From: an uncultured Actinomycetes bacterium
Lineage (GTDB): Bacteria > Actinomycetota > Acidimicrobiia > IMCC26256 > PALSA-610
NCBI GenBank assembly: GCA_963837155.1
Contig: CAWIMB010000002.1
Location: 151,144 to 215,143, forward strand
Length of the DNA stretch: 64,000 nt
Direction of reading: 5' to 3'
Positions 1 through 64,000 of the stretch are shown piece after piece (within the stretch, counting starts at the first letter, position 1; each line of letters opens with the position of its first letter). The position numbers and the translations under genes are program-made. The notes under the pieces were generated by a model that did no database searches, was not told the DNA's origin, and saw only the letters and a program-made list of their open reading frames with translations.

Positions 1-717
1 CAGAATCTCAACAATGTGAAGCACACGATCGACGACGCCGCCCACCGGATCGCCGACACAGTGGTCGGCATCGCGAAGTTCGAGGCGGCGGCGACGAGTG
101 CGTCCAGCCCGATCCTCGGGCCGTCCCGTCTGCACGCGAACCAGATGGCGGCGTTCGTCACGGCGCAGAAGTACAAGCCACGCATCACGGTGCCGTTGCG
201 CGAACTCGCACAGTTGTACCTCGATGAAGGCACGCGGACGGGCGTACGAGGCGACGTCGCGTTTGCGCAGTCGATCCTCGAGACGGCCGGTTTCCGGAAC
301 CCGGGGAGTGCCGCGACCGACAACAACTTCGCGGGGATCGGCTGGTGCGACTCCTGCGCCCATGGCTACAACTTCCCCGATGCGCGCACAGGTGTGCGCG
401 CCCAGCTCCAGCTCCTGCGCACCTACGTCGACCCGAAGTTCCCGGAGCCGGGCTATACCGATCCGATCCTGTTGCGCGGCACCCTGCGACTCGGCTTCCG
501 CGGCAACGTGCAGACGTGGTGGGACCTGTGGGGGACGTGGGCCACGGGCGCGATCTACGGCCAACGCGTCTACGACATCTACCAACGCATGGTGAGCTTC
601 GCCAAGCTCGTGCCCCCGCTGCCGCCGGCGAAGATCGGCGTGCCGCCGCCCGCGTCCGGGCAGCCGGGCGACATCACGAGGCCGATCGATTCGGGCCCAG
701 GCACGAAGACGCCCTGA
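1..717 (+). CDS. glucosaminidase-domain protein (peptidoglycan hydrolase-like); 5' end probably outside the window
   Basis: ORF 16..717. The frame stays open back to base 1. FAQSILETAGF...NNFAGIGW resembles endo-beta-N-acetylglucosaminidase-type domains. Pro-rich C-terminal tail. Confidence 0.6.
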   Translation, partial: QNLNNVKHTIDDAAHRIADTVVGIAKFEAAATSASSPILGPSRLHANQMAAFVTAQKYKPRITVPLRELAQLYLDEGTRTGVRGDVAFAQSILETAGFRNPGSAATDNNFAGIGWCDSCAHGYNFPDARTGVRAQLQLLRTYVDPKFPEPGYTDPILLRGTLRLGFRGNVQTWWDLWGTWATGAIYGQRVYDIYQRMVSFAKLVPPLPPAKIGVPPPASGQPGDITRPIDSGPGTKTP

Positions 718-734
718 TCGGTAAGAGTTCCGGC

Positions 735-1577
735 ATGCGGTTCGCGGTCTTCACCGTCAGCCTGCCGGAGTGGTCGCCTCCCGAAGCGGTGACGCGGTTG
801 CGCGAGCTCGGATACGACGGCGTCGAGTGGCGTGTCACCGATCAGCCACCGTTCGACGAGACCGCGACTCCCGGCTTCTGGTGGGCGAACCGTTGCACGT
901 GGCCATTCGCCTCGTTCGTCGAGGACGCTCGCGCTATCCGGGCGCTGAGTGACGACGCCGGTCTCGCGTTGCCGAATGTCGGCACGTACGCCGCGTGCAG
1001 TGACCGCGACGCGGTCGAGCGCGCGATGCGAGGTGCAGCGCGCGCCGGTTCGCCGAGTGTGCGCATCACCGTGCCGCAATACGACGGCAAGGCGCCGTAT
1101 CTCCCCGTGCGCGATGCGGCCCTGCGCGACTTCGACGGCGTTGTTCGCACCGCGCAACGCCATGGTGTGTGCGCGCTCGTTGAGATTCACATGCAGACGA
1201 TCGTGCCCAGCGCGAGTGCGGCCGCCGCGTTTCTCGGCGAGTTCGATCCGTTGCACGTCGGTGTGATCCATGACGCCGGCAACATGGTGTTCGAAGGTCA
1301 CGAGGCGTACCGCATGGGTCTGGAGTTGCTGGGCCCGTACCTCGCGCACGTGCACTTGAAGAGTGCGCGATGGGTACACGACGATCGCGCCGGCTGGCAT
1401 CCGGAGTTCGCACCGCTTCGGGACGGCGCGGTTGACGTGCGGGCCTTGTTCGAAGCGCTCGCAGCAGTCGGCTACGACGGCTGGATCTCGTTCGAGGACT
1501 TCTCGACCGCGCAACCGTTGTTGGAGCGAACTCGCGACAATCTCGAATTCGCGAAGACCGTGTTAGCGGGGGTGTAA
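735..1577 (+). CDS. sugar phosphate isomerase/epimerase (xylose-isomerase-like TIM barrel)
   Basis: ATG at 735 inside ORF 345..1577. MRFAVFTVSLPEW...LGYDGVEW...HVHLKS...GYDGWISFEDFS is typical of this family. Confidence 0.8.
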   Translation: MRFAVFTVSLPEWSPPEAVTRLRELGYDGVEWRVTDQPPFDETATPGFWWANRCTWPFASFVEDARAIRALSDDAGLALPNVGTYAACSDRDAVERAMRGAARAGSPSVRITVPQYDGKAPYLPVRDAALRDFDGVVRTAQRHGVCALVEIHMQTIVPSASAAAAFLGEFDPLHVGVIHDAGNMVFEGHEAYRMGLELLGPYLAHVHLKSARWVHDDRAGWHPEFAPLRDGAVDVRALFEALAAVGYDGWISFEDFSTAQPLLERTRDNLEFAKTVLAGV

Positions 1578-2816
1578 CCGCACCGGCATATGCCGGATAC
1601 CAGTGTGTTTGTTGCTCCGTGTCCACTCGACGTCACCGGTGAGGGCAACGTCATGCACGCGATCGAAGAGCTCATCGAGCACGACGCGGATCTCGAGGCG
1701 GGCCAGGTTCGCACCGAGGCAGTGGTGGATCCCGTGACCGAAGCCGAGGTGCGGGTTCGGATCGCGTCGAAGGTCGAACCGGAACGGATCTGCGAACACC
1801 AACTCGTCGCGATTCGCGGACGCCTCCCAGAACACGACCTTGTCACCGGCCCCAATCGTCTGGCCGCCCAGCTCGACGGTACGCGTTGCGGTTCGCCGGT
1901 TGTACGACGCGGGATGCGTCCACCGTACGATCTCCTCGACCGCGGTCGGCATGACCGATCGATCGTCGCGCAGCAACGCGAGCTGATCGGGAGCCTCGAT
2001 CATCGCAACGATTGCACCAGCGATCGCGTTGCGCGTTGTATCCGCGCCCGCCGCCCACAGCAGAGAGAAGAAGAACTGCAGCTCGGGGTCGGTGAGCTGG
2101 GGTGGGTCTTCCCCTTCGAGGCGCGCGTGGCACACGACCGACAGCATGTCGTCGGCTGGGTGGGCGCGTTTGGCGGCGATCAGCTCCGAGCCGTACGCGA
2201 ACATCGACGTGGCGGCACGCGCGGCGTCGTCGGTGGCCTCGAACGCCTCCCGGCGGCCCCGGAAGTCGAACGAGTGCTCGATCCATTCGAACAGCTGGTG
2301 TCGGTCTTCTTCCGGTATGCCCATCAGAATGCAGATCGCTTGCATCGGCAGCTCGCCCGCGACCTCGTTCACGAAGTCGCACTCGCCCTTTGTCAAAGCA
2401 GTCTCCACGAGCGCGGACACGCGCTGGCGGAGATCGGTGTCGAGCCGGGCGATCGTGCGCGGCGTCAAGCCTTTGCTCACGAGCAGCCGGACGCGCTGGT
2501 GGCGCGGGTCGTCCATCATGTTCAGCATCTGGCCTGCCATCGGCAGGTCGTTGAGCGTCGTGCCGCCGTACGGACGCGTTCCGCCGGTCTCGGACGAGAA
2601 CGAGCCGGGATCGTGCACAACCGCCATGCATTCGGCGTGCGTGTGCACCGACCAGAAGCCTTCGGCATCAGGCGTGTGGTCGGTGGGCTCGTGCCACATG
2701 ACCGGCGCGGCGCGTCGCAGCTCGGTGAAAACACCGTGCGGGAAGCCGTGCGCGAAGAGATCCAGATCGGTGAGGTCGGGAATGTCCGCCAAGATCCGGA
2801 CGTTAACCCCCACCAT
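1563..2816 (-). CDS. cytochrome P450
   Basis: ORF 1563..2822. Heme-ligand loop FGHGIHHCLGANLA. ATG at 2816 preferred over TTG at 2822. Overlaps the divergent start of the next gene within CATG. Confidence 0.9.
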   Translation of the reverse strand: MVGVNVRILADIPDLTDLDLFAHGFPHGVFTELRRAAPVMWHEPTDHTPDAEGFWSVHTHAECMAVVHDPGSFSSETGGTRPYGGTTLNDLPMAGQMLNMMDDPRHQRVRLLVSKGLTPRTIARLDTDLRQRVSALVETALTKGECDFVNEVAGELPMQAICILMGIPEEDRHQLFEWIEHSFDFRGRREAFEATDDAARAATSMFAYGSELIAAKRAHPADDMLSVVCHARLEGEDPPQLTDPELQFFFSLLWAAGADTTRNAIAGAIVAMIEAPDQLALLRDDRSVMPTAVEEIVRWTHPASYNRRTATRTVELGGQTIGAGDKVVFWEASANRDELVFADPFRFDLRRDPNPHLGFGHGIHHCLGANLARLEIRVVLDELFDRVHDVALTGDVEWTRSNKHTGIRHMPVRLHPR

Positions 2817-3249
2817 GCCCAACCTTGAAGACTTCGCCGGCGACTTCCGCGCCTACAACCAGGCCGTCGTCGACGAATTTCGTGACAACGGTGGCCAGGT
2901 GACCGGCATGTTCGCCGGTGCTCCGCTTGTGCTGCTCACCCACACCGGGGCGAAGTCCGGCAAGCAACGGACCTCACCGGTCGTCTACACCCGCGACGGC
3001 GACAACATCGTGGTGATCGCATCGAAGGGCGGCGCGCCGACGCACCCGGACTGGTACCACAACCTCGTCGCGCATCCTGAGGTCACCGTGGAGCTCCCGA
3101 ACGAGAAGTTCGACGCCCGGGCCCGCACTGCGACGGGCGATGAGCGCGAGCGGCTGTTCCGCGCGCAAGCAGATGTGATGCCGAACTTCGACGAGTACCA
3201 GAAGAAGACCGAGCGCCAGATCCCGGTCGTCGTGCTCGAGCGCGTCTGA
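2815..3249 (+). CDS. nitroreductase-family deazaflavin (F420)-dependent oxidoreductase (DDN-like)
   Basis: ATG at 2815 inside ORF 2029..3249. VVDEFRDNGGQVTG...PLVLLTHTGAKSGKQRTSPV...THPDWYHNL is characteristic. Confidence 0.85.
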   Translation: MPNLEDFAGDFRAYNQAVVDEFRDNGGQVTGMFAGAPLVLLTHTGAKSGKQRTSPVVYTRDGDNIVVIASKGGAPTHPDWYHNLVAHPEVTVELPNEKFDARARTATGDERERLFRAQADVMPNFDEYQKKTERQIPVVVLERV

Positions 3250-3267
3250 GAACCCGCGCCGCCTCCC

Positions 3268-4258
3268 TCAAGGGAGCAGCGAGGAGCGGCCCGCCGACCA
3301 GGCGTGCAGCAGGTGTTCCGAGAAGGCGGCTTCGGTCTTCTCAAGTGCGCGGGCGCCGAACACGATGTCGCGCGCCAGCGCGGGCTCGTCGCGCGCGAGG
3401 CCGCTCGCCATGTCGTGCAGCGCGATGCGCCCGTGGTCGACATCGGCTTCAACGTGCGCGTCGTAGAACGGTGCGCCTTCCGGGATCCCCAGGCGGCGCA
3501 GGGTGTCTGCGTACCGTCCCATGGGCTGCACGGAGCACATCTCAAACAGCGCGAGGTGTCCGACCAGGGCGCCTCGCCATCTCCGGTGCAACCCGAACAT
3601 CGAGATCAGGTTGACCGTGGCGAGCGTCACTGCCGGAATCCGATCGAGGTACGCGCCGTACGTGGGGTCGAGCTCCAACGCGTGCATCGTGTTCGCGAAC
3701 AACGTCGCGTGCATCAGCTCGCCGCGACCATCTCCGTACTCGCCGTGCTGAATCTCGACGAGCGCAGCCTTCGCTCTGCCGTCCAGACGCGGAATCGCCC
3801 ACGTATGCGGATCAGCTTCCTTCAGCTGGTAGGCCGACCGGTGGATTGCGAACTCTCGCATCTGTTGGAGCGAGCCGTGCTCGCAGAACCATTGCGAGAG
3901 CGAAGGTCCGCCACCGGATGTGAGGGCGCGGAGCTCGTTTGCGACCTCCGCCGGTTCGACGTCGGGAATGACGATCGCCAGCGCGCAGCTCGCGTTCAAA
4001 TGCCCGCTCGAGGCGGGCGCGTTCCCGGAGGAGTGACGGTTCCCACTCCCAGCCTTCGTCGACACCGGCAAAGCCCCGGTAGTGCAACTCGTACGCGATG
4101 TACAACGCGAGCATCGCGTCGTCGTCGCGGCAGACGGGGCCGACAAACGCGGGCAGCAGCGGCAGCTCGTGCGGAGGGTGCTGCAGATGCGCGAGCAGGC
4201 AGGCGCCGACCGGCCCGCGGGCGTTCGGCAGCGTCGGTCCGGTCGCGGTGCGCGACAT
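3268..4258 (-). pseudogene. iron-containing redox enzyme family protein (heme-oxygenase-like fold), frameshifted as assembled
   Basis: The N-terminal ~90 aa lie in the frame of ORF 3812..4258 (DDDAMLALYIAYELHYRGF...ERAFERELRA). The rest lies in the frame of ORF 3268..4761 (IVIPDVEPAEV...IQHGEYGDG...). Span is 991 nt = 3n+1, so one extra base near 3975-3990. Confidence 0.7.
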
Positions 4259-4333
4259 ACCAAGGGGTTGAAGTGCGGCTTCGATGCTCTCAGTGTTCCC
4301 ACTCGGGGGCCGCGGGAACCCGAGCGCGGAGCA

Positions 4334-4786
4334 CTAGGTCTGGATACCGCGATACTCGGCGCCGGCGCGTTCGGCCATCTCCCGTACCGAGTCGACGACT
4401 GGACGGACCGCGTCCATGTCGACCTGGGCCGCGACTTCGGCACCGCCGGCCGCGGTGAGCATCTCCGGAAGACGCGTGCGCAGACGTTCGATAACCCACA
4501 GGAGCATGTCGCCGTGCGCGATCGTGTCGAAGTCGATGACCTGATTGATGACGCCGCCGTCCCCGGTCCGGTGCACGTAGTGGTAGTGCGGTTCGTCCTC
4601 GAAGACATCGAAGCGCAGATACTCGTGTCCGTCGTCGGTCCCGCACACGTGTATCGACACGCCCGCGTCGAAGAAACCACCCTCGGGCGACCGTTCCTCG
4701 AGCTCGGCGAGTTGCGCGGCGTCACCGGCGTAGGTCGCGCGCAGCGATTCCGGGTCGACATCGCGATACTCGACGCCGAACGTCAC
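4334..4786 (-). CDS. hypothetical acidic protein; possibly longer, starting at ATG 4892
   Basis: ORF 4334..4786 has protein-like composition. An ATGA-coupled ATG at 4892 opens MTGAEALGPNLIGKVYNISPQPPVPAHNH in another frame, which could join it through a 1-nt indel near 4795-4815 (tentative). Confidence 0.55.
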   Translation of the reverse strand: MTFGVEYRDVDPESLRATYAGDAAQLAELEERSPEGGFFDAGVSIHVCGTDDGHEYLRFDVFEDEPHYHYVHRTGDGGVINQVIDFDTIAHGDMLLWVIERLRTRLPEMLTAAGGAEVAAQVDMDAVRPVVDSVREMAERAGAEYRGIQT

Positions 4787-4888
4787 CGCACCGGCGCGGT
4801 ATGAGGTGGTTGTGCGCCGGCACCGGCGGCTGCGGCGAGATGTTGTACACCTTGCCGATGAGGTTCGGGCCCAGGGCTTCCGCTCCGG

Positions 4889-5701
4889 TCATCGGGCCTC
4901 CAAGCGAGTGAACACACGCCGCGCCGTGTCACCGAGCAGCGCGTGGTCATTGTCGAGTCCGAGCTCGGCCAGCTGCGTCACCGCCTGCGCGTGGCCGACC
5001 GTCGGGAAGTTTGTTCCGAACAGAACCTTGTGGCTCGGCAGGTAGTCGACGAGCGGGGTGGGCCATCGACGCGGCGGGTAGGACGCGGTTCCGAGGAACA
5101 CATTCGGGAACTTGCGCGACATCGCGATTGCCTCGTCGACCCACGGGTAGCCCGTATGGGACAGCACGAAGCGCGTGTCGGTGAAGAACAGGGCCGGCCG
5201 GTCGATGCCGATCGGGCGACCGCACTCGCTCGGCGTCATGCCGCCGGAGACGCCGGCTTGCATGACGACGGGGACATCGCGTGCGCCCGCGAGCGCGTAG
5301 AAGGGGTAGTACTCGGCGGCATCGAAGGGTCGGTCGAAGCTGTGCGTGTGCAAGTAGCAGCCCACGACCCATTGATCGTCGAAGCGCCGGTTCATCTCCC
5401 GAACGGCGTTGATGCCGTCGCGAGGGTCAACGAGCGCGAGCGCCACGAAGCGGCCGGGCCATTGCTTGGCGAGTTGCGCGGTTTCTTCCCATCGCGCGGC
5501 GACGGGAGTGAAGTCGTGCTCGTCGAGATCGCCGGTCGGCAGCACCAACGTGTCGATGCCGAGCTCGTCCATGCGCGCGACCATTGCCTCCGGTTCGAGA
5601 AACTCGTCGCGCCGGATCTTGAGCGACAGGCCTTCGGTCGCGGCATCCCAGACCGCCGTGCGGTCGGGCCAGAACGCGTTGCACAAGGAGTCAACGATCA
5701 T
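4889..5701 (-). CDS. amidohydrolase (amidohydrolase-2 / metal-dependent hydrolase family)
   Basis: ORF 4889..5701. Composition and length fit the amidohydrolase_2 TIM barrel. Paralogous to 7059..8201 and 18229..19422. Confidence 0.8.
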   Translation of the reverse strand: MIVDSLCNAFWPDRTAVWDAATEGLSLKIRRDEFLEPEAMVARMDELGIDTLVLPTGDLDEHDFTPVAARWEETAQLAKQWPGRFVALALVDPRDGINAVREMNRRFDDQWVVGCYLHTHSFDRPFDAAEYYPFYALAGARDVPVVMQAGVSGGMTPSECGRPIGIDRPALFFTDTRFVLSHTGYPWVDEAIAMSRKFPNVFLGTASYPPRRWPTPLVDYLPSHKVLFGTNFPTVGHAQAVTQLAELGLDNDHALLGDTARRVFTRLEAR

Positions 5702-7034
5702 CGCGGAATCTCTTCAACTTCGGGCTCGTCCCGACGCCGGTCAGGCCGTCGAGCGCACCAGGTGGCACGACTTCGACGCGCATGCGTACGCCGAGGCGGT
5801 CCTTGATCCGCGCCTCGACCACACGTTGCAGCCCTGGGAACTCGGAAGCAGCTTGGTCGCTGACGACGGCGACCACCATCTCGTCGCGGTTGTCCTCGCG
5901 TATCGCGCGTACGAAGTAGTCCGGTGCGATGCCTTCGACTGCTGTCGCGACGTCGCCTACGGCTTCGGGCCACACGTTGATCCCGCGCAGCTTGACCATG
6001 TTGTCGGCCCGGCCCGCGAACGGCGCCATCTTGCGCAGCCAGCTGCCACACGCGCACTGCTCGCGCGGGTACAGGTACGAGAGATCCATGATGTTGTACC
6101 GGAATTGCGGGCTGCCGGTCTTGTACAGCTCGGTGATGCAGAGGGAGCCGAGCTCGCCGTCGGGCAATCGTTCGCCGGTCTCGGGGTCGACGATCTGCAC
6201 AATGAACGCGTCCTCGAAGATGTGGAGTCCGTCGTGTTCCGGGCACTCGACCGATACCCACTGCACTTCGTGGAAGCCGTAGGAGTTGAAGCACTCGACG
6301 CCGAAGGTCGGACTCGAGTAGGTCGCGGTCGCCGATGTTTGGCAGCGCCTTGATGTTGAAGTCGTTCTTCGGGTCGTAGCCCATCGTGCCGCGACGTCGG
6401 CGAGGCGCAGGAGATAGTCGCCGGTTGTGAGGATGGCGGTTGCGCCGTACTCGATCGCGAGCTCGACCTGCCGCTCCGAGCTCGTGACGGTGCCCGCGCT
6501 TGCCGTCAGCACGACACAGTTCAACCAACGGTGGAGCGCTTCGTCGAAGATCCATGCTCCGTTGTGCGTGCCGTAGAGCCACGAGTTCATCACGACATCG
6601 CCCGGCCGGATCCCTTGCATATAGAGCGCGCGTGCGGTCAGCAACGCGCCCACATCGCGATCCCACTGTGTGTAGAACGTCGGCCGCGACTTTCCCGTCG
6701 TGCCGCCGGACATGTACACGCGCATGGGTCCGGTCGCCGCGTCGGCCGGCGTCACCGCCTGGTAGTCGCCCCACGGCGGGTGCGCGTCGATGCTCTGGCG
6801 AATGTCGTCGACCGTGTAGCACGGCGCGCGCCACAGATCCTCGAGGGTGCGCAGTTCGGAGGCGTCGAAGCCCGCGGCCGCCCAGCGCCGCGCGAAGAAC
6901 GGCACCCGCGCGGCAGAAGCCGCCCTGGCTTGCAACCGCTCGAGTTGCACGCGCTCGATCTCTTCGGGTGGAGCGAGCCACGCGCTCTCGAAATACTCCG
7001 GCGGCGGCGGATACGCGCGCATCGAGCGCGTCAT
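5691..7034 (-). CDS. phenylacetate-CoA ligase-like adenylate-forming enzyme (PaaK / F390-synthetase family); an internal ~70-nt stretch is out of frame
   Basis: ORF 5691..7034 has YMSGGTTGKSRPT and the C-terminal PaaK-type domain. Residues RWATTRRTTSTSRRCQTSATATYSSPT are off-frame junk. The alternate frame reads MGYDPKNDFNIKALPNIGDRDLLES. Confidence 0.8.
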   Translation of the reverse strand: MTRSMRAYPPPPEYFESAWLAPPEEIERVQLERLQARAASAARVPFFARRWAAAGFDASELRTLEDLWRAPCYTVDDIRQSIDAHPPWGDYQAVTPADAATGPMRVYMSGGTTGKSRPTFYTQWDRDVGALLTARALYMQGIRPGDVVMNSWLYGTHNGAWIFDEALHRWLNCVVLTASAGTVTSSERQVELAIEYGATAILTTGDYLLRLADVAARWATTRRTTSTSRRCQTSATATYSSPTFGVECFNSYGFHEVQWVSVECPEHDGLHIFEDAFIVQIVDPETGERLPDGELGSLCITELYKTGSPQFRYNIMDLSYLYPREQCACGSWLRKMAPFAGRADNMVKLRGINVWPEAVGDVATAVEGIAPDYFVRAIREDNRDEMVVAVVSDQAASEFPGLQRVVEARIKDRLGVRMRVEVVPPGALDGLTGVGTSPKLKRFRDDR

Positions 7035-7058
7035 AGTCGACGGCCTCGAACGCGCGAA

Positions 7059-8201
7059 TCATTCGGGCAAGTACCCTGGCGGGAACCGGTACAGGTCGAC
7101 GGCGTTGTCCCAGAGGATCTTGCGCTTGGCGTCGTCGTCGATCACGTCGAGGCCGAGGAAGTGTTCGGTCGCCCTCGGGTACTTCGAGTCCGGGTGCGGG
7201 AAGTCGGTCTCGAACACGATGTGGTCGTTGCCCATCCAACGGACGACATCGGCGACGAACTTGTCCTCGCACTCCGTGGAGATCCAGCAGTTGCGTGCGA
7301 AGTACTCCGTGGCGGTCATCGTCAGCTCGGGTGCTTCCGCGGCACCCGCGAGCTCCAGGTGCTCGTCGATGCGGTGCAGCCACGACGGCAGCCAGCCGCA
7401 TCCGGCCTCCATGTACGCGCACCGCAAGCGCGGGAACCGTTCGTAGACGCCTTGCACGATCATCGACAGCATCGCGGACTGCGCTTCGTGCGGATGCACA
7501 ACGGTGTGCCACTCGGTGAACGTCGTGAAGCGGTCAGAACCCGCGGTCTGCGCGTTCAGCCCCATGTACTCGTGCGTCGCGAACGCGCAATCGAGGTCCT
7601 GCAAGAGCTCGTATACCGGGTCGTAGTAGCGGTCACCAAGGCTGCGATGGTTGAACTGATCGGGCCGGGCCCAGAAGCACCGCACGCCGAGCTCGTCGTA
7701 GGCATAGCGGATCTCGTCGACCGCGCGTGCGACGTCATTCAACGGCACGGGACCCGAAGCGAGCACTCGACCGCCCGATTGCTCGCGCATCTCCGCGCCC
7801 CAGAGGTTGTAGGCCCGTGCCATCGCGGCTTGCAGCTCGGGGTCGATGCCGTCCAGCCACATGTCGTACTCGGGTCCGTAGATCACCATCACGTCGACGC
7901 CTTCGGCCTCGAGGGCAGTAGCAACGCGGTCGCCGGTGAATCCCTTCAGCACGAGGTCCTCGCCGTACTTGGCGACCATGTCGTCGGTGGTCCAGTTGAT
8001 CGCCTTCTGAAAGTTGCCGTAGATGCTCGTGGAGTGCTGGCTCCAGCGGCCGTCGACGGTGACCGGGTTGTAATGGTCGAAGCCGGGAGGGCTGCGGCGG
8101 CCGACGCGGTCGCGGAAACCCGCGTCGAGGAACCGCGGCCAGAGATCCGGCGGATAGATCACATGGGCATCGGCGTCGAACACTCGCAGGCCGTCGCGCA
8201 T
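7059..8201 (-). CDS. amidohydrolase (amidohydrolase-2 family)
   Basis: ORF 7059..8201: VFDADAHVIYP...FETDFPHPD. Confidence 0.85.
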   Translation of the reverse strand: MRDGLRVFDADAHVIYPPDLWPRFLDAGFRDRVGRRSPPGFDHYNPVTVDGRWSQHSTSIYGNFQKAINWTTDDMVAKYGEDLVLKGFTGDRVATALEAEGVDVMVIYGPEYDMWLDGIDPELQAAMARAYNLWGAEMREQSGGRVLASGPVPLNDVARAVDEIRYAYDELGVRCFWARPDQFNHRSLGDRYYDPVYELLQDLDCAFATHEYMGLNAQTAGSDRFTTFTEWHTVVHPHEAQSAMLSMIVQGVYERFPRLRCAYMEAGCGWLPSWLHRIDEHLELAGAAEAPELTMTATEYFARNCWISTECEDKFVADVVRWMGNDHIVFETDFPHPDSKYPRATEHFLGLDVIDDDAKRKILWDNAVDLYRFPPGYLPE

Positions 8202-8643
8202 GACCGAACACTACGCTCACGCCGTGAGCGACACGACCGGCCCGCACTTCTTCGTCCTCGATGAAATCGAGTGGCCCGACGAACGGAAGGCTCCGACCGC
8301 GCCACGCGAGCTCGTCGAGCAGGCGCAGCGGTCGGGTGCACGGCGCAAGTTCCTTGCCCACGGTGAGGGCGGATTCTTCTCGCAGTACTCAGAGTTCCCG
8401 GCGGGCTTCACAGTGCCGATGCACAGCCACGATCACAACGAAGTGATCCTGCTGCTTGCCGGCAGCTGCACGATGCTGGCGAGCGATGGCCTCGGCGACG
8501 GGCACCCGACGCTGCACGCCGGCGACTCGATGGTGCTGATCGGCGGCTACGAATACGGGTTCCGCGCGGGTGACGACGGCATGCGGTTCGTGACGATCCG
8601 CACGGGCAAGGCCGACACCAAGCTCACGGGTTCGTCGCAGTAA
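8200..8643 (+). CDS. cupin domain protein
   Basis: ORF 8200..8643: FPAGFTVPMHSHDHNEVILLLAGSC. Paralog of 15469..15843. Confidence 0.8.
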   Translation: MTEHYAHAVSDTTGPHFFVLDEIEWPDERKAPTAPRELVEQAQRSGARRKFLAHGEGGFFSQYSEFPAGFTVPMHSHDHNEVILLLAGSCTMLASDGLGDGHPTLHAGDSMVLIGGYEYGFRAGDDGMRFVTIRTGKADTKLTGSSQ

Positions 8644-9466
8644 TCAGCCACGCGCGCGAATCGAAGAGCACGCCTTCTCCAGTGTCGTGCTCCGTCATCG
8701 TCTGCTTGAGCGCAGCGAGCGCGCCGGCTTTGGTGTCGTCATCGAGGTCGGCGGTCATGCCTTGCGCAATCGCGGTGGTACTGAAGAAGTTGTAGGCGTC
8801 GTCGGCATCGGAGCCGAGCTCCACCGGTTCGTCGACGTCGGCGAGATCGATGTCGCGGAAGCCGGCTTCGGTGAGGATCGTCCGGACACGTGCAGGATCG
8901 GCGAGGCCGAATGGCCCCGGCGCGCCGGCCGGCGGAGCCGGCAAGTCCCGGCCAGCCGCGAGCGCCTTCCGGATCGCCAACAGCCACTCGTTGCGCGCAA
9001 GCTCCTGCCATACGAGGAGGGCGAGTCGCGCGTCCCTGCGGAGGCCGCGCCGGATGTTGACGAAGGCGGCGACGGGGTCGTCGAAGAACATCACGCCGAA
9101 CCGGCTCGTGGCGACGGAAAAACCTTCCGGGTCGAACGGGTGCACCTGGGCGTCCGCGACTTCGAACGTGACATTGGTGAGGCCCTCGGCGCGGCTGCGT
9201 TCGCGTGCCCGCTCGACCATCTGGTTCGAGAGGTCGATACCGAGCGTGGCGCCGGACGACGCAAGACGCGCGAAGTCACGCGTCGTTTCTCCGCATCCAC
9301 AGCCGATGTCGAGGACGTTGTCATCGGCAGCCACAGCCGCGCCTGCCTTCAGTTGCTTCGTGTGCCGCCGAGACGTCGCGTTGAAGTGCTCCTCGTTCTT
9401 TATCCAGCTGTCGCCCTCGTTCGCGTTCCACGCTCGGGTCTGGTCGGCGTTCACACTCGCGTTCAC
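8624..9466 (-). CDS. class I SAM-dependent methyltransferase
   Basis: ORF 8624..9466 with SAM motif I VLDIGCGCGETT. Confidence 0.85.
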   Translation of the reverse strand: MNASVNADQTRAWNANEGDSWIKNEEHFNATSRRHTKQLKAGAAVAADDNVLDIGCGCGETTRDFARLASSGATLGIDLSNQMVERARERSRAEGLTNVTFEVADAQVHPFDPEGFSVATSRFGVMFFDDPVAAFVNIRRGLRRDARLALLVWQELARNEWLLAIRKALAAGRDLPAPPAGAPGPFGLADPARVRTILTEAGFRDIDLADVDEPVELGSDADDAYNFFSTTAIAQGMTADLDDDTKAGALAALKQTMTEHDTGEGVLFDSRAWLITATNP

Positions 9467-10284
9467 TCGTGGACCTCCCCGCGCATCCGGCTGCGCATTT
9501 CGGCATCAAGAACGAAGACCGGTAAGTCGTCCGCGCCGACGAACGAGGGCTTGACCGACGCCCCGCCGTCCACGGCGAGCGTATGCCCCGTCACGAAGCT
9601 GGCGAGATCGGAACACAAGAAGAGTGCCGCGCTCGCGGTGTCCTCCGGGGTGCCCCGGCGACGCAACGGGATCGTGGCCATGTCCTCGGGTCGATTGCTG
9701 GCGTGTTCGGATTCGCTCTTGGGGGTGCGCACGGTGCCGCCCGCGACTGCGTTCACGCGAATACCGGCGCGGCCCCACTCGACCGCTTGGCTGCGTGCCA
9801 GCGCGAGCGGTCCGGCTTTGGCGACGGCGTAGGCCGCGCCGTAGGGCATCGCGCTGAGTCCTGCGATCGACGCGATGTAGACGATGCTGCCTGGGCGCTC
9901 GGCGGCAAGCATGCGCCGCGCGACTGACTGCGAGGTCGAGAGGGCGGCACGGAGGTTGAGGCCGAGGACCGCGTCGAACGTCTCGAGCGGAATCCTCTCG
10001 GTCGGAGCCCACTGGTCGACGCGGAGGCCGCCGGCGACGTGCACGAGACCGTCCAGCGGTCCGACATCCGCGAGCGCGGCTTCGAGTGCGTCAGGGTCGC
10101 GGACATCGACGACTCGCGGAATGGCCACGTCGACGTGCGCCAGACGCTCGGCATCGATGTCGAGGCCGACGACGCTCGCCCCCGACGCGGTGAGCATCCG
10201 TGCGGTGGCAGTGCCGATTCCACCGCCGCCGGCACCGGCGACGACGATCGTTCGGCCGCTGAGATCGACCTCAATGCCTGGCAT
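9463..10284 (-). CDS. SDR family oxidoreductase
   Basis: ATG at 10284 inside ORF 9463..10512. Rossmann motif VVAGAGGGGIG and YAVAK catalytic pair. The upstream part of the ORF is Arg/Pro junk. Confidence 0.85.
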   Translation of the reverse strand: MPGIEVDLSGRTIVVAGAGGGGIGTATARMLTASGASVVGLDIDAERLAHVDVAIPRVVDVRDPDALEAALADVGPLDGLVHVAGGLRVDQWAPTERIPLETFDAVLGLNLRAALSTSQSVARRMLAAERPGSIVYIASIAGLSAMPYGAAYAVAKAGPLALARSQAVEWGRAGIRVNAVAGGTVRTPKSESEHASNRPEDMATIPLRRRGTPEDTASAALFLCSDLASFVTGHTLAVDGGASVKPSFVGADDLPVFVLDAEMRSRMRGEVHE

Positions 10285-10307
10285 GGACGCATCGTTACCA
10301 TGCGCTC

Positions 10308-10877
10308 GTGCTGGTTGTCGTGGACAACAATGGAATCGCAGAAGCCTTGCAACGAGTGGGCTTCGACGTGATTCCGGCGTTCCCGGACGTTTTCGACGCG
10401 CTGGTGCACGTGCCGGACGTGAGCGCGGTGGAGCCGACGCCGATCGCGGACATCGACAACAGCGAGTGGGATCGTCGCGGCGAAGTCGTACTGCGCGACG
10501 CGTTGCACGCATGCCAGGCCGCGTACGCCGCGATGCGCGGGCGAGGTGGCCGCATCGTGCTGGTCACGCCGACGGTCGGCCTCGTCGGCGGGGCAGGCGT
10601 CGCGCCGTTCGCGATGGCCGTCGAGGGCATGCGCACGCTCGCCAAGGCCGCCGCTCGGCAATGGGGGAGCGCAGGCATCACGGTGAACTGCGTCGCGCCG
10701 TCGCTCGACGTGCTCGGCGGCGGCGCCGACCTCGCATCGACCGCGGCCCCTGCGCTGGGCCGGGCCGCGACGATGGCCGACCTCGTTGCAGTCATCGTGG
10801 CGCTGCTCGGCGACATGGGCGCGGCAGTGACCGGGACGACGATCACCGTGGACGGGGGGCGGGTGATGGCGCCGTGA
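10308..10877 (+). CDS. SDR-like protein lacking the cofactor and catalytic motifs (probable non-catalytic subunit)
   Basis: ORF 10308..10877 aligns by eye to the SDR core (ITVNCVAPS, TGTTITVDGG). It has no TGxxxGxG, and the YxxxK position reads FAMAV. Confidence 0.6.
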   Translation: MLVVVDNNGIAEALQRVGFDVIPAFPDVFDALVHVPDVSAVEPTPIADIDNSEWDRRGEVVLRDALHACQAAYAAMRGRGGRIVLVTPTVGLVGGAGVAPFAMAVEGMRTLAKAAARQWGSAGITVNCVAPSLDVLGGGADLASTAAPALGRAATMADLVAVIVALLGDMGAAVTGTTITVDGGRVMAP

Positions 10878-11608
10878 GGGGCGTCGTCGTCACGGGTGCG
10901 GGCGCGGGTGTCGGCCGGGGAATCGCACTGGCTTGTGCGGCCGAGGGCATGTTCGTCGTGGTGGCGTCACCGCGCGACAACGGCGCGCAGACGGTCGAGC
11001 TCATCGAGGCGGGCGGCGGTCGCGCGGTGTGGGTGCCGTGCGACGTGACCGTGCGCGCCGATATCGAGCGCGCGGTCGCCGAGGCTGGCGACCTGCACAC
11101 GTTCGTGCACAACGCGGCGAGCCGGCGTTCGAGCGAGTCGGTGCGATTGGAAGACGTCGACGATGCGCTCTGGGAAGAGCATGCGAGCGTGTCGCTGCGC
11201 GGCGCGTACTTCGCCGCCCAGGCCGCGCTCCCGGGGTTGCAGGCCACGCACGGCCGCTTCGTGTTGCTGACGTCGGCGGCTGGGATCGAAGCCAGCCCGA
11301 CGCGCCCTGCGTACTCGATCGTGAAAGGCGCGTTGCGAGGCTTCGGCAAGAGCCTGGCGCAGGAGTGGGGGCCACTCGGTGTGCGCGTCGCGATGGTGTC
11401 GCCGCTCGCCGCGACTGACGCAATGGCGAACGCGATGCTCGCCGACGCCACACTCGAAGCGCGCCTGACAAGCCGCATCCCGCTCCAGCGCTTCGGTGAT
11501 CCGACCGCGGACATCGGACCGGTCGTCGCGTTCCTGTGCAGCGACGCCGCCGGATACATCACCGGCCAAACGGTGGTTGTCGACGGCGGCCGCTTCATGG
11601 GACTCTAG
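10874..11608 (+). CDS. SDR family oxidoreductase
   Basis: GTG at 10874 (GTGA overlap with the previous stop) inside ORF 9884..11608: VVVTGAGAGVGRG...YSIVK...ITGQTVVVDGG. Confidence 0.85.
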   Translation: MRGVVVTGAGAGVGRGIALACAAEGMFVVVASPRDNGAQTVELIEAGGGRAVWVPCDVTVRADIERAVAEAGDLHTFVHNAASRRSSESVRLEDVDDALWEEHASVSLRGAYFAAQAALPGLQATHGRFVLLTSAAGIEASPTRPAYSIVKGALRGFGKSLAQEWGPLGVRVAMVSPLAATDAMANAMLADATLEARLTSRIPLQRFGDPTADIGPVVAFLCSDAAGYITGQTVVVDGGRFMGL

Positions 11609-11609
11609 C

Positions 11610-11658
11610 GAGACGACAGCGCAGCGACCGGAGGGGAGCGGAGCGTGGAGTCGACCCA
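11610..11658 (+). repeat. purine-rich intergenic repeat, family D copy 1
   Basis: 49 nt directly after the SDR stop and 12 nt before the nitrilase ATG. 41/49 identical to 26495..26543. Confidence 0.7.
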
Positions 11659-11670
11659 GAAATCATCGTC

Positions 11671-12654
11671 ATGATTCCTGCGCAGTATGCCGAGTTCGAG
11701 CAAGTTGTCAGCGTCGGATGCGTGAACTTCGCGCGGGGCGCTTCGAAGGAGCTCACGCTCGCGAAGGTCGACGCGAACATTCGTGAGGCCGCAGCCCAGG
11801 GCATCGACATCGTCGTCTTCCCCGAAGGCGCGCTGACCGGTCCGGTCGACTGTTCGTGCCGTTTCGACGGCGGCGCGTGCTCGAGCCATCGCGAGCTCGC
11901 CGAGACCGTGCCCGGGCCCGCGAGCGAACACGTGGCGGCTTTGGCGCGCGAGCTCGATGTGTACGTGGTCTTCGGGCTCGCGGAGCGCGATGCCGACGAC
12001 GCGAGCGTGCTCTACAACGCGTCGGCGGTCGTCGGGCCCGAAGGCATCCTCGGCACGTACCGCAAGGTGCACCTCGGCACGCTGCCGTGGGTGACCGAAG
12101 GCATCACGTACCGGCCGGGGTCGTCGCTGCCGGTGTTCCCGACGCGTTTCGGCCCGATCGGCGTCCTGATCTGTTACGACTTCTGGTTCAACCCCGAGCT
12201 GAGCCGCATTCTCGCGTTGAAAGGCGCGCGGCTCCTCCTGAACACGTGCGGCACGTTCAAGGGCCCGGGCAAGCGCGACTACATGGTGCAGACCACGGCC
12301 GTGCGTGCTCAGGAGAACCTTGTGTACGCGGCGAGCGCCAACCTTGTCGGTGGCCGCGAGCGCGCGGACTACTCGGCCGAGCACCTCGATGAGCAGCGAG
12401 CCGACGACTACTTGGGTCACAGCGTGATCGCAGGCCCCGCGTTCCCGCGCTTCAGTCAGATCCTCGTCGAGGCGGGAGACACCGAGGAGTTGGTGAGCGC
12501 GACGCTGAGCTTCGAGAAGCTGCACCGATGGGAGCCGATCTTCCCGATGCGCGAGTGGCACGCCGGCCGTCAGCTCGCGGCGTCCAAGCTGATCGCCGAC
12601 GAGTTCACCGCCCTGGCCTCGCAGCACGCAACGGCCACGCGGGGGCGTGTTTGA
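11671..12654 (+). CDS. carbon-nitrogen hydrolase (nitrilase superfamily)
   Basis: ATG at 11671 inside ORF 11536..12654: IVVFPEGALTG...YRKVHL...LICYDFWFNPE (E-K-C triad context). Confidence 0.85.
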   Translation: MIPAQYAEFEQVVSVGCVNFARGASKELTLAKVDANIREAAAQGIDIVVFPEGALTGPVDCSCRFDGGACSSHRELAETVPGPASEHVAALARELDVYVVFGLAERDADDASVLYNASAVVGPEGILGTYRKVHLGTLPWVTEGITYRPGSSLPVFPTRFGPIGVLICYDFWFNPELSRILALKGARLLLNTCGTFKGPGKRDYMVQTTAVRAQENLVYAASANLVGGRERADYSAEHLDEQRADDYLGHSVIAGPAFPRFSQILVEAGDTEELVSATLSFEKLHRWEPIFPMREWHAGRQLAASKLIADEFTALASQHATATRGRV

Positions 12655-12684
12655 GGTGCGAAAAACGCACCTCAAACACGCCCC
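12642..12684. terminator. 19-bp perfect hairpin, repeat family A copy 1 (bidirectional terminator-like)
   Basis: GGGGCGTGTTTGAGGTGCG-AAAAA-CGCACCTCAAACACGCCCC between convergent genes. The nitrilase stop TGA lies in the left arm. Near-identical element at 46237..46279. Confidence 0.7.
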
Positions 12685-12689
12685 AGTGA

Positions 12690-13161
12690 TCAGGCGCGGG
12701 CGTCGGCGGTGAAGACGTCGAGCAACAGGCGGATCGCCTCGTCGACCTGTGCGACCTCATCAGTTGACAATGCCTTGATGATGCGCTTGCGAGCGCGGGC
12801 GTAGGCCGCGCTCGGCGCGCTTGGCCGTCTGCAATCCGGTGTCGGTGAGGCGGACGACGACCTTGCGCCGGTCGCCGCGGTCGGAACCCCGCTCGACGAG
12901 CGCGTCGCGTTCCAGCCGGTCGAGGATCTGGGTCATCCCACCGCTCGACCGCAACACGATGTCGCTCAACTCGCCGGGCGTCATCTCGTACGGAGGGCCC
13001 GCGAGCTGGAGCACGCGCAACACCGAATAGTCGATGAATCTCAGGCCGAACTCGTCGAGGCATTGGTGCTGGAACGCATCGAGCAGCAGGCCGACACGCG
13101 TCAGTCGAGTGAACAAGCCCATCGGCCCGGGCTCGGAGAGATACCGCGCTTCGATGCTCAC
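12690..13161 (-). pseudogene. MarR family transcriptional regulator, frameshifted near the C-terminus as assembled
   Basis: GTG at 13161 makes a GTGA overlap with the TauD stop. The wHTH core (RVLQLAGPPYEMTPGELS...LVERGSDRGDRRKVVVRLT) lies in ORF 12760..13611. The natural tail AAYARARKRIIKALSTDEVAQVDEAIRLLLDVFTADARA is in another frame and ends at 12690. Span is 472 nt = 3n+1, with the shift near 12805-12818. Confidence 0.75.
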
Positions 13162-13982
13162 CGGGCGGGCGGTCCTGCGATCGTCACCCGGCGCATCATT
13201 CGGCGCTCGTGATAGTCGGGGACGGCATTGTGCTGTACCGCCCGGTTGTCCCAGAAGGCGAGCGACCCCGGTTCCCACCGGAAGCGGCACTGGAACTCGG
13301 GCGCGCGCACGAAGTCGCACAGCCACGGCAGCAACAGCTCGTTCTCGCGCTCGGACACCCCGACGAGATGCGACGTGGAGTTGCGATTCACGAACAGCGC
13401 CTTGCGGCCGGTCTCGGGATGGGTCACTGCGACGCGGTGCTCGACCGGTGGGCACTTCTGTTGCGTCTCCGCGATGTCGAGCGTGCTGTGGCCGTCGCGA
13501 ATGGCCTTGTGCAGCACCTTGGTGATGTCGTGGACAGCAGTAAGGGTGTCGACGAACGCGCGCATCGGTTCCGACAAGGCTTCGTACGCCGCGTACATGC
13601 TTGCGAAGCATGTGTCGCCGCCGACCGCCGGCAACTGAACCGCGCGCAGCAGCGAGCCCATCGGCGGTTCGGCGAGGAACGTGTTGTCACTGTGCCACAC
13701 GTCGGCGCCTTCACCTTTGGGGTTGACCTGATCCAGGACGACGACCGCGTCGCTGTCCTGATACTTGGTGGCGAGCGGCGAGACATGCAGGGGACCGAAC
13801 CGGAGAGCGAATGCGAGATGCTGCGCGTCGTCGATGTGCTGGTCGCGGAAGAACAGCACGAGATGGTCGAGCAAGGCCTTGCGGATCGCGTCGACCGTGC
13901 CGTCGTCGAGCTCGTCGCGCAGGTCGACGCCGTGCACCTCGGCGCCGATGGTGGCGGTCACGGGCCGAATGTCGATCGTCAC
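13158..13982 (-). CDS. TauD/TfdA family Fe(II)/2-oxoglutarate dioxygenase
   Basis: GTG at 13982 preceded by GGAAAGGAG, inside ORF 13158..14828: WHSDNTF...FWDNRAVQH. Confidence 0.85.
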   Translation of the reverse strand: MTIDIRPVTATIGAEVHGVDLRDELDDGTVDAIRKALLDHLVLFFRDQHIDDAQHLAFALRFGPLHVSPLATKYQDSDAVVVLDQVNPKGEGADVWHSDNTFLAEPPMGSLLRAVQLPAVGGDTCFASMYAAYEALSEPMRAFVDTLTAVHDITKVLHKAIRDGHSTLDIAETQQKCPPVEHRVAVTHPETGRKALFVNRNSTSHLVGVSERENELLLPWLCDFVRAPEFQCRFRWEPGSLAFWDNRAVQHNAVPDYHERRMMRRVTIAGPPAR

Positions 13983-14069
13983 GGGACTCCTTTCCGCCCT
14001 CTGGCCTGACGGGCGGCTCCCGGTTATTGTCTCGCTCCTAAGATTCTTGCACAAGGGAGATCTGCGCAG

Positions 14070-14525
14070 ATGGCCGCCAGCCCGCGCTTTGCCCACCTCG
14101 ACGACCTCACGTGGCAGGAAGTGCGGAGGATGCGCCAGGACGATCGCACGATGTCGGTGCGCGAGAAGTGGCTCGACTTCTCGCCGGCATTCCTGTCGCT
14201 CTACGCGAAGTGGGATCCGGGCATGATCGTGCAGCCGCACGGCCACAACAGCAATCACGTCGTGTTCGTGCTCGACGGCGAAATGACGTGCGGCGACGTT
14301 GTGTGTCGCAAGGGCACGCACATCGCGCTCGATCAAGGTGACACGTTCGGGCCGTTCGTTGCGGGCGCCGAAGGGGTCGAGCTCTTCGAAGTGATGATGG
14401 GCGACCCGCGGTCGTTCCCGGCCGATCCCGAGGGATACGCGAAGTTCCTCGCCGACCGCGGCGCCGAACAGATGCCGAACCCTCCGATCGACATGCCCGA
14501 CTGGATCCAGGATACGCGGAGCTGA
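14070..14525 (+). CDS. cupin domain protein
   Basis: ORF 14070..14525: IVQPHGHNSNHVVFVLDGEM. Confidence 0.7.
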   Translation: MAASPRFAHLDDLTWQEVRRMRQDDRTMSVREKWLDFSPAFLSLYAKWDPGMIVQPHGHNSNHVVFVLDGEMTCGDVVCRKGTHIALDQGDTFGPFVAGAEGVELFEVMMGDPRSFPADPEGYAKFLADRGAEQMPNPPIDMPDWIQDTRS

Positions 14526-14527
14526 CC

Positions 14528-15472
14528 GTGTCGGCTCCGTTCGCGCGCGGCACTGTCTCATTCCGCAGTTACCCGCACGACGGGCTCGACGCGACCGCGA
14601 TCGTCGACGAGCTGCGCGGGCAAGCGGCAATGGCAGTTGCCCACGGTTTCGACGGCGTGATGACCAGCGAACATCACGGCGGCTTCCCTGGCTACCTCCC
14701 GAATCCACTGCAACTCGCCGGCTTCCTGCTCGACGCGATGCCGGCCGGCTGGGCCGCGCCGTGTCCGTTGCTGCTGCCCCTGCGTCCGGCCGCGCTCGTG
14801 GCAGAAGAGACAGCGTGGCTCGCTGCACGTTTTCCGGGTCGCGTAGGTCTCGGTGTCGCAGCGGGCGCGCTGCCAGTGGATTTCGAGATCATGGACGTGA
14901 CGATGGACGACCTCGCCGCGCGCTTCGGCCGGGCGCTCGACATCGTCACGAGCGCCCTGCGCGGTGTGGTCGACGGTCCGCTCGCAGCCGATCCCGCGAT
15001 CGCACGGTGCGCAGCCCGACCGATACCAGTGCTGAGTGCGGGCGCGAGCCTCACCGCGGCGCGCCGGGCCGCGCGTACGGGCACGGGATTGCTGTTCGAC
15101 TCGCTCGTCACGCCGGCTCGCGCGCGCGAACTGGTCGACGCGTACCGGGCCGCGGGCGGGAGCAGTACCTGCGTGCTGATCCGGCGCGTGTGGCTCGGTG
15201 ACCCGCCGCAGGCCGACGTCGATCGTCAGGTGGACGTCTACCGCAGCTATGCCCCCTCGAACGCGCCGTCGCATTGGGGTGCGAACGAGATGGCGACAGG
15301 CGAGTCGGCCGACCTCGTCGCCAAGCAACTTGTTGACGCAATGCAGACCGCGGGCGCCGATGCGCTGAACGTTCGCGTGCACGTGCCGGGTGTCAGTGTC
15401 GAGGCCGCGCGCGAACAGATCGCGAGCGTCGGCGACGCGGTGCTGCCGCTCGTGAAGGAGAGCTTGCGATGA
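14528..15472 (+). CDS. LLM-class flavin-dependent oxidoreductase (luciferase-like)
   Basis: ORF 14528..15472 (GTG start): GFDGVMTSEHHGG. Confidence 0.8.
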   Translation: MSAPFARGTVSFRSYPHDGLDATAIVDELRGQAAMAVAHGFDGVMTSEHHGGFPGYLPNPLQLAGFLLDAMPAGWAAPCPLLLPLRPAALVAEETAWLAARFPGRVGLGVAAGALPVDFEIMDVTMDDLAARFGRALDIVTSALRGVVDGPLAADPAIARCAARPIPVLSAGASLTAARRAARTGTGLLFDSLVTPARARELVDAYRAAGGSSTCVLIRRVWLGDPPQADVDRQVDVYRSYAPSNAPSHWGANEMATGESADLVAKQLVDAMQTAGADALNVRVHVPGVSVEAAREQIASVGDAVLPLVKESLR

Positions 15473-15843
15473 CCCGACACATCTACCGCTTCGACGACAT
15501 TGACTGGCACGTGCCGCTCGGCCCGGGCACCGATCCGGGCGTCGCCCGAGCGGCGGCCGACCGGGGTGTCGGTCGCAAGTTCCTCGCGCAAGGCGATGCC
15601 GGTTTCTTCGCGCAAGTCGTGCGGTTTCCCGCGAACTTCGAAGCGCCCGCGCACAGCCACGACCATGCCGAGGTTTTCGTGGTGTTGGAAGGCAGCTGCA
15701 TGTTCGACAGCGAGCCGATGACGCGACACGACTCGACGGTCGTGGAGGCCAACGAGAGGTACGGCTTCACCGCCGGGTCGGAGGGACTTACCTTCCTCGT
15801 CGTGCGCACCGGGAAGGCCGCGTTCCAAGGCGCGTCCGCGTGA
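15469..15843 (+). CDS. cupin domain protein
   Basis: ORF 15469..15843: FPANFEAPAHSHDHAEVFVVLEGSC. ATGA overlap with the upstream gene. Confidence 0.8.
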   Translation: MTRHIYRFDDIDWHVPLGPGTDPGVARAAADRGVGRKFLAQGDAGFFAQVVRFPANFEAPAHSHDHAEVFVVLEGSCMFDSEPMTRHDSTVVEANERYGFTAGSEGLTFLVVRTGKAAFQGASA

Positions 15844-17561
15844 CCGACTTCGACTTGGTCGTCCGCGACGGCCTGGTCGTCGACGGCATCGGGCTGCCGC
15901 GCCGCCGGGTCGACGTCGGCGTGCGCGGCGGCAGGATCGCCGCTCTTGCGCGTCTCGACGGCGCGACCGCCGACCGGCAGATCGATGCCTCCGGCTTGAT
16001 CGTCGCGCCGGGCATCGTCGACGTGCACACGCACTACGACCCGCAGATCACCTTCGATCCGTATGCGACCGTCTCGTGCTTCCACGGTGTCACCACGGTG
16101 ATCGCCGGCAACTGCGGGTTTTCGGTCGCGCCGTGCCGGGTCGACGACCGCCCGTTCCTCTCGGGAATCTTCGCTCGGGTCGAGAACATGGATCCGATCG
16201 CGTTGAGCGCGATCACGTGGGATGAATTCGAATCGTTCGGTGACTTCCTCGCGTCCCGGCGCGGCAAGTTGGGCGTGAACTTTGGCTGCTATGTCGGCCA
16301 TTCGAATCTGCGGCGGTGGGTGATGGGCGAGGACGCGTCACGGCGCGCCGCGACCGACGCCGAGATCGCGGCGATGCGTGTCATGGTGCGCGACGCGATG
16401 GCGGCGGGCGCGGCGGGACTGTCGTCGAGCGCGGCGCCGACGCACCTCGACCTCGATGATCGCCCGGTGCCGTCGCGTCTCGCCGACCGGCGCGAGCTCC
16501 TCGCCCTCGCCGAGGAGGCGGGCCGGGCCGGTGCCGGTTCGATCGCGTTCTTACCCGCGAGCGCGATCGGCGGCCTCGACCACGACGACGAGGAGTACCT
16601 GATCGCGCTCTCGCGCGTGAGCGGCTTGCCGGTGATCATCCAGGGTCTCGGCGGCCGCAACAAGGTCGACGCACCGACCGCGACGTGGGACGCGGCGCAA
16701 ACGTTCCTCGACCGCGCCACCGCGCAGGGCGCGCCGGTGTATTCGCTGCTGATCACGCGTCCGTTCGACCGGCCCGTTGTGCTCGACGAGACCAACCATC
16801 ACTACCTCGCGGTGTCGTCGTGGGAACGCATGTTGAAGCTGCCGCATGCCGAGCGCGTGCGCGTGCTCAATGATCAGGCGACGCGTGAGGAGATGCGGAA
16901 TGCGGTCGAGAACTACAACCGCGACCCCGCACGCGGCACAACCGTGCCGCCGCCGCTGTGGAGCGCCGTGTTCGTTGACGTCGTTGCCAAGCCCGAGCAC
17001 CAGCAGTTCCAAGGGCGGTCCATACGTGACATCGCGGATGAACGCGGTGTCGCGCCTGCGGACGCCATGCTCGACCTCGCCCTCGCCGAAGATCTGGCGA
17101 CGCAGTTCCGCTGGCGTACGGAGAGTCCCGAATGGACTGCCGCGGTCGGCGAGGCCCAGCGCGACGCGCGCATGCTGATCGGAGTATCGGACGGCGGCGC
17201 GCATCTTGCCCGCGACGACGGCGCCGACTGGAGCTCGTACTTCCTGCGCTCGTGGGTGCTCGACCGCAAGGTATGGACGCTCGAAGACGGCATCCGCCAG
17301 ATCACGCAGGTGCCGGCCGCGCTCGCGGGGCTGCACGATCGCGGCACGCTCACTCCCGGCGGACCCGCCGACCTGTTCGTGTTCGACCCGAGCACGATCG
17401 GACCGTGGCGGAAGGAGTTCGTGCACGATCTCCCCGGCGGCGTCGGCCGGTTCAAGGCGTGGGGCCAGGGCGTGCAGGCAACCGTCGTCAACGGCGTGCC
17501 GATCGTGCTCGACGGGGTGCTCTGTGACGCGCTCCCGGGCCAGGTGGTCCGCCCGACATGA
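15840..17561 (+). CDS. N-acyl-D-amino-acid deacylase family amidohydrolase (D-aminoacylase-like)
   Basis: ORF 15840..17561: DLVVRDGLVVDG...APGIVDVHTHYD...GVSDGGAH. Confidence 0.85.
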   Translation: MTDFDLVVRDGLVVDGIGLPRRRVDVGVRGGRIAALARLDGATADRQIDASGLIVAPGIVDVHTHYDPQITFDPYATVSCFHGVTTVIAGNCGFSVAPCRVDDRPFLSGIFARVENMDPIALSAITWDEFESFGDFLASRRGKLGVNFGCYVGHSNLRRWVMGEDASRRAATDAEIAAMRVMVRDAMAAGAAGLSSSAAPTHLDLDDRPVPSRLADRRELLALAEEAGRAGAGSIAFLPASAIGGLDHDDEEYLIALSRVSGLPVIIQGLGGRNKVDAPTATWDAAQTFLDRATAQGAPVYSLLITRPFDRPVVLDETNHHYLAVSSWERMLKLPHAERVRVLNDQATREEMRNAVENYNRDPARGTTVPPPLWSAVFVDVVAKPEHQQFQGRSIRDIADERGVAPADAMLDLALAEDLATQFRWRTESPEWTAAVGEAQRDARMLIGVSDGGAHLARDDGADWSSYFLRSWVLDRKVWTLEDGIRQITQVPAALAGLHDRGTLTPGGPADLFVFDPSTIGPWRKEFVHDLPGGVGRFKAWGQGVQATVVNGVPIVLDGVLCDALPGQVVRPT

Positions 17562-18232
17562 ACGACGTGAACGTCTTCGATGCGATCTCCGGCTTGCGCG
17601 CGACACGCATCTATGACGGCCGGCCGGTACCGGCTGAGAGCCTCACTCGCATTCTCGAAGCTGCGACCCGCGCGTGCAGTTCGGGGAACACGCAACCGTG
17701 GGAGTTCGTCGTCGTCACGGATCCCGATCGCAAGGAGCAGCTGCAATCGATGTTGCGCGACGCGTTCGCGGCCGTCGACGCGCAGCGCGCACAGTCAGCC
17801 GATCAGCTCATCGACGGCGCGGGCCGGCCGGTCACAGGTCATGCCGCGGTCGAGAACGTGCACAACGCCGGCGCACTCGTGTTCGTGTTCTGGAATCCCG
17901 ACCGGGGCATCCGGATGCAAGGCGAGTACGAGGCGCGTCCCGACGGCACGCTGCGCCAGACACGCCCGATGCCGGGCGGCCGCGGCGCCAGCCTCTTTCC
18001 TGCCTGCCAGAACATGATGCTGGCCGCGCATGCGCTCGGAGTCTCTTCGTTGTTCACGACGTTCTTCGGGCTCGTCGAGCCGGGAGTGAAGGAGCGGCTC
18101 CACGTGCCGCCGCGCCTCTTCCTCGAATCGTGCGTGTTCCTCGGGTACGGCGCCGAAGCGCTCGGCAAGCCGCGCCGGAAGCCGCTCTTCGAGGTCGCGC
18201 ACCTCAACGACTGGGAGACGCCGTATTCGTGA
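17558..18232 (+). CDS. nitroreductase family protein
   Basis: ORF 17558..18232: ATRACSSGNTQPWEFVVV. Confidence 0.85.
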   Translation: MNDVNVFDAISGLRATRIYDGRPVPAESLTRILEAATRACSSGNTQPWEFVVVTDPDRKEQLQSMLRDAFAAVDAQRAQSADQLIDGAGRPVTGHAAVENVHNAGALVFVFWNPDRGIRMQGEYEARPDGTLRQTRPMPGGRGASLFPACQNMMLAAHALGVSSLFTTFFGLVEPGVKERLHVPPRLFLESCVFLGYGAEALGKPRRKPLFEVAHLNDWETPYS

Positions 18233-19422
18233 ACGTGCTTCCGAAGATCGTTTCGGCTGACGACCACGTCGTCGAGCCCGCCAACGTTTGGGTCGACCGA
18301 TTGCCGGCGAAGTACCGCGACGCGGGACCGCGCATCGTGCGCGCCCCGGTCGCCGAGATGACGTTCTACGGCGGCAAGTTCTCGTACCGCATGGGTGACG
18401 GCGGGCCGGAAGCCGACTGGTGGTTGTACGAAGACCTGCAATGGCCGCACACGCGGCTCGGGGCGTGCGCGGGATTCGCGCCCGACGACGTGCAGGTGGT
18501 GCCGATCACGTACGACGAGATGCGTCCCGGTTGCTACGAGCGCGATGCGCGACTCGCCGACATGGATCTCAACTGGGTCGAGGCGTCGTTGTGCTTCCCC
18601 ACGTTCCCTCGCTTCTGCGGGCAAACGTTCCTCGAGGCTCACGACAGGGATCTCGCCTTGCTGTGCGTACAGGCCTACAACGACTGGATGGTCGAGGAGT
18701 GGTGTGCCGATTCGACCGGCCGCCTGCTCCCGCTGTGCCTGATTCCATTGTGGGATCCGCAGCTCGCCGCCGCCGAGGTGCGACGCAACGCCGCGCGCGG
18801 CGTGCGCGCCGTGTGCTTTAGCGAGCTGCCTGCGAATCTCGCCCTCCCGTCGATTCACGACGCGAACCGGCACTGGGATCCGTTCGTGGCGGCGTGTGAC
18901 GAGACCGGCACCGTCATCTGCATGCACAGCGGCTCCGGCTCGAAGATGCCGTCGACGTCGGCCGACGCGCCTCCGGCAGTCGGGTCGACGCTGACGCACG
19001 AGCTCGCCGAGGGATCGCTCGCCGACTGGCTGTTCTCCGGCTTGCTCGCGCGCTTCACCGACGTGAAGGTCACCTATTCGGAAGGTCAGATCGGCTGGAT
19101 CCCGTACATCCTCGCCCGCGCGGATCGCATCTGGGAGCACAACCGCGGCTGGGCCGACGTGCGCGCGCTCGTGCCGGAGCCGCCGAGCACGTACTACTGG
19201 GGCCGCGTGTACGGGTGCTTCTTCGACGACGCGGCCGGTCTCGCCCAGCTCGACCGGATCGGTGCCGACCAGGTGACGTTCGAGACGGACTACCCCCATG
19301 CCGACGGCACGTGGCCACATAGCAAGGCCGTTGCCGAGCAACTGTTCGACGGCCTGGACCATGACACGGTGCGCAAGATCGTGCGCGACAACGCCCGCAC
19401 GCTGTTCGGGATCGAGGAGTGA
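18229..19422 (+). CDS. amidohydrolase (amidohydrolase-2 family)
   Basis: GTG at 18229 (GTGA overlap) inside ORF 17674..19422: VSADDHVVEP...FETDYPHADG. Confidence 0.85.
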   Translation: MNVLPKIVSADDHVVEPANVWVDRLPAKYRDAGPRIVRAPVAEMTFYGGKFSYRMGDGGPEADWWLYEDLQWPHTRLGACAGFAPDDVQVVPITYDEMRPGCYERDARLADMDLNWVEASLCFPTFPRFCGQTFLEAHDRDLALLCVQAYNDWMVEEWCADSTGRLLPLCLIPLWDPQLAAAEVRRNAARGVRAVCFSELPANLALPSIHDANRHWDPFVAACDETGTVICMHSGSGSKMPSTSADAPPAVGSTLTHELAEGSLADWLFSGLLARFTDVKVTYSEGQIGWIPYILARADRIWEHNRGWADVRALVPEPPSTYYWGRVYGCFFDDAAGLAQLDRIGADQVTFETDYPHADGTWPHSKAVAEQLFDGLDHDTVRKIVRDNARTLFGIEE

Positions 19423-19426
19423 TCGG

Positions 19427-19957
19427 ATGACAAACCACGACGGGCGAATCGAGGTGCCCGACGCATCGGAGCTGCGCGATGACGTGGCGCAGCTGCTGCC
19501 GCTGATCGCGCCGCCCGGGCGAGAGCCGGCACGCACGATGGCCGTGCTCGCCCGGCAACCGGAATTGCTCACCCCGTTCCTCGGCTGGGCCGCCGCGCTC
19601 GCGCTGAACGGTGTGCTCGCACACCGTGATCACGAGCTGCTCGCGCTCCGCGTCGCGTCGAACTGCGGGTCGGAGTTCGAGTGGGTCGAGCACACGGAGT
19701 ACGCGCGGTACGCCGGGCTGAGCGATGAGGAGATCGCGCTGGCCGCCAAACCTCTTGACGACGGGAACTGGACCGATGCCGAGCGCGCGTTGTTGCGAGC
19801 GGCTGACGAGCTGAACATCGATTGCGACATCTCCGACGCGACCTGGACCGCGCTCGCCGGACACTACGAGCCGCCCGCACTCGTGGAGATCCTGTTCGTG
19901 GTCGGTCAGTACACGATGCTGTCGATGGTCGCGAACGCGGCCGGGATCCCCGCGTGA
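19427..19957 (+). CDS. carboxymuconolactone decarboxylase (AhpD-like) family protein
   Basis: ATG at 19427 inside ORF 19298..19957: RVASNCGSEFEWVEH...VGQYTMLSM. Confidence 0.8.
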   Translation: MTNHDGRIEVPDASELRDDVAQLLPLIAPPGREPARTMAVLARQPELLTPFLGWAAALALNGVLAHRDHELLALRVASNCGSEFEWVEHTEYARYAGLSDEEIALAAKPLDDGNWTDAERALLRAADELNIDCDISDATWTALAGHYEPPALVEILFVVGQYTMLSMVANAAGIPA

Positions 19958-21036
19958 GCGGGCCCGGCGTCGCGGTTGTCGGCACCGGATTCGGGTGCCT
20001 CACGCACGTGCGGGTGTTCCGCGCGGCGGGGTTCGACGTGCGCGCGCTCGTCGGTCGCGATCCCGAGAAGACCGGGGCGCGTGCGAAGCGCTTCGAGATC
20101 CCGCACGCCTGCACGTCGCTCACTGAGGCATTGAACCTCGCCGGTATCGACGCGATCACGATCGCGACGCCACCGCACACGCATGCACCGATCGCGCTCG
20201 CGGCGATCGCTGCCGGGAAGCACGTGCTGTGCGAGAAGCCGTTCACCCGCGACGCGGCCGAGGCGCGTGAGCTGCTCGCCGCGGCCGAGGCGGCAGGTGT
20301 CGTGCATGTGCTCGGCACCGAGTTCCGGTTCGCGCCGGGACGGGTGCTGCTCGCGCGTGCCGTACGCAGCGGTGCGATCGGCGAGCCGCGCCTCGCCACG
20401 TTCTTGTTGCACATTCCGATGCTCGCCGATTCCGCGGCCGAGGTTCCCGAGTGGTGGGCCGATCCGGCCGGCGGCGGTGGATGGCTCGCCGCCCAGGCAT
20501 CACACGACATCGATCAGGTGCGCACGACGCTCGGCGAGTTTGCGAGCGTGAGCGCGAGCCTGCCGCGCGTCGCGGAACATCCGTGGGCTGTCGAGGACGG
20601 CTATCTCGTGCAGTTCCGGTTGCGTAGTGGCGTGGTCGGCATCATGCAGAGTGTCGCCTGCGATCGCGGGCCGATGCTGTTCGCGACGCGCATCGCAGGA
20701 ACGCGCGGCACTGCGTGGGCGGAAGGCGATCGCGTTCGTCTCACCGATGCCGACGGCACGCGCGACATCCCGTGCCCGCCCGACGTGGCGGTGCCCGCTC
20801 CCGATCCTCCGCCCGCGGACCTGATGGTGACCGCGTACGACTTGCTGCACGCAATGGGGATCGACTTCGGCCCGTACACGCGTCTCGCCGAGACGTTCCG
20901 CGACCTGATTCTCGGCAACGACGTGCCCGCCGACCCCGCGCCCGCCACGTTCCACGACGGCGTCGCGACGATGGACGTCATCGACGCGATCCGGCGTTCA
21001 GCCGCGGAAGGCGTCTCCGTGGAGTTGCCCGGGTGA
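19954..21036 (+). CDS. Gfo/Idh/MocA family oxidoreductase
   Basis: GTG at 19954 (GTGA overlap) inside ORF 19822..21036: VAVVGTGFG...GKHVLCEKP. Confidence 0.85.
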   Translation: MSGPGVAVVGTGFGCLTHVRVFRAAGFDVRALVGRDPEKTGARAKRFEIPHACTSLTEALNLAGIDAITIATPPHTHAPIALAAIAAGKHVLCEKPFTRDAAEARELLAAAEAAGVVHVLGTEFRFAPGRVLLARAVRSGAIGEPRLATFLLHIPMLADSAAEVPEWWADPAGGGGWLAAQASHDIDQVRTTLGEFASVSASLPRVAEHPWAVEDGYLVQFRLRSGVVGIMQSVACDRGPMLFATRIAGTRGTAWAEGDRVRLTDADGTRDIPCPPDVAVPAPDPPPADLMVTAYDLLHAMGIDFGPYTRLAETFRDLILGNDVPADPAPATFHDGVATMDVIDAIRRSAAEGVSVELPG

Positions 21037-22112
21037 CGGGCGTCGTCGTCGCGGGAACGGGCTTCGGGTGCTTCACGCATGTGCGTGCCCTGCGCGCCGC
21101 CGGTTTCGATGTCCATGCGGTCGTCGGACGCGATCCCGACAAGACCGCCGCGCGCGCCGAAGCCTTCGACGTGCCGCTCGGAAGCACGTCGTTCACGGAT
21201 GCACTCACGTTGCCGGGCGTCGATGCGGTGACGATCGCGACGCCGCCCCACACGCACGCGACACTTGTACGCGAGGCGATCGCAGCGGGGAAGCACGTGT
21301 TGTGCGAGAAGCCGTTTGCACGCGACACGTCGGAAGCGCGCGCGTTGCTGGAGACGGCCCAGGCGGCGGGCATTGTGCATCTGCTCGGCACCGAGTTCCG
21401 GTTCGACACCGGGCAGGCACTCCTCGCGCGTGCAGTGAGCGACGGCGCGATCGGTGAACCACGTCTGGCGATGTTCCTGATGCACGTGCCGGTGCTGGCC
21501 GATGCCGATGCCGTGCTCCCGGCCTGGTGGGCAGACGCCGAGCAGGGCGGTGGGTGGCTCGGCGCGCACGGCTCGCAAGTCATCGACCAAATACGCGTCA
21601 CCGTCGGCGAGTTCGAATCTGTCACCGCGTCAGTCGTTAACCTCGCCGATCGGAGCACGACAGCCGACGACGGCTTTGTTGTCCACTTCCGGTTGCACTC
21701 GGGCGTCTCGGGTGTCATGCAGAGCACGGCGGCCGACCGCGGGCGAATGCTGGTCGAGACCCGTGTGATCGGTTCGACGGGATCGGCGTGGATCGACGGT
21801 GTCGGCGACGCGGTGCACGTCGCCGACGCGCACGGGACGCGTCGGCTCCCGGTGCCCGACGATCTCCGCACCGCGCCTCCTGCTGCGCCGCCTGCGCACG
21901 TGCTCGAGACGACGTACGAGCAGATGGTCGGCCACGGGCTTGACCTCGGCCCGTACACGCGCCTCGCCGAGCACTTCCTGGCCCGCATCACCGACGCGCC
22001 GCCGCCGCCAGGACCCGATCCGGCAACGTTCGCCGACGGCGTCGCCGACATGGCAGTACTCGACGCCATGCGCCGCTCCGCCGCTCAGGGCCGGACGGTC
22101 TCTTGCGTGTAA
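21033..22112 (+). CDS. Gfo/Idh/MocA family oxidoreductase (tandem paralog)
   Basis: GTG at 21033 (GTGA overlap) inside ORF 20715..22112: VVVAGTGFG...GKHVLCEKP. Clearly paralogous to the previous gene. Confidence 0.85.
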   Translation: MTGVVVAGTGFGCFTHVRALRAAGFDVHAVVGRDPDKTAARAEAFDVPLGSTSFTDALTLPGVDAVTIATPPHTHATLVREAIAAGKHVLCEKPFARDTSEARALLETAQAAGIVHLLGTEFRFDTGQALLARAVSDGAIGEPRLAMFLMHVPVLADADAVLPAWWADAEQGGGWLGAHGSQVIDQIRVTVGEFESVTASVVNLADRSTTADDGFVVHFRLHSGVSGVMQSTAADRGRMLVETRVIGSTGSAWIDGVGDAVHVADAHGTRRLPVPDDLRTAPPAAPPAHVLETTYEQMVGHGLDLGPYTRLAEHFLARITDAPPPPGPDPATFADGVADMAVLDAMRRSAAQGRTVSCV

Positions 22113-22145
22113 ACCGGATGCCGTTGCCAGCGGTTATCCAGATAT

Positions 22146-22634
22146 ATGCGCGGGGCTGACGAGTTCGAGGCGGCGTTCCCCCGGCTCCTCGAGCGTTGCC
22201 GTCGACACGCGAATCGGCTTGTTGGCGATGCTGCCGTCGCGGAGGACCTGGCCGCGGAGGCGCTTGCCCGCACGTACGCGCACTGGCCTCGAGTTCATGC
22301 CTACGACCATCTTGATGCGTGGGTTCTCAGGGTCGTCACGAATCTCGCCATCGACACACTTGCGAAACGGCGAATCCCTCTCGAGGTTCAAACGGCCGTC
22401 ACGGGTGAGGACGCCGCCGTTCTGCGTGTCGCGCTCGCCCAGGCACTGAAGGCCTTGCCGCGCCGGCAGCGTGACGCCGTCGTCCTTCGGTATCTGGTCG
22501 ACATGACCGAGGCTGACGTTGCGCTGGCACTCGGAGTTGCTCAAGGCACCGTGAAATCTCACCTTCATCGAGCAGTCGCGCGGCTACGGCAGCTGCTCGG
22601 GCCGGCCTTCGACACCCGCTTCGAGGACGTGTGA
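22146..22634 (+). CDS. ECF-type (SigE-family) RNA polymerase sigma-70 factor
   Basis: ORF 22146..22634 with a region 2 (DLAAEALARTYAHW) and a region 4 HTH (LRYLVDMTEADVALALGVAQGTVKSHLHRA). Confidence 0.85.
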   Translation: MRGADEFEAAFPRLLERCRRHANRLVGDAAVAEDLAAEALARTYAHWPRVHAYDHLDAWVLRVVTNLAIDTLAKRRIPLEVQTAVTGEDAAVLRVALAQALKALPRRQRDAVVLRYLVDMTEADVALALGVAQGTVKSHLHRAVARLRQLLGPAFDTRFEDV

Positions 22635-23389
22635 TGAACAACGATCAATCCGAGATGGATCCGCGCACGGCGTACATCTTCGCGCGAGTGAAGAAACGTG
22701 GTCGTGTCTTGAGGCGGCGTCGTCTTATCGCACAGATCGTCGTCACGATCGCCGTTGTTGCCGTGCCGCTCACGGCATTCGCGCTGACCACCGGGGACTC
22801 GGATCGAACCGTCCGCGTTGCACATTCGTCCGATTCGACGACGCGGCCGCCGACCACGGTGAGCGCCCCGACAACCTCGACAACTCCGTCAACCACGAGT
22901 TCGAGCACAACAACACGAACGACGGTGCGGGCGTCAACACCCACGACGGTCCTTGTCTCGTGCAGGAACAGTCGCGATCCCGCGTGTGGTCCCTTCTACT
23001 ACGACCCACCGCTAAGGAACGAGGCCGCGTCGCTGCAAGTCACGGCAGTGCAACCGAGTACACCCGCTGTAGGGCAGCGCGTCACCTTCATGCTGCGGGC
23101 GAGTGACCCCGACAGCTTCTTCGTGTCGGGCGGCTTCTGCGGGTCGGCGTCGTTTGGCGACGGCCGCTCGAGCGGCTGCGGACCATCTTGCGCGGGCACA
23201 GGCGATCGATATGGCGCGTGGGATCCGCCGCAGCCGCGGCCGAGTGACGTGACCTACGCGGTCGAACACACCTATGAGAAGAACGGCACGTACCGCGCCG
23301 AGTTTTCGATTGCCGCCGATGCCTGTGGCCCGCGCCTGTCACGCGCCTCGGCGTCCACCGAGGTACGCGTGTCGAAGAGGCGCGCATGA
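22631..23389 (+). CDS. single-pass membrane protein with a Ser/Thr-rich linker and a PKD-like C-terminal domain (possible anti-sigma or sensor partner)
   Basis: ORF 22631..23389 overlaps the sigma stop. TM segment IAQIVVTIAVVAVPLTAFAL, then a T/S/P linker, then FGDG...HTYEKNGTYRAEF (PKD-type motif). Confidence 0.65.
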   Translation: MMNNDQSEMDPRTAYIFARVKKRGRVLRRRRLIAQIVVTIAVVAVPLTAFALTTGDSDRTVRVAHSSDSTTRPPTTVSAPTTSTTPSTTSSSTTTRTTVRASTPTTVLVSCRNSRDPACGPFYYDPPLRNEAASLQVTAVQPSTPAVGQRVTFMLRASDPDSFFVSGGFCGSASFGDGRSSGCGPSCAGTGDRYGAWDPPQPRPSDVTYAVEHTYEKNGTYRAEFSIAADACGPRLSRASASTEVRVSKRRA

Positions 23390-24072
23390 GCCATGACGGT
23401 GCCAGCGCGGGCTCCGTGTGCGGATGTACTCGTCTCTACACTTGCGGTGTGGTACCGGAGGGCTTTGACCCAGATCGCTGGGTGGTGCTGTCACGCACGA
23501 TGAACATTCCGGGCCGATGTTTTCTGGGCGGCAACATGCACACGCACTACGGCCATTTTCATGCCTGGAGCGAAGACCTCGGGGATCTCGTGACCGTTGC
23601 GAAGCACGACGTCGTCGATGCGTCCCCGCTCGCGCGTGCATGGATCGACGGGTTTCTGGTCGGAAGCGAACCTCGCCTGCACGAGTACCTCGGCATCAGC
23701 GCCGACGAGGCCGGCAACATCGACCGCGATCAAGCTGCCTTTGTGCGTTGGCGCGCCGACATGGCTGTGGCTCGTGACCGAGGCTGGATGCCGATGCTCC
23801 GACTCCGGCCGTCTTCGCCAGTTCCGGCCGACGCCGAGCACCTTGAGCCATGGTGTTGGGTCGGTGGCGAGTTCTGGGCGTGGCGCAACGGGACATGGGG
23901 CGTTGTAGACCCCGCGCCTCCAATGCGAGATGGGTACCTCGCAAGCTCGATCTGCGAGAGTCGTAAGCACTGCGATTTGGCCATGTTCGGTGCGTACGCC
24001 ATTTGCATGGACTGCGGCGACGCCACGGAAATCGAACTGGACGAGACGGACGAGTCGCTCAACGACGGCTGA
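23386..24072 (+). CDS. hypothetical Cys/His/Trp-rich protein
   Basis: ORF 23386..24072, ATGA-coupled to the previous gene. CGC...C near the N-terminus and HCD...CMDCGD near the C-terminus. No family recognised. Lower G+C by eye. Confidence 0.55.
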   Translation: MSHDGASAGSVCGCTRLYTCGVVPEGFDPDRWVVLSRTMNIPGRCFLGGNMHTHYGHFHAWSEDLGDLVTVAKHDVVDASPLARAWIDGFLVGSEPRLHEYLGISADEAGNIDRDQAAFVRWRADMAVARDRGWMPMLRLRPSSPVPADAEHLEPWCWVGGEFWAWRNGTWGVVDPAPPMRDGYLASSICESRKHCDLAMFGAYAICMDCGDATEIELDETDESLNDG

Positions 24073-24075
24073 CAA

Positions 24076-24093
24076 GCCGAGGACAACCTCGGC
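24076..24093 (+). terminator. stem-loop after the ECF cassette
   Basis: GCCGAGG-ACAA-CCTCGGC, 4 nt after the stop at 24072. No T-tract. Confidence 0.4.
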
Positions 24094-24198
24094 CGCGCAT
24101 ATGACTGCCATACGTGGCGCGCTGGCGGAAATAATGCATCCGTATCGGTCGGCGCCTACGCGATGATGTCGGAATGGAATGGCCGAGCGATGACAACC

Positions 24199-24252
24199 GA
24201 CGCCATGCGCCGCTCCGCCGCCGAGCAACGGACGGTCGCAGTCGAGTCATGA
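24199..24252 (+). pseudogene. relic 3' end of a Gfo/Idh/MocA-type gene
   Basis: Reads DAMRRSAAEQRTVAVES-stop, against LDAMRRSAAQGRTVSCV-stop at the end of 21033..22112. 24 nt are identical (24198..24221 = 22061..22084). Confidence 0.55.
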
Positions 24253-24489
24253 CCGTCGCCAGGCAACGAGCGCCGCAATGAAGGGTGAGGCGACAAGCAC
24301 CACATTGCCGGCGAGCGTGAAGAGCGCGCCTGCTGTGCCCGAGATCGGCTGGACCCCCTTGCACTCGCTGCCGCCGCCGAAGCAAAGCTTCGTCTGAAGG
24401 GCGCTGCCGATCGTCGCGAGCACCACCGCGACGCCGATCCCGGCGGCCAGGACGAGCGCCGGTACGAACCACTGTTTCGTTCTTGTCAT
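24247..24489 (-). CDS. small membrane protein (80 aa, two hydrophobic segments)
   Basis: ATG at 24489 inside ORF 24247..25461: MTRTKQWFVPALVLAAGIGVAVVLATIG...ALFTLAGNVVLVASPFIAALVAW. Confidence 0.5.
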   Translation of the reverse strand: MTRTKQWFVPALVLAAGIGVAVVLATIGSALQTKLCFGGGSECKGVQPISGTAGALFTLAGNVVLVASPFIAALVAWRRS

Positions 24490-24573
24490 GATCGGATGCT
24501 CGACCGGAACCTCCGGTCGCGATATCCGGGTCTGCCCCCAGCTTGGTCTGGGGCAGGCCCGTAACCTGCGCCC

Positions 24574-25122
24574 ATGCCCACAAAGGAAGGCCCAATCCCG
24601 CCGTTTCCCGACGGCGCCGATCCCGACGAGTACGACCGCTTGCGCCGGCGGGTGTTGTGGACGATGCCGTCGGGGCTCTACGTCGTCGGCAGCACCGACA
24701 AGGGCACGCGCCGCAACGGCATGACATTGAATTGGGCGACCCAGCTGTCGTTCGATCCGAAGTGGCTCGGCATCAGCGTCGAGCGTACGGCGGTTACGCA
24801 CGAGTTGGTCGAGGCGTCCGGAGTGTTCAGCCTGTCCCTCATCGACCGCGAGGACCGCGCGATTGTCCGCAAGTTCACCAAGCCCGTCGACGTCGATCTC
24901 GAGGCCCGCACCTTGAACGACTTCCCGTACATCGACGGCCCGGTCACGAGCGCGCCCGTCCTGTCGCAAGCCGTCGCGTATGTGGAATGCGAGGTCCGCC
25001 AGCCGGTGCCGGTCGGCAACCACACGTTGTTCCTCGGCGAGATCGTGAACGCCGCGTTCCTCAAGGACGAGGAGACGCCCGTCCTCCGCATGGAGGACAC
25101 GAGAATGAACTATGGCGGTTAG
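24574..25122 (+). CDS. flavin reductase family protein (FMN-binding split barrel)
   Basis: ORF 24574..25122: LYVVGSTDKGTRRNGMTLNWATQLSFDP...HTLFLGEIV. Confidence 0.8.
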   Translation: MPTKEGPIPPFPDGADPDEYDRLRRRVLWTMPSGLYVVGSTDKGTRRNGMTLNWATQLSFDPKWLGISVERTAVTHELVEASGVFSLSLIDREDRAIVRKFTKPVDVDLEARTLNDFPYIDGPVTSAPVLSQAVAYVECEVRQPVPVGNHTLFLGEIVNAAFLKDEETPVLRMEDTRMNYGG

Positions 25123-25388
25123 CCCAACGGGAGTCGTTTCCCGGGAGCGGCGACGGGTTGCCCCTTGAACTTCCGGTGATATGCGGCGAGCTGGGTCACC
25201 GCCTCGGCGCGGCTGTTCGCGACCGGCGAGCTCTGCTCCCCGTCGCGGTGCTGCCAGTACCAGCGGCCGTACGCGGTGGCGACCTTCCCGATGCTCACGC
25301 TTGAGCCGTCGAACTCGAGGCGCACCTCGACCGTGCTCCGCGTCAGCGGGACGATGCGAACGTGGCTCGCCGGTGTCGGGTTCGTCAT
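25119..25388 (-). CDS. hypothetical small protein
   Basis: ORF 25119..25388 has protein-like composition. No family recognised. Confidence 0.45.
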   Translation of the reverse strand: MTNPTPASHVRIVPLTRSTVEVRLEFDGSSVSIGKVATAYGRWYWQHRDGEQSSPVANSRAEAVTQLAAYHRKFKGQPVAAPGKRLPLG

Positions 25389-25447
25389 AGGCCGACCTAC
25401 TTTCCTCGAGAGGGCGCGTTCTTCTGTCGCGTCGTAGGCTTCGGCGC

Positions 25448-26482
25448 ATGGCCGACATCACCGCAGGTCACCAGCTCGATCAGGCACCGCCCCGTGGCCT
25501 ATTTCACAACTGGCGGTACGTCCTCGCGACGACCAACCCGCCCAAGGGCCGTCTCGACCCGGTCTCGAAGTGGCTGTACCTGACCCGGGCCGGGGTGCTG
25601 CCGATGACGCTCGTTGCGGCGGCCGTCGCCGGTCTCCTTGCCGTCTATCGCGATGACAACGTGTCGTGGGGATGGTTCGCACTGGCGGCGCTCGGCATCG
25701 TCGGCGCCCACATGGCGAACAACTTGATGAACGACCTGTTCGACCTCGAGGTCGGCACCGACCGCGAGGACTATCCGCGCAACCTCTACTCGCCGCATCC
25801 GGTGCTGTCGGGCGTTATCACTCGCAAGGGTCTCGCCGCGTGTGCGTTGGTGGTGAACGCGATCTGCCTCGCGATCATGATCGTGCTCACTGTCGCGCGG
25901 GGCTGGCCGATCGTCGCGTTCGCCCTCGGCGGTTTTCTGCTGTCGGCTGCGTACACCGCACCGCCGTTGCGGCTCAAGAAGCACGGGCTCGGAGAGCCGA
26001 CAGTCCTCGTCGTGTGGGGGCCGCTGATGGTCGGCGGCACGTACTACGCCGCGACCGGCCACATTCCGGCGGCGGTGTACCTCGCGTCGCTGCCGTACGC
26101 GCTCCTGTGCACGACCGTGCTGATGGGCAAGCACATCGACAAGATCCCGTGGGACGCAGCCGACGGCACGCACACGTTGCCGGTCATCATGGGTGAGGCC
26201 GCGGCGCGCCGCCTCACCCAAGCCATGTTCGTCACCTTCTACGTGTCGATCGTCGCGCTCGTGATCGCCCGGGTGCTGCCGGTGGCGTCGCTACTGGTCG
26301 TCCTCGCGCTGCCCGTGCAACGCCGCGCGTTCCAGGCCTACAACAAGCCCAAGCCTGAGAAGTCCCCGATGCCGAACCCGGTGTGGCCGCTGTACTTCGC
26401 GGCAATCTCGTTCCTCGTGACGCGACGCGCGGGCGGGCTGTTCGTGCTCGGGCTGATCATCGGCGCGATTCTCGGCTGGTGA
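25448..26482 (+). CDS. UbiA-family prenyltransferase
   Basis: ORF 25448..26482 has multiple TM segments and the Asp-rich motif NNLMNDLFDLEVGTD. Confidence 0.8.
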   Translation: MADITAGHQLDQAPPRGLFHNWRYVLATTNPPKGRLDPVSKWLYLTRAGVLPMTLVAAAVAGLLAVYRDDNVSWGWFALAALGIVGAHMANNLMNDLFDLEVGTDREDYPRNLYSPHPVLSGVITRKGLAACALVVNAICLAIMIVLTVARGWPIVAFALGGFLLSAAYTAPPLRLKKHGLGEPTVLVVWGPLMVGGTYYAATGHIPAAVYLASLPYALLCTTVLMGKHIDKIPWDAADGTHTLPVIMGEAAARRLTQAMFVTFYVSIVALVIARVLPVASLLVVLALPVQRRAFQAYNKPKPEKSPMPNPVWPLYFAAISFLVTRRAGGLFVLGLIIGAILGW

Positions 26483-26494
26483 GCTCCCGCAGCG

Positions 26495-26543
26495 GAGGCG
26501 ACAGCGAAGAGACCGAAGGGACGCGGAGCGCGGAGCCGACCCA
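26495..26543 (+). repeat. purine-rich intergenic repeat, family D copy 2
   Basis: 41/49 identical to 11610..11658. Starts 13 nt after the UbiA stop and abuts the first recognisable EamA residues. Confidence 0.7.
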
Positions 26544-27360
26544 TTCGTAGAGGCCGCGACCTCGCCCTCGCCGCGCTCGGTGCGTTCTCGTTCGGGTGCA
26601 CGATTCTGTTCAGCCGGACCGTTGCACGCGACGGCCTGGCCCCGAGCGTTGCGCTCGGCATCCGGTTCGCATGCGCAGGCGTGCTCCTGCTCGGCGTGCT
26701 CACCGCGCTCAGGCGACCCCCGTTGCCGCCGCTCGGTGAACGGTTCCGCGCGATCGGACTCGGTTTCTTCCTGTACGCCACGGAGTCGACGTTCTTCTAC
26801 ATGGGACTCGAGCGGGGAACCGCGGCCGCGGTCGCGCTCATCTTCTACGCGTACCCCGCAGTTGTCGCGCTCGCGGAAACTCTGATGGGCGCGACTCGAC
26901 TGCGCCGCGCAAACGCTCGTTGCGCTCGTGCTCGCGATCTCGGGCAGTGCGATCGTCGCGGTCGGGGGCGGCCGAGTGGCGATCAGCGCCACCGGCGTGC
27001 TGTGCGTCTGCGGATCATCTCATGTTCTCCACGTACGCGATTGCGAGCGACCGGCTGTTGCGGCGAACGGATTCGCTAACGGCCGCGACATGGACGGCGA
27101 TCGGCGCGTCCATCGGTGTGTTGTCGTTCGGCGCGGTCCGGGGACAGCTCGAAGCGCCAACGGCCCACGCGATGACCGCGATCATCGCCAACGGGTTCGC
27201 GACCGCGAGTGCGTTCACACTCTGGTTCGTCGTGCTCAACCGCCTCGGCCCGACCCGAACCGGGATCTGCATGGCCCTCGAGGCGGTCACCGGCGTCGTG
27301 CTTGCCGCGCTCTCTACTCCAGCCTCGGTCGAGCTGCAAGAGACGGCGTCGCCGCCGTAG
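26543..27360 (+). pseudogene. EamA/DMT-family transporter, no canonical start and at least two frameshifts
   Basis: EamA-like TM sequence is spread over three frames. These are LALAALGAFSFGCTILFSR...YAYPAVVALAETLMG, then TLVALVLAISGSAIVAVGGG (frame of ORF 26928), then MFSTYAIASDRLL...LWFVVLNRLGPTRTG (ORF 26920..27360). Shifts fall near 26890-26905 and 27005-27020. There is no ATG or GTG between the upstream stop and 26681. The 3' end is uncertain. Confidence 0.6.
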
Positions 27361-27409
27361 TGATACGGAGTTACGCTGCGCAGCGAACAACGTGGGGACC
27401 GAGGAGGCC

Positions 27410-29025
<1,616 letters not shown>

Positions 29026-29042
<17 letters not shown>

Positions 29043-29127
29043 AGCCAGGGATGGCGCAACGAGGGAGCCATGGAGATCGTGCGGACGCAGTGAAGCCAGG
29101 GATGGCGCAACGAGGGAGCCATGGAGG
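29026..29127 (+). repeat. 2 x 51-nt tandem repeat (family B, MIRU-like) carrying the ligase stop codon
   Basis: TCGTGCGGACGCAGTGAAGCCAGGGATGGCGCAACGAGGGAGCCATGGAG(A/G) occurs twice (50/51 identical). A third, diverged copy is at 62255..62299. Confidence 0.85.
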
Positions 29128-29826
29128 TTGAGTCCATCGGCTGAGCAACCAACGGTCGAGGCCGCGCCCGCGGCAACCGTGGTGTTGTTGCGCGACGGTG
29201 TTGCCGGGCTCGAGGTGTTGCTCGCGCGCCGATCGTCGAACCTTGCGTTTCATGGCGGTGCGTGGGTCTTCCCCGGCGGCCGTATCGACCCCGAGGATTA
29301 TGGCGACTCGCCCGCGGATCTGGAAGCCGCCGCGCGCCGGGCCGCGGTGCGCGAGGCCAAGGAAGAAGCCGGTGTCGACGTGGACGGGTCGACACTCGTC
29401 CACGTCTCGAACTGGACGACGCCGGAGATCTCACCCAAGCGGTTCGCGACGTGGTTCTTCGCCGGGCCGGTCGCGGGCGGTGACGAAGTTGCCGACGGTG
29501 CCGAGACCGAAGCATTGCAATGGTTCGGTGCCGACGAGGCGCTCTCGGCGCGCGCGGCGGGCGAGATCGAGCTTGCGCCGCCCCAGTACGTGACGCTGCT
29601 TGAGCTTCGGCGGCACCGCAGTGTGGACGACGCAATGGAGGCGATGGCCGCGGCGCCAATCGTCGACTACACGCCGCGCTTCCATTTCATCGACGGCGGT
29701 GGTGCGGTGTGCGTGTACACCGACGACGTGGCCTACCACGACCTCGGCCTCCTCGACGCGGAAGGTCCCAGGCATCGCCTCTATCTCCGGGACGACACCT
29801 GGGACTATGTCCGAGACTGTCAGTAA
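29128..29826 (+). CDS. NUDIX hydrolase
   Basis: Nudix box GGRIDPEDYGD...AAVREAKEEAGV in ORF 28846..29826. The start is uncertain (TTG 29128 or GTG 29179). The upstream part of the ORF is read-through of the repeat. Confidence 0.75.
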   Translation: MSPSAEQPTVEAAPAATVVLLRDGVAGLEVLLARRSSNLAFHGGAWVFPGGRIDPEDYGDSPADLEAAARRAAVREAKEEAGVDVDGSTLVHVSNWTTPEISPKRFATWFFAGPVAGGDEVADGAETEALQWFGADEALSARAAGEIELAPPQYVTLLELRRHRSVDDAMEAMAAAPIVDYTPRFHFIDGGGAVCVYTDDVAYHDLGLLDAEGPRHRLYLRDDTWDYVRDCQ

Positions 29827-30483
29827 TCAGCTGGGTTGCGGCACGATGCGAATGTAGGGCTTGGGCGACTTCCAGTCACCGAAGACCTCTTTCGCCTCGT
29901 CGTTGGACACCGAACCGGCGATAATGACGTCCTCACCCTGGTTCCAGTTCACCGGCGTCGCGACGCGGTGCTTGGCGGTGAGCTGGAGTGAGTCGATGAC
30001 CCGCAACACCTCGTCGAAGTTCCGACCGGTGGTCATCGGATAGACGAGGATCAGCTTGATCTTCTTGTCCGGGCCGATCACAAACACGTTGCGAACCGTC
30101 TGGTTGTCGGCGGGCGTGCGCGTCTTGGCGTCACCCGACGTACTGGCCGGCAACATTCCGTAGAGCTTCGACACGTTGAAGTCGGCGTCGCCGATGATCG
30201 GGAAGTTGGGCGCAGTGCCCTGCGTCTCCTCGATGTCACGGGCCCAGGCCTCGTGATCGCCGGTGGCGTCCACGGAGAGGCCGATGACCTTGACACCGCG
30301 GCGGTCGAACTCGGGCTTGATCTTGGCGACGTAGCCGAGCTCGGTGGTGCAGATCGGCGTGAAGTCCTTCGGGTGCGAGAACAAGACGCCCCAGCTGTCG
30401 CCGAGCCAGTTGTGAAAGTTGATCTTGCCCTCAGTGGTCTCGGCCGTGAAATTCGGGGCTTCGTCGCCCAGCTGCAGCGCCAT
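29827..30483 (-). CDS. 1-Cys peroxiredoxin (Prx6-type, AhpC/TSA family)
   Basis: ORF 29827..30483: WGVLFSHPKDFTPICTTELG and the full-length Prx6-like C-terminus. Confidence 0.92.
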   Translation of the reverse strand: MALQLGDEAPNFTAETTEGKINFHNWLGDSWGVLFSHPKDFTPICTTELGYVAKIKPEFDRRGVKVIGLSVDATGDHEAWARDIEETQGTAPNFPIIGDADFNVSKLYGMLPASTSGDAKTRTPADNQTVRNVFVIGPDKKIKLILVYPMTTGRNFDEVLRVIDSLQLTAKHRVATPVNWNQGEDVIIAGSVSNDEAKEVFGDWKSPKPYIRIVPQPS

Positions 30484-30601
30484 CGTGATACCTCTTCTTC
30501 GTCGTGTCGGAAGACGCGCAGGCTAGATCCCGCACGCCGTGAAAAGCGAGTGCGCAAGTCGGGATTCCCAACCGCGTACGCGTCGGTAATGTTCCAGGCC
30601 C

Positions 30602-31891
30602 GTGTCGTCCCCGCCACCCACCCGCCGCCGCGTGCTCGCCGGCCGGGTGCGCCGGCTCGCGGTCGACACGCAACCGCTGCGCACGTCACGCGACTTCCGG
30701 CTGCTGTGGACCGGCGAGATGATCTCGCAGATCGGCAGCCAGGTGACGCTCGTCGCCTTGTTCGTCCAGGTGTACGAGCTCACGCACTCCTCGGCGGCAG
30801 TGGGCCTGATCGGCGTCGTGCAGCTGGCGCCGATGGTGCTGGTGTCGATCGGTTTCGGCCCGCAGATCGACCTCCGGGACCGGCGGTTGCTGCTCATCGC
30901 GGCCCAGCTGGGCCTGATGCTGTCGTCGGTCCTGCTGCTCGCCGGTGCGATCGCGGGCCAGCCCCCGCTCGCACTCGTGTACGGCGCGGCCGCGCTGAAC
31001 GCGGCGTTCGTGTCAATCTCGATGCCGACCCACGCGGCGATGACGCCGAACCTCGTCCCGTCCAACATGTTCGCCCAGGCGGCCGCGCTCAATCAGGTGA
31101 TGTGGAACGGCGCCGGTGTCGTCGGACCCGCGCTCGGCGGCGTCGTCGTCGGACAGTTCGGCCTGCCCTGGGCGTATGGGATCGACGTCGTGACCTACGT
31201 GGTCGCGGTGGGCTTCGCCTTGGCCCTGCGTTCGCAGCGTCCAAAGCGCGACGGTCCCGTCGACGACGACGACCGCGGTTGGGCGGCAGTGCGCAACGGG
31301 CTGCGTTATTTGAAAGGAAAGCGAGTTCTGCAATCAACCTTCACCGTCGACATTGTTGCGATGGTGTTCGGCATGCCGCGCGTGCTGTTCCCGGTGCTCG
31401 CCGACAAGCAATTCCATCGCGGACCTGAGGCGGTGGGCTGGCTGTTCAGCGCCGTTGCGCTCGGAGCCCTGATCGGAGCGCTGAGCTCGGGCTGGGTCGG
31501 CCGCATCCGTCGTCACGGCCTTGCGATCCTGGTCGCGGTGATGGTGTGGGGCGCGGCGATCACTGCGTTCGGCCTGAGCGGTGACCGTCTGTGGCTCGCG
31601 CTCGTGTGTTTGGCGGTCGCAGGAGGTGCCGATGTCATCTCGGCAGTTTTCCGCTCAACGCTGCAGGCGCTCGTCGTTCCTGACGCGCTGCGCGGTCGAC
31701 TGTCGGCCTTCAACATCTTCATCGTCGCCGGCGGACCACGCCTCGGCGACCTCGAGGGTGGGCTCGTCGCGAGCGCGTTCACGCCCACCGTCTCGGTCGT
31801 GTCGGGCGGCTTGTTGTGCCTCGCGGGTGTCGCGGTAATCGCGCTGACCGTTCCACGCTTCGCACGCTGGCATATCGGCGATCCGCCCTGA
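30602..31891 (+). CDS. MFS transporter
   Basis: ORF 30602..31891 (GTG start) has about 12 hydrophobic segments. FRLLWTGEMISQIGSQ is typical of EntS/DHA3-like MFS proteins. Confidence 0.8.
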   Translation: MSSPPPTRRRVLAGRVRRLAVDTQPLRTSRDFRLLWTGEMISQIGSQVTLVALFVQVYELTHSSAAVGLIGVVQLAPMVLVSIGFGPQIDLRDRRLLLIAAQLGLMLSSVLLLAGAIAGQPPLALVYGAAALNAAFVSISMPTHAAMTPNLVPSNMFAQAAALNQVMWNGAGVVGPALGGVVVGQFGLPWAYGIDVVTYVVAVGFALALRSQRPKRDGPVDDDDRGWAAVRNGLRYLKGKRVLQSTFTVDIVAMVFGMPRVLFPVLADKQFHRGPEAVGWLFSAVALGALIGALSSGWVGRIRRHGLAILVAVMVWGAAITAFGLSGDRLWLALVCLAVAGGADVISAVFRSTLQALVVPDALRGRLSAFNIFIVAGGPRLGDLEGGLVASAFTPTVSVVSGGLLCLAGVAVIALTVPRFARWHIGDPP

Positions 31892-31927
31892 TTGACCACG
31901 CGAGCCAAGCGCGATTGACTGCGGTTA

Positions 31928-32356
31928 ATGGCGGGGTATTCGGGGACGCCTCTCGCAAGGAAGCTCGGAATCAAACCCGGCGCGCGTGTTGCCCTTGTGC
32001 GTGCGCCCGACGGCTTCGAAGAGACGCTCGAGCCTTTGCCGGACGGCGTGCGCGTGCGAACGCAAGCGCGCGCAGAGCAGGACGTTGTGTTGTTCTTCGC
32101 GACGCGCGTCGCCGAGCTCGAACGACGCTTCGACGGACTTGCGAACGCGATCGCGCCCAATGGCGGCCTGTGGATCGCGTGGCCCAAGCGAACGGCCAAC
32201 GTTGCCACCGACTTCCGCGAGAGCGTCGTGCGAGAACTGGGCCTCGCGCACGGCCTCGTCGACAACAAGGTCTGCGCGGTCGACGAGGTGTGGTCGGGGC
32301 TTCGGTTCGTCGTCCGGCTCAAGGATCGCCCGAGCCGAAACGGGCGCGCGCGCTGA
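31928..32356 (+). CDS. DUF3052 domain protein
   Basis: ORF 31928..32356: MAGYSGTPLARKLGIKPG...LWIAWPKR...VCAVDEVWSGLRFV. Confidence 0.75.
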   Translation: MAGYSGTPLARKLGIKPGARVALVRAPDGFEETLEPLPDGVRVRTQARAEQDVVLFFATRVAELERRFDGLANAIAPNGGLWIAWPKRTANVATDFRESVVRELGLAHGLVDNKVCAVDEVWSGLRFVVRLKDRPSRNGRAR

Positions 32357-33340
32357 GTCTCTCGTACAGATCGAGCACCAGCGAGGCGTTATCGAGCAGG
32401 GGGCAATCGGGGTGGACCGTGCGCGTGCGTTCCTGTTCGCCGCGTGCCTGCGCATTCTCGAAGAGGCGCGCGAAACGCGACAGCTCGGTAGCGCGCGCGG
32501 CTTCCGGGCGCCCGCGGAGTCGCCCTGTTCCGCGAGCATCCACGCGTGGAGTCCGCGAAACGCTTCGGGTTCGGTCGGCACCGCAAGGGCGTGGTGCGCC
32601 CAGTGCAACGGGTGGCGTCGTCATCGTTGACCAGGAAAGTCCACGCAATCCGAGCCGCGGCGGCCGCCGCATCAGCGCGTACCACTCGCGCCACGCTTCA
32701 CCGATGTCGGCGCGCTCGAACTGTGGTTCCAGCTCCACGGGCGCGACTCGCGACTCGACGGCCGCGAGCGCGCATGCATGGAGAAGCACTGCACACGCGG
32801 ATCCGTCCGAAAACTGCGCAGACAACTCTTCAGCCAGATCGAGCGCGAGCTCGAACGGACCGGCCCTGCAGGCGTCGGATCCAACCGTCAACGCTTCCTG
32901 AAGCGCACCCGCTCGCTCACGTCCGCGATACGTTCGTGTTCAGGCGCCCATCCTCGGGCGCACGCGAGGCTCGTCAAGGCATCCTCGAAGTCGTGCATGC
33001 GCGCCCATGCCGCGGCGTGCAAAGCCCACCGCTGGAGCTGCACGCGCGTCGTCATGACTCCCGGCGGCTCACGCTCGAGATCGGCCCGTGCCGATCTGTG
33101 ATCGCCCATGTTGAGCAACGCGGTGCGACGACACTCTGAGTCTGATGGGCGTTGTGCGGCACGCCGGACTCGGCTCGCCGCCCACGTGAGAGCTGCGTCG
33201 TTGTTACCGACGCCAAGTTGTTGTAGCGCGACAAACACACTTGCAAGAGCTCGCGGATGTATACAACGGTCGTCGAGCGCGGCGTGATCGAGCGCGAACA
33301 CCGGCGCGAGCAGCTCACCTGCCCGCGGCCAGTCGCAGGG
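32319..33340 (-). other. lower-G+C region with fragmented hypothetical coding potential (one decayed gene or two short genes)
   Basis: ORFs 32888..33472 and 32319..32891 abut through TTGA. Protein-like stretches also occur in the two other frames between 32470 and 32690 (HWAHHALAVPTEPEAFRGLHAWMLAEQ; RIAWTFLVNDDDAT). No family recognised. Confidence 0.3.
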
Positions 33341-33377
33341 TCTTCCGCCCCTTTCGTCCGTTTTATACACTAGTGGG

Positions 33378-34494
33378 ATGCGCGGGGGAGGAAAAGGGGC
33401 GATCGGCGACCTGGCGTGGGTCACATCGATCCTGGTGCTGGCGTTGCTGCGTCCCGACCTCGCCGTCGCCAACGTGGTGACGTGGTTTGCGATCGTCGCC
33501 GTCCACGAGTTCGGGCACGCCCTTGCCGGGCGTTGGGTCGGCTACCACGTACAGGCGGTCACGATCGGGATCGGGCCGTCCGCCTCGCACCGCGTCGGAC
33601 AGACGGTCATCCGCATCGGCCTCTTGCCGCTCGGAGGCTTCACCCGTTGCACGCCGGGAGATCGCGAGCCGAGTACCGCGCGGACGATGTTCGTGCTGGC
33701 GGGCGGCGCGTGCGCGCAAGCGGTCCTCGTCGCGGTCACGCTCGCGTGCTGGGCCGGCACCGCCTTTGGCACGCGCCTGCTGATCATCAACGGGCTCGTA
33801 CTCGTCATGAATCTGCTCCCGTACACCACGAAGGGATACGGCGCGCCCCTCGCGACCGACGGACTTCAGCTTCTGCGAGCGTTCCGCGCGCGACGTCGCC
33901 CCGCTGATGGCCGAGTTCCGACGCGCATACCAGGATGGCAACATTCCGCGGGCGTACGGTGCGGTGGTCGAGACAATGAAGCGAGCGCCCATGCAACGCG
34001 CTCAGCTCTCGCTGCCGCTGAGCGCCGTGTTCATCGCGGCTGGCGAAACCGAACGAGCGCTTGCGACGCTGGCGTCCGTCGATCTGCATGCGTACCCCGA
34101 ACTTCGGGTTCCGGTGCTGAACAACCGTGCGTACGCGAAACTACGGTCAGGTGCTCCCGAGTTGGAGCAAGAGGGGTGCAAAGAGGCGCGCGTTGTGTTC
34201 GAACTGGCTCCGGAGGCGGGCTTCGTACGCGGGACGTGGGCGGAGGCGCTCGTCGTGCGCGGTGATCCCGCGGCTGCGCTGGCAATGCTCGACTCCATCG
34301 GTGACGGCGATCAGTCCCGCGCGACCCGCGCGGCGCGGGCGCTGACGCGAGGGCGCGCACTCGTGGCGTTGGGTCGCGAGCACGAAGCAGCGCACGCGTT
34401 TGCCGAGGCCGAAGCCTGGACGCCGCTGCAAGTTGCCGTGATGCGGGAACGAGCTCCCGCTGTGGGTTCAGCTGGCGCGGGTGAGCGGGACTGA
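33378..34494 (+). pseudogene. M50 (site-2 protease family) metalloprotease fused to a TPR-like domain, frameshifted as assembled
   Basis: HEFGH plus TM segments in ORF 33378..34265 up to LQLLRAFRA, then junk. The helical-repeat domain continues as RDVAPLMAEFRRAYQDGN... in ORF 33907..34494. Span is 1117 nt = 3n+1, with the shift in the CGCGCGCG run near 33884-33895. Two separate genes remain possible. Confidence 0.6.
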
Positions 34495-34992
34495 GGCCGC
34501 GTACTCGCCGCCGGCGAACTGCACTGTCGCGTCGGGTGAGACCTTGCGGAGCAGAGCAAGTGCGGCGCGGTTGTCGGGGAGCATTGTCGCGACGAAGCGT
34601 TCGTACCCCCGAGCCTTGGCGACCATTCCGAGCCGGCGCGCCAAGAGCGAGCCGAGGCCACGGTGTTGCCACGCGTCTACGACGGTCAACGCGATCTCAG
34701 CTTCGGTGGCTCCCGGTTTGGCGTCGTAGCGCGCGACGCCGACGATCTCATCGCCGTCGAGTGCCACCAAGGCGTCACGACGAGCGTGGTCCACGTCGGC
34801 GAGCCGGAGCAACGCGGCCTGCGGCGGCCGTGTGATCGGCGAGAAGAACCGGTAGTGCACGCTTCGGGGCGACAACTGCGTGAACAGGCGCTCGAGCCCG
34901 GCCACGTCGGTGATCGCGATCGGCCGCACGGTCAATGTCGTGCCGTCGATGCACATCGTGTCGATCGCCGGGCGAGCCCGTGCGTCGCTCAT
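34468..34992 (-). CDS. GNAT family N-acetyltransferase
   Basis: ATG at 34992 (ATGA overlap) inside ORF 34468..35616: VVDAWQHRGLGSLLARRL. Confidence 0.8.
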   Translation of the reverse strand: MSDARARPAIDTMCIDGTTLTVRPIAITDVAGLERLFTQLSPRSVHYRFFSPITRPPQAALLRLADVDHARRDALVALDGDEIVGVARYDAKPGATEAEIALTVVDAWQHRGLGSLLARRLGMVAKARGYERFVATMLPDNRAALALLRKVSPDATVQFAGGEYAASVPLTRAS

Positions 34993-35510
34993 GACCGATT
35001 CCTCGTGATCATGCACGTCGACGTCGCGTGCGCGTACAGGGTGCCGGCGTCGTCGTAGACACGCGCGTCCGTTGTTGCAACGCGGCCGCCGCTGTACACG
35101 ACGCGACCTTCCGCGTGGATGCGCCCGGTTGCGAGCGTGATCGGGCGCACGTAGTTCGTCTTGAGCTCGAGTGTGGTGAAGTTCGCGTCGGCGTCGAGTG
35201 TCGATGACACCGCGCAGCCCATTGCCGTGTCGACGAGCGTCGCGACGATCCCGCCGTGCATCGTGCCCATCGGGTTTTCGTGCAGTTCGTCTGCGATCAT
35301 CGAGAACACCGTGCGACCGCGCTCCAACTCGTCCAGCGAGAGACCGAGCATCGCGGCCGCGGGCGGAGGCGCGACTTCGCCCCGCTTGATCGCCGCGAGT
35401 CGCTCGTAACCGTCGAGCCCGCGCAACCGGAATCGTCCGCGTGCGGGATCGGTCCAGGTGATCGTCCGGGAACGGGTGCCTTCGGAGAGGGGGGTTTCGA
35501 GAGCCGTCAT
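34989..35510 (-). CDS. PaaI-family hotdog thioesterase
   Basis: ORF 34989..35510: NPMGTMHGGIVATLVDTAMG. Confidence 0.85.
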   Translation of the reverse strand: MTALETPLSEGTRSRTITWTDPARGRFRLRGLDGYERLAAIKRGEVAPPPAAAMLGLSLDELERGRTVFSMIADELHENPMGTMHGGIVATLVDTAMGCAVSSTLDADANFTTLELKTNYVRPITLATGRIHAEGRVVYSGGRVATTDARVYDDAGTLYAHATSTCMITRNRS

Positions 35511-36214
35511 TGCGTCGCCTCCTTGTTGTTGCTCTTGGCGCTCCGCGTCGCGCCGCTAGGCCCCGGCTCGCTGCTCGGCGGGATACCCGCCTCGCGGGCG
35601 CTCGCCTCCTGAACAATGCGGAGTGTTTCGACGTGGGCGACCAGGTGGTCGACCACGTGGTCCATGTGTGCCGGGTCGTCGTACAGGCGAGCCAGCATCA
35701 GCGCGCCCTCCAACGCGGCCGTGATCGTCGACGCGAGCGCGTACGGGTCGATGTCGTCGCGCAGCGTGCCGTCGGCCTTGCCGTCCTTGACGATGCGACC
35801 GACAAGCCGGTGCCACAGCGTCATTGACTGCCGGGCGCGGTCGCGGAGGTCGGGGTGGGTGTCGTCGGCCTCGATCGCGGTGTTCATGATCGGGCAGCCG
35901 CCTTCGATCGCCGGGGTTCGGGCGGACTTGCTGAACGCCCGGATCATGCGGATCAAGCGGTCGATCGCGTCGGTGGCGCCGTCCTGGGAACGGGCGAGGT
36001 GCTCGGTCACGCACGTCATCGCGAAGTCGTAGGCCTCGAGTGCCAGCTGCTCCTTGGAGCCGAAGTGGTTGTAGATCCCGCCCTTTTCGAGGCCGGTGGC
36101 GTCGATGAGGTCACGGAGCGAGGCACCGACATAGCCCTGGCGGTTGAACACCGGCGCGGCCAGCTCGACGATCCGCTGCCGGGTGCGCTCGCCCTTGGTG
36201 CCGGTGCCGACCAC
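35507..36214 (-). CDS. TetR/AcrR family transcriptional regulator
   Basis: ORF 35507..36214: HTH ASLRDLIDATGLEKGGIYNHFGSKEQL. The last ~35 codons are a translation of repeat family C, so the true C-terminus is uncertain. Confidence 0.8.
   Translation of the reverse strand: MVGTGTKGERTRQRIVELAAPVFNRQGYVGASLRDLIDATGLEKGGIYNHFGSKEQLALEAYDFAMTCVTEHLARSQDGATDAIDRLIRMIRAFSKSARTPAIEGGCPIMNTAIEADDTHPDLRDRARQSMTLWHRLVGRIVKDGKADGTLRDDIDPYALASTITAALEGALMLARLYDDPAHMDHVVDHLVAHVETLRIVQEASAREAGIPPSSEPGPSGATRSAKSNNKEATQ
35537..35605 (-). repeat. intergenic-type repeat, family C copy 1 (contains hairpin GGCGGG-ATA-CCCGCC)
   Basis: About 70 nt similar to 40199..40266. The core GCTCGCTGCTCGGC(G/A)GG(A/G)TACC(C/T)GCCTCGC...CGCTCG is shared. 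Confidence 0.65.
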
Positions 36215-36247
36215 GTTCCCGCCTTCCGTCGCTCGCCAGTCGAAAAA

Positions 36248-36261
36248 ACCGACCGGTCGGT
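36248..36261. promoter_or_regulatory. candidate TetR operator ACCGAC-CG-GTCGGT
   Basis: Perfect 14-bp palindrome 34 nt upstream of the TetR start (36214), in the divergent spacer. It has the same half-sites as 38432..38449. Confidence 0.5.
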
Positions 36262-36373
36262 CTGATTATGGGGATCCCGGCAGCAAGTGTCAAGGGAGTT
36301 TCCCTTCGAACCTGCGTCACTCCGCTGGCTGTCGGACGCCTCACTGACGCAGGTTCGGCTTAGGGTCGGGTCG

Positions 36374-37086
36374 ATGTGCGGTCGCTATGTCTCGGTGTCA
36401 TCGCCGACGATCCTCGCCGAGCGGTTCCGCGTGGAAGAGGTGCGCGTCGAGGTCACCGAGCCCAGCTACAACGTGACGCCCCGGGCCGAGGTGCCGGTCG
36501 TCGCGGTCAGCCAGGGTCGGCGGGTGCTGGACGTTGTGCGCTGGGGGCTCGTGCCCTCCTGGGCGAAGGACCTGAAGATCGGTGACCGTCAGATCAACGC
36601 CGCGCCGAGCGAATCCAGACCGCCAACGCGTACAAGCGGGCGTTCGCGAAGCGCCGCTGCATCATCCCCGCCGACGGCTTCTACGAATGGCAGGCGATCG
36701 AATCCGACGCACAGAGGAAGGTCAAGCAACCGTGGTTCTTCCGCCGGCGGGATGGTGAGCCGCTCGCGTTCGCGGGGCTGTGGGAAATCTGGCACGACCG
36801 CGCGCAGGGCGACGACGCGCCGCGCGTTCGCTCGTGCGTCATCATCACGACCGAAGCGAACGCGCTCGTGCAGCCGGTCCACGAACGCATGCCAGTCGTG
36901 TTGCCGGAGTCGGCGTGGGCCGAGTGGCTTGATCGCGACAACCACGACGTCGAGAGGTTGCAACGGTTGTTGGTGCCCGCTCCGGTGGACGACCTCGAGG
37001 CGTGGCCGGTCACCAAGCTCGTGAACAAGCCGGAGAACAATGGCCCCGAGCTCGTCGAGCCCGCGCCGGTAGTGTCGACGTCTTGA
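36374..37086 (+). pseudogene. SOS-response-associated peptidase (SRAP/YedK family), frameshifted as assembled
   Basis: MCGRY...RWGLVPSWAKD...QINA lies in ORF 36287..37024. It then continues as RAERIQTANAYKRAFAKRRCIIPADGFYEW...HERMPVVL in the frame of ORF 36868..37086. Span is 713 nt = 3n+2, so one base is missing near 36599-36606. Confidence 0.85.
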
Positions 37087-37815
37087 TGGAACACAAAGAG
37101 TACGCGCACGCCATCCGGCGCGAGGGACTCGCACTCGCGGCGGCCGCGCGCAGCGGCGGGTGTCGACGCCGACGTGCCGTCGTGTCCCGAGTGGAAGGTC
37201 GCCGATCTCCTCGGCCACGTCGGGCGGATACACCGGTGGGTGACGCGCATCCTTGTCGACCGGTCGACCGACCGCGGGAAGCACTGGTCGGAGGCGGAGC
37301 CACCTCCCGTGGAGCAGCTGCTCGACTGGTATGAGCAAGGGGTTGCGCCGCTCACGGATGCGCTCGTCACCGCCGGACCGGCCGTCGAGCTCTGGTCCTG
37401 GACCCCCGACAAGACCTCGGGATTCTGGGCCCGGCGGCAGGCCAACGAGACGGCGGTGCACCGCTGGGATGCGCAACTGGCGGGCCGTGCGCCCCAGCCC
37501 GTCGTCCGCGATCTCGCCCTCGACGGCATCGACGAGTTCTTCGGGCTCATCCCGTTCTGGCCGTGGGCTGATCGTGTGCGCGGGAACGGTGAGACGCTGC
37601 ATTTCCATTGCACCGACGGCGACGGCGAGTGGCTCGCGCGTCTTCACCGCGACGGGGTGGTCATCACGGCCGAGCACGCGAAAGGCGACGTCGCCGCGCG
37701 CGGCTCGGCCTCGGACTTGTTGCTGTTCCTCTACGGGCGCGTGCCGGCCGAGGACCTCGAGGTGTTCGGCGACGCGTCGCTGCTCGCGCGCTGGCGCGAG
37801 CTCGTCAGTTGGTGA
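37086..37815 (+). pseudogene. maleylpyruvate-isomerase-family mycothiol-dependent enzyme (DinB/MDMPI-like), frameshifted as assembled
   Basis: MEHKEYAHAIRREGLALAAAARS is in the frame of ORF 37002..37334. It continues as VDADVPSCPEWKVADLLGHVGRIHRW in ORF 37174..37815. Span is 730 nt = 3n+1, with the shift near 37152-37162. Confidence 0.75.
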
Positions 37816-38422
37816 CCGCGATCGCGGCGCGGAGCACGTCCAGCACGTGCTCGCGGCGCACGTCGAGTGCTTCGGGTGCTAGCGGATCGGTGTCGAGCAA
37901 GCCGCTCATCAACTGGCCGTCCGACAGGTAGGACAACACCGCTCCGTATCCCGTGAGCAACAGCTGGCGCGCGTCGTAACGTCGCAGCCGGCCTGCGTCC
38001 ATCTCGCGTTCGAGGAACGCGGCGCCGCGTTCGAACAACGGCTTCAGCAAGACGTTCAGCTCTTCGCGCAGGATCGGTCCGCCTTCGAGCGCGGCCCAGC
38101 GAACAAGGCGCACGAAGTCGGGGCGGTCCTCGAAAAACTGGAACGCCGCGCGCAGCATTCGTTCGACCTGAGGCCAGCCCTCGCGTGTTCCTTCGATCGC
38201 CTGCTCGACGAGCGCGGTCCAGCCGGCCAGCGACTCGATCAACACCGCGCGGTAGAGCGCTTCCTTCGACGGGAAGTGATGCAGCACGCTCGGCCGCCGA
38301 ATGCCCACCTCGTCGGCGATCTCGTTCAGGCTCGTGCCCGAGTAGCCATGCTCAGCAAACCGCTGGGAGGCGACTTCGAGGATGAGATCGCGCGTAGTCA
38401 GTGTCGAGCCAGCTGGGAGCAC
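37805..38422 (-). CDS. TetR/AcrR family transcriptional regulator
   Basis: ORF 37805..38422 (GTG start): TSLNEIADEVGIRRPSVLHHFPSKEAL. Confidence 0.85.
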   Translation of the reverse strand: MLPAGSTLTTRDLILEVASQRFAEHGYSGTSLNEIADEVGIRRPSVLHHFPSKEALYRAVLIESLAGWTALVEQAIEGTREGWPQVERMLRAAFQFFEDRPDFVRLVRWAALEGGPILREELNVLLKPLFERGAAFLEREMDAGRLRRYDARQLLLTGYGAVLSYLSDGQLMSGLLDTDPLAPEALDVRREHVLDVLRAAIAVTN

Positions 38423-38431
38423 GACGACAGT

Positions 38432-38449
38432 CTACCGACTGGTCGGTAG
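38432..38449. promoter_or_regulatory. candidate TetR operator CTACCGAC-TG-GTCGGTAG
   Basis: 8+8 bp inverted repeat 10 nt upstream of the TetR start, in the divergent spacer to the desaturase gene. Confidence 0.55.
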
Positions 38450-38462
38450 TACCATTGGTCCC

Positions 38463-39218
38463 GTGCCGATATCGCATTTGCTTGCGGCGGTCGCAGCGGC
38501 GTTCGTCGTGACGGAGCTCTCGATCGTCATCACGACGGTATATCTGCATCGCGCCCTCGCGCACCGTGCCCTGACGGTGCACCCGATCGTCGCGACGCCG
38601 TTCCGTTTCGTCATCTGGATCACGACGGGTATGCGACCGCGAGAGTGGGTCGCGGTGCATCGAAAGCATCACGCGGCGACCGACACCGCCGATGATCCGC
38701 ACAGCCCGGCAGTCGTAGGTTTTTGGCGGGTACAGCTCGGCAACGTCGGTCTGTACAAGCGCGCAGCCTCCGACCCGGCAAACGTGCGCAAGTACGCGCG
38801 CGACATCCGTACCGACCGGCTCGACCGGGTGGCATTCGACTACAGCCTGTTGGGACTCTCGATCGGCATCGCGATCCTCGTGGTAACGACGTGGGCGCTC
38901 GGCTTCGGTCTCGCAGTCGGTTTCCTCGCCGCGGGGATCCACGCCGTCACGTACGTGATGCTCTCGGGTGCAATCAACGCGGTCGGCCACAAGTACGGCG
39001 CGCAGCCGTACAAGAACTCGGCAACGAACATGCAGTCGCTCGCACTCGTGACCGGGGGCGAAGGGCTGCACAACAACCACCACGCAGCGCCGACCTCGGC
39101 GCGCTTCTCACTTGGACGCGGCGAGCTCGATCCGGGATGGTGGTTAGTACGGCTGCTGGTAACGCTGCGCCTCGCGCACGTCCGTCACGAGGACGTGCAC
39201 CTCAAGTCCGCCGCGTAG
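38463..39218 (+). CDS. acyl-CoA (stearoyl-CoA-type) fatty acid desaturase
   Basis: GTG at 38463 inside ORF 38382..39218. His boxes HRALAH, HRKHH and HNNHH. Start is uncertain. Confidence 0.8.
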   Translation: MPISHLLAAVAAAFVVTELSIVITTVYLHRALAHRALTVHPIVATPFRFVIWITTGMRPREWVAVHRKHHAATDTADDPHSPAVVGFWRVQLGNVGLYKRAASDPANVRKYARDIRTDRLDRVAFDYSLLGLSIGIAILVVTTWALGFGLAVGFLAAGIHAVTYVMLSGAINAVGHKYGAQPYKNSATNMQSLALVTGGEGLHNNHHAAPTSARFSLGRGELDPGWWLVRLLVTLRLAHVRHEDVHLKSAA

Positions 39219-40185
39219 CTCTCAGCCGCGCCAGCCCGCGGATGACGTCCGGGAGTTGTTCGGGGCCGCAGAACAGCGCGGGGGCCGGTGTGGTGACACC
39301 GTTCTCCATGTAGCGGAGGATGTGCTCGCGGCACGCTTCGGGCTTGCCCCACACGAGCAATTCGTCGACGACGTGATCGGGGATCGATTCCGATGCCGCT
39401 TTGCGGTCACCTTCCTTCCACAGTCGCCACAGGTCCTTGAGTTCCTCGCCGCGTCCGAGCCACTCGTGGAAGGCCGCGTACACCGGCACCGTCAAATACG
39501 ACACGATCGCGCGCTTGCCGACGGCGCGCGCCATCCCGGCGTCGTCGACCGGAAGCACGAAGATGCGCGCCACGATCTCTTTGCCTTCACCGACGTGCGG
39601 CACGACGGTCTTCACGTCGTCGGCCGACAGCCAGTTGATGATCGCGCCGTCGCCTTCGCGTCCCGCGAGGCGCAACATGCCTTCACGCAACGCGGCGACG
39701 AGGATCGGCGGCTGCTCGGCTACAGGGATCCCGAGCCGGAAGCCGCGCACGCGAAACGTCTCGTATTCCTCGTCGACCTTCTCGCCGGTGAGCGCCGTGC
39801 GCAAGAAGCGCAACGTGTCGCGCACACGCTGGTACGGCTTGTCGAACGTCAGGCCGTTCCACCGCTCGACGATGACGTCCGAGGACGTGCCGATGCCGAG
39901 CGCGAAGCGTCCGGGCGCGGCCTGGCACATGGACGCGACCGTCGACGCCAGCGTGTGCGCGCCGCGGGTGTACGCGGGAACGATCGCAGTGCCGAACCGG
40001 AGCTCCGGCGCCCACTGGGCGGCAACCGCCAGTGGGATGAACGCGTCGTAACCGCCTGACTCGGCCGACCACAGGTCGGTGTAGCCGAGGTCGACGAGCT
40101 GGCGCACGACCTCGCGTTGGTCGACGAGTGGGATGCCGTCGAACGGGAACGTGATGCCGTAACGCTGGGGAACCGATGCCGTCAT
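39202..40185 (-). CDS. LLM-class F420-dependent oxidoreductase
   Basis: ATG at 40185 inside ORF 39202..40539: GYTDLWSAESGGYDAF...LGIGTSS. Confidence 0.8.
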   Translation of the reverse strand: MTASVPQRYGITFPFDGIPLVDQREVVRQLVDLGYTDLWSAESGGYDAFIPLAVAAQWAPELRFGTAIVPAYTRGAHTLASTVASMCQAAPGRFALGIGTSSDVIVERWNGLTFDKPYQRVRDTLRFLRTALTGEKVDEEYETFRVRGFRLGIPVAEQPPILVAALREGMLRLAGREGDGAIINWLSADDVKTVVPHVGEGKEIVARIFVLPVDDAGMARAVGKRAIVSYLTVPVYAAFHEWLGRGEELKDLWRLWKEGDRKAASESIPDHVVDELLVWGKPEACREHILRYMENGVTTPAPALFCGPEQLPDVIRGLARLRATRRT

Positions 40186-40198
40186 GCTTTCCACTCCT

Positions 40199-40266
40199 GG
40201 CGGCTGCGCCGCCGGGCCGTTGGGCCACGCTCGCTGCTCGGCAGGGTACCTGCCTCGCTTCGCTCG
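40199..40266 (-). repeat. intergenic repeat, family C copy 2 (hairpin GGCAGG-GTA-CCTGCC)
   Basis: Fills the spacer between the thioesterase stop (40268) and the LLM start (40185). Similar to 35537..35605, with a compensatory G:C to A:T change in the stem. Confidence 0.65.
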
Positions 40267-40267
40267 T

Positions 40268-41101
40268 TCATCGCCGGATGTCGCCTTCGAGCTCGGTGAG
40301 CGGTGCGTCGCGGTGGGCCCGGACGATCGTCGACTGGCTGGCCGTGCCGAGCAGTGTGCCGTCGTCGGCCCAGAGATGCACGAGCCCGTGGCCGAAGCCG
40401 TCGGCGACCGCGTGCACCCGTACGTCGGCAAGCACCCAATCGGTGGCGACGCGATGGGCGACGCGCAGGGTGTTGTCGAGGCTGTTGCCGCCGGCGCGCC
40501 GGCCCAGGGCCTGGCCGATCCCGAACGGCACGAAGTCACCGATGATCGCGAGCGCGGCGGCCGACATGTCGAGGACCTCGGGCATGCGGACCCACAGCGA
40601 CGCGTTCCCCGAGCCTTCCGGGCCGGGGAACTCCCAGAACGGCCGCGCGTCGGCGAGGCGCGCGTCGAGGCGTGCGCTGATCGTCCCCTCGTGGTGGTTC
40701 ATCATCGGACGCGGCGCGCACGTCTCGGGCGCGGGCACGTCGGGACGCGCGGCCCACTGACCTTCGAGCGGCAAGGGGCGTTGCCCGAGTGCGCCGACCA
40801 CGGTGAGGATCTCGGTGTCGCCGACGTGCGCGATCACGCGCGTCTGGCTCATCTGATGGCCTCTCACGACTTCGTACACGTCGAGCTCGACGATCGACGG
40901 CGGGCGCGCGTACGAAAGGAATTCCGCGGTCGCCCAGATGCACGGCCGCCCGGTGACTTGCTCCATCACCTCGATGCACGCGCCGAGCCCGCATCCGCCG
41001 AACAGCGCGCCCGTGCCCGAGGTGAGACCACGGACGACTTCCATCGTCCACTTCGTGCGATCAGCGGTCGGTTCGAGACCGAAGAACGTCCGGGCATCCA
41101 T
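40268..41101 (-). CDS. acyl-CoA thioesterase (TesB-like double hotdog)
   Basis: ORF 40268..41101. Length and pattern (LFGGCGLGACI..., ...LWADDGTLLGTASQS) fit the acyl-CoA thioesterase II family. Confidence 0.75.
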   Translation of the reverse strand: MDARTFFGLEPTADRTKWTMEVVRGLTSGTGALFGGCGLGACIEVMEQVTGRPCIWATAEFLSYARPPSIVELDVYEVVRGHQMSQTRVIAHVGDTEILTVVGALGQRPLPLEGQWAARPDVPAPETCAPRPMMNHHEGTISARLDARLADARPFWEFPGPEGSGNASLWVRMPEVLDMSAAALAIIGDFVPFGIGQALGRRAGGNSLDNTLRVAHRVATDWVLADVRVHAVADGFGHGLVHLWADDGTLLGTASQSTIVRAHRDAPLTELEGDIRR

Positions 41102-41116
41102 CGGCCGTGGAGGCTA

Positions 41117-41445
41117 TGCCACCAACAGTTGGCAGCGTTTCCCGCGCATAGCGCGGTTTTTGCCACCAACTGTTGGCAGCGTTTCCCGCGCATAGCGCGG
41201 TTTTTGCCACCAACTGTTGGCAGCGTTTCCCGCGCATAGCGCGGTTTTTGCCACCAACTGTTGGCAGCGTTTCCCGCGCATAGCGCGGTTTTTGCCACCA
41301 ACTGTTGGCAGCGTTTCCCGCGCATAGCGCGGTTTTTGCCACCAACTGTTGGCAGCGTTTCCCGCGCATAGCGCGGTTTTTGCCACCAACTGTTGGCAGC
41401 GTTTCCCGCGCATAGCGCGGTTTTTGCTGCCAACTGTTGTGGGTT
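41117..41445. repeat. 44-nt tandem repeat: 7 perfect copies plus a degenerate 8th
   Basis: Unit TGCCACCAACTGTTGGCAGCGTTTCCCGCGCATAGCGCGGTTTT starts at 41117, 41161, 41205, 41249, 41293, 41337 and 41381. Copy 1 differs at one base. A partial copy starts at 41425. Confidence 0.95.
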
Positions 41446-42993
41446 TTAGCCGCGCGCGGCGTTGCGTTCGACGAGGCCGGCGTGGCCGGTGAGCTTCATG
41501 CCGGTGAGCGTGCGCTCGGAATGACGCATGCGCCAGGCGAGCATGCGCTGCGCGTACTCCAAGACCTTCGGCGCGTACGCGGGGTCGCCGGCTCGGTTGA
41601 CGAGTTGGGCGGGATCCTCGTCGATGTCGAAGTAGATCGCGGGGAACGCGTGATGGCCCGCGAACTGCACGTACTTGCCGTGCTCGTCGCGCAGCACAGC
41701 CAACGAGCACTCCTCGAGCGACACACCGAACGCCTCTTCGAGATACGTGCTCGCGGGATCGCGCAGGTCGAGCTCGAAGTGCACCTCGTTGCGCCACCCG
41801 TCGACGTTCTCGCCGCGCAACCACGGCGCGAGCGTGCGGCCGTCGCACTGCAACGGCACGTCGGCGTCGAGCAGTGAACAGATCGTCGGCAGCACGTCGA
41901 CGTGCTCGGTCATGACGTCGACCACCCGTCCCGCAGCCGGCACGCCCGGCCCCCGGAGGATCAACGGCACGTGGAACGCGGTGTCGAACCAACCGATCTT
42001 CTGCAGCAGCCAGTGGTCGCCGAGCAGCTCCCCATGGTCGGACGTGAAGATCACGATTGTGTTCTCTGCCTGCCCGCTCTCGTCGAGCCAACCGAACAAG
42101 CGGCCGAGCTGGTCGTCGACCTCGGTGATCATCCCGTAGTACGTCGCTTGGAACTCGCGCTGCTCCTGCTCGCCGGCGGGTGACGAGATCAGCGGGTGCA
42201 CGAGCATGACGCCGAGCAGCGGATGCTGCGCACCCTCTTCCGCCATCGTCGGTGCGCGCACCGGCGCCGGCACCGACGCCGGGTCGTACATCGTGTCGTA
42301 GGGCGCCGGTGCGAGGTACGGCGGATGCGGGCGCAGGTACGAGAGGTGCGCGAACCACGGGCGGCCCGTGGCCGTCCCGTCCTCGACGAAGTCGAGCACC
42401 CGGTCGGTGAGGTACGCCGTTTGGGAATGCTCGGCCCCGTAGTTCGTGCGAGATGTGGTGCCGGGCGCGGGCTCGTTCACGAACGATCGCCACTCGTCGG
42501 GCACCCCAATGCCGGTCTTGCGCATCCACGCGAGCCAGTCGTCGGGCGCGCCCTCGGCGAGGTGGCAGGCGGGGTCGAAGCCGGGGAGCACCCCCTCGTA
42601 CGAGAAGAGGCGGGGGTCGTCGGCGGCCACAGTGCGGGGGTCGACGCCGGAGTCGGTGTAGCCGAACAGCGCGGGCTCGTACCCGAGGCGGCGCGCCACC
42701 AACGCGACGTTGTCGTGGCGGGCGTCGAGCGGGGTGCCGTTGGTGGTCGCCCGGTGGTTCATCATGTACATGCCGGTGTAGATCGACGCCCGGCTTGGCG
42801 CGCACGGCACCGCATTGGCGAAGTGGCGGCGGAACGACACCCCGCCGGCGGCGAGGCGGTCGAGGTTCGGCGTCCGGACGACCGGGTGCCCGGCCCCGCT
42901 CAGGCAGTCGCTCCGGAACTGGTCCGCGGTGATGAACAGGACGTTGGGCCGCACGCTCACAGCTTCCCCAAAGCTGACCGAGGGAATCGGCAA
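41446..42993 (-). CDS. sulfatase (Cys-type, alkaline-phosphatase superfamily)
   Basis: ORF 41446..42993: LFITADQFR...CAPSRASIYTG (C-x-P-x-R formylglycine motif). Confidence 0.88.
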   Translation of the reverse strand: MPIPSVSFGEAVSVRPNVLFITADQFRSDCLSGAGHPVVRTPNLDRLAAGGVSFRRHFANAVPCAPSRASIYTGMYMMNHRATTNGTPLDARHDNVALVARRLGYEPALFGYTDSGVDPRTVAADDPRLFSYEGVLPGFDPACHLAEGAPDDWLAWMRKTGIGVPDEWRSFVNEPAPGTTSRTNYGAEHSQTAYLTDRVLDFVEDGTATGRPWFAHLSYLRPHPPYLAPAPYDTMYDPASVPAPVRAPTMAEEGAQHPLLGVMLVHPLISSPAGEQEQREFQATYYGMITEVDDQLGRLFGWLDESGQAENTIVIFTSDHGELLGDHWLLQKIGWFDTAFHVPLILRGPGVPAAGRVVDVMTEHVDVLPTICSLLDADVPLQCDGRTLAPWLRGENVDGWRNEVHFELDLRDPASTYLEEAFGVSLEECSLAVLRDEHGKYVQFAGHHAFPAIYFDIDEDPAQLVNRAGDPAYAPKVLEYAQRMLAWRMRHSERTLTGMKLTGHAGLVERNAARG

Positions 42994-43019
42994 TGCCCCC
43001 CGGTCGTTATACGGGCACT

Positions 43020-45327
43020 ATGCCAGACACCCAGACCCAACTTCTTCCCCTGTTGCCGCTTACGCAGGGGGTCGTGCTCCCGCAGATGGTCGTGACCATC
43101 GCGCTCGAGACCGACGAGGCCAAGCGGGCGGGTGCCGCCGCCGAACAGGCCGGCAACCGCATCGTGCTCGTTCCCAGGGTCGAGGGCCGCTTCGCGCGCG
43201 TCGGCACGATCGCAACCGTCGAGAGCTCGGGCGAGCTCCCCAACGGCACGTTGGCGCTGGTCATCCGCGGGACCGGCCGGGCCCGCATCGGCACCGGCGA
43301 GTCGGGCGCGCACGGCGCGCTGCACGTGCGGACCGAGGAGATCGAAGAGCCGGCGCCGACGCCTCGGGCGAAGGAGCTCGCGCGGGAATACCGGGCAGTC
43401 ATCGAGACCATCCTCGAGCACCGCGGCGCGCGGCGGATCGCCGACGTGCTCGCGGGCGTCGACGACCCGGGCCAGCTCGCGGACACTGCCGCGTACTCGC
43501 CCGACCTCACAATCGAACAGCGGGTCGAGCTGCTCGAGACCATCGACGTCGAGCAGCGATTGACGCTCGCGCTCGGATGGGCCCGCGAGGTGCTCGCGGA
43601 CCTCGAGCTGAAGGAGAAGATCCGCACCGAGGTCAGTGACGACCTCGACAAGCAGCAGCGCGAGCTGCTGTTACGCCGGCAAATGGACGCCATCCGCAAG
43701 GAGCTCGGCGACTCCGAGGAAGACGCCGTGGCCGAGTACCGCACGAAGGTGGCTGAGAAGCAGCTGCCGGACGCGGTGCGTGTCGCGGTCGACAAGGAGC
43801 TCGATCGGTTCGAGCGCATGGGTCCGCAGAATCCCGAGCAGGCGTGGGTCCGCAACTGGCTCGACGCCGTGCTCGACCTGCCATGGGGCGAGTTCGCCGA
43901 GGAGCACACCGACCTCGGCGAGGCGCGCGGCGTGCTGGACGCGGACCACGAAGGCCTTGCCGACGTGAAGGACCGCATCCTCGAGTTCCTCGCGGTGCGC
44001 GTGCTGCGCAAGGAGCGTGGCCTGGGCACCGTCAGCGGACGCGGCAGCGGCGCGATCCTCGGGCTCGTCGGTCCCCCCGGCGTCGGCAAGACGTCACTCG
44101 GTGAGTCGGTCGCGCGTGCGCTCGGCCGTCCGTTTGTGCGCGTCGCCGTTGGCGGTGTGCGCGACGAGGCCGAGATCCGTGGGCACCGGCGTACCTACGT
44201 CGGCGCGCGCCCGGGACGCATCGTGCGTGCCCTGACCGAAGCCAAGGCGATGAACCCCGTCGTGCTGATCGACGAGGTCGACAAGTTGCAGGCCGGCGGT
44301 TGGTCGGGCGATCCCGCAAGCGCGTTGCTCGAGGTGCTCGACCCGGCGCAGAACCACACATTCCGCGACCACTACCTGGAGCTCGACCTCGATCTGTCCG
44401 ACGTGTTGTTCCTCACGACGGCGAACATGCTGGAGACGATCCCGGCGCCCTTGTTGGACCGGATGGAGCTCGTGCAGCTCGACGGTTACACCGAGGACGA
44501 GAAGGTGTCGATCGCCAAGCACCATCTGTTCCCGCGCCAGCGCGAGAAGGCGGGGCTGCGCGAGGACGAGTTGGAGGTCACCGACGCCGCGTTCCACACG
44601 CTCGTGTCCGGATGGACACGAGAGGCGGGCGTGCGCGGTCTCGAGCGCCAGCTCGGCAAGATCACGCGCAAGGCCGTCCGCAAGATTGCCGCGGGTGAAA
44701 TGACCACGGTCGTCGTCGACGAGCCCGACCTCAAGGAGTACGTCGGTCGGGCGCGCTTCCGTCCCGAGGACGCGACGCGTGCGCCGATCCCCGGCCTGGC
44801 GACCGGTCTTGCGGTCACCGGTGCCGGTGGTGACGTGCTCACCATCGAGGTCACCGCGATGGAGGGCGAGCCGGCGATGCAGGTCACGGGTCAGCTCGGC
44901 GACGTCATGTCGGAGTCGGCGCAGATCGCGCTGTCGTTCGTGCGTGCGAACGCGAACGAGCTCGGTGTGTTGCCGGGTGCCTTCGAACACCGGCGGTTCC
45001 ACTTGCACGTGCCCTCGGGTGCGATCCCCAAGGACGGACCGTCGGCCGGCATCACGATGACCACCGCGCTCGCGTCGCTCGTGACCGGCCGCCCGGTGAA
45101 GCCGGGCGTCGGCATGACCGGCGAGGTGACGTTGCAGGGTCGCGTGTTGCCGATCGGTGGGCTCAAGCAGAAGCTGCTTGCTGCACACCGGGCCGGGCTC
45201 ACCGACGTGGTGATCCCGATCGACAACGAGGCGGATCTCGACGACGTGCCCGAGCAGGTGCGCGAGGTCCTGCACGTCCACCCGGTGCGGGACGTGCGCG
45301 AGGTACTCGCCGATCGCGCTCACGTAA
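43020..45327 (+). CDS. lon: ATP-dependent Lon protease. As assembled it reads in frame into the next gene; the natural stop is probably TAA at 45325.
   Basis: ATG at 43020 inside ORF 42993..46223. It has the LON N-domain, Walker A GPPGVGKTS and the protease motif PKDGPSAGIT. A +1 frame at 45313 reads IALT-stop, which looks like a typical Lon C-terminus. Confidence 0.85.
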
Positions 45328-45333
45328 GTCCCA

Positions 45334-45362
45334 AGGGCGGGAGCCACCTAGGCTCCCGCCCT
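45334..45362 (+). terminator. 12-bp stem hairpin between Lon and the CPBP gene
   Basis: AGGGCGGGAGCC-ACCTA-GGCTCCCGCCCT immediately precedes the ATG at 45363. Confidence 0.55.
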
Positions 45363-46223
45363 ATGCGGACGCTCACCGCCCCGGAGTTGGCGGACGCGCC
45401 CGTCGAAGCTTGGCACCGGCGCGTGTGGCGGACATACGTCACCGACGTTCGCGCGGAAGCCAACGCGCGGGCTGTCGTCTCGCGTTCGACCGATCGCAAG
45501 ATGGTGCTCGTCTTCGTCGTCGCGGCCGTGGCGCTGACGTGCAACAACTTCCTCTCGGACGGCTCGCATCCCCAGTGGCTGGAGTCGTTGCTGCGCGCGG
45601 TCGGGCTCGACGGCGTCGCCCAGCGCTTGGACGACGCGATGCTCGTCTCCGCCCATCGCGACTTCAATCAACTCGCGTTCTGGGCCGTCGTTGTCATCGC
45701 GAGCTATGTCGTCCCGGCCGTGTTGTGCATCCACTTCCTCTTCCACGAGCGCGTTCGCGATTACGGCCTTCGCATCCGCGGAATCGGCCACCACCTGCGC
45801 ACATACGCGGCGCTCTATGCGATCGCGGCACCGTTGATTGTCGCGTTCTCGTTCACAGCCGCGTTCCAGGAGAAGTACCCCTTCTACCATCCGCCCGCCG
45901 GTGGCTCGCTGTGGCCGTATCTCTATGCATGGTGGGCGCTGTACTGGCTCCAGTTCTGCGCGTTGGAGTTCTTCTTCCGCGGCTTCATGGTGCACGGTCT
46001 CGCGCCGCGCCTCGGTTGGGCCGCGATCTTCGCCATGGTCGTGCCGTACAACATGCTTCACTACGGCAAGCCGATGCCTGAGGCGCTTGCGGCGATCGTC
46101 GGCGGCATCGTGCTCGGCACGCTCAGCCTGAAGTTCCGCTCGATCTGGCCCGGCGCCGCGTTGCACATCACGATCGCGCTCACGATGGACATGTTCGCCC
46201 TCGGCCACGCCCGCTGGTGGTGA
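45363..46223 (+). CDS. CPBP-family intramembrane glutamic endopeptidase (CAAX protease-like)
   Basis: ATG at 45363 within ORF 42993..46223. Multi-TM, with the motifs CALEFFFRG and HYG...HITIA. Confidence 0.75.
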   Translation: MRTLTAPELADAPVEAWHRRVWRTYVTDVRAEANARAVVSRSTDRKMVLVFVVAAVALTCNNFLSDGSHPQWLESLLRAVGLDGVAQRLDDAMLVSAHRDFNQLAFWAVVVIASYVVPAVLCIHFLFHERVRDYGLRIRGIGHHLRTYAALYAIAAPLIVAFSFTAAFQEKYPFYHPPAGGSLWPYLYAWWALYWLQFCALEFFFRGFMVHGLAPRLGWAAIFAMVVPYNMLHYGKPMPEALAAIVGGIVLGTLSLKFRSIWPGAALHITIALTMDMFALGHARWW

Positions 46224-46236
46224 CGACGGCGTGGCG

Positions 46237-46279
46237 GGGGCGTGTGTGAGGTGCGATATTCGCACCTCACACACGCCCC
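46237..46279. terminator. 19-bp perfect hairpin, repeat family A copy 2
   Basis: GGGGCGTGTGTGAGGTGCG-ATATT-CGCACCTCACACACGCCCC between convergent genes. It differs from copy 1 by a compensated T:A to G:C pair and in the loop. Confidence 0.7.
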
Positions 46280-47534
46280 TCAGAGCGTCACGGGGAGGCG
46301 GGACAGGCCGCGGAGGACGATGCGGCCGTTCCATTCGGGCGAGTCGGTGGCCAGCTCCATGGCGGGGAAACGCCGAACCAGCGTCGTCACGGCAACCTGA
46401 CCTTCGAGCCGCGCCAGGTGCGCGCCGAGGCACGAATGCACGCCGCCGCCGAACGACATGTGGTCAGCGCGCGTCGGCGCGCCGCAGGTCGAGCTGGTCG
46501 GCGGTTGGTCCCCACTTCAGCGGGTCGCGGTTCGCAGAACCGAGGCAGGTCATCATCATCGAGCCGGGTTCGATCGTCTTGCCGTCGAGCTCGTAGGGCA
46601 CGAGGTTGATCCGCCGCGACATCTGCACCGGCGAGTCGTAGCGCAACAACTCGTCGACGAACGTCGTGTCGACTGACGGGTCGCGCACGAGCAGCTCGAA
46701 CTGGTCGCGATTGCGCAGCAACGCCAGCGTGCCGTTGCCGATCAGGTTCAGCGTAGTCTCGTGCCCGGCGACGTACAGCAGCATCACCTGCTCGACGAGC
46801 TCGTCCTCGCTGAGCCGGTCACCTTCGTCCTCGGCTGCGACGAGCGCGGTCAACAGGTCGTCGCTGGGATGCTCTCGCTTCCACGCGATCGCCTCGTTCG
46901 TGTACGCGATGATGTTGTCGATCGCGTCGAACGCCGCCAGCGTTTCTTCACGCGTGATGATCGGGTCGAAGGTCTTGACGACCGCGCCCGACCACGCGCG
47001 GAGCTGGAGACGGTCGCGGCCTTCGGGAATCCCAAGCATCTCCGAGATCACGATGAATGGGAGTGGGAACGCGAGCCCGGCAATGAGGTCGAACTCCTCG
47101 CCCGTCGGCGCGGCATCGAGGTGCTCGTCGACGAGCTGCTGCACGCGCGGGCGGAGCTCTTCGATCACGCGCGGCGTGAACACCTTCGAGACCAGCCGGC
47201 GCAGACGATGATGGCCGGGCGGGTCCATGTTCAGCATGGTGTGGGTGCCGCCCTCGCGCCGCTCCTCCATCATCGCCTGGATGTCGGCGTCCATCTCGAA
47301 GGGCAGCGGCGTGGCGTTGCGCTCCTCCACGCTGAGGTGCGGATCGCGAAGCACGCGGTGCACGTCCTCATAGCGGAACAGCGCCCAGGAGCCGATCGGG
47401 CTGAGGTGCACCGGATCCTGCTCGCGCACCACCTGGTACTGGGCGTACGGGTTGTCGAAGAACCCGGGCTCGAACGGATTGAGCATCGGCGGGAGGTAAC
47501 CGGTGTCCTGGGCAGGCGTCTCGCTCGTGGTCAC
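46280..47534 (-). pseudogene. cytochrome P450 with the heme-ligand loop out of frame as assembled
   Basis: ORF 46464..47579 ends at ...DLRRADAR-stop. The next frame continues DHMSFGGGVHSCLGAHLARLE...LSRLPVTL-stop (46280). Span is 1255 nt = 3n+1, with the shift near 46464-46475. GTG start at 47534 is uncertain. Confidence 0.8.
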
Positions 47535-47600
47535 GCCGACCACCGTACGCCTGCGGCACGCGGCGGCACGACGTGACATCGGTCACACCACAACAAATAC

Positions 47601-47636
47601 TTGCAGTGATCCTGCAACTAGTGTCAGACTGCTGAC
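47601..47636. promoter_or_regulatory. two small dyads in the low-G+C P450/TetR divergent spacer (candidate operators)
   Basis: TTGCAG-TGATC-CTGCAA (47601..47617) and GTCAG-ACTG-CTGAC (47623..47636), directly upstream of the ATG at 47637. Confidence 0.35.
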
Positions 47637-48185
47637 ATGACGGCAATCGACGGTCGAGTGCAGCGCGGGACGCGCAATCGCGAGGCGATCGTCGACGCGT
47701 TGCTCGCGTGCTACGAGGCCGGCGATCTCCGTCCGAGCGTGCCCGAGGTCGCGGCCCGCGCGGGTGTCTCGGCGCGCTCGGTGCACAACCACTTTGCCGA
47801 CGTCGAAGCTCTGCGCGCCGAGGTCTCCGAACGGCAGTGGGAGCGGTACGCGCCGCTCGTCGGGGAGGTCGCGACGATCAGCGAACTCGTCGCCAACCGC
47901 GTCATCTTCTTCGAAGCAGTGACACCGGTGCGGCGAGCCGCGCTCTTGTCCGTGCACGACTCGCCGACGATCGCGCGCAACCTGGCTCGGCTCGACCGGC
48001 TCCTGCGGCGTCAGCTCGAGGTCGTCTTTCCTGATGCCGATGCGGAAACGCTCGACGCTCTCGAGCTCGCCACGAGTTGGGACGCGTGGAACCGTCTGCG
48101 GACTGCGCAGGGCTGCACGGTGGCGCGCGCTCGCCGCGTCGTCGAACGAACAATCCGCACACTGACCGAAGGGATCGCCTGGTGA
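47637..48185 (+). CDS. TetR/AcrR family transcriptional regulator
   Basis: ORF 47637..48185: SVPEVAARAGVSARSVHNHFADVEAL. Confidence 0.85.
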   Translation: MTAIDGRVQRGTRNREAIVDALLACYEAGDLRPSVPEVAARAGVSARSVHNHFADVEALRAEVSERQWERYAPLVGEVATISELVANRVIFFEAVTPVRRAALLSVHDSPTIARNLARLDRLLRRQLEVVFPDADAETLDALELATSWDAWNRLRTAQGCTVARARRVVERTIRTLTEGIAW

Positions 48186-48559
48186 GTGCCATTCGTCCAA
48201 CGAAGGAACAGATCTTCGAGCTGATCAACGCGCCCGACGAAGGCCCGGTCGTGATGCTCAATCTGTTGAAGTTCAAGCCACGCGAGGGCGCCGGTGAATA
48301 CAACAAGTACGGCGATTCCGTCGTACGAATGGTCGAGGCGACGGGTGGCAAGGTGCTCTGGATGGGCAAGGTCGACCAGACGCTGATCGGCCCCGTCGAC
48401 GAGGACTGGGATGCGATCGCACTCGTGCAGTACCCGAGCCGCAAGGCGTTCATCGAGATGACGTCGACCAAGGACTACGACGCCGCACACGAGCACCGCG
48501 AAGCCGGGCTCGAACGCACACTCCTGCTCGCGTGCACGCAACGAGCCGGGACGCTGTAG
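48182..48559 (+). CDS. DUF1330 domain protein
   Basis: GTG at 48182 (GTGA overlap) inside ORF 48077..48559: PVVMLNLLKFKP...ALVQYPSRKAFIEM. Confidence 0.75.
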   Translation: MSAIRPTKEQIFELINAPDEGPVVMLNLLKFKPREGAGEYNKYGDSVVRMVEATGGKVLWMGKVDQTLIGPVDEDWDAIALVQYPSRKAFIEMTSTKDYDAAHEHREAGLERTLLLACTQRAGTL

Positions 48560-50160
48560 TGGGGCGCAAGATCCTCTTCATCACAACAGACCAGCAGCGC
48601 CACGACTCGCTGGGGTGCAACGGCGGCACGATCGCGCGCACACCGGTTGTCGACGGGCTCGCGGCAACCGGCATCAACTACAAGCGCGCGTACAACCAGA
48701 ACACCGTGTGCATGCCGGCCCGGTCGACGATGCTCACCGGCCAGTACGTGCGTACGCATGGCGTGGTCGCCAACGGCGTGCCCCTCCCGGCCGACGCGCC
48801 GAGCGTCGCCGCGTACCTCAAGGAGAAGGCCGGCTACCACACCGCGTTGCTCGGCAAGGCGCACTTCGAGCCCGGCTTCGACATGAAGCTCGAGTGGCCC
48901 GAGAACTTCATGTCCGAACGCGGGCTCACCGGCCCCTACCGAGGGTTCGAACATGCGGAGCTCGCGGTACACGTGCCGACCGTCGGCAAGCGCGCGCTGC
49001 AGCATTACGGGAGGTGGCTCGTCGACACCCACGGCATCGAGGCGGCCAAGGGCTTCTCGCCGTTGCTCGCCGCCGAGCCCGGCGGTGACACCAATGCACC
49101 CGAGACCCGCGTCAACCCGATTCCTCGCGACTGGTACCACACCGATTGGGTCGCCGATCGCACGATCGCGTACCTCGACTCGCTTCCGGACGACGCCGAC
49201 TGGTTCGTGTGGATGTCGTTCCCGGACCCGCATCACCCGTGGGATCCGCCCGCATCAGAACGACACCGTTGCGACTGGCGCGACCTTGATCTGCCGCCCG
49301 GGCATCCCGGCTCGAAAGAAAACATCGAGCGCGTCCTCGCCCAGAAGCCCGCGCACTGGCTCGCATTGTGGGAGGGCTCGTTCGTCAACGCCGAAGGCGG
49401 ACCTGGTTCGTACCGTCCGCAGAACGTGAGCGACGACTCGTTGCGCGAGATCAACGCGATGGTCCACATCATGAACGAGATGATCGACGACGCGTGCGGG
49501 CGCGTGATGCGTCGCATCGGTGAGCGCGGGTGGGACGCGGACACCGACGTCTTCTTCACGACCGATCACGGCGAGCTGCAAGGCGACTACGGCCTGATCT
49601 TCAAGGGCCCCTTCCACACCGATGCGCTGATGCGGTTGCCAATGGTGTGGCGGCCGGCGCCAACCGCGGGTGTCAGCACAGCAGAGGTCCGCGAACCGGT
49701 CGGACAGCTGGATCTTGCACCGACCTTCTGCGAGATCGCGGGCGTCAAGCAGCCGGAGTGGATGCAGGGCGCGCCGTTGCCTGTTGCCCCGGGCAGCGGT
49801 CGCGAACGTGTGCTGTGCGAATGGGACTCGCAGTTCCCCGGCTACGGCATGCACCTGCGAACCATCTATCGCGACGGCTGGCTCTGCACCGCGTATGAGC
49901 CTTCGACGATCGGCGAACCGAACGGTCTCGAGGAGTTCTTCGCCGCGACCGGGATGTTCGGCGGTGGCATCGGCCCGCGCAGCTCGGTCGCCTATGACGG
50001 CACCGAAGGCGAGCTCTACAACGTCGACGACGACCCGTATCAGTGGGAGAACCGCTGGGACGACGCTGCGTCAAAAGCGTTGAAAGAAGACCTGGTCGCG
50101 GATCTCTACGACAGTCTTCCCCGGGAACGCAACGTCCTGAAGGTGGAGCGCCCGGCCTAA
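48559..50160 (+). CDS. sulfatase (Cys-type)
   Basis: GTG at 48559 inside ORF 48532..50160: ILFITTDQQR...CMPARSTMLTG. Confidence 0.88.
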   Translation: MGRKILFITTDQQRHDSLGCNGGTIARTPVVDGLAATGINYKRAYNQNTVCMPARSTMLTGQYVRTHGVVANGVPLPADAPSVAAYLKEKAGYHTALLGKAHFEPGFDMKLEWPENFMSERGLTGPYRGFEHAELAVHVPTVGKRALQHYGRWLVDTHGIEAAKGFSPLLAAEPGGDTNAPETRVNPIPRDWYHTDWVADRTIAYLDSLPDDADWFVWMSFPDPHHPWDPPASERHRCDWRDLDLPPGHPGSKENIERVLAQKPAHWLALWEGSFVNAEGGPGSYRPQNVSDDSLREINAMVHIMNEMIDDACGRVMRRIGERGWDADTDVFFTTDHGELQGDYGLIFKGPFHTDALMRLPMVWRPAPTAGVSTAEVREPVGQLDLAPTFCEIAGVKQPEWMQGAPLPVAPGSGRERVLCEWDSQFPGYGMHLRTIYRDGWLCTAYEPSTIGEPNGLEEFFAATGMFGGGIGPRSSVAYDGTEGELYNVDDDPYQWENRWDDAASKALKEDLVADLYDSLPRERNVLKVERPA

Positions 50161-50172
50161 GTCCCTGTGTGG

Positions 50173-50988
50173 TCATCGGCGGCGGAGGTGCGCGGTCTGC
50201 GTCGCGATCGCGCACAGCTGGCCGCGTTCATCCCACAGACGTGCAGGTCCGGTCGCGTAGCCGTCGCCGATGTGCCACGCCTCGATCTCTTGCAACACCC
50301 ACGGCGTCGCGGGTGTGCGAACGAACCGGATCCCGATCTCCAGTGAGAGCGACATGAAATGGCCGTGCGCGTCGTGTGGCCCGAGCGCGCGGCCGACCGC
50401 GGGCCCGAGCACGTCACCGTGTACCGCGAGCGTCAGCCGGTCCGGTTCGCCTTCGAGGAGACGGACCCACGAGAGGAACTGACCCTTGCCGGGGTCGTCG
50501 AGCGGGCTGACCGGCCGCCATGCCGTCTGCTCGTGGAAGTTGATGCGGCCGAACGGGTTCGGGCGTTCGGGGTCGGGCGGCAACGGTGCGTCGGCCGGCA
50601 TCGGCACCTCGGGGAACCGCACCTCTTGATGAGCGAGATCGGTGTCGTGCGCCGTGCCGAACACCCCGTGCACGCGCAGGGCGGGCCCGTCGACGCCGTC
50701 CACGCGCAGATCGGCGGCGACCTGCGATGCGCGGCGGCCGTCGCGGAGTACGTCGACGTCGATCGTGATGGGACCGGGTGGAACTGGGGCGAGAAAGATC
50801 GCGTTCGCGGTGACGAGGTCGAGGTCGGAGCGGTCGAGTGCCTCCTGCATGGCGCGCAGCGCGGCGTACATCGAGACGCCGCCGAAGACGTACCCCACCT
50901 TCCAGGCGTCGGGAAGGTTGGCGTGAAAACGCCCGGGCCGGGCGGGATCGGGCGTCAGCGTCGTGTCCGCACGCAGGTCGTGGGGCAT
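50173..50988 (-). CDS. acyl-CoA thioesterase-like hotdog protein
   Basis: ORF 50173..50988. Double-hotdog layout similar to 40268..41101. Confidence 0.65.
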   Translation of the reverse strand: MPHDLRADTTLTPDPARPGRFHANLPDAWKVGYVFGGVSMYAALRAMQEALDRSDLDLVTANAIFLAPVPPGPITIDVDVLRDGRRASQVAADLRVDGVDGPALRVHGVFGTAHDTDLAHQEVRFPEVPMPADAPLPPDPERPNPFGRINFHEQTAWRPVSPLDDPGKGQFLSWVRLLEGEPDRLTLAVHGDVLGPAVGRALGPHDAHGHFMSLSLEIGIRFVRTPATPWVLQEIEAWHIGDGYATGPARLWDERGQLCAIATQTAHLRRR

Positions 50989-51010
50989 CGAATCAGCCTA
51001 CGCTGCCGCC

Positions 51011-51559
51011 GTGGAACCTCGACTGAAGCCGCTCCCTCGCGAGAAGTGGGACGACGAGACGCGCGCCATCCTCGGTGATGGCGATCCGACGCTCAACATC
51101 TTCGCGACGCTCGCGCACCATCCGAAGTTGATGAAGCGGTGGCTCGTCTTCGGCAATCACGTGCTCGCCAAGAACACGTTGGCGCCGCGCGATCGCGAGT
51201 TGTTGATCCTACGCACCGGCTGGAACTGTCGCGCGCCCTACGAATGGGGCCAGCACGTCGCTGTCGCGCGCATGGTCGGCGTCACCGACGACGAGATCAC
51301 GCGCGTCACCGAAGGTCCGGGTGCGGCCGGGTGGGCACCGCGCGACGCGCTCCTCGTGAAGGCAGCCGACGAACTGCACCGCGACCAGACGCTGTCGGAC
51401 GCGACGTTCGGATCGCTCGCCGAGCACTACGACGAGCGCGAGTTGCTCGACATCGTCTTCACCGTCGGCCAGTACCACCTCGTGTCGATGGCGCTCAACG
51501 CGTTCGGCGTCGAACGGGATGACGGTGTTACCGGCGTTCCGTTCCCCGTACCGTCATAG
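51011..51559 (+). CDS. carboxymuconolactone decarboxylase (AhpD-like) family protein
   Basis: GTG at 51011 inside ORF 50963..51559: RTGWNCRAPYEWGQH...VGQYHLVSM. Paralog of 19427..19957. Confidence 0.75.
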   Translation: MEPRLKPLPREKWDDETRAILGDGDPTLNIFATLAHHPKLMKRWLVFGNHVLAKNTLAPRDRELLILRTGWNCRAPYEWGQHVAVARMVGVTDDEITRVTEGPGAAGWAPRDALLVKAADELHRDQTLSDATFGSLAEHYDERELLDIVFTVGQYHLVSMALNAFGVERDDGVTGVPFPVPS

Positions 51560-52415
51560 CGCCCTCGACATTCGCCCCGAGTTCGCGGACGCGCTGCGCG
51601 AGCGTGCGATCCGAGGTCACGACGGTGAGCGACGCGGGATCGCGATCGCGCCCGACCTCTTCGACGATGCGGTCGTCGGCTGCGTCCCTTCCGGCGCGTT
51701 GCGCGTACGCGACGAGCACGCCGTCGTGCACGCCTTCGGGAAGGCCGGGGATCGCGCGGCCGTCGAGGACGACGGCGATCTGGTCGCCGGTTTGCGCAGC
51801 CCGGGCCTGCAGGTCGTCCACCAAGCGCCGCGCCGCGCCCTCGAGGTCGCGCCACCAACCGTCGGGGCGGCTGCCGATCACGTTGTTGCCGTCGACGATG
51901 AGCCGCCGCCGGGCCTCCGGTGCCACGAGGTGATGTTCGCCCGCGCGCGCCCGTGTGGACGAAACGTGAGTCAGATCCTCGTCGATGTCCAGCAGCTCGG
52001 CGTCCTCGACGTCGAAACCCGGACGCGGTACCACGAGCACTCGTGGCAGAGCGGCGACGGCGGCGTCGCGTGCGGAGACGTCGCCGCCGTACCACGCCGG
52101 GTCGCGCACCTGCGCCCACTTGTCGGCCCCCATCACGACCGCGTCGGAACCACGCGCAATGTCGGCGATGAACTGATCGTCGGTGACGGCCACCGCGAGC
52201 CACGGGCGGGCGCGCGCGGCGCGCTCGATCGCGGCGACACGCTCCGCAAGCGGAAGATGTGCGCCGCGTTCCTTCCCGAGCGCCGACCGCGACAGGACGA
52301 GATCGACGCGATCGAGCGACGCGCGGTGCACGGCTGCTTCCGCGATCGCGAGGTGCGCGATCGTCAACGGGTCGAACGAGCCGGGATAGACCCCCGTGAG
52401 ATGGCGCGCAGTCAC
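51528..52415 (-). CDS. fusion protein: NMN/NaMN-adenylyltransferase-like nucleotidyltransferase + YacP/Rae1-like NYN domain
   Basis: GTG at 52415 (GTGA overlap with the nrtR-like stop) inside ORF 51528..52574: [10 protein letters not shown] and VSSTRAR motifs, then [17 protein letters not shown]...VVTSDRTL. Confidence 0.7.
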
Positions 52416-53178
52416 GGCCGGAGGATCGGCGGGTGCAGCTGCATGGCGGGGCCTCGGCGGTATAGGGCGGCGGGGCGGCCGTCGGTGGGGGCGGTCCGGC
52501 CGGTCGGATCGACGAATCCCGGCGTCGACAGCACCTTGCGCCGGAAGTTGCCTTCGTGCAGTGCCTGCCCCCACACGGCTTCGTACACGCGCCGCAGCTC
52601 GCCGAGGGTGAACGGCTCGTCGAGGAACGCGGTGGCGAGCGTTGTGTACTCGAGCTTGGCGCGCGCCCGTTCGACACCGTCAGCGACGATGTGAGCATGG
52701 TCGAAAGCGAGCGCTACGCCGTCGTCACCGCCGATGCCTTCGATCGCGAGGTCGTCGACCGCCCAGAAGCGCGCGGTCGGCCGCGTCCGAGCCGGCGACC
52801 GCGAGCTCGTTGTGCGCGGTGAACCCGACGTAGGCGACCGAGACGACGCGGCATGCGCGGGTCGCGGTCGGGCGCGCCGTAGGAACGGAGCTGCTCGATG
52901 TGGCCGAGCCCATGGCCCCCGCCGGCGACGAGCACCCCTGTCTCCTCGGCGAGCTCGCGGCGCGCGGCATTGTCGAGGTCGTCGCCGGGCTCGACAAAGC
53001 CGCCCGGCAAGGCCCAGTGCCCGCGGTACGGGTGGCCGTCGCGCTGGACGAGCAGCACCGACAGGCGACCGGCGCGCACGGTCAACAGCACGACGTCAAC
53101 CGTGACCGCGACGTGCGGGTACTTGGCAGGGTCGTACGAGGCGAGGAACTGGGCCTCGCCCTGGCGCTCGCCGGTCAT
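52412..53178 (-). pseudogene. nrtR: NrtR-like regulator (Nudix domain + C-terminal winged helix), two 1-nt insertions as assembled
   Basis: Nudix box [24 protein letters not shown] is in ORF 52714..53178. The sequence continues as [25 protein letters not shown] in a second frame. It then reads ARFWAVDDL...LAFDHAHIV...[12 protein letters not shown]...[15 protein letters not shown]...NFRRKVL in a third. Extra C near 52850 and near 52775. 767 nt minus 2 gives 255 codons. Confidence 0.75.
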
Positions 53179-53732
53179 CGGACATCGATACCCGCGGCGC
53201 GCATCCGCTCCAGTGCGTCAGCGGTCGTGTCGGCGGCCACACCCGCGCAAAAGCGAGTGTCGACCGTCGTTTGGAAGCCCGCCCTGTGGGCATCGAGCGC
53301 GGTTGCCAACACGCAATGGTCGGTCGCGATCCCGACGATGGTGACTTCGGTGACGTCGTGTGCGCGCAGGTATTGCTCGAGGGTCTTCCCGCGTTCTTGC
53401 GCGGGATCGGCGCGGCCCTCGAACCCCGAATACGCGGCGGCGTGGGCACCCTTGTAGAACACCGCTTGTATCAGCTTGGTATGCAACGCCGGATGCCACT
53501 CGGCTCCCGGCGTATTCGCAACACAGTGGCGCGGCCACGTGTCGACATAGTCGGGCTCATCGGAGAAGTGCGATCCGGGATTGACGTGGAAGTCCTTGGT
53601 CGCAACGACGACATCGAACCCATCGGTGAGCTCGTTGATGCGCGCCGCGGCCGCCGCGCCCCCATCGACGGCGAGGCTCCCACCCTCGCAGAAGTCGTTT
53701 TGCACATCCACGACGACCAACGCGTGTGTCAT
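53175..53732 (-). CDS. pncA: nicotinamidase/pyrazinamidase
   Basis: ATG at 53732 inside ORF 53175..53876: VVDVQNDFCEGGSLAV...VATKDFH...WPRHCV...IVGIATDHCV. It looks very similar, from memory, to mycobacterial PncA. Confidence 0.92.
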   Translation of the reverse strand: MTHALVVVDVQNDFCEGGSLAVDGGAAAAARINELTDGFDVVVATKDFHVNPGSHFSDEPDYVDTWPRHCVANTPGAEWHPALHTKLIQAVFYKGAHAAAYSGFEGRADPAQERGKTLEQYLRAHDVTEVTIVGIATDHCVLATALDAHRAGFQTTVDTRFCAGVAADTTADALERMRAAGIDVR

Positions 53733-55058
53733 CGCAGGCTCCCTTCTTGCAAGACGGCGCGCAACGCAGGTTCTCCGGGACCCAGGTCCAGCGCGGACGG
53801 CGGCAGTTCGGCGTGTGCGGCGCGGTGATGGACGTGCGCGGCAACGAGTGACGAGGGGGACGCCTCGCCCTGCCACACGATCGGATGTTGCAACGGCCGG
53901 GCGCCCGGCTGTGCGACCTCGCCGATCGTCAGCAGCTCGGCGGTCGCGTGTCCGTCCGAGCCGAGCACGCGAAACGCCGTCTTGCGGTGTCCCTGCGTTG
54001 CCTTGCCCGGGCTGCGTTTGGAAACCGCGTGGAGGGGAGCATCGGCACCGGGCGCATCCGCAACGGCGACGAGCTTGTACACGAAACCGGCTGTGGGATG
54101 ACCCGATCCGGTCACGAGCCTCGTGCCGACGCCGTACGCGTCGATCGGGGCCCGGCCCGCCGGGTCACCCTCGAGGGCGTCGATCGCGTACTCGTCGAGA
54201 TCCCCGGACACCACGATGCGAGTGCGCCGTGCGTCCAGCGCGTCGAGCAACGAGCGCGGCTCGCCGCGCTTCCTCGGGAAGGTTGCCGGAGTCGATGCGT
54301 ATCGCGCCCGGGCCCTCGAAGCCGAGCTCGCGCGCGGCGGCAACCGCGTTGCGTATCCCCGTTTCGAGATCGAACGTGTCGACGAGCAGGGTCGTGTCGC
54401 CGCCGAGCGCGCGGAGTTGGGCGAGGAACGCCGTGGTCTCGTCGCGGTGCGCGAGCACGAACGCGTGCGCGGCAGTACCCGTGGTAGGTATGCCGTAGCG
54501 GCGGCCGGCTTCGAGGTTCGACGTGCCGTGGAAGCCGGCGAGGTATGCCGCCCGCGCGGCATCCACCGCGGCATCCTCGTGCGTGCGGCGTCCGCCCATG
54601 TCGACGAGTTGTGCGTTGCGCGCCGCGACCGACATGCGTGCCGCCGCGGATGCGATCGCACAGTCGTGATTGAGGATCGAGAGCACGACGGTCTCGAGCA
54701 GCACGGCTTCGCCGAACGTTCCTTCGACCCGCACCACCGGCGAGCCGGGGAAGTACGTATCGCCTTCGGCGTAACCGATGACGTCGCCCTCGAATCGGTA
54801 GTCGGCGAGCCACGCGCGTGTGTCGTCACTGACGATCCGCGCGGTCGCGAGATGGGCGAGCGCCTCGGTGTCGAACCAGAAGCGTTCGATCGCGGCGCCG
54901 AGCCGGCCGGTCCCCGCCACGACGCCGTACCGACGGCCCACGGGCAACGCGCGGGCGAAGACCTCGAAGACCGCCCGATGGGCCGCGACTCCGGACCGGC
55001 GCGCCGCGTCGAGCATCGTCAGCTCGTAGTGATCGGTGCGCAGGGCGGTGCTCTCCAC
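53729..55058 (-). pseudogene. pncB: nicotinate phosphoribosyltransferase, frameshifted as assembled
   Basis: The N-terminal two thirds are in ORF 54165..55298 (LRTDHYELTML...GTAAHAF...IRIDSGNLPEEARRA). The rest is in ORF 53729..54829 (RSLLDALDARRTRIVVSGDLDEYAI...). Span is 1330 nt = 3n+1, with the shift near 54255-54262. Confidence 0.85.
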
Positions 55059-55130
55059 GAGCGGTCCCTTCTGCTCGGGTTGAGTATAAGGCGGTGCCCC
55101 GTTTCGGTCACCCCTCGAGCGGGCGCCTCC

Positions 55131-55144
55131 CAAACGAACGTTTG
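55131..55144. promoter_or_regulatory. palindrome CAAACG-AA-CGTTTG in the pncB/TetR divergent spacer
   Basis: 6+6 bp inverted repeat 19 nt upstream of the TetR ATG (55163) and 73 nt upstream of the pncB GTG (55058). The regulator is unknown (TetR or NrtR). Confidence 0.35.
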
Positions 55145-55162
55145 ATAGGGTGCCTCGATACC

Positions 55163-55753
55163 ATGGCGGACCAGCGCAAACGCATTCTCGAAGCGACGCT
55201 CGGGCTGATGGCCGACTACGGCGGGAGCGGCACCAGCATGCGTGCAGTCGCCGCGGCCTGCGACTGCAATGTGGCGACGCTCTACCACTATTTTCCATCG
55301 AAGCACGACCTGCTCCAGGACGCGATCGCCCATCGGCGCGCCGACGACCTCCTCACCCACCCGTTCCCCGAGGGCCTCGCGGGCAGCGTCGAGGACCGCC
55401 TCGCCGCGCTGCTCGACCATCTGTTCGTCGGGATGACCGCCGACGCCGACCTGTGGCGCGCGTTGCTCGCCGAAGCGATCCATGGCGATGACGACGTGCT
55501 CGAGCCGCTACTCGAGACCGCAGCCGCGTTCGAGCTCGCGCTCGCCGGTTGGCTCCGCGACTTGTGTCCGGAAACGCCGGCACTGCACGACGACGCAGTC
55601 GTGCGCGCGATTCGCAACGCCGTGATCGGCGTGCTCGTCGAGCATCTGCCCCAACCCGATCACCGCCGTGCCGCGCTGGAGGCGCGGGCGAGAGAGCTGG
55701 CGAGCGTGTTCGCGCGCGTCGCCGCCCGATCCGGAAGCGAGGACGACGCATGA
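55163..55753 (+). CDS. TetR/AcrR family transcriptional regulator
   Basis: ATG at 55163 inside ORF 55094..55753: TSMRAVAAACDCNVATLYHYFPSKHDL. Confidence 0.85.
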   Translation: MADQRKRILEATLGLMADYGGSGTSMRAVAAACDCNVATLYHYFPSKHDLLQDAIAHRRADDLLTHPFPEGLAGSVEDRLAALLDHLFVGMTADADLWRALLAEAIHGDDDVLEPLLETAAAFELALAGWLRDLCPETPALHDDAVVRAIRNAVIGVLVEHLPQPDHRRAALEARARELASVFARVAARSGSEDDA

Positions 55754-56949
55754 CGACAACGCCGGCGCCGCCGTTCGAGATCGACGCGCTCGACCCCACG
55801 TTGTACGTGCGGGGCGTCGCGCACGACGTCTACGCATGGATGCGCGAGCACGATCCGGTGTATCGCGACGAGAAGAACAACTTGTGGGTCATCACCAAGT
55901 ACGAAGACGTTTCTTACGTCGAGCGGCATCCCGAGCTGTTCTGCAGCGAGAAGGGTGTGCGGCCGAAGGGCGGTGGTGCGGATTCGCTCTCGATCGTCTC
56001 CATGGACGATCCCGAGCACGCCCGGCAGCGACGCATGGTCAGCCGCGGCTTCACGCCTTCGCGGATCAATCAGCTCATGCAGCACATCCGCGAGCTCGCG
56101 CGCGAACTGATCGACAACGTGGCGGCGCGCGGCGAGTGCGACTTCGTTATCGACATCGCCCGACCGTTGCCGTTGATCGTGATCGCCGAGATGCTCGGAC
56201 TGCCGGTCGAGGATCGCGAGCGCCTCGCGGACTGGTCGGACACGATGATGGCGGCCGAAGGTGCGGAGGAGGACGAGCCCCGCATCCAGGTTGCGGCGGA
56301 AGCGTGGTCTGAGTACGTGACGTACCTGGATGCCTTGCTCGAAGACCGGCGCGCCCACCCTCGCGACGACCTCATCTCGGTCCTGCTCTCGTCCGCCGAC
56401 GCCGACGAACTGACCGGCGAAGAGGTGATGTCGTTCCTGGTGTTGCTGTTGGTCGCCGGCAACGAGACCACGCGCAATGCACTCTCGGGCGGCATGCTCG
56501 CCCTGACGACGTTCCCCGAGCAGCGAGCCCGGCTCTCCGCTGATCTGTCGCTCGTGAACAGCGCGACCGAAGAGATCCTGCGCTACGTGTCGCCGGTGAT
56601 CAGCTTCTCGCGCACGGTCTGCGCGGACACCGTGCTGCGAGGACGGAAGCTGCGCGAAGGCGACGTGCTGCTCAACGTGTACCCGTCGGCCAACCGGGAC
56701 GCCGACGTGTTCGACGATCCCAACACGCTTCGCATCGACCGCGAGCCGAACCTGCACCTCGCCTTCGGGACCGGACCGCACTTCTGCCTGGGCGCGAACC
56801 TTGCCCGCACCGAGATCCGGATCCTCCTCGAGGAGCTGTTCACCCGCCTGCCGGACGTGCGTGTCGCCGATGGCGCCAGTGCGCAACGCGGACCGAACTC
56901 GCTGGTGACGACGATCCAGCACCTCCCGGTCGTGTTCACCCCCGCCTAG
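55750..56949 (+). CDS. cytochrome P450
   Basis: ATG at 55750 (ATGA overlap) inside ORF 55549..56949: AGNETTRN, EILRY, FGTGPHFCLGANLA. Confidence 0.92.
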   Translation: MTTTPAPPFEIDALDPTLYVRGVAHDVYAWMREHDPVYRDEKNNLWVITKYEDVSYVERHPELFCSEKGVRPKGGGADSLSIVSMDDPEHARQRRMVSRGFTPSRINQLMQHIRELARELIDNVAARGECDFVIDIARPLPLIVIAEMLGLPVEDRERLADWSDTMMAAEGAEEDEPRIQVAAEAWSEYVTYLDALLEDRRAHPRDDLISVLLSSADADELTGEEVMSFLVLLLVAGNETTRNALSGGMLALTTFPEQRARLSADLSLVNSATEEILRYVSPVISFSRTVCADTVLRGRKLREGDVLLNVYPSANRDADVFDDPNTLRIDREPNLHLAFGTGPHFCLGANLARTEIRILLEELFTRLPDVRVADGASAQRGPNSLVTTIQHLPVVFTPA

Positions 56950-57774
56950 GAGTCGCGGCCCGGGATGCGGCGAAGCCGCCCTCGGCGGTGGCGAATCCGA
57001 CCGTTCTTGAGGTAAGGATTGCGACGGCAGTCACTCGGTCGCCGCCTTCGTCGCGTACCTCGACCCGGCAGACGTGACCGTCGGAACGGGTCCCGAGCAC
57101 GCGCGCGTGGCGCGCACCGGGCCGACCCGGTTGGGCGCGAGGAAGTGCAGCACGACGTCGGTTGTGACGCCTCCGGTTGCGTGCGCCGCAGCCATGTCCA
57201 CCAGCGTTGCGACCACCCCGCCGTGCACGATGCCCCACGGATTGCGGAGCTCCTCGCCGATGTCGATCTGGACCGCGTCGGGCCCGACCGTGCGCACGCC
57301 GAGCCATTCCTCCAGGTGCGCGAGCCCGGGCGGGGGCGCGCCCGATTCCATGACGAACGGGCGGCGGTGGTGTGGCGGCCCGCCCTCCGGCACGAGGATC
57401 GCGGACGTGAGCACGCCGTCGGCGACGAGCGCGCCCGCCGCGCCTTCGTCGTGCATCCGCACGGCGGTTACGACGTTGTTGCGGCCGCGCCGCAGCACGT
57501 CGGCCTCGATCCGCAACGGTCCAGTCTGCGCGAGCGCGATCGTTCGGGCCGTGAGATTTGTCGACACGACCCAACCGTCGGGCAGGGCGGCGAGGCCGGC
57601 GCAGATCCCGCCGACGTTGTCGAGGAGCGTGAACAGCGCGCCGGCGTGGACGCCGCCGTGGGGGGCGCGCAGGTGTTCCAACGCGGGCGCGCGCCCGACC
57701 ATGCGTCCGTCCTCGCCTTCGCGAAGATCGACACGGACGTAGCGCGACACGTCCCGGCCGTCGTAAAAGTTCAC
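56936..57774 (-). pseudogene. double-hotdog PaaI-like thioesterase, frameshifted near the C-terminus as assembled
   Basis: ORF 57031..57774 has HAGALFTLLDNVGG and HGGVVATLVDMAAA. The tail continues as ARVLGTRSDGHVCRVEVRDEGGDRVTAVAIL in the frame of ORF 56936..57574. Span is 839 nt = 3n+2, with the shift near 57098-57108. Confidence 0.65.
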
Positions 57775-58598
57775 GCCGGGGGCCCGTCGGTCGCGACCAC
57801 GCTGGTCAGCGTCATCAGCCGGTGCTCGGCGCCGGCATCGACGATCTGCACGCGGGCGCGACCGTGGCCGGGTGCGATGTCGAGCACGTCCACCTGGGTG
57901 CGCACCGGCCCGACCCGGCCGAAGCCGAGGTAGGTGACCTGAAGGTCGCTCACGATCAGGTCTTTGCCGCTCGCGGCCCGGAGCGCGGCCTCGGCGGCGG
58001 CGCCGGCGACGGTTGCGACGATCCCGCCCTGCATTGCGCCCATCGAGTTGCGAGCCCAGTCCGTTACCGGCACCTCGACGACGCCCGCGCGTGCGTCGCG
58101 CACCCGTACTCCCAGTGCGTCGAGCAACGGTGCCCTCAGCCGCGAGCTGTCGATCGCCATCGTCGACGGACCGGAGCCCCGCACTTCAGTCATGTCGGGA
58201 TTGATGACACGGCGGGGGAGCACCGAGAAGCTCATCGTTGCGACGCCGATATCGCGTTCGCTGTCGTCGACGAGCGCGACCTCGATGACCACGGTTGTGC
58301 GACCGGCCCGTAAGACGCCGGCGCGGGCTTCGACGACCGACCCGGGGCGGGCGGCTGCCACGACGTGCAACGTGAGATCGGCGGTCGCGATCCAGTTCGG
58401 TTGCGCGGCGGTTGCAGCCAGACCTCCTCCGATCACGTCGACGAGCGTCGCAAGCGCGCCGGCCCGCGCCCCACCCCGGTCGGTGCAGAGCTCGGGAACG
58501 ATCGGAAGCCACGCCCGGCTGCTTCGACCGTCCGCGGAATGCTCGAACGTGAACCGCATGTCGCGCAGCACGTGTTCGTCGGGCGGATACATGCTCAT
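57771..58598 (-). CDS. double-hotdog PaaI-like thioesterase (paralog)
   Basis: ORF 57771..58598: GALATLVDVIGG and MQGGIVATVAGAAA. A GTGA overlap couples it to the downstream gene. Confidence 0.75.
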   Translation of the reverse strand: MSMYPPDEHVLRDMRFTFEHSADGRSSRAWLPIVPELCTDRGGARAGALATLVDVIGGGLAATAAQPNWIATADLTLHVVAAARPGSVVEARAGVLRAGRTTVVIEVALVDDSERDIGVATMSFSVLPRRVINPDMTEVRGSGPSTMAIDSSRLRAPLLDALGVRVRDARAGVVEVPVTDWARNSMGAMQGGIVATVAGAAAEAALRAASGKDLIVSDLQVTYLGFGRVGPVRTQVDVLDIAPGHGRARVQIVDAGAEHRLMTLTSVVATDGPPA

Positions 58599-58924
58599 GG
58601 CGACGATGGTCCCGACAGCTCGACGTCGATCTCGTCGTCGCGCTCGTCGACGTCGAGCATTACGACGGTTCCTTTGGGGTCGACGCGTCCGAACTCGTTG
58701 CGCTTATAGGCGTGGCCATCGCCGTCGAACGACCACGCATGGCCGGCACAAACCAGCTCGTCGCCGACGACGTAGCCCTCACTGAGGTCGTGATCGAGGT
58801 GCGGGCACCACCGCGGCGCACTGCGCACTCGTCCGTCGTGTCCGCGCCACACGACGAACTCCTCGCCCTCGACGTCGACTGCAATCACGCGGCCGGCGAC
58901 GACCGCCGTGCAAGCGATGCGCAT
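58595..58924 (-). CDS. Rieske (2Fe-2S) domain protein
   Basis: ORF 58595..58924: CPHLDH...CAGHAW (CxH...CxxH). Confidence 0.85.
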   Translation of the reverse strand: MRIACTAVVAGRVIAVDVEGEEFVVWRGHDGRVRSAPRWCPHLDHDLSEGYVVGDELVCAGHAWSFDGDGHAYKRNEFGRVDPKGTVVMLDVDERDDEIDVELSGPSSP

Positions 58925-59167
58925 TCACTTCTCTCCCGTGAGCTCGCGCACGACGCGCGCGCACTCGTCCAACGACGTGCCGCGGGCGACCGCGCGACCG
59001 AGCACGTGGCACAGGAGCGGCGCGTTCGTCCGCTGTCCGGTCGCGTGCGCGGCGGCTCCGGCGAGGTCGAGCAACGTCTCGGCGGCACTGGCGTCGACCA
59101 GGAGGTCGGCCGGGTCGAGCCCGGTGGCCTGCGCCAGCTGCAAGGTCGTCTCCGTGAGCCAATCCAT
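58925..59167 (-). CDS. DUF6457-like small protein
   Basis: ATG at 59167 inside ORF 58925..59281: MDWLTETTLQLAQATGLDPADL...APLLCHVLGRAVARG. Confidence 0.6.
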   Translation of the reverse strand: MDWLTETTLQLAQATGLDPADLLVDASAAETLLDLAGAAAHATGQRTNAPLLCHVLGRAVARGTSLDECARVVRELTGEK

Positions 59168-59427
59168 CCCGGCATTTTGCTTGGGCCACACCGGTGGGAT
59201 TCTCAAGCGGCGGACCGCCCGGGGTCGATGACATCGGCAGGCGCGCCGGGGGGTCGCCCAGGGGGAAATCCAAGATGTCATGGCCGTTGCGCGGGGAGCG
59301 GTTTGACGGCCCCCCCGATCCTGCTGTTAATGTCCGAACTTGGACGTTTGACGCGAAACGCCCAGGTTGGCTCGGCCAGCTCTGGGCTGCTCGCCCCGGA
59401 CGTCTTCCCATGGAGGGGGTTCAGGAC

Positions 59428-62253
59428 ATGGATGTTCGGACGCGCTATCGGGTGCGCAACCGGCGCGCGCTGATGCTCGTCTCGGTGTGCTCGGCGATCG
59501 CGCTCGCGATCCCGGCGATCAGCCTCGCCGTTGGCAGCTCCGCGCCACTCACGATCACCGCGTACGTCGGGCTGTCGAATGGCGTGAGCTACGGCTATCG
59601 CAGCACCGGCATCGGCAGCACGTGGACGCGCGCCTCATCGATCGATACCGGCGACGTCGGGGCGAGCGCGTTCCCGAACCTCGTCGACCTCGACGGCGAC
59701 GGCACGCAGGACATGCTCGTCGGCTCCTCCGACGGCAACGTGCGCGCGTTCCGCAACACCGGCAGCGACACCTCGCCGGTGTGGCAGTCGCAGCCCGCGT
59801 GGGACCCCGGCGTGGACGTCGGCAGCACCGCCGCGCCCGCCGCGATCGACCTCAACCGCGACGGCGTGCGCGACCTCATGATCGGCAACTCGAACGGCGA
59901 CGTCATCGCCGTGCAGAACGTCGGTACCAAGCAGGCACCGGTGTGGTCCCGCAACGCCGCGTGGGACCTCGACGCCGGCGGCTACGCGCACCCGGCGAGC
60001 GCCGACATCAACGGCGACGGGCGCGCCGACCTTGTCGTCGGGAACTCGCACGACGTGCTGCTCGCGTTCACCGGCACGGGAGACAACGCCCGTCCGCTCG
60101 CGCGGGCAGCAGCGTGGGACAGCGCGGTGTACGGGAATGGGCTCGCGCCCGCCGCGGCCGACCTCGACGGCGACGGCCGTCCTGACCTCCTGGTGGTCGA
60201 CAGCGGCGCCAAGCTCGTCGCCGCGCTGCGCAACACCGGCGCGGGATTCGTGCCGGAGCAAGGTTGGGTGAGCCCGCTCGATGCCGGCTCGGGCGCCGGG
60301 GGCATCGCGGTGCGTGTCGGGGGTGGCGGTGGCACACCGCCTCCGCCGCCAACAACGGCGCCGCCAACCACGCGTCCCAACACCGTGACGACGACGACGC
60401 CGAGCACGACGCCGGGGGGTGTCGTTGCCAAGTTGAGCGCGACGCCGGCATCGGGCAAGGCGCCGCTGCCGGTCATGCTCGACGCATCGAAGTCGGTCGA
60501 CCCGATCGCAGGACCGCGTCCGCTGACGTACACGTGGGACTTCGGGGACGGCAGCAAACCCTTGGCCGTGCGAGCGGCGGCCGTGGTTGCCGACCCCGTC
60601 GCGCGGGTGACCGAGGCGCGAAAGATGTACCAGCAGGCCGATTCACAGCGCGAGAGTGGCGACAAACTCGGCTCGGTCGCGGGCTATATAGCTGCCGGCA
60701 ACGCGTTTGTGGAGCTCACCGGTGAGAAGGGCCCGGCCGGGTTCACGGTGCACGGACATTCGACGATCGACACGATCTCGTACTTCTACCTGACGTCGAT
60801 CGATCACGACCTCGGCGCGCTCTACATGTTCAACGACGTTCCCGGGTTCGCCACCACTTGTGCGCGACTCCAGCAGGCCTACCTGTACTTCAACGACTCG
60901 TTCCGGGTGTCCGCCCTCGGCGGGTTCCCAGGTCTTCCCGATGCCCAGGGCACGTCCGCCCGGTTCGCAGACTTGAAGGTCAAGCTACAGAGCAGCGGCT
61001 GCAGCGTGCCCGCGGCCAAGCCGATGTGGCCGAGTACGGGATCGCCCCCGCCGACGCCTCCCACACCTCCGACGCCGCCGACTCCGCCGACACCGCCGAC
61101 GGGTCCGGCCGCGACGCAAGCGCACACGTTCATGACGGCGGGTGACTACACCGCACGCGTCACCGTGAGCGACGGCGCCACCAGCGCATCGGCAACGGTG
61201 ACGATCGTCGTCGCCGATCCGGCCGGCCCGCCGCCTCCTCCGCCGCCGCCGCCTCCTCCGCCCCCGCCGCCGCCCGGTGGTGGTGGGTCGGGCCAGCCGC
61301 TCGAAGGGTTCGGCGCCCAGACCAAGGGCGGTGCCGGCGGCGAGGTCATCCACGTGAGCCAGCCGACCGACGCCGCGGTGCACGCTGCGTTCAACCGTGC
61401 CAACGACATCTCGCCCTCACCGTCGATCGTGCGCTTCGACGTACAGGGTCCGATCACGGTGAACAGCTTCATCCTGGTGAACGCGTCCAACCTCACCGTT
61501 GAGGGGAACGGCGTGTCGCTGATCGGCAACTCGTCGTTGGGTGCGGGTGTCGGCGGCATGCTCGACTTCCGCGGCCACGACGTCATCGTGCACAACATGC
61601 GACTGCGCAACGGAGGCGACAACCTGCGGGCGCAGCGAACCGCGTACAACATCGTGTTCGATCACATCTCGTCGACCGGTTCCCACGACGACGGCATTTC
61701 GATCGGCTACGGCGCCCACGATGTCACCGTCCAGTACAGCTTCCTGGCGGGCAACACGCGATCGATCTTCATCAAGTACAACGACACCAACAACATCTCG
61801 ATCCACCACACATGGGTGATGAAGCAGTGGATCCGCGGGCCGCTCGCCTCACAGTCGGCGCTCGTCGACTTCCGCAACAACATCGTCGAGGACTGGCAGC
61901 TGTGGGGTGTGCGCTTCGAGAGCAACGCCTCGGGCAACGTCATCAACTCGATCTTCGGCGAGGGTGACTACGCAACGAAGCAATTCGGCAACCAGCGCAA
62001 CGCGCTCAACAACATCAGCGACAACGCGGTGTACTTCTCCGGCAACGTCTTCCAGGGCCACGCCCAGCCCGAGGGCAAGGCATCATCGGCGACGGAGCTC
62101 CCGGTCGCGCACGTGACGACCCAGTCGGTTGCCGACATGGAGAAGAACGTGCGGGCCAACGCGGGCGCGATGCCGCGCGACGCGATCGACAACCAGTACA
62201 TCAACATGGACAGCGGCTGGTCGCTTGGCGAGTCGCGTCCGTTGCGCTTCTGA
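59428..62253 (+). CDS. secreted multidomain protein: FG-GAP/VCBS repeats + split PKD domain + pectate-lyase-like beta-helix
   Basis: GGAGGGGG lies 9 nt upstream of the ATG at 59428, inside ORF 59194..62253. It has a signal/TM peptide and four DxDGDG/DxNxDG FG-GAP repeats. PKD halves LTYTWDFGDGS and HTFMTAGDYTARVTVSD are separated by about 190 aa. Linkers are (PPT)6 and P16. The beta-helix carries NIVFDHISSTGSHDDGISIG...IRGPL...FRNN. Confidence 0.85.
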   Translation: MDVRTRYRVRNRRALMLVSVCSAIALAIPAISLAVGSSAPLTITAYVGLSNGVSYGYRSTGIGSTWTRASSIDTGDVGASAFPNLVDLDGDGTQDMLVGSSDGNVRAFRNTGSDTSPVWQSQPAWDPGVDVGSTAAPAAIDLNRDGVRDLMIGNSNGDVIAVQNVGTKQAPVWSRNAAWDLDAGGYAHPASADINGDGRADLVVGNSHDVLLAFTGTGDNARPLARAAAWDSAVYGNGLAPAAADLDGDGRPDLLVVDSGAKLVAALRNTGAGFVPEQGWVSPLDAGSGAGGIAVRVGGGGGTPPPPPTTAPPTTRPNTVTTTTPSTTPGGVVAKLSATPASGKAPLPVMLDASKSVDPIAGPRPLTYTWDFGDGSKPLAVRAAAVVADPVARVTEARKMYQQADSQRESGDKLGSVAGYIAAGNAFVELTGEKGPAGFTVHGHSTIDTISYFYLTSIDHDLGALYMFNDVPGFATTCARLQQAYLYFNDSFRVSALGGFPGLPDAQGTSARFADLKVKLQSSGCSVPAAKPMWPSTGSPPPTPPTPPTPPTPPTPPTGPAATQAHTFMTAGDYTARVTVSDGATSASATVTIVVADPAGPPPPPPPPPPPPPPPPGGGGSGQPLEGFGAQTKGGAGGEVIHVSQPTDAAVHAAFNRANDISPSPSIVRFDVQGPITVNSFILVNASNLTVEGNGVSLIGNSSLGAGVGGMLDFRGHDVIVHNMRLRNGGDNLRAQRTAYNIVFDHISSTGSHDDGISIGYGAHDVTVQYSFLAGNTRSIFIKYNDTNNISIHHTWVMKQWIRGPLASQSALVDFRNNIVEDWQLWGVRFESNASGNVINSIFGEGDYATKQFGNQRNALNNISDNAVYFSGNVFQGHAQPEGKASSATELPVAHVTTQSVADMEKNVRANAGAMPRDAIDNQYINMDSGWSLGESRPLRF

Positions 62254-62254
62254 C

Positions 62255-62299
62255 CGTGCGGACGCAGCGCAGCCAGGGACGGCGCAGCGAGGGAGCCAT
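62255..62299 (+). repeat. family B repeat, single diverged copy
   Basis: CGTGCGGACGCAGCGCAGCCAGGGACGGCGCAGCGAGGGAGCCAT matches the 29026 unit at 41/45 positions. It begins 2 nt after the stop of the large gene. Confidence 0.7.
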
Positions 62300-62310
62300 A
62301 AAACAAGATC

Positions 62311-62358
62311 CCCAACCCAAGTTGGGACGCTCACGGGCGGCACCGGCCCGTGAGCGTC
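62311..62358. terminator. two adjacent hairpins between convergent genes
   Basis: CCCAAC-CCAA-GTTGGG, then a 13-bp stem GACGCTCACGGGC-GGCACCG-GCCCGTGAGCGTC. Confidence 0.6.
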
Positions 62359-62379
62359 TCAACTACCTCGCCACGTCTT

Positions 62380-62943
62380 TCAGTTGGCGGTGACGTCGTC
62401 CGGGTACTGGGCGAACATCGCCGGGTGCCCGCGCTGACGCTTGAGCACGTCTCGCCACAACCGTTCAGGTGTTGGTGCGAACGGGTCGTCGCGCCGCAGG
62501 TCGACAACGAACCACGCGTGCGCGTCGAGCTCGCTCTCGAGCTGCCCCGGGCCCCATCCCGCGTAGCCGACGAAGACGCGCAACTCGTCGAGAGGGACGC
62601 CCAGGTCGAGCGGGTCGCAGCCGAGGTCGACGGTACCGAGGTCATCGACGATCGGGACCCATCCGGAGCTCGAGGCGGGACGGGCGCGGCCGAGTGCGAT
62701 CACCGCATCGGGCGACACGGGACCGCCGGTGAAGATGACCGTCGGGGGTGTTGCGAAGACACGCCACTCCGGAAGCACGTCGTCCAGCGTGATGTCGCTC
62801 GGCCGGTTCAGGATGATCCCGAGCGCACCCTCGTCGTTGTGCTCGAGCATGAGCACAACCGTGCGATCGAAGTTGGGATCGACCAGTGGCGGCGTCGCGA
62901 CGAGCAATCGCCCGCGCAGCGTCTGCTTCCCGTCGTCGTCCAC
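62380..62943 (-). CDS. YqgE/AlgH family protein (UPF0301)
   Basis: GTG at 62943 inside ORF 62380..63441: GRLLVATPPLVDPNFDRTVVLMLEHNDEGALGIILNRP. An out-of-frame ATG at 62960 would give MGKIAS if one base were missing, so the start is uncertain. Confidence 0.8.
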   Translation of the reverse strand: MDDDGKQTLRGRLLVATPPLVDPNFDRTVVLMLEHNDEGALGIILNRPSDITLDDVLPEWRVFATPPTVIFTGGPVSPDAVIALGRARPASSSGWVPIVDDLGTVDLGCDPLDLGVPLDELRVFVGYAGWGPGQLESELDAHAWFVVDLRRDDPFAPTPERLWRDVLKRQRGHPAMFAQYPDDVTAN

Positions 62944-62982
62944 GGACGCGATCTTCCCATGAGGCGCCCGTAGGCTCGACCC

Positions 62983-64000
62983 ATGAATAGCGTGCCCTTG
63001 CTCGCCGCGTTGTGCGGCGCGGTTGGCGACAGGTACGTACAGACCGATCCGGAAGTTGTGGCCGGGCAGGTCGTGGACTGGACCGGACGGTTTCACGGCG
63101 CGACGCCCGCGGTGGTGCGTCCGGGCAGTGTCGAAGAGGTCGCCGCCGTATTGCACGCCTGCAATGCCGCGGGAGCGGCCGTCGTGCCGCAAGGCGGCAA
63201 TACCGGCCTGGTCGGCGGTTCGGTTCCATTGCGCGGAGAAATCGTGCTCGACCTGCGGCGCCTCGATGCGCTCGGAGCCGTCGACAAGCGCACCGGTCAA
63301 GTCACCGCCCAGGCCGGCGTCACGATCGCGGATCTCCAGCGGCGTGCCCGCGCCGCCGGCTGGCAGTACGGCATCGATCTCGGCGTGCGCGACGCGGCCA
63401 CGGTTGGCGGGACGATCGCAACCAATGCCGGCGGCGTCCATGTGTTGCGCTACGGCCCGACGCGCCGCCAGCTCGTCGGGATCGAAGCCGTCTTCGCGGA
63501 CGGCCGGGTCGTGCGTCGCCTCGACGGCCTCGAGAAGGACAACACCGGTTACGACATCGCGAGCTTGCTCTGCGGCAGTGAGGGCACGCTCGCGATCATC
63601 ACTGCTGCGCGCTTACGGCTCGTGCCGCGGCCGGCGTTCACTGTCGTCGCTCTGCTTGCATTTGGCAACGTCGATGCCGCGTTGGACGCGGTCGGAGAGT
63701 TGCGACGAACGCTCGACTGCGTGCAGGCCCTGGAATTCTTCTTGCAGAACGGCCTCGACCTCGTGTGCGAGCGCTTCCGGTTGCCACGTCCGTTCGCCGC
63801 GCGTCACGAGGCCTACGTCCTCGTGGAAGCGGCCGCCCAGGCGGATCCGACCGAGGCGCTCGGCAGCGCAGTCGCCGCACTCGACGCTGCCGATGTCGCG
63901 GTCGCAACCGACAGCGCGAGCGCACGCGCGTTGTGGCGCTATCGCGAGGCCCACACCGAGGCCATCAACCTGGAAGGCGCGCCCCACAAGCTCGACGTCT
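62983..64000 (+). CDS. FAD-binding oxidoreductase (GlcD / D-lactate dehydrogenase-like), 3' end outside the window
   Basis: Not in the ORF track because it has no stop in the window. My own translation from the ATG at 62983 gives MNSVPLLAAL...VVRPGSVEEVAAVLHACNAAGAAVVPQGGNTGLVGGSVP...GGTIATNAGG...EKDNTGYDIASLLCGSEGTLAIIT. Confidence 0.8.
   Translation, partial: MNSVPLLAALCGAVGDRYVQTDPEVVAGQVVDWTGRFHGATPAVVRPGSVEEVAAVLHACNAAGAAVVPQGGNTGLVGGSVPLRGEIVLDLRRLDALGAVDKRTGQVTAQAGVTIADLQRRARAAGWQYGIDLGVRDAATVGGTIATNAGGVHVLRYGPTRRQLVGIEAVFADGRVVRRLDGLEKDNTGYDIASLLCGSEGTLAIITAARLRLVPRPAFTVVALLAFGNVDAALDAVGELRRTLDCVQALEFFLQNGLDLVCERFRLPRPFAARHEAYVLVEAAAQADPTEALGSAVAALDAADVAVATDSASARALWRYREAHTEAINLEGAPHKLDV

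Follow-up and report, generated by a model that had tools for sequence, protein, structure and literature searches.

Cases in which incoming DNA displaces the C-terminal end of a gene have been described chiefly from toxin loci. In rhs, CDI and T6SS effector systems, the DNA that enters brings cargo and a new tail behind a short copy of the resident gene's conserved end; after recombination, the reading frame of the resident gene runs on into this new tail, and the old one is orphaned downstream behind a short conserved segment (PMC2935791; PMC5361080). No dedicated recombinase takes part. Homologous recombination with circular intermediates was proposed for rhs tips (PMC2935791), and homology-facilitated illegitimate recombination, a documented process, was put forward to account for displaced ends of effector and rhs genes (PMC5361080; PMC3240628). 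A second parallel is provided by cis-mobilizable elements (CIMEs) and ICESt3-family elements at fda, rpsI and rpmG. Elements with insertion sites at the 3' end of protein-coding genes leave behind remnants of 1.2-13 kb that are bounded by att sites and lack an integrase, i.e. small cargo segments with short direct repeats, an intact target gene and no integration or transfer genes inside (PMC7563491). With respect to the cargo, ECF sigma/single-pass anti-sigma modules (SigE-type, TIGR02983) combine a factor consisting of sigma2 and sigma4 only, a translationally coupled downstream gene for a single-pass membrane protein with an extracytoplasmic domain, and a conserved -35/-10 motif before the sigma factor's own gene.

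In this study, we describe a locus that resembles all three systems in these respects. It lies in a window of 64,000 nucleotides (the whole stretch of DNA analysed) from an uncultured member of the Acidimicrobiia, known from a MAG-like assembly of three contigs that is 85% complete. A modular insert of foreign composition with a self-contained promoter stands at the 3' end of the oxidoreductase gene gfoB, bracketed by a perfect 24-nt direct repeat and followed by a relic of the native gfoB tail. Its features are:

21033..22112, + strand: gfoB, Gfo/Idh/MocA oxidoreductase, last gene of a long operon (Pfam GFO_IDH_MocA and C-terminal domains)
22061..22084, + strand: left repeat copy (recombination "core"), encoding (L)DAMRRSAA of gfoB
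22085..22108, + strand: surrogate Gfo-like tail QGRTVSCV (14/24 nt identical to the relic, 6-13/24 to gfoB orthologs)
22109..22135, + strand: ECF-type sigma promoter GTAAACC-N16-GGTT, a motif also found before homologous sigma genes
22146..22634, + strand: ECF sigma factor, actinobacterial SigE-type subfamily, 162 aa (Pfam Sigma70_r2, r4_2, r4)
22631..23389, + strand: single-pass membrane protein, its GTG start overlapping the sigma stop (GTGA)
23399..24098, + strand: independently travelling unit of about 50 nt conserved leader, third gene and hairpin (78-79% DNA identity to L022-L026)
23449..24072, + strand: third protein, about 207 aa, uncharacterised family (family start GTG at 23449, stop at 24072)
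24076..24093, + strand: stem-loop GCCGAGG-ACAA-CCTCGGC behind the third gene (conserved in part in L022 and L023)
24094..24197, + strand: unique non-coding right arm of the insert, with no similarity in L022-L026 or elsewhere in the genome and no Rfam match
24198..24252, + strand: right repeat copy (24198-24221) and, by tail comparison, the displaced native gfoB tail DAMRRSAAEQRTVAVES*, attached to no gene
24247..24489, - strand: native gene encoding a small membrane protein of 80 aa, transcribed towards the relic (GC3 0.81, 37th percentile)

The 24-nt repeat and the two tails of gfoB

The 24-mer CGACGCCATGCGCCGCTCCGCCGC occurs as two exact copies in the window, 22061-22084 and 24198-24221, where shuffled sequences led us to expect none, and nowhere else in the 5.54-Mb genome. 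Beyond this core, similarity covers 40 nt in total at 88% and reaches 22100 on the left side. Copy 1 is the 3' end of gfoB (...LDAMRRSAAQGRTVSCV*) and copy 2 starts an orphan frame, just as a first-pass annotation of this DNA had read them; its derivation of the repeat from an oxidoreductase 3' end is equally supported. Both gfoA and gfoB belong to the Gfo/Idh/MocA family, with matches to PF01408, PF22725 and PF02894 (Rossmann NAD(P)-binding and C-terminal alpha/beta domain). The two genes also share another, unrelated perfect 24-mer (window 20309/21382). The repeat is therefore less improbable than the shuffles imply, and its perfect identity by itself is no proof of a crossover. Since the genome is a metagenome-type assembly, an assembly artefact, or a chance repeat with no shared history, has to be weighed; we find this scarcely credible, as 24 nt is too short to mislead an assembler and the 40 nt of homology are in frame, with both tails Gfo-like.

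The two copies show no differences over the first 24 nt and 10 over the next 24. This pattern does not fit the decay of an initially identical duplication and rather fits a pre-existing, diverged homolog on the incoming DNA. Comparison with gfoB orthologs from four genomes (G003, G001, G015 and G027) separates the two tails: the relic matches them at 19, 16, 14 and 13 of 24 nt, the present gfoB tail at 13, 10, 9 and 6, below the relic in every case. Against gfoA or other Gfo paralogs, the relic reaches 7-12/24 only. The side on which native sequence continues can also be seen in G003, where ortholog-like DNA lies left of copy 1 (33/44) and not left of copy 2 (15/44), and where, right of the core, the relic fits better than the present tail, a trend repeated with all four orthologs. 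By tail similarity, the relic thus appears to be gfoB's own original tail. The stop codon of gfoB, TAA at 22110-22112, sits within the -35 box of the sigma promoter, so the insert supplied the surrogate tail together with its stop. gfoB, which still has a full-length ORF, is now chimeric: it is native through 22084, and its last 8-9 codons and stop (22085-22112) come from the insert.

The first-pass annotation had assigned the relic to a third oxidoreductase paralog. In that case a third tandem Gfo/Idh/MocA gene once followed gfoB, and the cassette replaced all but its last 18 codons. Gfo paralogs do stand in tandem here, and paralogs can share perfect 24-mers. However, the relic groups with gfoB orthologs, the tail now found on gfoB resembles these orthologs less than the relic does, and same-genus relatives have the gfoA-gfoB pair only, with no third tandem copy at this position in any of them. 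Moreover, a gfoB stop inside the imported promoter means that gfoB itself was truncated by the insertion. We regard a former third paralog as very unlikely, and this part of the first reading was abandoned.

Composition and origin of the insert

The GC content of the insert is 0.641 as compared to 0.674 for the genome, within the lowest 4.5% of 2.1-kb genome windows. GC3 of its three genes is 0.710, 0.738 and 0.728 (3.9th, 8.3rd and 6.4th percentiles among 4453 genes); gfoA, gfoB and the downstream genes lie at the 34th-94th percentiles. The lower G+C content and the excess of A/T-ending codons, first noticed by eye, are real and moderate in size. The segment bracketed by the repeats is foreign, compositionally atypical inserted DNA, as had been proposed, and it is composite: a sigma and membrane-protein module is joined to an unrelated third gene with its hairpin. 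Native composition resumes at the gene 24247..24489, whose stop abuts that of the relic (TCATGA) and whose product has no family match. The non-coding arms gave no Rfam match and no credible tRNA, with a fold z-score of only -1.8. An inverted repeat (22139-22153/24093-24107, 13/15) was taken as chance because its left arm is the conserved start-codon region of the sigma gene.

Same-genus orthologs of gfoB are 78% identical at the amino acid level, and DNA homology to the window stops at about 22084-22100. Relatives carry gfoA-gfoB without the cassette, and the genes downstream of gfoB differ in every one of them: homology with G001, G003, G014 and G015 ends at gfoB. Since the downstream context is not conserved, the relatives offer no empty site, and the native state is read solely from the similarity of the tails.

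Our preferred explanation, which we consider probable, is that a foreign composite segment recombined into the 3' end of gfoB via short Gfo-type homology and left a scar of C-terminal displacement. In the incoming segment (2137 bp), one copy of the 24-nt core would have led into a surrogate tail of Gfo type, fused to the ECF promoter, after which came the genes for the sigma factor and the PKD-like protein, the unrelated third gene and hairpin, and a spacer of about 100 nt. If this DNA was circular, as presumed, one Campbell-type crossover with the chromosome, by general homologous recombination and not by a site-specific integrase, would leave gfoB ending in the incoming tail, with the TAA of the -35 box as its stop, and the native tail 2.1 kb downstream as a dead relic. 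This would be the same mechanism as proposed for rhs tips. Recombination between the 24-nt copies would precisely excise the insert and restore the original gfoB. For RecA-dependent recombination 24 nt is short, which counts against this explanation. Exact-match scans of public genome and metagenome contig collections with the 24-mer gave chance matches only, in unrelated genes and mostly in HypC-like C-termini, and neither an empty site nor an attP or second insertion. Likewise, no circular junction, empty site or donor arrangement with a Gfo gene immediately before the sigma gene appeared in these scans or in seven sigma contexts, and no second scar of this kind was found.

In agreement with the first-pass annotation, which had seen no recombinase, a profile search found no PF00589 match within the window; the nearest lies about 150 kb from the insert. 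The genome as a whole encodes 25 tyrosine recombinases. The locus may be compared with a decayed site-specific integrative element of the CIME kind, in which the repeats are attL and attR, the gfoB 3' end is the target, a replacement 3' end was carried along, and integrase and transfer genes were deleted or act in trans. Such an element would have a topology identical to that of C-terminal displacement. The locus does show perfect 24-nt direct repeats where the target gene ends, with the ORF of that gene kept at full length, and a homolog of the membrane protein adjoins a TrwC relaxase in L030. We nevertheless regard this origin as improbable. The core is absent elsewhere in the genome, hence there is no related resident element; unlike CIMEs and the ICESt3 family, the insert has no integrase-bearing relative with the same att and no second att copy in the genome, and no other instance of it was found. 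The tails behind the repeats are strongly diverged (element-borne versus native tail only 58% identical). The real integrated elements of this genome are different in kind, with 30-57-nt tRNA-derived repeats, 4.5-18 kb in length and most with an internal integrase. Homologous sigma modules in other contigs have no flanking repeats, and the third-gene family has no match among viral contigs, plasmids and phages (IMG/VR, PLSDB, INPHARED).

Homology-facilitated illegitimate recombination of a linear fragment could have produced the same arrangement, if a donor gfoB' anchor paired homologously and an illegitimate joint at the other end of the fragment fell 24 nt before the end of the anchor, duplicating the core. 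This route accounts for the one-sided homology and the missing recombinase and makes a circular intermediate unnecessary. It demands that the illegitimate joint land exactly at the start of the identity block, and the process as a rule removes recipient DNA instead of duplicating it, so that we hold it to be unlikely.

As at Rhs/CDI-type loci, the orphan tail is the ancestral one, judged by four orthologs, and is preceded by a short conserved copy. In contrast to these loci, gfoB encodes a metabolic oxidoreductase and no polymorphic toxin with a variable toxic tip and immunity gene, its 8 new codons are functionally trivial, and the cargo is regulatory; a single event is seen in place of an array, and no selective reason for the tail swap is apparent. 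C-terminal displacement would accordingly extend to ordinary metabolic genes. The locus is a tidy, essentially ordinary scar of horizontal gene transfer, which does not overturn current understanding. Its value is that of a base-resolved case in which a ready-to-run regulatory module (promoter, sigma factor and sensor) arrived without destroying its landing gene. For annotation, the orphan 18-codon frame is explained, and the present C-terminus of gfoB should not be taken as native.

The sigma factor, its promoter and the membrane protein

The sigma factor matches Sigma70_r2 (1.3e-9) and Sigma70_r4_2 (1.5e-16) and lacks regions 1.1 and 3, as is typical of ECF (group 4) factors. It passes the cut-off of TIGR02937 (sigma70-ECF; 69.6 bits, cut-off 42.9). 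The SigE-type model TIGR02983 is the best-scoring one, with 137.1 bits marginally under its cut-off of 141.55. Homologs with 65-76% identity are found in metagenomes; those in same-genus genomes are at most 47% identical. In L042, from a close relative whose neighbouring genes are 73-84% identical, GC3 of the homologous sigma pair is native, and the pair lies at an Lhr/M1-peptidase locus; other genes are present at this locus in the window's genome.

The -10 box of the promoter ends 10 nt ahead of the ATG, and in six of seven homolog loci the same motif stands 37-40 nt before the start codon (L042: 53 nt). Conservation of this -35/-10 motif before the sigma factor's own gene suggests autoregulation. 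As compared to described ECF/anti-sigma modules, the -35 box is peculiar in that it also provides the stop at which the preceding gene ends. In its strict form, the motif is found at one place in the genome, and a regulon search with a relaxed motif gave four genome matches, about chance level. Its own operon is thus the sole evident promoter target predicted for the sigma factor in the source genome, and the insert is probably a self-contained, near-leaderless and autoregulated unit of ECF sigma factor and membrane sensor.

In L027, L028, L029, L042 and L043, genes for homologous membrane proteins stand immediately behind homologous sigma genes and form a conserved pair with them, and the membrane protein is presumed to be the cognate anti-sigma factor or sensor. 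According to a family alignment and an AF2 model, a short basic helix in the cytoplasm is followed by a TM helix, a linker rich in T, S and P and an ectodomain that is PKD-like and contains Cys. The cytoplasmic segment of about 30 aa forms a single helix in the model; other than in described modules, it fits no anti-sigma domain model, with no Pfam or NCBIfam match to zf-HC2, RskA or similar domains. The PKD-like nature of the ectodomain, postulated at first reading, was corroborated by its fold, a PKD beta-sandwich whose top Foldseek matches are the PKD-like domains of ColG and ColH (4aqo: E 2.2e-4, TM to target 0.80, probability 1.00). The window protein has no Pfam PKD match; some homologs match PF00801 or PF18911.

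The third gene and its hairpin

Three translationally coupled genes had been proposed. For the sigma and membrane-protein genes, the GTGA overlap bears this out. The third ORF is open from an ATG at 23386 (228 aa) in this window alone; in homologs, the frame is interrupted by TAA or TAG at the codon that reads TAC here. The ATGA overlap with the membrane-protein gene is therefore specific to the window and depends on an N-terminal extension absent from homologs, so that coupling of the third gene is not upheld. The CGC..C cluster to which attention had been drawn lies in the same extension and is untranslated in homologs. The third gene may still be co-transcribed with the sigma unit. It is a hitch-hiker and not, as first suggested, a family-level partner of the sigma module: sigma-membrane pairs occur without it at at least eight other loci, it occurs without any sigma gene in at least three other contexts, and the DNA match to L022-L026 covers exactly 23399..24098 and nothing else. 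A neighbouring gene in L023 was considered as a paralog of the third gene and is not one. The stem-loop after the gene is confirmed and likely a terminator, without a U-tract; a consensus scan for sigma-70 promoters and terminators did not call it and was uninformative.

The third protein belongs to an undescribed family of about 200 aa, in line with the first impression: it has no match in Pfam, PHROG, NCBIfam or PADLOC and no sequence or profile match in PDB. In its AF2 model (pLDDT 93.9), an SH3-like barrel at the N-terminus is followed by a helical middle part, a small beta-sheet and a zinc-ribbon-like motif, C-x5-[CH]...C-x2-C, at the C-terminus; the protein is Trp-rich and cytoplasmic. 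Foldseek found nothing below E = 0.09, with weak local SH3/Tudor-like matches only. HEAT repeats and DUF402 occur as fusion partners and are uninformative on function.

A far-reaching and, taken as a whole, very improbable reading would see in the cassette a still active representative of a class not yet described, namely small "promoter-first" regulatory cassettes that are recombinase-less or trans-mobilised. These would enter at gene 3' ends via a short copy of the target end, carry a stop built into the -35 box and excise via the 24-nt repeats, and the SH3-like/zinc-ribbon protein would be their functional output or mobility factor.

With phmmer, the third family comprises 158 representative clusters at 50% identity, and it is present in 2 of 301 genomes of the class and 1 of 401 of the phylum. 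Rare and widely scattered, with no Pfam model and a confident predicted fold without structural neighbours, it is a reasonable target for family curation and for structure and function work.

Layout and composition of the repeat-bracketed block

The first-pass annotation had described a three-gene block bracketed by a 24-nt perfect direct repeat, and this description holds. Both copies of the 24-mer (the core) are exact, and there is no third copy in the window or in the whole 5.54-Mb genome, of which the window is C2:151144-215143. Ungapped similarity between the copies reaches 40 nt at 88%. Perfect identity alone is no proof of a crossover, since the tandem oxidoreductase genes gfoA and gfoB carry an unrelated perfect 24-mer, TGCTCGGCACCGAGTTCCGGTTCG, at equivalent positions, at an overall identity of about 68%. 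This second 24-mer could come from motif conservation combined with codon bias, or from a short tract of gene conversion.

Features of the locus (window coordinates, forward strand)
20309-20332 and 21382-21405 (C2:171452/172525): 24-mer common to gfoA and gfoB
about 21033-22112: gfoB, second Gfo/Idh/MocA gene (Pfam), its end encoded by copy 1
22061-22084: repeat copy 1, CGACGCCATGCGCCGCTCCGCCGC, exact match
22109-22135: promoter motif, 10 nt before the sigma ATG
22146-22634: ECF sigma gene, Sigma70_r2 and r4_2 (Pfam), best NCBIfam model TIGR02983 (137.1 bits, cut-off 141.55)
22631-23389: membrane-protein gene, GTGA overlap with the sigma gene
23386-24072: third gene, 228-aa ORF
24076-24093: hairpin GCCGAGG-ACAA-CCTCGGC, 3' of the third gene
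24198-24221: repeat copy 2, CGACGCCATGCGCCGCTCCGCCGC, exact match, opening the orphan reading DAMRRSAAEQRTVAVES followed by a stop (the relic)

The impression by eye that the block is lower in G+C and richer in A/T-ending codons proved right, the deviation being moderate. Compared with 4453 genes of at least 100 codons taken genome-wide with an iterated codon model (GC3 mean 0.822, sd 0.055), the three cassette genes have GC3 values of 0.710, 0.738 and 0.728, corresponding to the 3.9th, 8.3rd and 6.4th percentiles. Outside the cassette, gfoA, gfoB and the small downstream gene lie at the 34th, 42nd and 37th percentiles, a flavin-reductase-like gene and UbiA at the 94th and 91st. The GC content of the insert, 0.641, falls in the lowest 4.5% of 2.1-kb windows of the genome, and the native codon model favoured antisense ORFs over both the sigma and the membrane-protein gene. 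The proposed insertion of a lower-GC sensory module unaccompanied by a recombinase is supported.

The end of gfoB and the left junction

The gfoA-gfoB pair is present in the same-genus genomes G001 and G003 (gfoB 78% aa identity) and also in more distant relatives, and the DNA homology of all of them to the window ends at 22084-22100. Copy 1, copy 2 and the 3' ends of gfoB orthologs were aligned base by base. 5' of the core, copy 1 resembles the orthologs (33/44 against G003), and copy 2 agrees at a random level (15/44). 3' of the core, gfoB of G003, G001, G015 and G027 (the latter two further relatives) agrees with the relic tail at 19, 16, 14 and 13 of 24 nt and with the present gfoB tail at only 13, 10, 9 and 6. 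The ortholog proteins end in ...AAEHRTVAVDAS, ...AAEHRTIALQRT, ...AASHTTAVVAG and ...ATEHARVVVEPVTG before the stop; in the window, the relic ends in ...AAEQRTVAVES and present gfoB in ...AAQGRTVSCV. Since orthologs match to the left of copy 1 and to the right of copy 2, ancestral gfoB consisted of the sequence left of copy 1, the core and the tail after copy 2. The relic is the displaced tail of gfoB itself, and the inserted DNA comprises 22085-24197 plus one core copy, 2137 bp in total. gfoB appears to remain full-length, with its last nine residues exchanged.

As a separate observation, the gfoB end is a synteny breakpoint (window 22084-22112; gfoB ends in the contigs L018, L019 and L020). 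Only the block of about 19406-22100, containing a CMD/YciW-like gene, gfoA and gfoB, is kept in relatives, and the genes 3' of gfoB are not alike among G001, G003 and the window.

The left junction also carries a promoter signature. A motif GT[A/C]AACC-N16-GGTT is conserved 5' of homologous sigma genes in other contigs. Its -10 box stops 10-13 nt short of the start codon in L045, L051, L052, L053 and L054, and 26 nt short in L042. In L043 GTAAACC is present and the -10 box is altered; the more distant sigma genes of L027 and L029 have TAAAGG...CGTT. The strict motif occurs once in the whole genome. Four copies of the relaxed motif are present, roughly what chance would give, and none of the copies elsewhere in the genome stands in front of a gene. 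This predicted ECF-type promoter is probably autoregulated and near-leaderless, the transcription start being predicted at about 22141-22145. TAA at 22110-22112, the present gfoB stop codon, falls inside the -35 box; the insert therefore brought its own promoter, which provides the stop codon of truncated gfoB. The first-pass annotation had read the relic as the C-terminus of a third Gfo paralog, into which the module was inserted or which it replaced. We rejected this reading, because the relic tail is nearer to all four gfoB orthologs than the present tail is, and because a gfoB stop codon within an imported promoter contradicts an untouched gfoB followed by a replaced, separate paralog.

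Concerning the age of the duplication, the two copies differ at none of the first 24 positions and at 10 of the next 24; by our own arithmetic the chance of all ten differences falling in one half is about 0.001. Decay of an initially identical duplication should scatter differences evenly. Moreover, so much divergence would be older than the genus, and the insert is missing from the genus's other members. A diverged Gfo-type 3' end therefore appears to have been present on the DNA before it came in.

The layout (host 5' part, core, foreign tail, cargo, core, host tail) is that expected from one reciprocal crossover of a circular molecule with the chromosome. It resembles the displacement of rhs C-termini, for which a single-crossover model with a circular molecule has been proposed (PMC2935791). 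A site-specific route, leaving a decayed integrative element or CIME (PMC7563491), would yield the same topology and is less likely. None of the 25 tyrosine recombinases of the genome lies within the window, the core has only its two copies, and the genuine integrated elements of this genome differ in having 30-57-nt tRNA-derived repeats, a span of 4.5-18 kb and, mostly, an enclosed integrase. In addition, homologous sigma modules elsewhere have no flanking repeats, and searches of viral, plasmid and phage collections gave no match to the third-gene family. Exact 24-mer scans of public contigs and the synteny of relatives revealed neither an empty site nor a donor arrangement. The locus is a new instance of already known processes.

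The sigma-membrane pair and the third gene

Homologs of the sigma gene number in the hundreds, the best (65-76% identity) in metagenomes; same-genus genomes hold nothing closer than 47% and the best relative reaches 61%. A coupled downstream membrane-protein gene (177-247 aa) was found in every sigma context examined. The neighbourhoods are otherwise unrelated (Lhr helicase and M1 peptidase; aconitase and GntR; NlpC/P60; AMP-binding ligase; CsoR-like repressor and permease), and among the listed contexts examined none has a Gfo gene upstream or the third gene beside the pair. True homologs of the membrane protein of the window occur in L042, in L043 and after the distant sigma genes of L027-L029 (alignment A4). 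Each has one TM, a short basic helix on the cytoplasmic side, a variable linker rich in T/S/P, and a conserved ectodomain that contains Cys. The earlier assignment of a PKD-like ectodomain is supported by the AF2 model (ectodomain pLDDT > 85), which matches the PKD-like domains of the collagenases ColG and ColH (4aqo: E 2.2e-4, TM to target 0.80). No anti-sigma domain model of Pfam or NCBIfam matched, and from the conserved gene pairing the protein is presumed to be an anti-sigma factor or sensor. The sigma unit is self-contained. Its predicted promoter motif has no other credible target in the genome, and its only present output is probably its own operon. The third gene may possibly be reached by read-through, because no terminator precedes 24076.

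Two further observations concern these pairs. In L027 a perfect 55-nt direct repeat (6064-6118 and 6151-6205, 87-nt spacing) lies 3' of the pair. At L030:1772-5738 a distant membrane-protein homolog, P0030 (31% identity), directly follows a TrwC-type relaxase gene, with no upstream sigma gene, which hints that such PKD-type proteins also ride on conjugative elements.

L042 belongs to a fairly close relative, its neighbouring genes being 73-84% identical to genes of the window genome. Its sigma pair (L042:5932-7155) lies between Lhr and M1 peptidase, with the same GC3 as the neighbours (0.77-0.82 versus 0.80-0.83). At the Lhr/M1 neighbourhood of the window genome (C2:93.8-105.6 kb), two unrelated minus-strand genes of native GC3 (C2:98305-100290; 164 and 197 aa) stand in the place of the pair. 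More than one locus of the lineage has thus seen gain, loss or exchange of the module. With a GC3 of 0.71-0.74, the pair in the window gives the impression of having been imported from a lineage of lower GC, exemplified by L043 (74% identity, sigma GC3 0.72), rather than of being a relocated ortholog.

The third protein has close homologs (60-82% aa) in L022-L026 and L038-L039, where its gene sits among small unannotated or accessory-type genes without sigma. It is absent from 40 relatives; the family occurs in 2/301 genomes of the class and in 1/401 of the phylum, and that single genome is the one from which the window comes. The DNA common to the window and these loci is only 23399-24098 (78-79% identity), that is, a leader of about 50 nt, the gene and the hairpin. 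By these distributions, the third gene travels independently of the sigma pair and the insert is composite. The third protein had been put forward as a partner in sigma/anti-sigma signalling; with sigma pairs elsewhere lacking it and the gene elsewhere lacking sigma, it is better regarded as a hitch-hiker. Coupling of all three genes had also been claimed, of which the sigma-membrane overlap stands. All third-gene homologs start at the GTG corresponding to 23449; four codons before it, L022 and L023 carry an in-frame stop, TAA or TAG. TAC in the window (23437-23439) opens the ORF back to ATG 23386, overlapping the membrane gene's stop. The 21-residue extension with its CGC..C cluster and the ATGA overlap are thus peculiar to the window. 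The opening of the ORF may be accidental, or a first step towards translational coupling.

The third protein, cytoplasmic and rich in Trp, has a confident model (pLDDT 93.9, pTM 0.85). Judged from secondary structure, the model has a five-stranded SH3-like barrel, a helical segment and a small sheet, and at its C-terminus a zinc-ribbon-like motif, C-x5-[C/H]...C-x2-C. As the first-pass annotation had stated, its family is unrecognised: Pfam, NCBIfam and other family searches found none, and no significant whole-chain structural neighbour was detected in PDB or BFVD (best E 0.1-0.2). From its domain types, binding of nucleic acid or protein is only a guess. In L023 the leader of the homolog (CGATCGGGCAAT...; 3289-3307) is repeated at 4009-4027 before the next, unrelated gene (229 aa), and may serve that gene array as a common regulatory or ribosome-binding motif.

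Other repeats in the genome

The genome contains 15 or more classic integrated elements, each delimited by exact repeats of 30-57 nt that resemble tRNA 3' ends. The elements are 4.5-18 kb long, their GC is mostly lower, and the majority hold one of the 25 tyrosine integrases. Examples are C1:146267/154101, 271525/276638, 320746/335577, 759875/767481 and 888648/894786, C2:3259854/3264383, C3:18156/26157 and C3:147192/160832. Repeats present three times, at C2:359006/370279/380858 and at C1:706003/709920/727967, point to tandem arrays. ARAGORN reports a 97-nt 'tRNA-Glu(ctc)' at window 16472-16568, probably a false positive, within the coding region 15840-17561. Near-identical duplicates comprise an EF-Tu-like pair of about 1.2 kb (C1:1119925-1121100 and C1:1138841-1140016, 18.9 kb apart) and a protein-kinase-like pair of about 1 kb (C2:3612218-3613240 and C2:3618219-3619240, 6.0 kb apart).

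Follow-up and report, generated by a model that had tools for sequence, protein, structure and literature searches.

Effects on mRNA stability and protein binding are known for REP/BIME elements, the BOX elements of Streptococcus pneumoniae, arranged as boxA-(boxB)n-boxC, are cotranscribed with the genes next to them and can modulate the expression of these, and MIRUs are actinobacterial tandem units of 40–100 bp that lie in intergenic regions between co-directional genes and whose presence and copy number vary between related genomes (PMC3184786). Here an array of 44-nt units, each carrying two palindromes (H1 and H2), was analysed at the junction of a sulfatase and an acyl-CoA thioesterase gene within a 64,000-nt stretch of DNA (the window) and compared with these systems, with the sopC centromere and with CRISPR arrays. 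The unit belongs to a small, lineage-specific and not previously described family in soil Acidimicrobiia that matches no named repeat family, MIRU being set apart by its description. The whole is best read, with a probability of roughly 0.6, as a locally expanded minisatellite of a structured intergenic repeat of the REP/BIME, BOX or MIRU kind that would form a hairpin barrier between transcription units.

Comparison with known repeat systems

In common with REP/BIME elements, the family consists of imperfect GC-rich extragenic palindromes that occur at the 3' ends of genes and in the gaps between convergent ones (REP range 20–40 nt; H1 19–21 nt, H2 15–25 nt), with a lineage-specific sequence and with members that are single or clustered, the clusters being built of a repeating two-hairpin module. 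The REP pairs of a BIME, however, are inverted copies of one another; the present arrays instead string together two unrelated palindromes as direct repeats, in alternation and at a rigid 22-nt phase. REPs are characterised by tens to hundreds of copies per genome and by an associated RAYT transposase. Unlike REPs, the family lacks a GTAG-type 5' motif and no RAYT gene was seen; the number of copies per genome is apparently very low, with one locus in the 64-kb window and one inferred from an open reading frame elsewhere in the genome (P0155), and no Y1 transposase is encoded in the window. A literature search for 44-bp hairpin repeats of this sort, or for REPs in Acidimicrobiia, returned nothing specific, leaving REPs undescribed in the host class.

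The boxB module of BOX elements is about 45 nt long, and the present array resembles it as a tandem module of that size that is intergenic, variable in copy number and predicted to fold stably; in contrast to BOX, it begins and ends with H1 rather than with terminal modules like boxA and boxC, shares no sequence similarity with it and resides in a high-GC host. The sopC centromere of plasmid F is built from 12 repeats of 43 bp, all of which contain a short palindrome. The likeness to sopC lies in tandem units of 43–44 bp with a palindrome in each, but the array is chromosomal and lies between metabolic genes, no partition or replication genes are nearby, a BLAST search of the array against plasmids and phages gave no match, relatives differ in the palindrome and in its half-site spacing, and in close relatives the array is missing altogether.

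Among the options offered in the initial annotation, a VNTR/MIRU-type element came closest. As with MIRU, a tandem intergenic unit lies between co-directional genes, is present or absent in relatives and varies in copy number. A MIRU, however, has a small ORF overlapping the ends of the flanking genes and tetranucleotide direct repeats, and the 44-nt unit has neither: the window unit contains an ATG, with no in-phase stop coupling to the thioesterase start. The known host genus of MIRU is Mycobacterium, whereas the host of the array is assigned to the Acidimicrobiia by the names of the organisms from which P0003 and related proteins come. The window also contains another element, 86 nt long, with exactly these MIRU features (a small ORF overlapping gene ends and tetranucleotide direct repeats); this MIRU-like family in the same gene cluster is separate from the 44-nt family and preserves the small ORF.

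A regularly spaced palindromic repeat also recalls CRISPR, and in the related assembly L026 the segments between H1 copies do differ from one another. In the window, by contrast, 7/7 inter-H1 segments are identical and are themselves hairpins, those of relatives are near-identical or hairpin-forming variants, and the dimensions are those of a 19–21-nt H1 and a 23–25-nt "spacer". No cas genes were found in Pfam scans of the approximately 35 window ORFs or in the gene tables of relatives, which list only metabolic and regulatory genes, so that the earlier exclusion of CRISPR was upheld.

Structure of the array at the sulfatase–thioesterase junction

Exact comparison and TRF (period 44, 7.3 copies, 98% matches, score 625) agreed with the initial annotation on seven head-to-tail units with one deviating base; copies 2–7 are identical and the sole substitution is an A for T at position 11 of copy 1, at the centre of the first dyad (H1). 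As had been proposed, this identity suggests that the array expanded or was homogenised recently. Each half of the unit gave 7 matches in the window against 0.00 expected from shuffles. The order within a unit is H1, linker, H2 and an A5/T5 linker, with H1 in the window being an imperfect 9-bp palindrome with a single base at its centre and H2 a 6-bp GC stem with a 3-nt loop. To the two dyads recognised earlier it can be added that H1 read on the + strand (GCCACCAAC-T-GTTGGCAGC) contains two C.A mismatches, which become G.U pairs on the minus strand. A degenerate eighth copy had been described as running into the sulfatase stop codon; it is degenerate, but only the H1 half-unit is present and it abuts the stop codon without overlap. 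This half-unit resembles the H1 form of L088, a more distant relative. The coordinates confirmed the spacer length and the minus-strand position of both flanking genes. Subtraction of the seven units from the spacer (344 - 7 x 44) leaves 36 nt, close to the 38-nt spacer of the P0123 locus.

Table 1. Features of the 44-nt repeat array and its surroundings (window coordinates) and junction arrays in related assemblies.
Feature	Position	Strand	Description
Tandem array, 7 full 44-nt units	41117-41424	.	Unit TGCCACCAACTGTTGGCAGCGTTTCCCGCGCATAGCGCGGTTTT, by exact comparison
Degenerate H1 half-unit, sulfatase-proximal	41425-41445		Sense strand AACCCACAACAGTTGGCAGCA; 13/15 first bases match, 28/44 in full unit phase
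H1, example	41162-41180	-	Sense GCUGCCAAC-A-GUUGGUGGC, fully paired including 2 G.U; every 44 nt
H2, example	41186-41205	+	CCGCGC-ATA-GCGCGG + T5, canonical intrinsic-terminator shape; every 44 nt
Acyl-CoA thioesterase gene (4HBT_3C)	40268-41101	-	Downstream of array
Sulfatase gene	41446-42993	-	Stop codon immediately before array
Sulfatase stop codon	41446-41448		TTA on the + strand
Spacer between the two genes	41102-41445		344 nt
TAGCCT, -10-like hexamer	41111-41116	-	9 nt upstream of thioesterase ATG; directly adjoins last H1
MIRU-like element	40186-40271		86 nt
Junction arrays, copy numbers			L002 3.4; L085 3.2; L003 2.3; L088 ~2, window's own unit type
Junction arrays at contig edges			L083, contig ends inside array; L026, contig starts inside array

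Folding of the array gave z = -14.3 for the sense strand and -10.7 for the antisense strand, and a total of 15 consecutive hairpins fills the sulfatase 3' region. The H2 hairpin with its T5 tract was called terminator-like seven times on the + strand, in line with the shape noted before. A canonical intrinsic terminator for the upstream gene was rejected, given that T5 belongs to the + strand and runs antisense to both genes; read in the sense direction, the hairpins have no U-tracts and lead into GAAAC or AAAAA. High-GC bacteria are mostly without canonical terminators. Nor does an antisense terminator stack, one of the functions first suggested, extend to the whole family, in which the T-tract varies: L002-type units have no + strand T-tract and the T-runs of L005 are on the other strand. 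The judgement that the array is non-coding held in effect, with the proviso that all three sense frames are open through the window array and that a gene caller placed the ORF P0155 across a paralogous array; in L002-type arrays the sense strand of every unit contains two TGA codons.

Assembly readily miscounts the copies of a perfect repeat, and a hairpin with T5 closes each + strand unit as it would in a tandem array of small RNA genes. An assembly artefact is nevertheless unlikely as the source of the array, since the internal copies are homogeneous and those at the edges diverged, the array lies on a contig of 3,995,207 bp and independent assemblies carry arrays at the same junction. A 44-nt unit would be too short to hold a promoter and no promoter-like site was found, while a search of the whole window with Rfam at the gathering threshold, a check proposed at the outset, matched no RNA family (the best sub-threshold hit was tsr1, with 42 bits against a threshold of 235). 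Artefact and small RNA genes taken together are thus extremely improbable.

A repeat family in related genomes

The unit is not unique, and the initial annotation overlooked the family to which it belongs. The recommended search of relatives recovered 44-nt two-hairpin arrays at the sulfatase–thioesterase junction of six other Acidimicrobiia assemblies, with 2–3.4 copies and two sequence subtypes. Related units follow the stop codon of an LLM gene in three further assemblies (L005, L007 and L064), where the LLM–desaturase junction members sit between convergent gene ends. A second array, of at least four units, was traced in the window's own genome through P0155, which is encoded on the same contig outside the window; in a HMMER search of the translated array against 1.84 billion representative proteins this was the only real match, the other five being unrelated low-complexity repeats. 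The family was thus seen at three kinds of site only. In every member the centres of the H1 and H2 palindromes are exactly 22 nt apart, and the arrays have the form (H1-H2)n-H1, starting 1–5 nt after stop codons. H1 keeps its sequence (nnCCAA(n)C-W-G(n)TTGGnn), with a CCAA-to-TTGG half-site spacing of 3 nt or 5 nt depending on the subtype, and H2 keeps its stem only.

Very few copies of the family are detectable in public data. A covariance-model search for H1 gave no further copies in the 64-kb window (filters off) or in 311 kb of related loci, the loci covered including a set of 81 as well as L087/L088. A scan for the H1 21-mer in a representative-genome collection, from which the window's genome is apparently absent, gave one chance match in a Herbaspirillum coding region. 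The translated L002-type array had no matches in the protein collection, and two pattern scans of viral contigs gave zero matches in one case and, in the other, one chance match to a glycine-rich coding repeat of a phage.

These distribution data bear on whether the unit could be a non-autonomous mobile element, MITE-like or REP/RAYT-like, placed at gene 3' ends by a hairpin-recognising transposase, with the array as a by-product of insertion and slippage and any effect on transcripts incidental. Such an origin would account for a family that occupies two different junctions as well as a second locus in this genome, for subtypes that are incongruent with gene identity (the window-type unit occurs in L088, at 84% aa identity, and the other subtype in the closer L002 clade, at 92%) and for the breaking of short-read contigs at arrays. 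The sequence TTTCG on both sides of the second H1 in L064 is a possible 5-bp direct repeat, with nothing comparable elsewhere, and neither a consistent target-site duplication nor terminal inverted repeats beyond the internal palindromes were found. No transposase, RAYT or integrase is encoded among the window ORFs or in the annotated neighbourhoods of relatives, and the scarcity of H1 in the window, the related loci and public data also argues against mobility, which is therefore considered somewhat unlikely.

Five orthologous junctions (L004, L005, L009, L012 and L021) are TGATG overlaps with no spacer, and L084, L007, L019 and L025 have unrelated hairpins at the sulfatase–thioesterase junction. 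Judged from these genomes, the array is dispensable, since relatives manage with a TGATG overlap or with unrelated hairpins in its place. A hairpin obligatory at this junction was ruled out, only 7/12 spacers in relatives being significantly structured.

Constraint on the stems

With pairing statistics that are biased in that some family members were picked by a palindrome scan, H1 was paired in 83.8% of cells against 65.7% in shuffles, with a covariation score of 0.453 against 0.169 (reached by 0/500 shuffles) and double changes in 7/10 pairs, and H2 in 84% of cells against 51% (0/2000), its stem positions 3–6 pairing in 11/11 sequences with several pair types. Comparison of one unit between L002 and L085 placed changes at 2/26 stem positions and at 6/18 non-stem positions (loops and linkers), and between the window and L088 the H2 and linkers differ at 2/25 positions against a divergence of 0.40 at 4-fold sites. 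By these comparisons, both predicted stems were shown to be maintained by compensatory changes. The same substitution recurs in several copies in the comparison of L002 with L085, and the copies within one array evolve in concert. Template-switch repair inside palindromes could also keep the stems paired without selection.

A plain neutral VNTR, produced by a recent tandem duplication with no structural constraint and no family behind it, would fit the perfect identity of the copies, the finding of no array, or of 2–3 copies only, in relatives at about 92% identity, and the overall divergence of the L002 and L085 arrays (0.16), which is near that of 4-fold sites (0.20–0.23). This explanation is weakened by the covariation and the paralogous loci: both stems are kept by compensatory changes, the window and L088 differ far less in H2 and linkers than at 4-fold sites, and the same geometry recurs at other loci, which makes it very unlikely.

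As a pointer to a sense RNA strand, the G.U asymmetry of H1 was rejected, holding for the window, L002 and L064 and being reversed in L003 and L026. Sense and antisense folding energies likewise show no consistent asymmetry across the family, so that neither the acting strand nor the level of action, RNA or DNA, is fixed by them. For H1, a palindrome through its very centre in which specific bases are kept, an RNA hairpin is a poorer match than a mechanism at the DNA level or a dimeric DNA-binding protein.

Promoter context of the thioesterase

The initial annotation had placed the array upstream of the thioesterase start, which is correct as a position. The thioesterase gene, however, has an apparent -10 box of its own adjoining the array (TAGCCT), and the array is therefore better assigned to the sulfatase, as its 3' region, than to the thioesterase, as a leader. 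A TAnnnT motif occurs 8–11 nt before the start codon in all spacer-bearing thioesterase orthologues, also where the upstream gene is divergent, and no Shine-Dalgarno sequence is present before the thioesterase ATG; the gene is apparently leaderless, with TAGCCT as its putative promoter element.

The terminal H1 adjoins the -10 box in the window, L002, L003, L083 and L085, where it could act as an operator overlapping the thioesterase -35 region; alternatively, H1 every 44 bp could be an array of sites for a dimeric DNA-binding protein in the manner of iterons or sopC. The strictly conserved 44-nt phasing, and the CCAA/TTGG and C-W-G centre kept in H1 across subtypes while H2 keeps structure only, are in keeping with protein binding. 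However, half-site spacings of 3 nt and 5 nt would rotate the half-sites relative to each other, the LLM–desaturase members are enclosed by convergent gene ends, a setting in which one would not expect a promoter, the neighbourhood encodes neither ParA/ParB nor replication proteins, and the array is absent from close relatives, so that an array of binding sites of either type seems quite unlikely. H1 as the operator of the nearby TetR was rejected: the probable TetR operator (CTACCGAC-NN-GTCGGTAG) is a different palindrome, unlike H1 and invariant across five loci.

A further suggestion is that the arrays may be specific substrates of a putative dedicated protein, either a dimeric DNA-binding or topology factor that loads where sites are phased or a recombinase specific for hairpins, by which arrays would be seeded right after stop codons. 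It stems from the rigid 22/22-nt phasing and from the conserved CCAA..CWG..TTGG bases of H1, whose palindrome runs through its centre, and is regarded as unlikely; if true, the Acidimicrobiia would possess a new dedicated system of repeat and protein, and the array would be more than a passive structured minisatellite.

Proposed function and significance

Under the preferred reading of a structured minisatellite, slippage during replication, or unequal recombination of one unit with another, would add, remove and homogenise copies. The 15 predicted hairpins would take up the 3' untranslated region of the sulfatase mRNA as far as the -10 box of the apparently leaderless thioesterase gene, and this stable stack would split the two transcription units by pausing or ending read-through, in a REP/BIME- or BOX-like manner. 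The same hairpins may block 3'-to-5' exonucleases on the sulfatase mRNA, and on the opposite strand the seven hairpin-plus-T5 terminators may stop antisense transcription. REPs close to stop codons have reportedly been linked to ribosome stalling. The array probably acts as a hairpin barrier between the two transcription units, with all effects at the RNA level being predicted ones. Copy number itself is probably close to neutral, as close relatives manage with 0, 2 or 3 units.

The array is a fresh example of a familiar sort of genome feature and does not open a new class of biology. The Acidimicrobiia are abundant in soil and water and genetically almost unstudied, with no interspersed repeat family described, and the locus provides a family defined by clear rules, namely a unit length of 44 nt, a phased pair of palindromes and a site right after stop codons. 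Such repeats are practical strain-typing markers (VNTR) and explain contig breaks in short-read MAGs, and the natural series of 0, 2, 3 and 7 units would offer a test of whether a hairpin stack insulates adjacent transcription units.

A tandem array of two-hairpin units at the sulfatase/thioesterase junction

Direct reading and base-by-base comparison identified seven head-to-tail copies of TGCCACCAACTGTTGGCAGCGTTTCCCGCGCATAGCGCGGTTTT between the sulfatase and thioesterase genes, copies 2-7 being identical and copy 1 deviating solely in the middle base of dyad 1, as described in the initial annotation. This was confirmed by TRF, in which no other repeat of the window came near the array (period 44, 7.3 copies, score 625); each half-unit occurs 7 times versus 0.00 expected in shuffles. 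The 344-nt spacer corresponds to 7 units plus 36 nt. The degenerate eighth copy noted initially is present as a diverged remnant, but it is just an H1 half-unit that stops right before the sulfatase stop codon. Since the luciferase-like monooxygenase (LLM) gene is on the same strand as the sulfatase and thioesterase genes, the array sits within a co-directional gene string (Table).

On the gene-sense (minus) strand, each unit comprises the sequence-conserved palindrome H1 (GCUGCCAAC-A-GUUGGUGGC; 9 pairs, two of them G.U), a linker (AAAAA), the GC-rich hairpin H2 (CCGCGC-UAU-GCGCGG) and a second linker (GAAAC). On the + strand, C.A mismatches replace both G.U pairs and a T5 tract follows H2, giving 7 terminator-like calls, in line with the T-tailed second dyad originally placed opposite both genes. 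Folding, initially proposed as a check, showed the whole array to be far more stable than shuffled sequence (z = -14.3 for the sense and -10.7 for the antisense strand), and pairing between the arms of neighbouring H1 copies gives it a second possible register. The Rfam scan proposed alongside it gave no family above threshold for the array, and no match was obtained in plasmid and phage sequences. CRISPR, already dismissed in the initial annotation, was rejected because the “spacers” are identical and cas genes were not found; about 35 ORFs of the window and the gene neighbourhoods in relatives yielded neither cas nor partition genes.

Coordinates of features in the window and in loci of relatives (L numbers)
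Feature	Locus	Position	Strand	Remark
AMP-binding enzyme gene	window	28077-29042		
51-nt tandem repeat, perfect, x2	window	29026-29126		after AMP-binding enzyme gene
Palindrome CTACCGAC-NN-GTCGGTAG	window	38431-38450		divergent TetR/fatty-acid desaturase promoter region
86-nt structured element	window	40186-40271	-	exactly at thioesterase/LLM ATGA stop/start overlap
4HBT_3C acyl-CoA thioesterase gene	window	40268-41101	-	
LLM gene	window		-	next after thioesterase
TAGCCTsCGGCGCCG-ATG	window	41102-41116		
TAGCCT	window	41111-41116		
44-nt array	window	41117-41424		
Degenerate H1 half-unit	window	41425-41445		
Sulfatase stop codon	window	41446-48		
Sulfatase gene	window	41446-42993	-	
Lon/CPBP ORF	window	42993-46223	+	1076 aa
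20-bp inverted repeat, perfect	window	46237-46279		right after Lon/CPBP ORF
Second sulfatase	window	48532-50160	+	
Second acyl-CoA thioesterase	window	50173-50988	-	4HBT_3 + 4HBT_3C
15-nt repeat GATGAAGTTCGGCCC, x3	L073	about 270-330		sulfatase/thioesterase junction
86-nt element, x3.1	L037	627-889		tandem
80-nt variant of 86-nt element, x4.0	L087	2181-2499		tandem, between P450 and ABC-transporter genes
Related 51-nt repeat, x1.9	L019	3303-3401		after thioesterase
57-nt array, x5.3	L088	11751-12049		within/next to SRAP gene call
20-bp inverted repeat, partly conserved	L085	4954-5012		

The junction in related loci

The comparison covered 80 metagenome loci with thioesterase orthologues and 6 loci retrieved by exact protein look-up, the close relatives of the window thioesterase having Acidimicrobiia bacterium as source name. 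The junction was highly variable. Five loci (L004, L005, L009, L012 and L021) had zero spacer, the sulfatase stop overlapping the thioesterase start as TGATG, and the P0123 locus (92% aa identity) had a 38-nt spacer, roughly that of the window minus all 7 units. Unrelated hairpins were found in L084, L007, L019 and L025, and a short repeat in L073. Arrays of 44-nt two-hairpin units occupied exactly the same junction in six assemblies, with 3.4 copies in L002, 3.2 in L085, 2.3 in L003 and about 2 in L088; the L083 contig ends, and the L026 contig starts, inside the array. Short-read metagenome contigs stop inside or beside such arrays (L083 start, L026 start, L085 end), and copy numbers from assemblies of this kind are lower bounds. 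The units of L002, L085, L003 and L083 are of another type (GTCCAATCTGATTGGAC-GCGGGA-CCCGCCGGTGGCGGG-CTGAGG). L088 (84% aa identity) carries a window-type unit with an H2 loop of CAT versus TAT.

Conserved geometry and stem pairing

In every member of the family, H1 and H2 alternate with palindrome centres 22 nt apart, giving the period of 44. H1 has constant parts (CCAA...TTGG with C-W-G in the middle), its palindrome runs through the very centre, and its outer stem positions covary, with 83.8% of cells paired versus 65.7% in shuffles (27-47% in slid controls), a covariation score of 0.453 versus 0.169 (reached by 0/500 shuffles) and two-sided changes in 7/10 pairs. In H2 the stem alone is kept, loop sequence and length being variable; positions 3-6 from the centre are paired in 11/11 sequences by CG, GC, AT, TA and GT pairs, overall pairing is 84% of cells versus 51% in shuffles (0/2000), and two H2 copies within L026 differ by three consecutive compensated pairs. 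These pairing statistics are inflated by members found via palindrome searching; this bias does not affect those arrays that were detected at the orthologous junction as tandem repeats. We regard an artefact or an array of small-RNA genes as extremely unlikely.

A palindrome scan and nhmmer also located related units between convergent genes, immediately past the stop codon of LLM, in L064 (CCTCCCGAC-A-GTTGGGAGG, then 44 nt later CTCCCAAC-T-GTTGGGAG) and in L007 and L005 (two H1-H2 units each). Since the window array is open in each of its three sense frames, protein databases were searched with its translation; the sole true match was P0155, a 98-aa ORF (73% identical) encoded outside the window on the same 3,995,207-bp contig for which a protein 100% identical to the window thioesterase is recorded. 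The genome thus has a second array of at least 4 units, with stems equal to those of the window unit and different loops, as far as back-translation shows. An H1 covariance model, run over the window and about 311 kb of related loci, gave no additional copies. The hairpin repeat family is real but, as far as visible, low-copy. A mobile REP/MITE-like element is unlikely, no transposase genes having been found in about 35 ORFs of the window and the relatives’ neighbourhoods.

An array of protein-binding sites would fit the palindromic centre of H1 and the strict phasing, but we consider it improbable given the variable spacing of H1 half-sites, the sites between convergent genes, the close relatives without an array, and the nearby TetR, whose probable operator is a different palindrome. 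The latter is invariant across five loci (window, L007, L064, L083 and L084) and is unrelated to H1.

Evolution of the arrays and comparison with known repeats

Between L002 and L085, divergence was 0.20-0.23 at 4-fold sites and 0.16 in the array, where substitutions lay mostly in loops and linkers; the identical change was often seen in several copies, which points to concerted evolution. Window and L088 show a 4-fold divergence of 0.40, yet H2 and linkers differ at just 2/25 positions (probability under neutrality about 4e-4 by our binomial estimate). For the window and the L002 clade 4-fold divergence is just 0.28, yet the units differ by eye at roughly half of positions. With a different unit type in near relatives and the window type in distant L088, subtype distribution is incongruent with gene identity, possibly because an ancestral mixed array was homogenised differently per lineage, a paralogous array acted as donor in conversion, or the repeat was re-inserted. 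The window’s diverged edge half-unit resembles the L088 H1, which fits an escape of array edges from homogenisation.

The array would act like the REP/BIME, BOX and MIRU elements reviewed in PMC3184786, but has the defining features of none: successive REPs within BIMEs are inverted relative to each other, BOX elements carry terminal modules of a separate kind, and MIRUs contain ORFs coupled to flanking genes. Under the best-supported mechanism, the array would be a REP/BIME- or BOX-like structured repeat that grew by slippage.

Thioesterase start and proposed action of the array

In all spacer-bearing orthologues, including loci with a divergent upstream gene, the thioesterase lacks a Shine-Dalgarno sequence and has TAGCCT (TAnnnT) 8-11 nt ahead of its start codon; the extended motif TAGCCTsCGGCGCCG-ATG is conserved in >25 loci. 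By comparison with actinobacterial promoters and leaderless mRNAs in general, this suggests, as the simplest reading, that TAGCCT is the -10 box of a thioesterase transcript lacking a leader, and that the gene pair may switch between TGATG translational coupling and separate transcription across orthologues. Arrays start 1-5 nt past the upstream stop codon and their final H1 adjoins the TAGCCT box, and the array, although correctly placed upstream of the thioesterase start by the initial annotation, is therefore better taken as sulfatase 3' region than as the leader of a thioesterase that appears to have its own -10 box.

The hairpins of this slippage-expanded repeat may act as a barrier that separates two transcription units, and the window unit type may additionally act as a terminator stack against antisense transcription. 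The latter idea, raised at the outset, agrees with the hairpin-T5 calls in this unit type but not with the family, in which the T-tract is not conserved and thus appears incidental. Copy number seems near neutral, as relatives carry 0, 2 or 3 units, and the lack of a consistent bias between sense and antisense folding energies across the family argues for both points. A plain VNTR is nonetheless very unlikely.

Other repeats in the cluster

The 86-nt element, distinct from the 44-nt family, has the classic MIRU design, with ATGA at both ends and a mini-ORF of 29 codons (MNERSEAGTLPSSERGPTARRRSRQEWKA) coupled to both neighbours, the ORF's ATG overlapping the TGA of the thioesterase and its TGA the ATG of LLM; the periods of the element and of the 80-nt variant are both 2 mod 3, the value needed for coupling through ATGA. 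The 51-nt tandem duplicates a stop codon, a Shine-Dalgarno-like sequence and a start region, has a CGCAGTGAGG-type motif in common with the 86-nt element and has a relative at a different junction in L019. A further array occurs in L088 (Table). Lon protease and the Rce1-like/CPBP membrane protease form a single ORF in the window, which reflects either a genuine fusion or the loss of a stop codon or an indel in the assembly; the genes are separate in L085 (35-nt hairpin spacer), L088 and L002. The inverted repeat (GGGGCGTGTGTGAGGTGCGA...TCGCACCTCACACACGCCCC) behind this ORF is probably a U-less terminator-type hairpin. The second sulfatase and thioesterase, convergent and 7 kb off, form a pair paralogous to the one on either side of the array. 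Tandem repeats between cistrons appear to characterise this lineage in general, and its hairpin arrays fragment MAGs.
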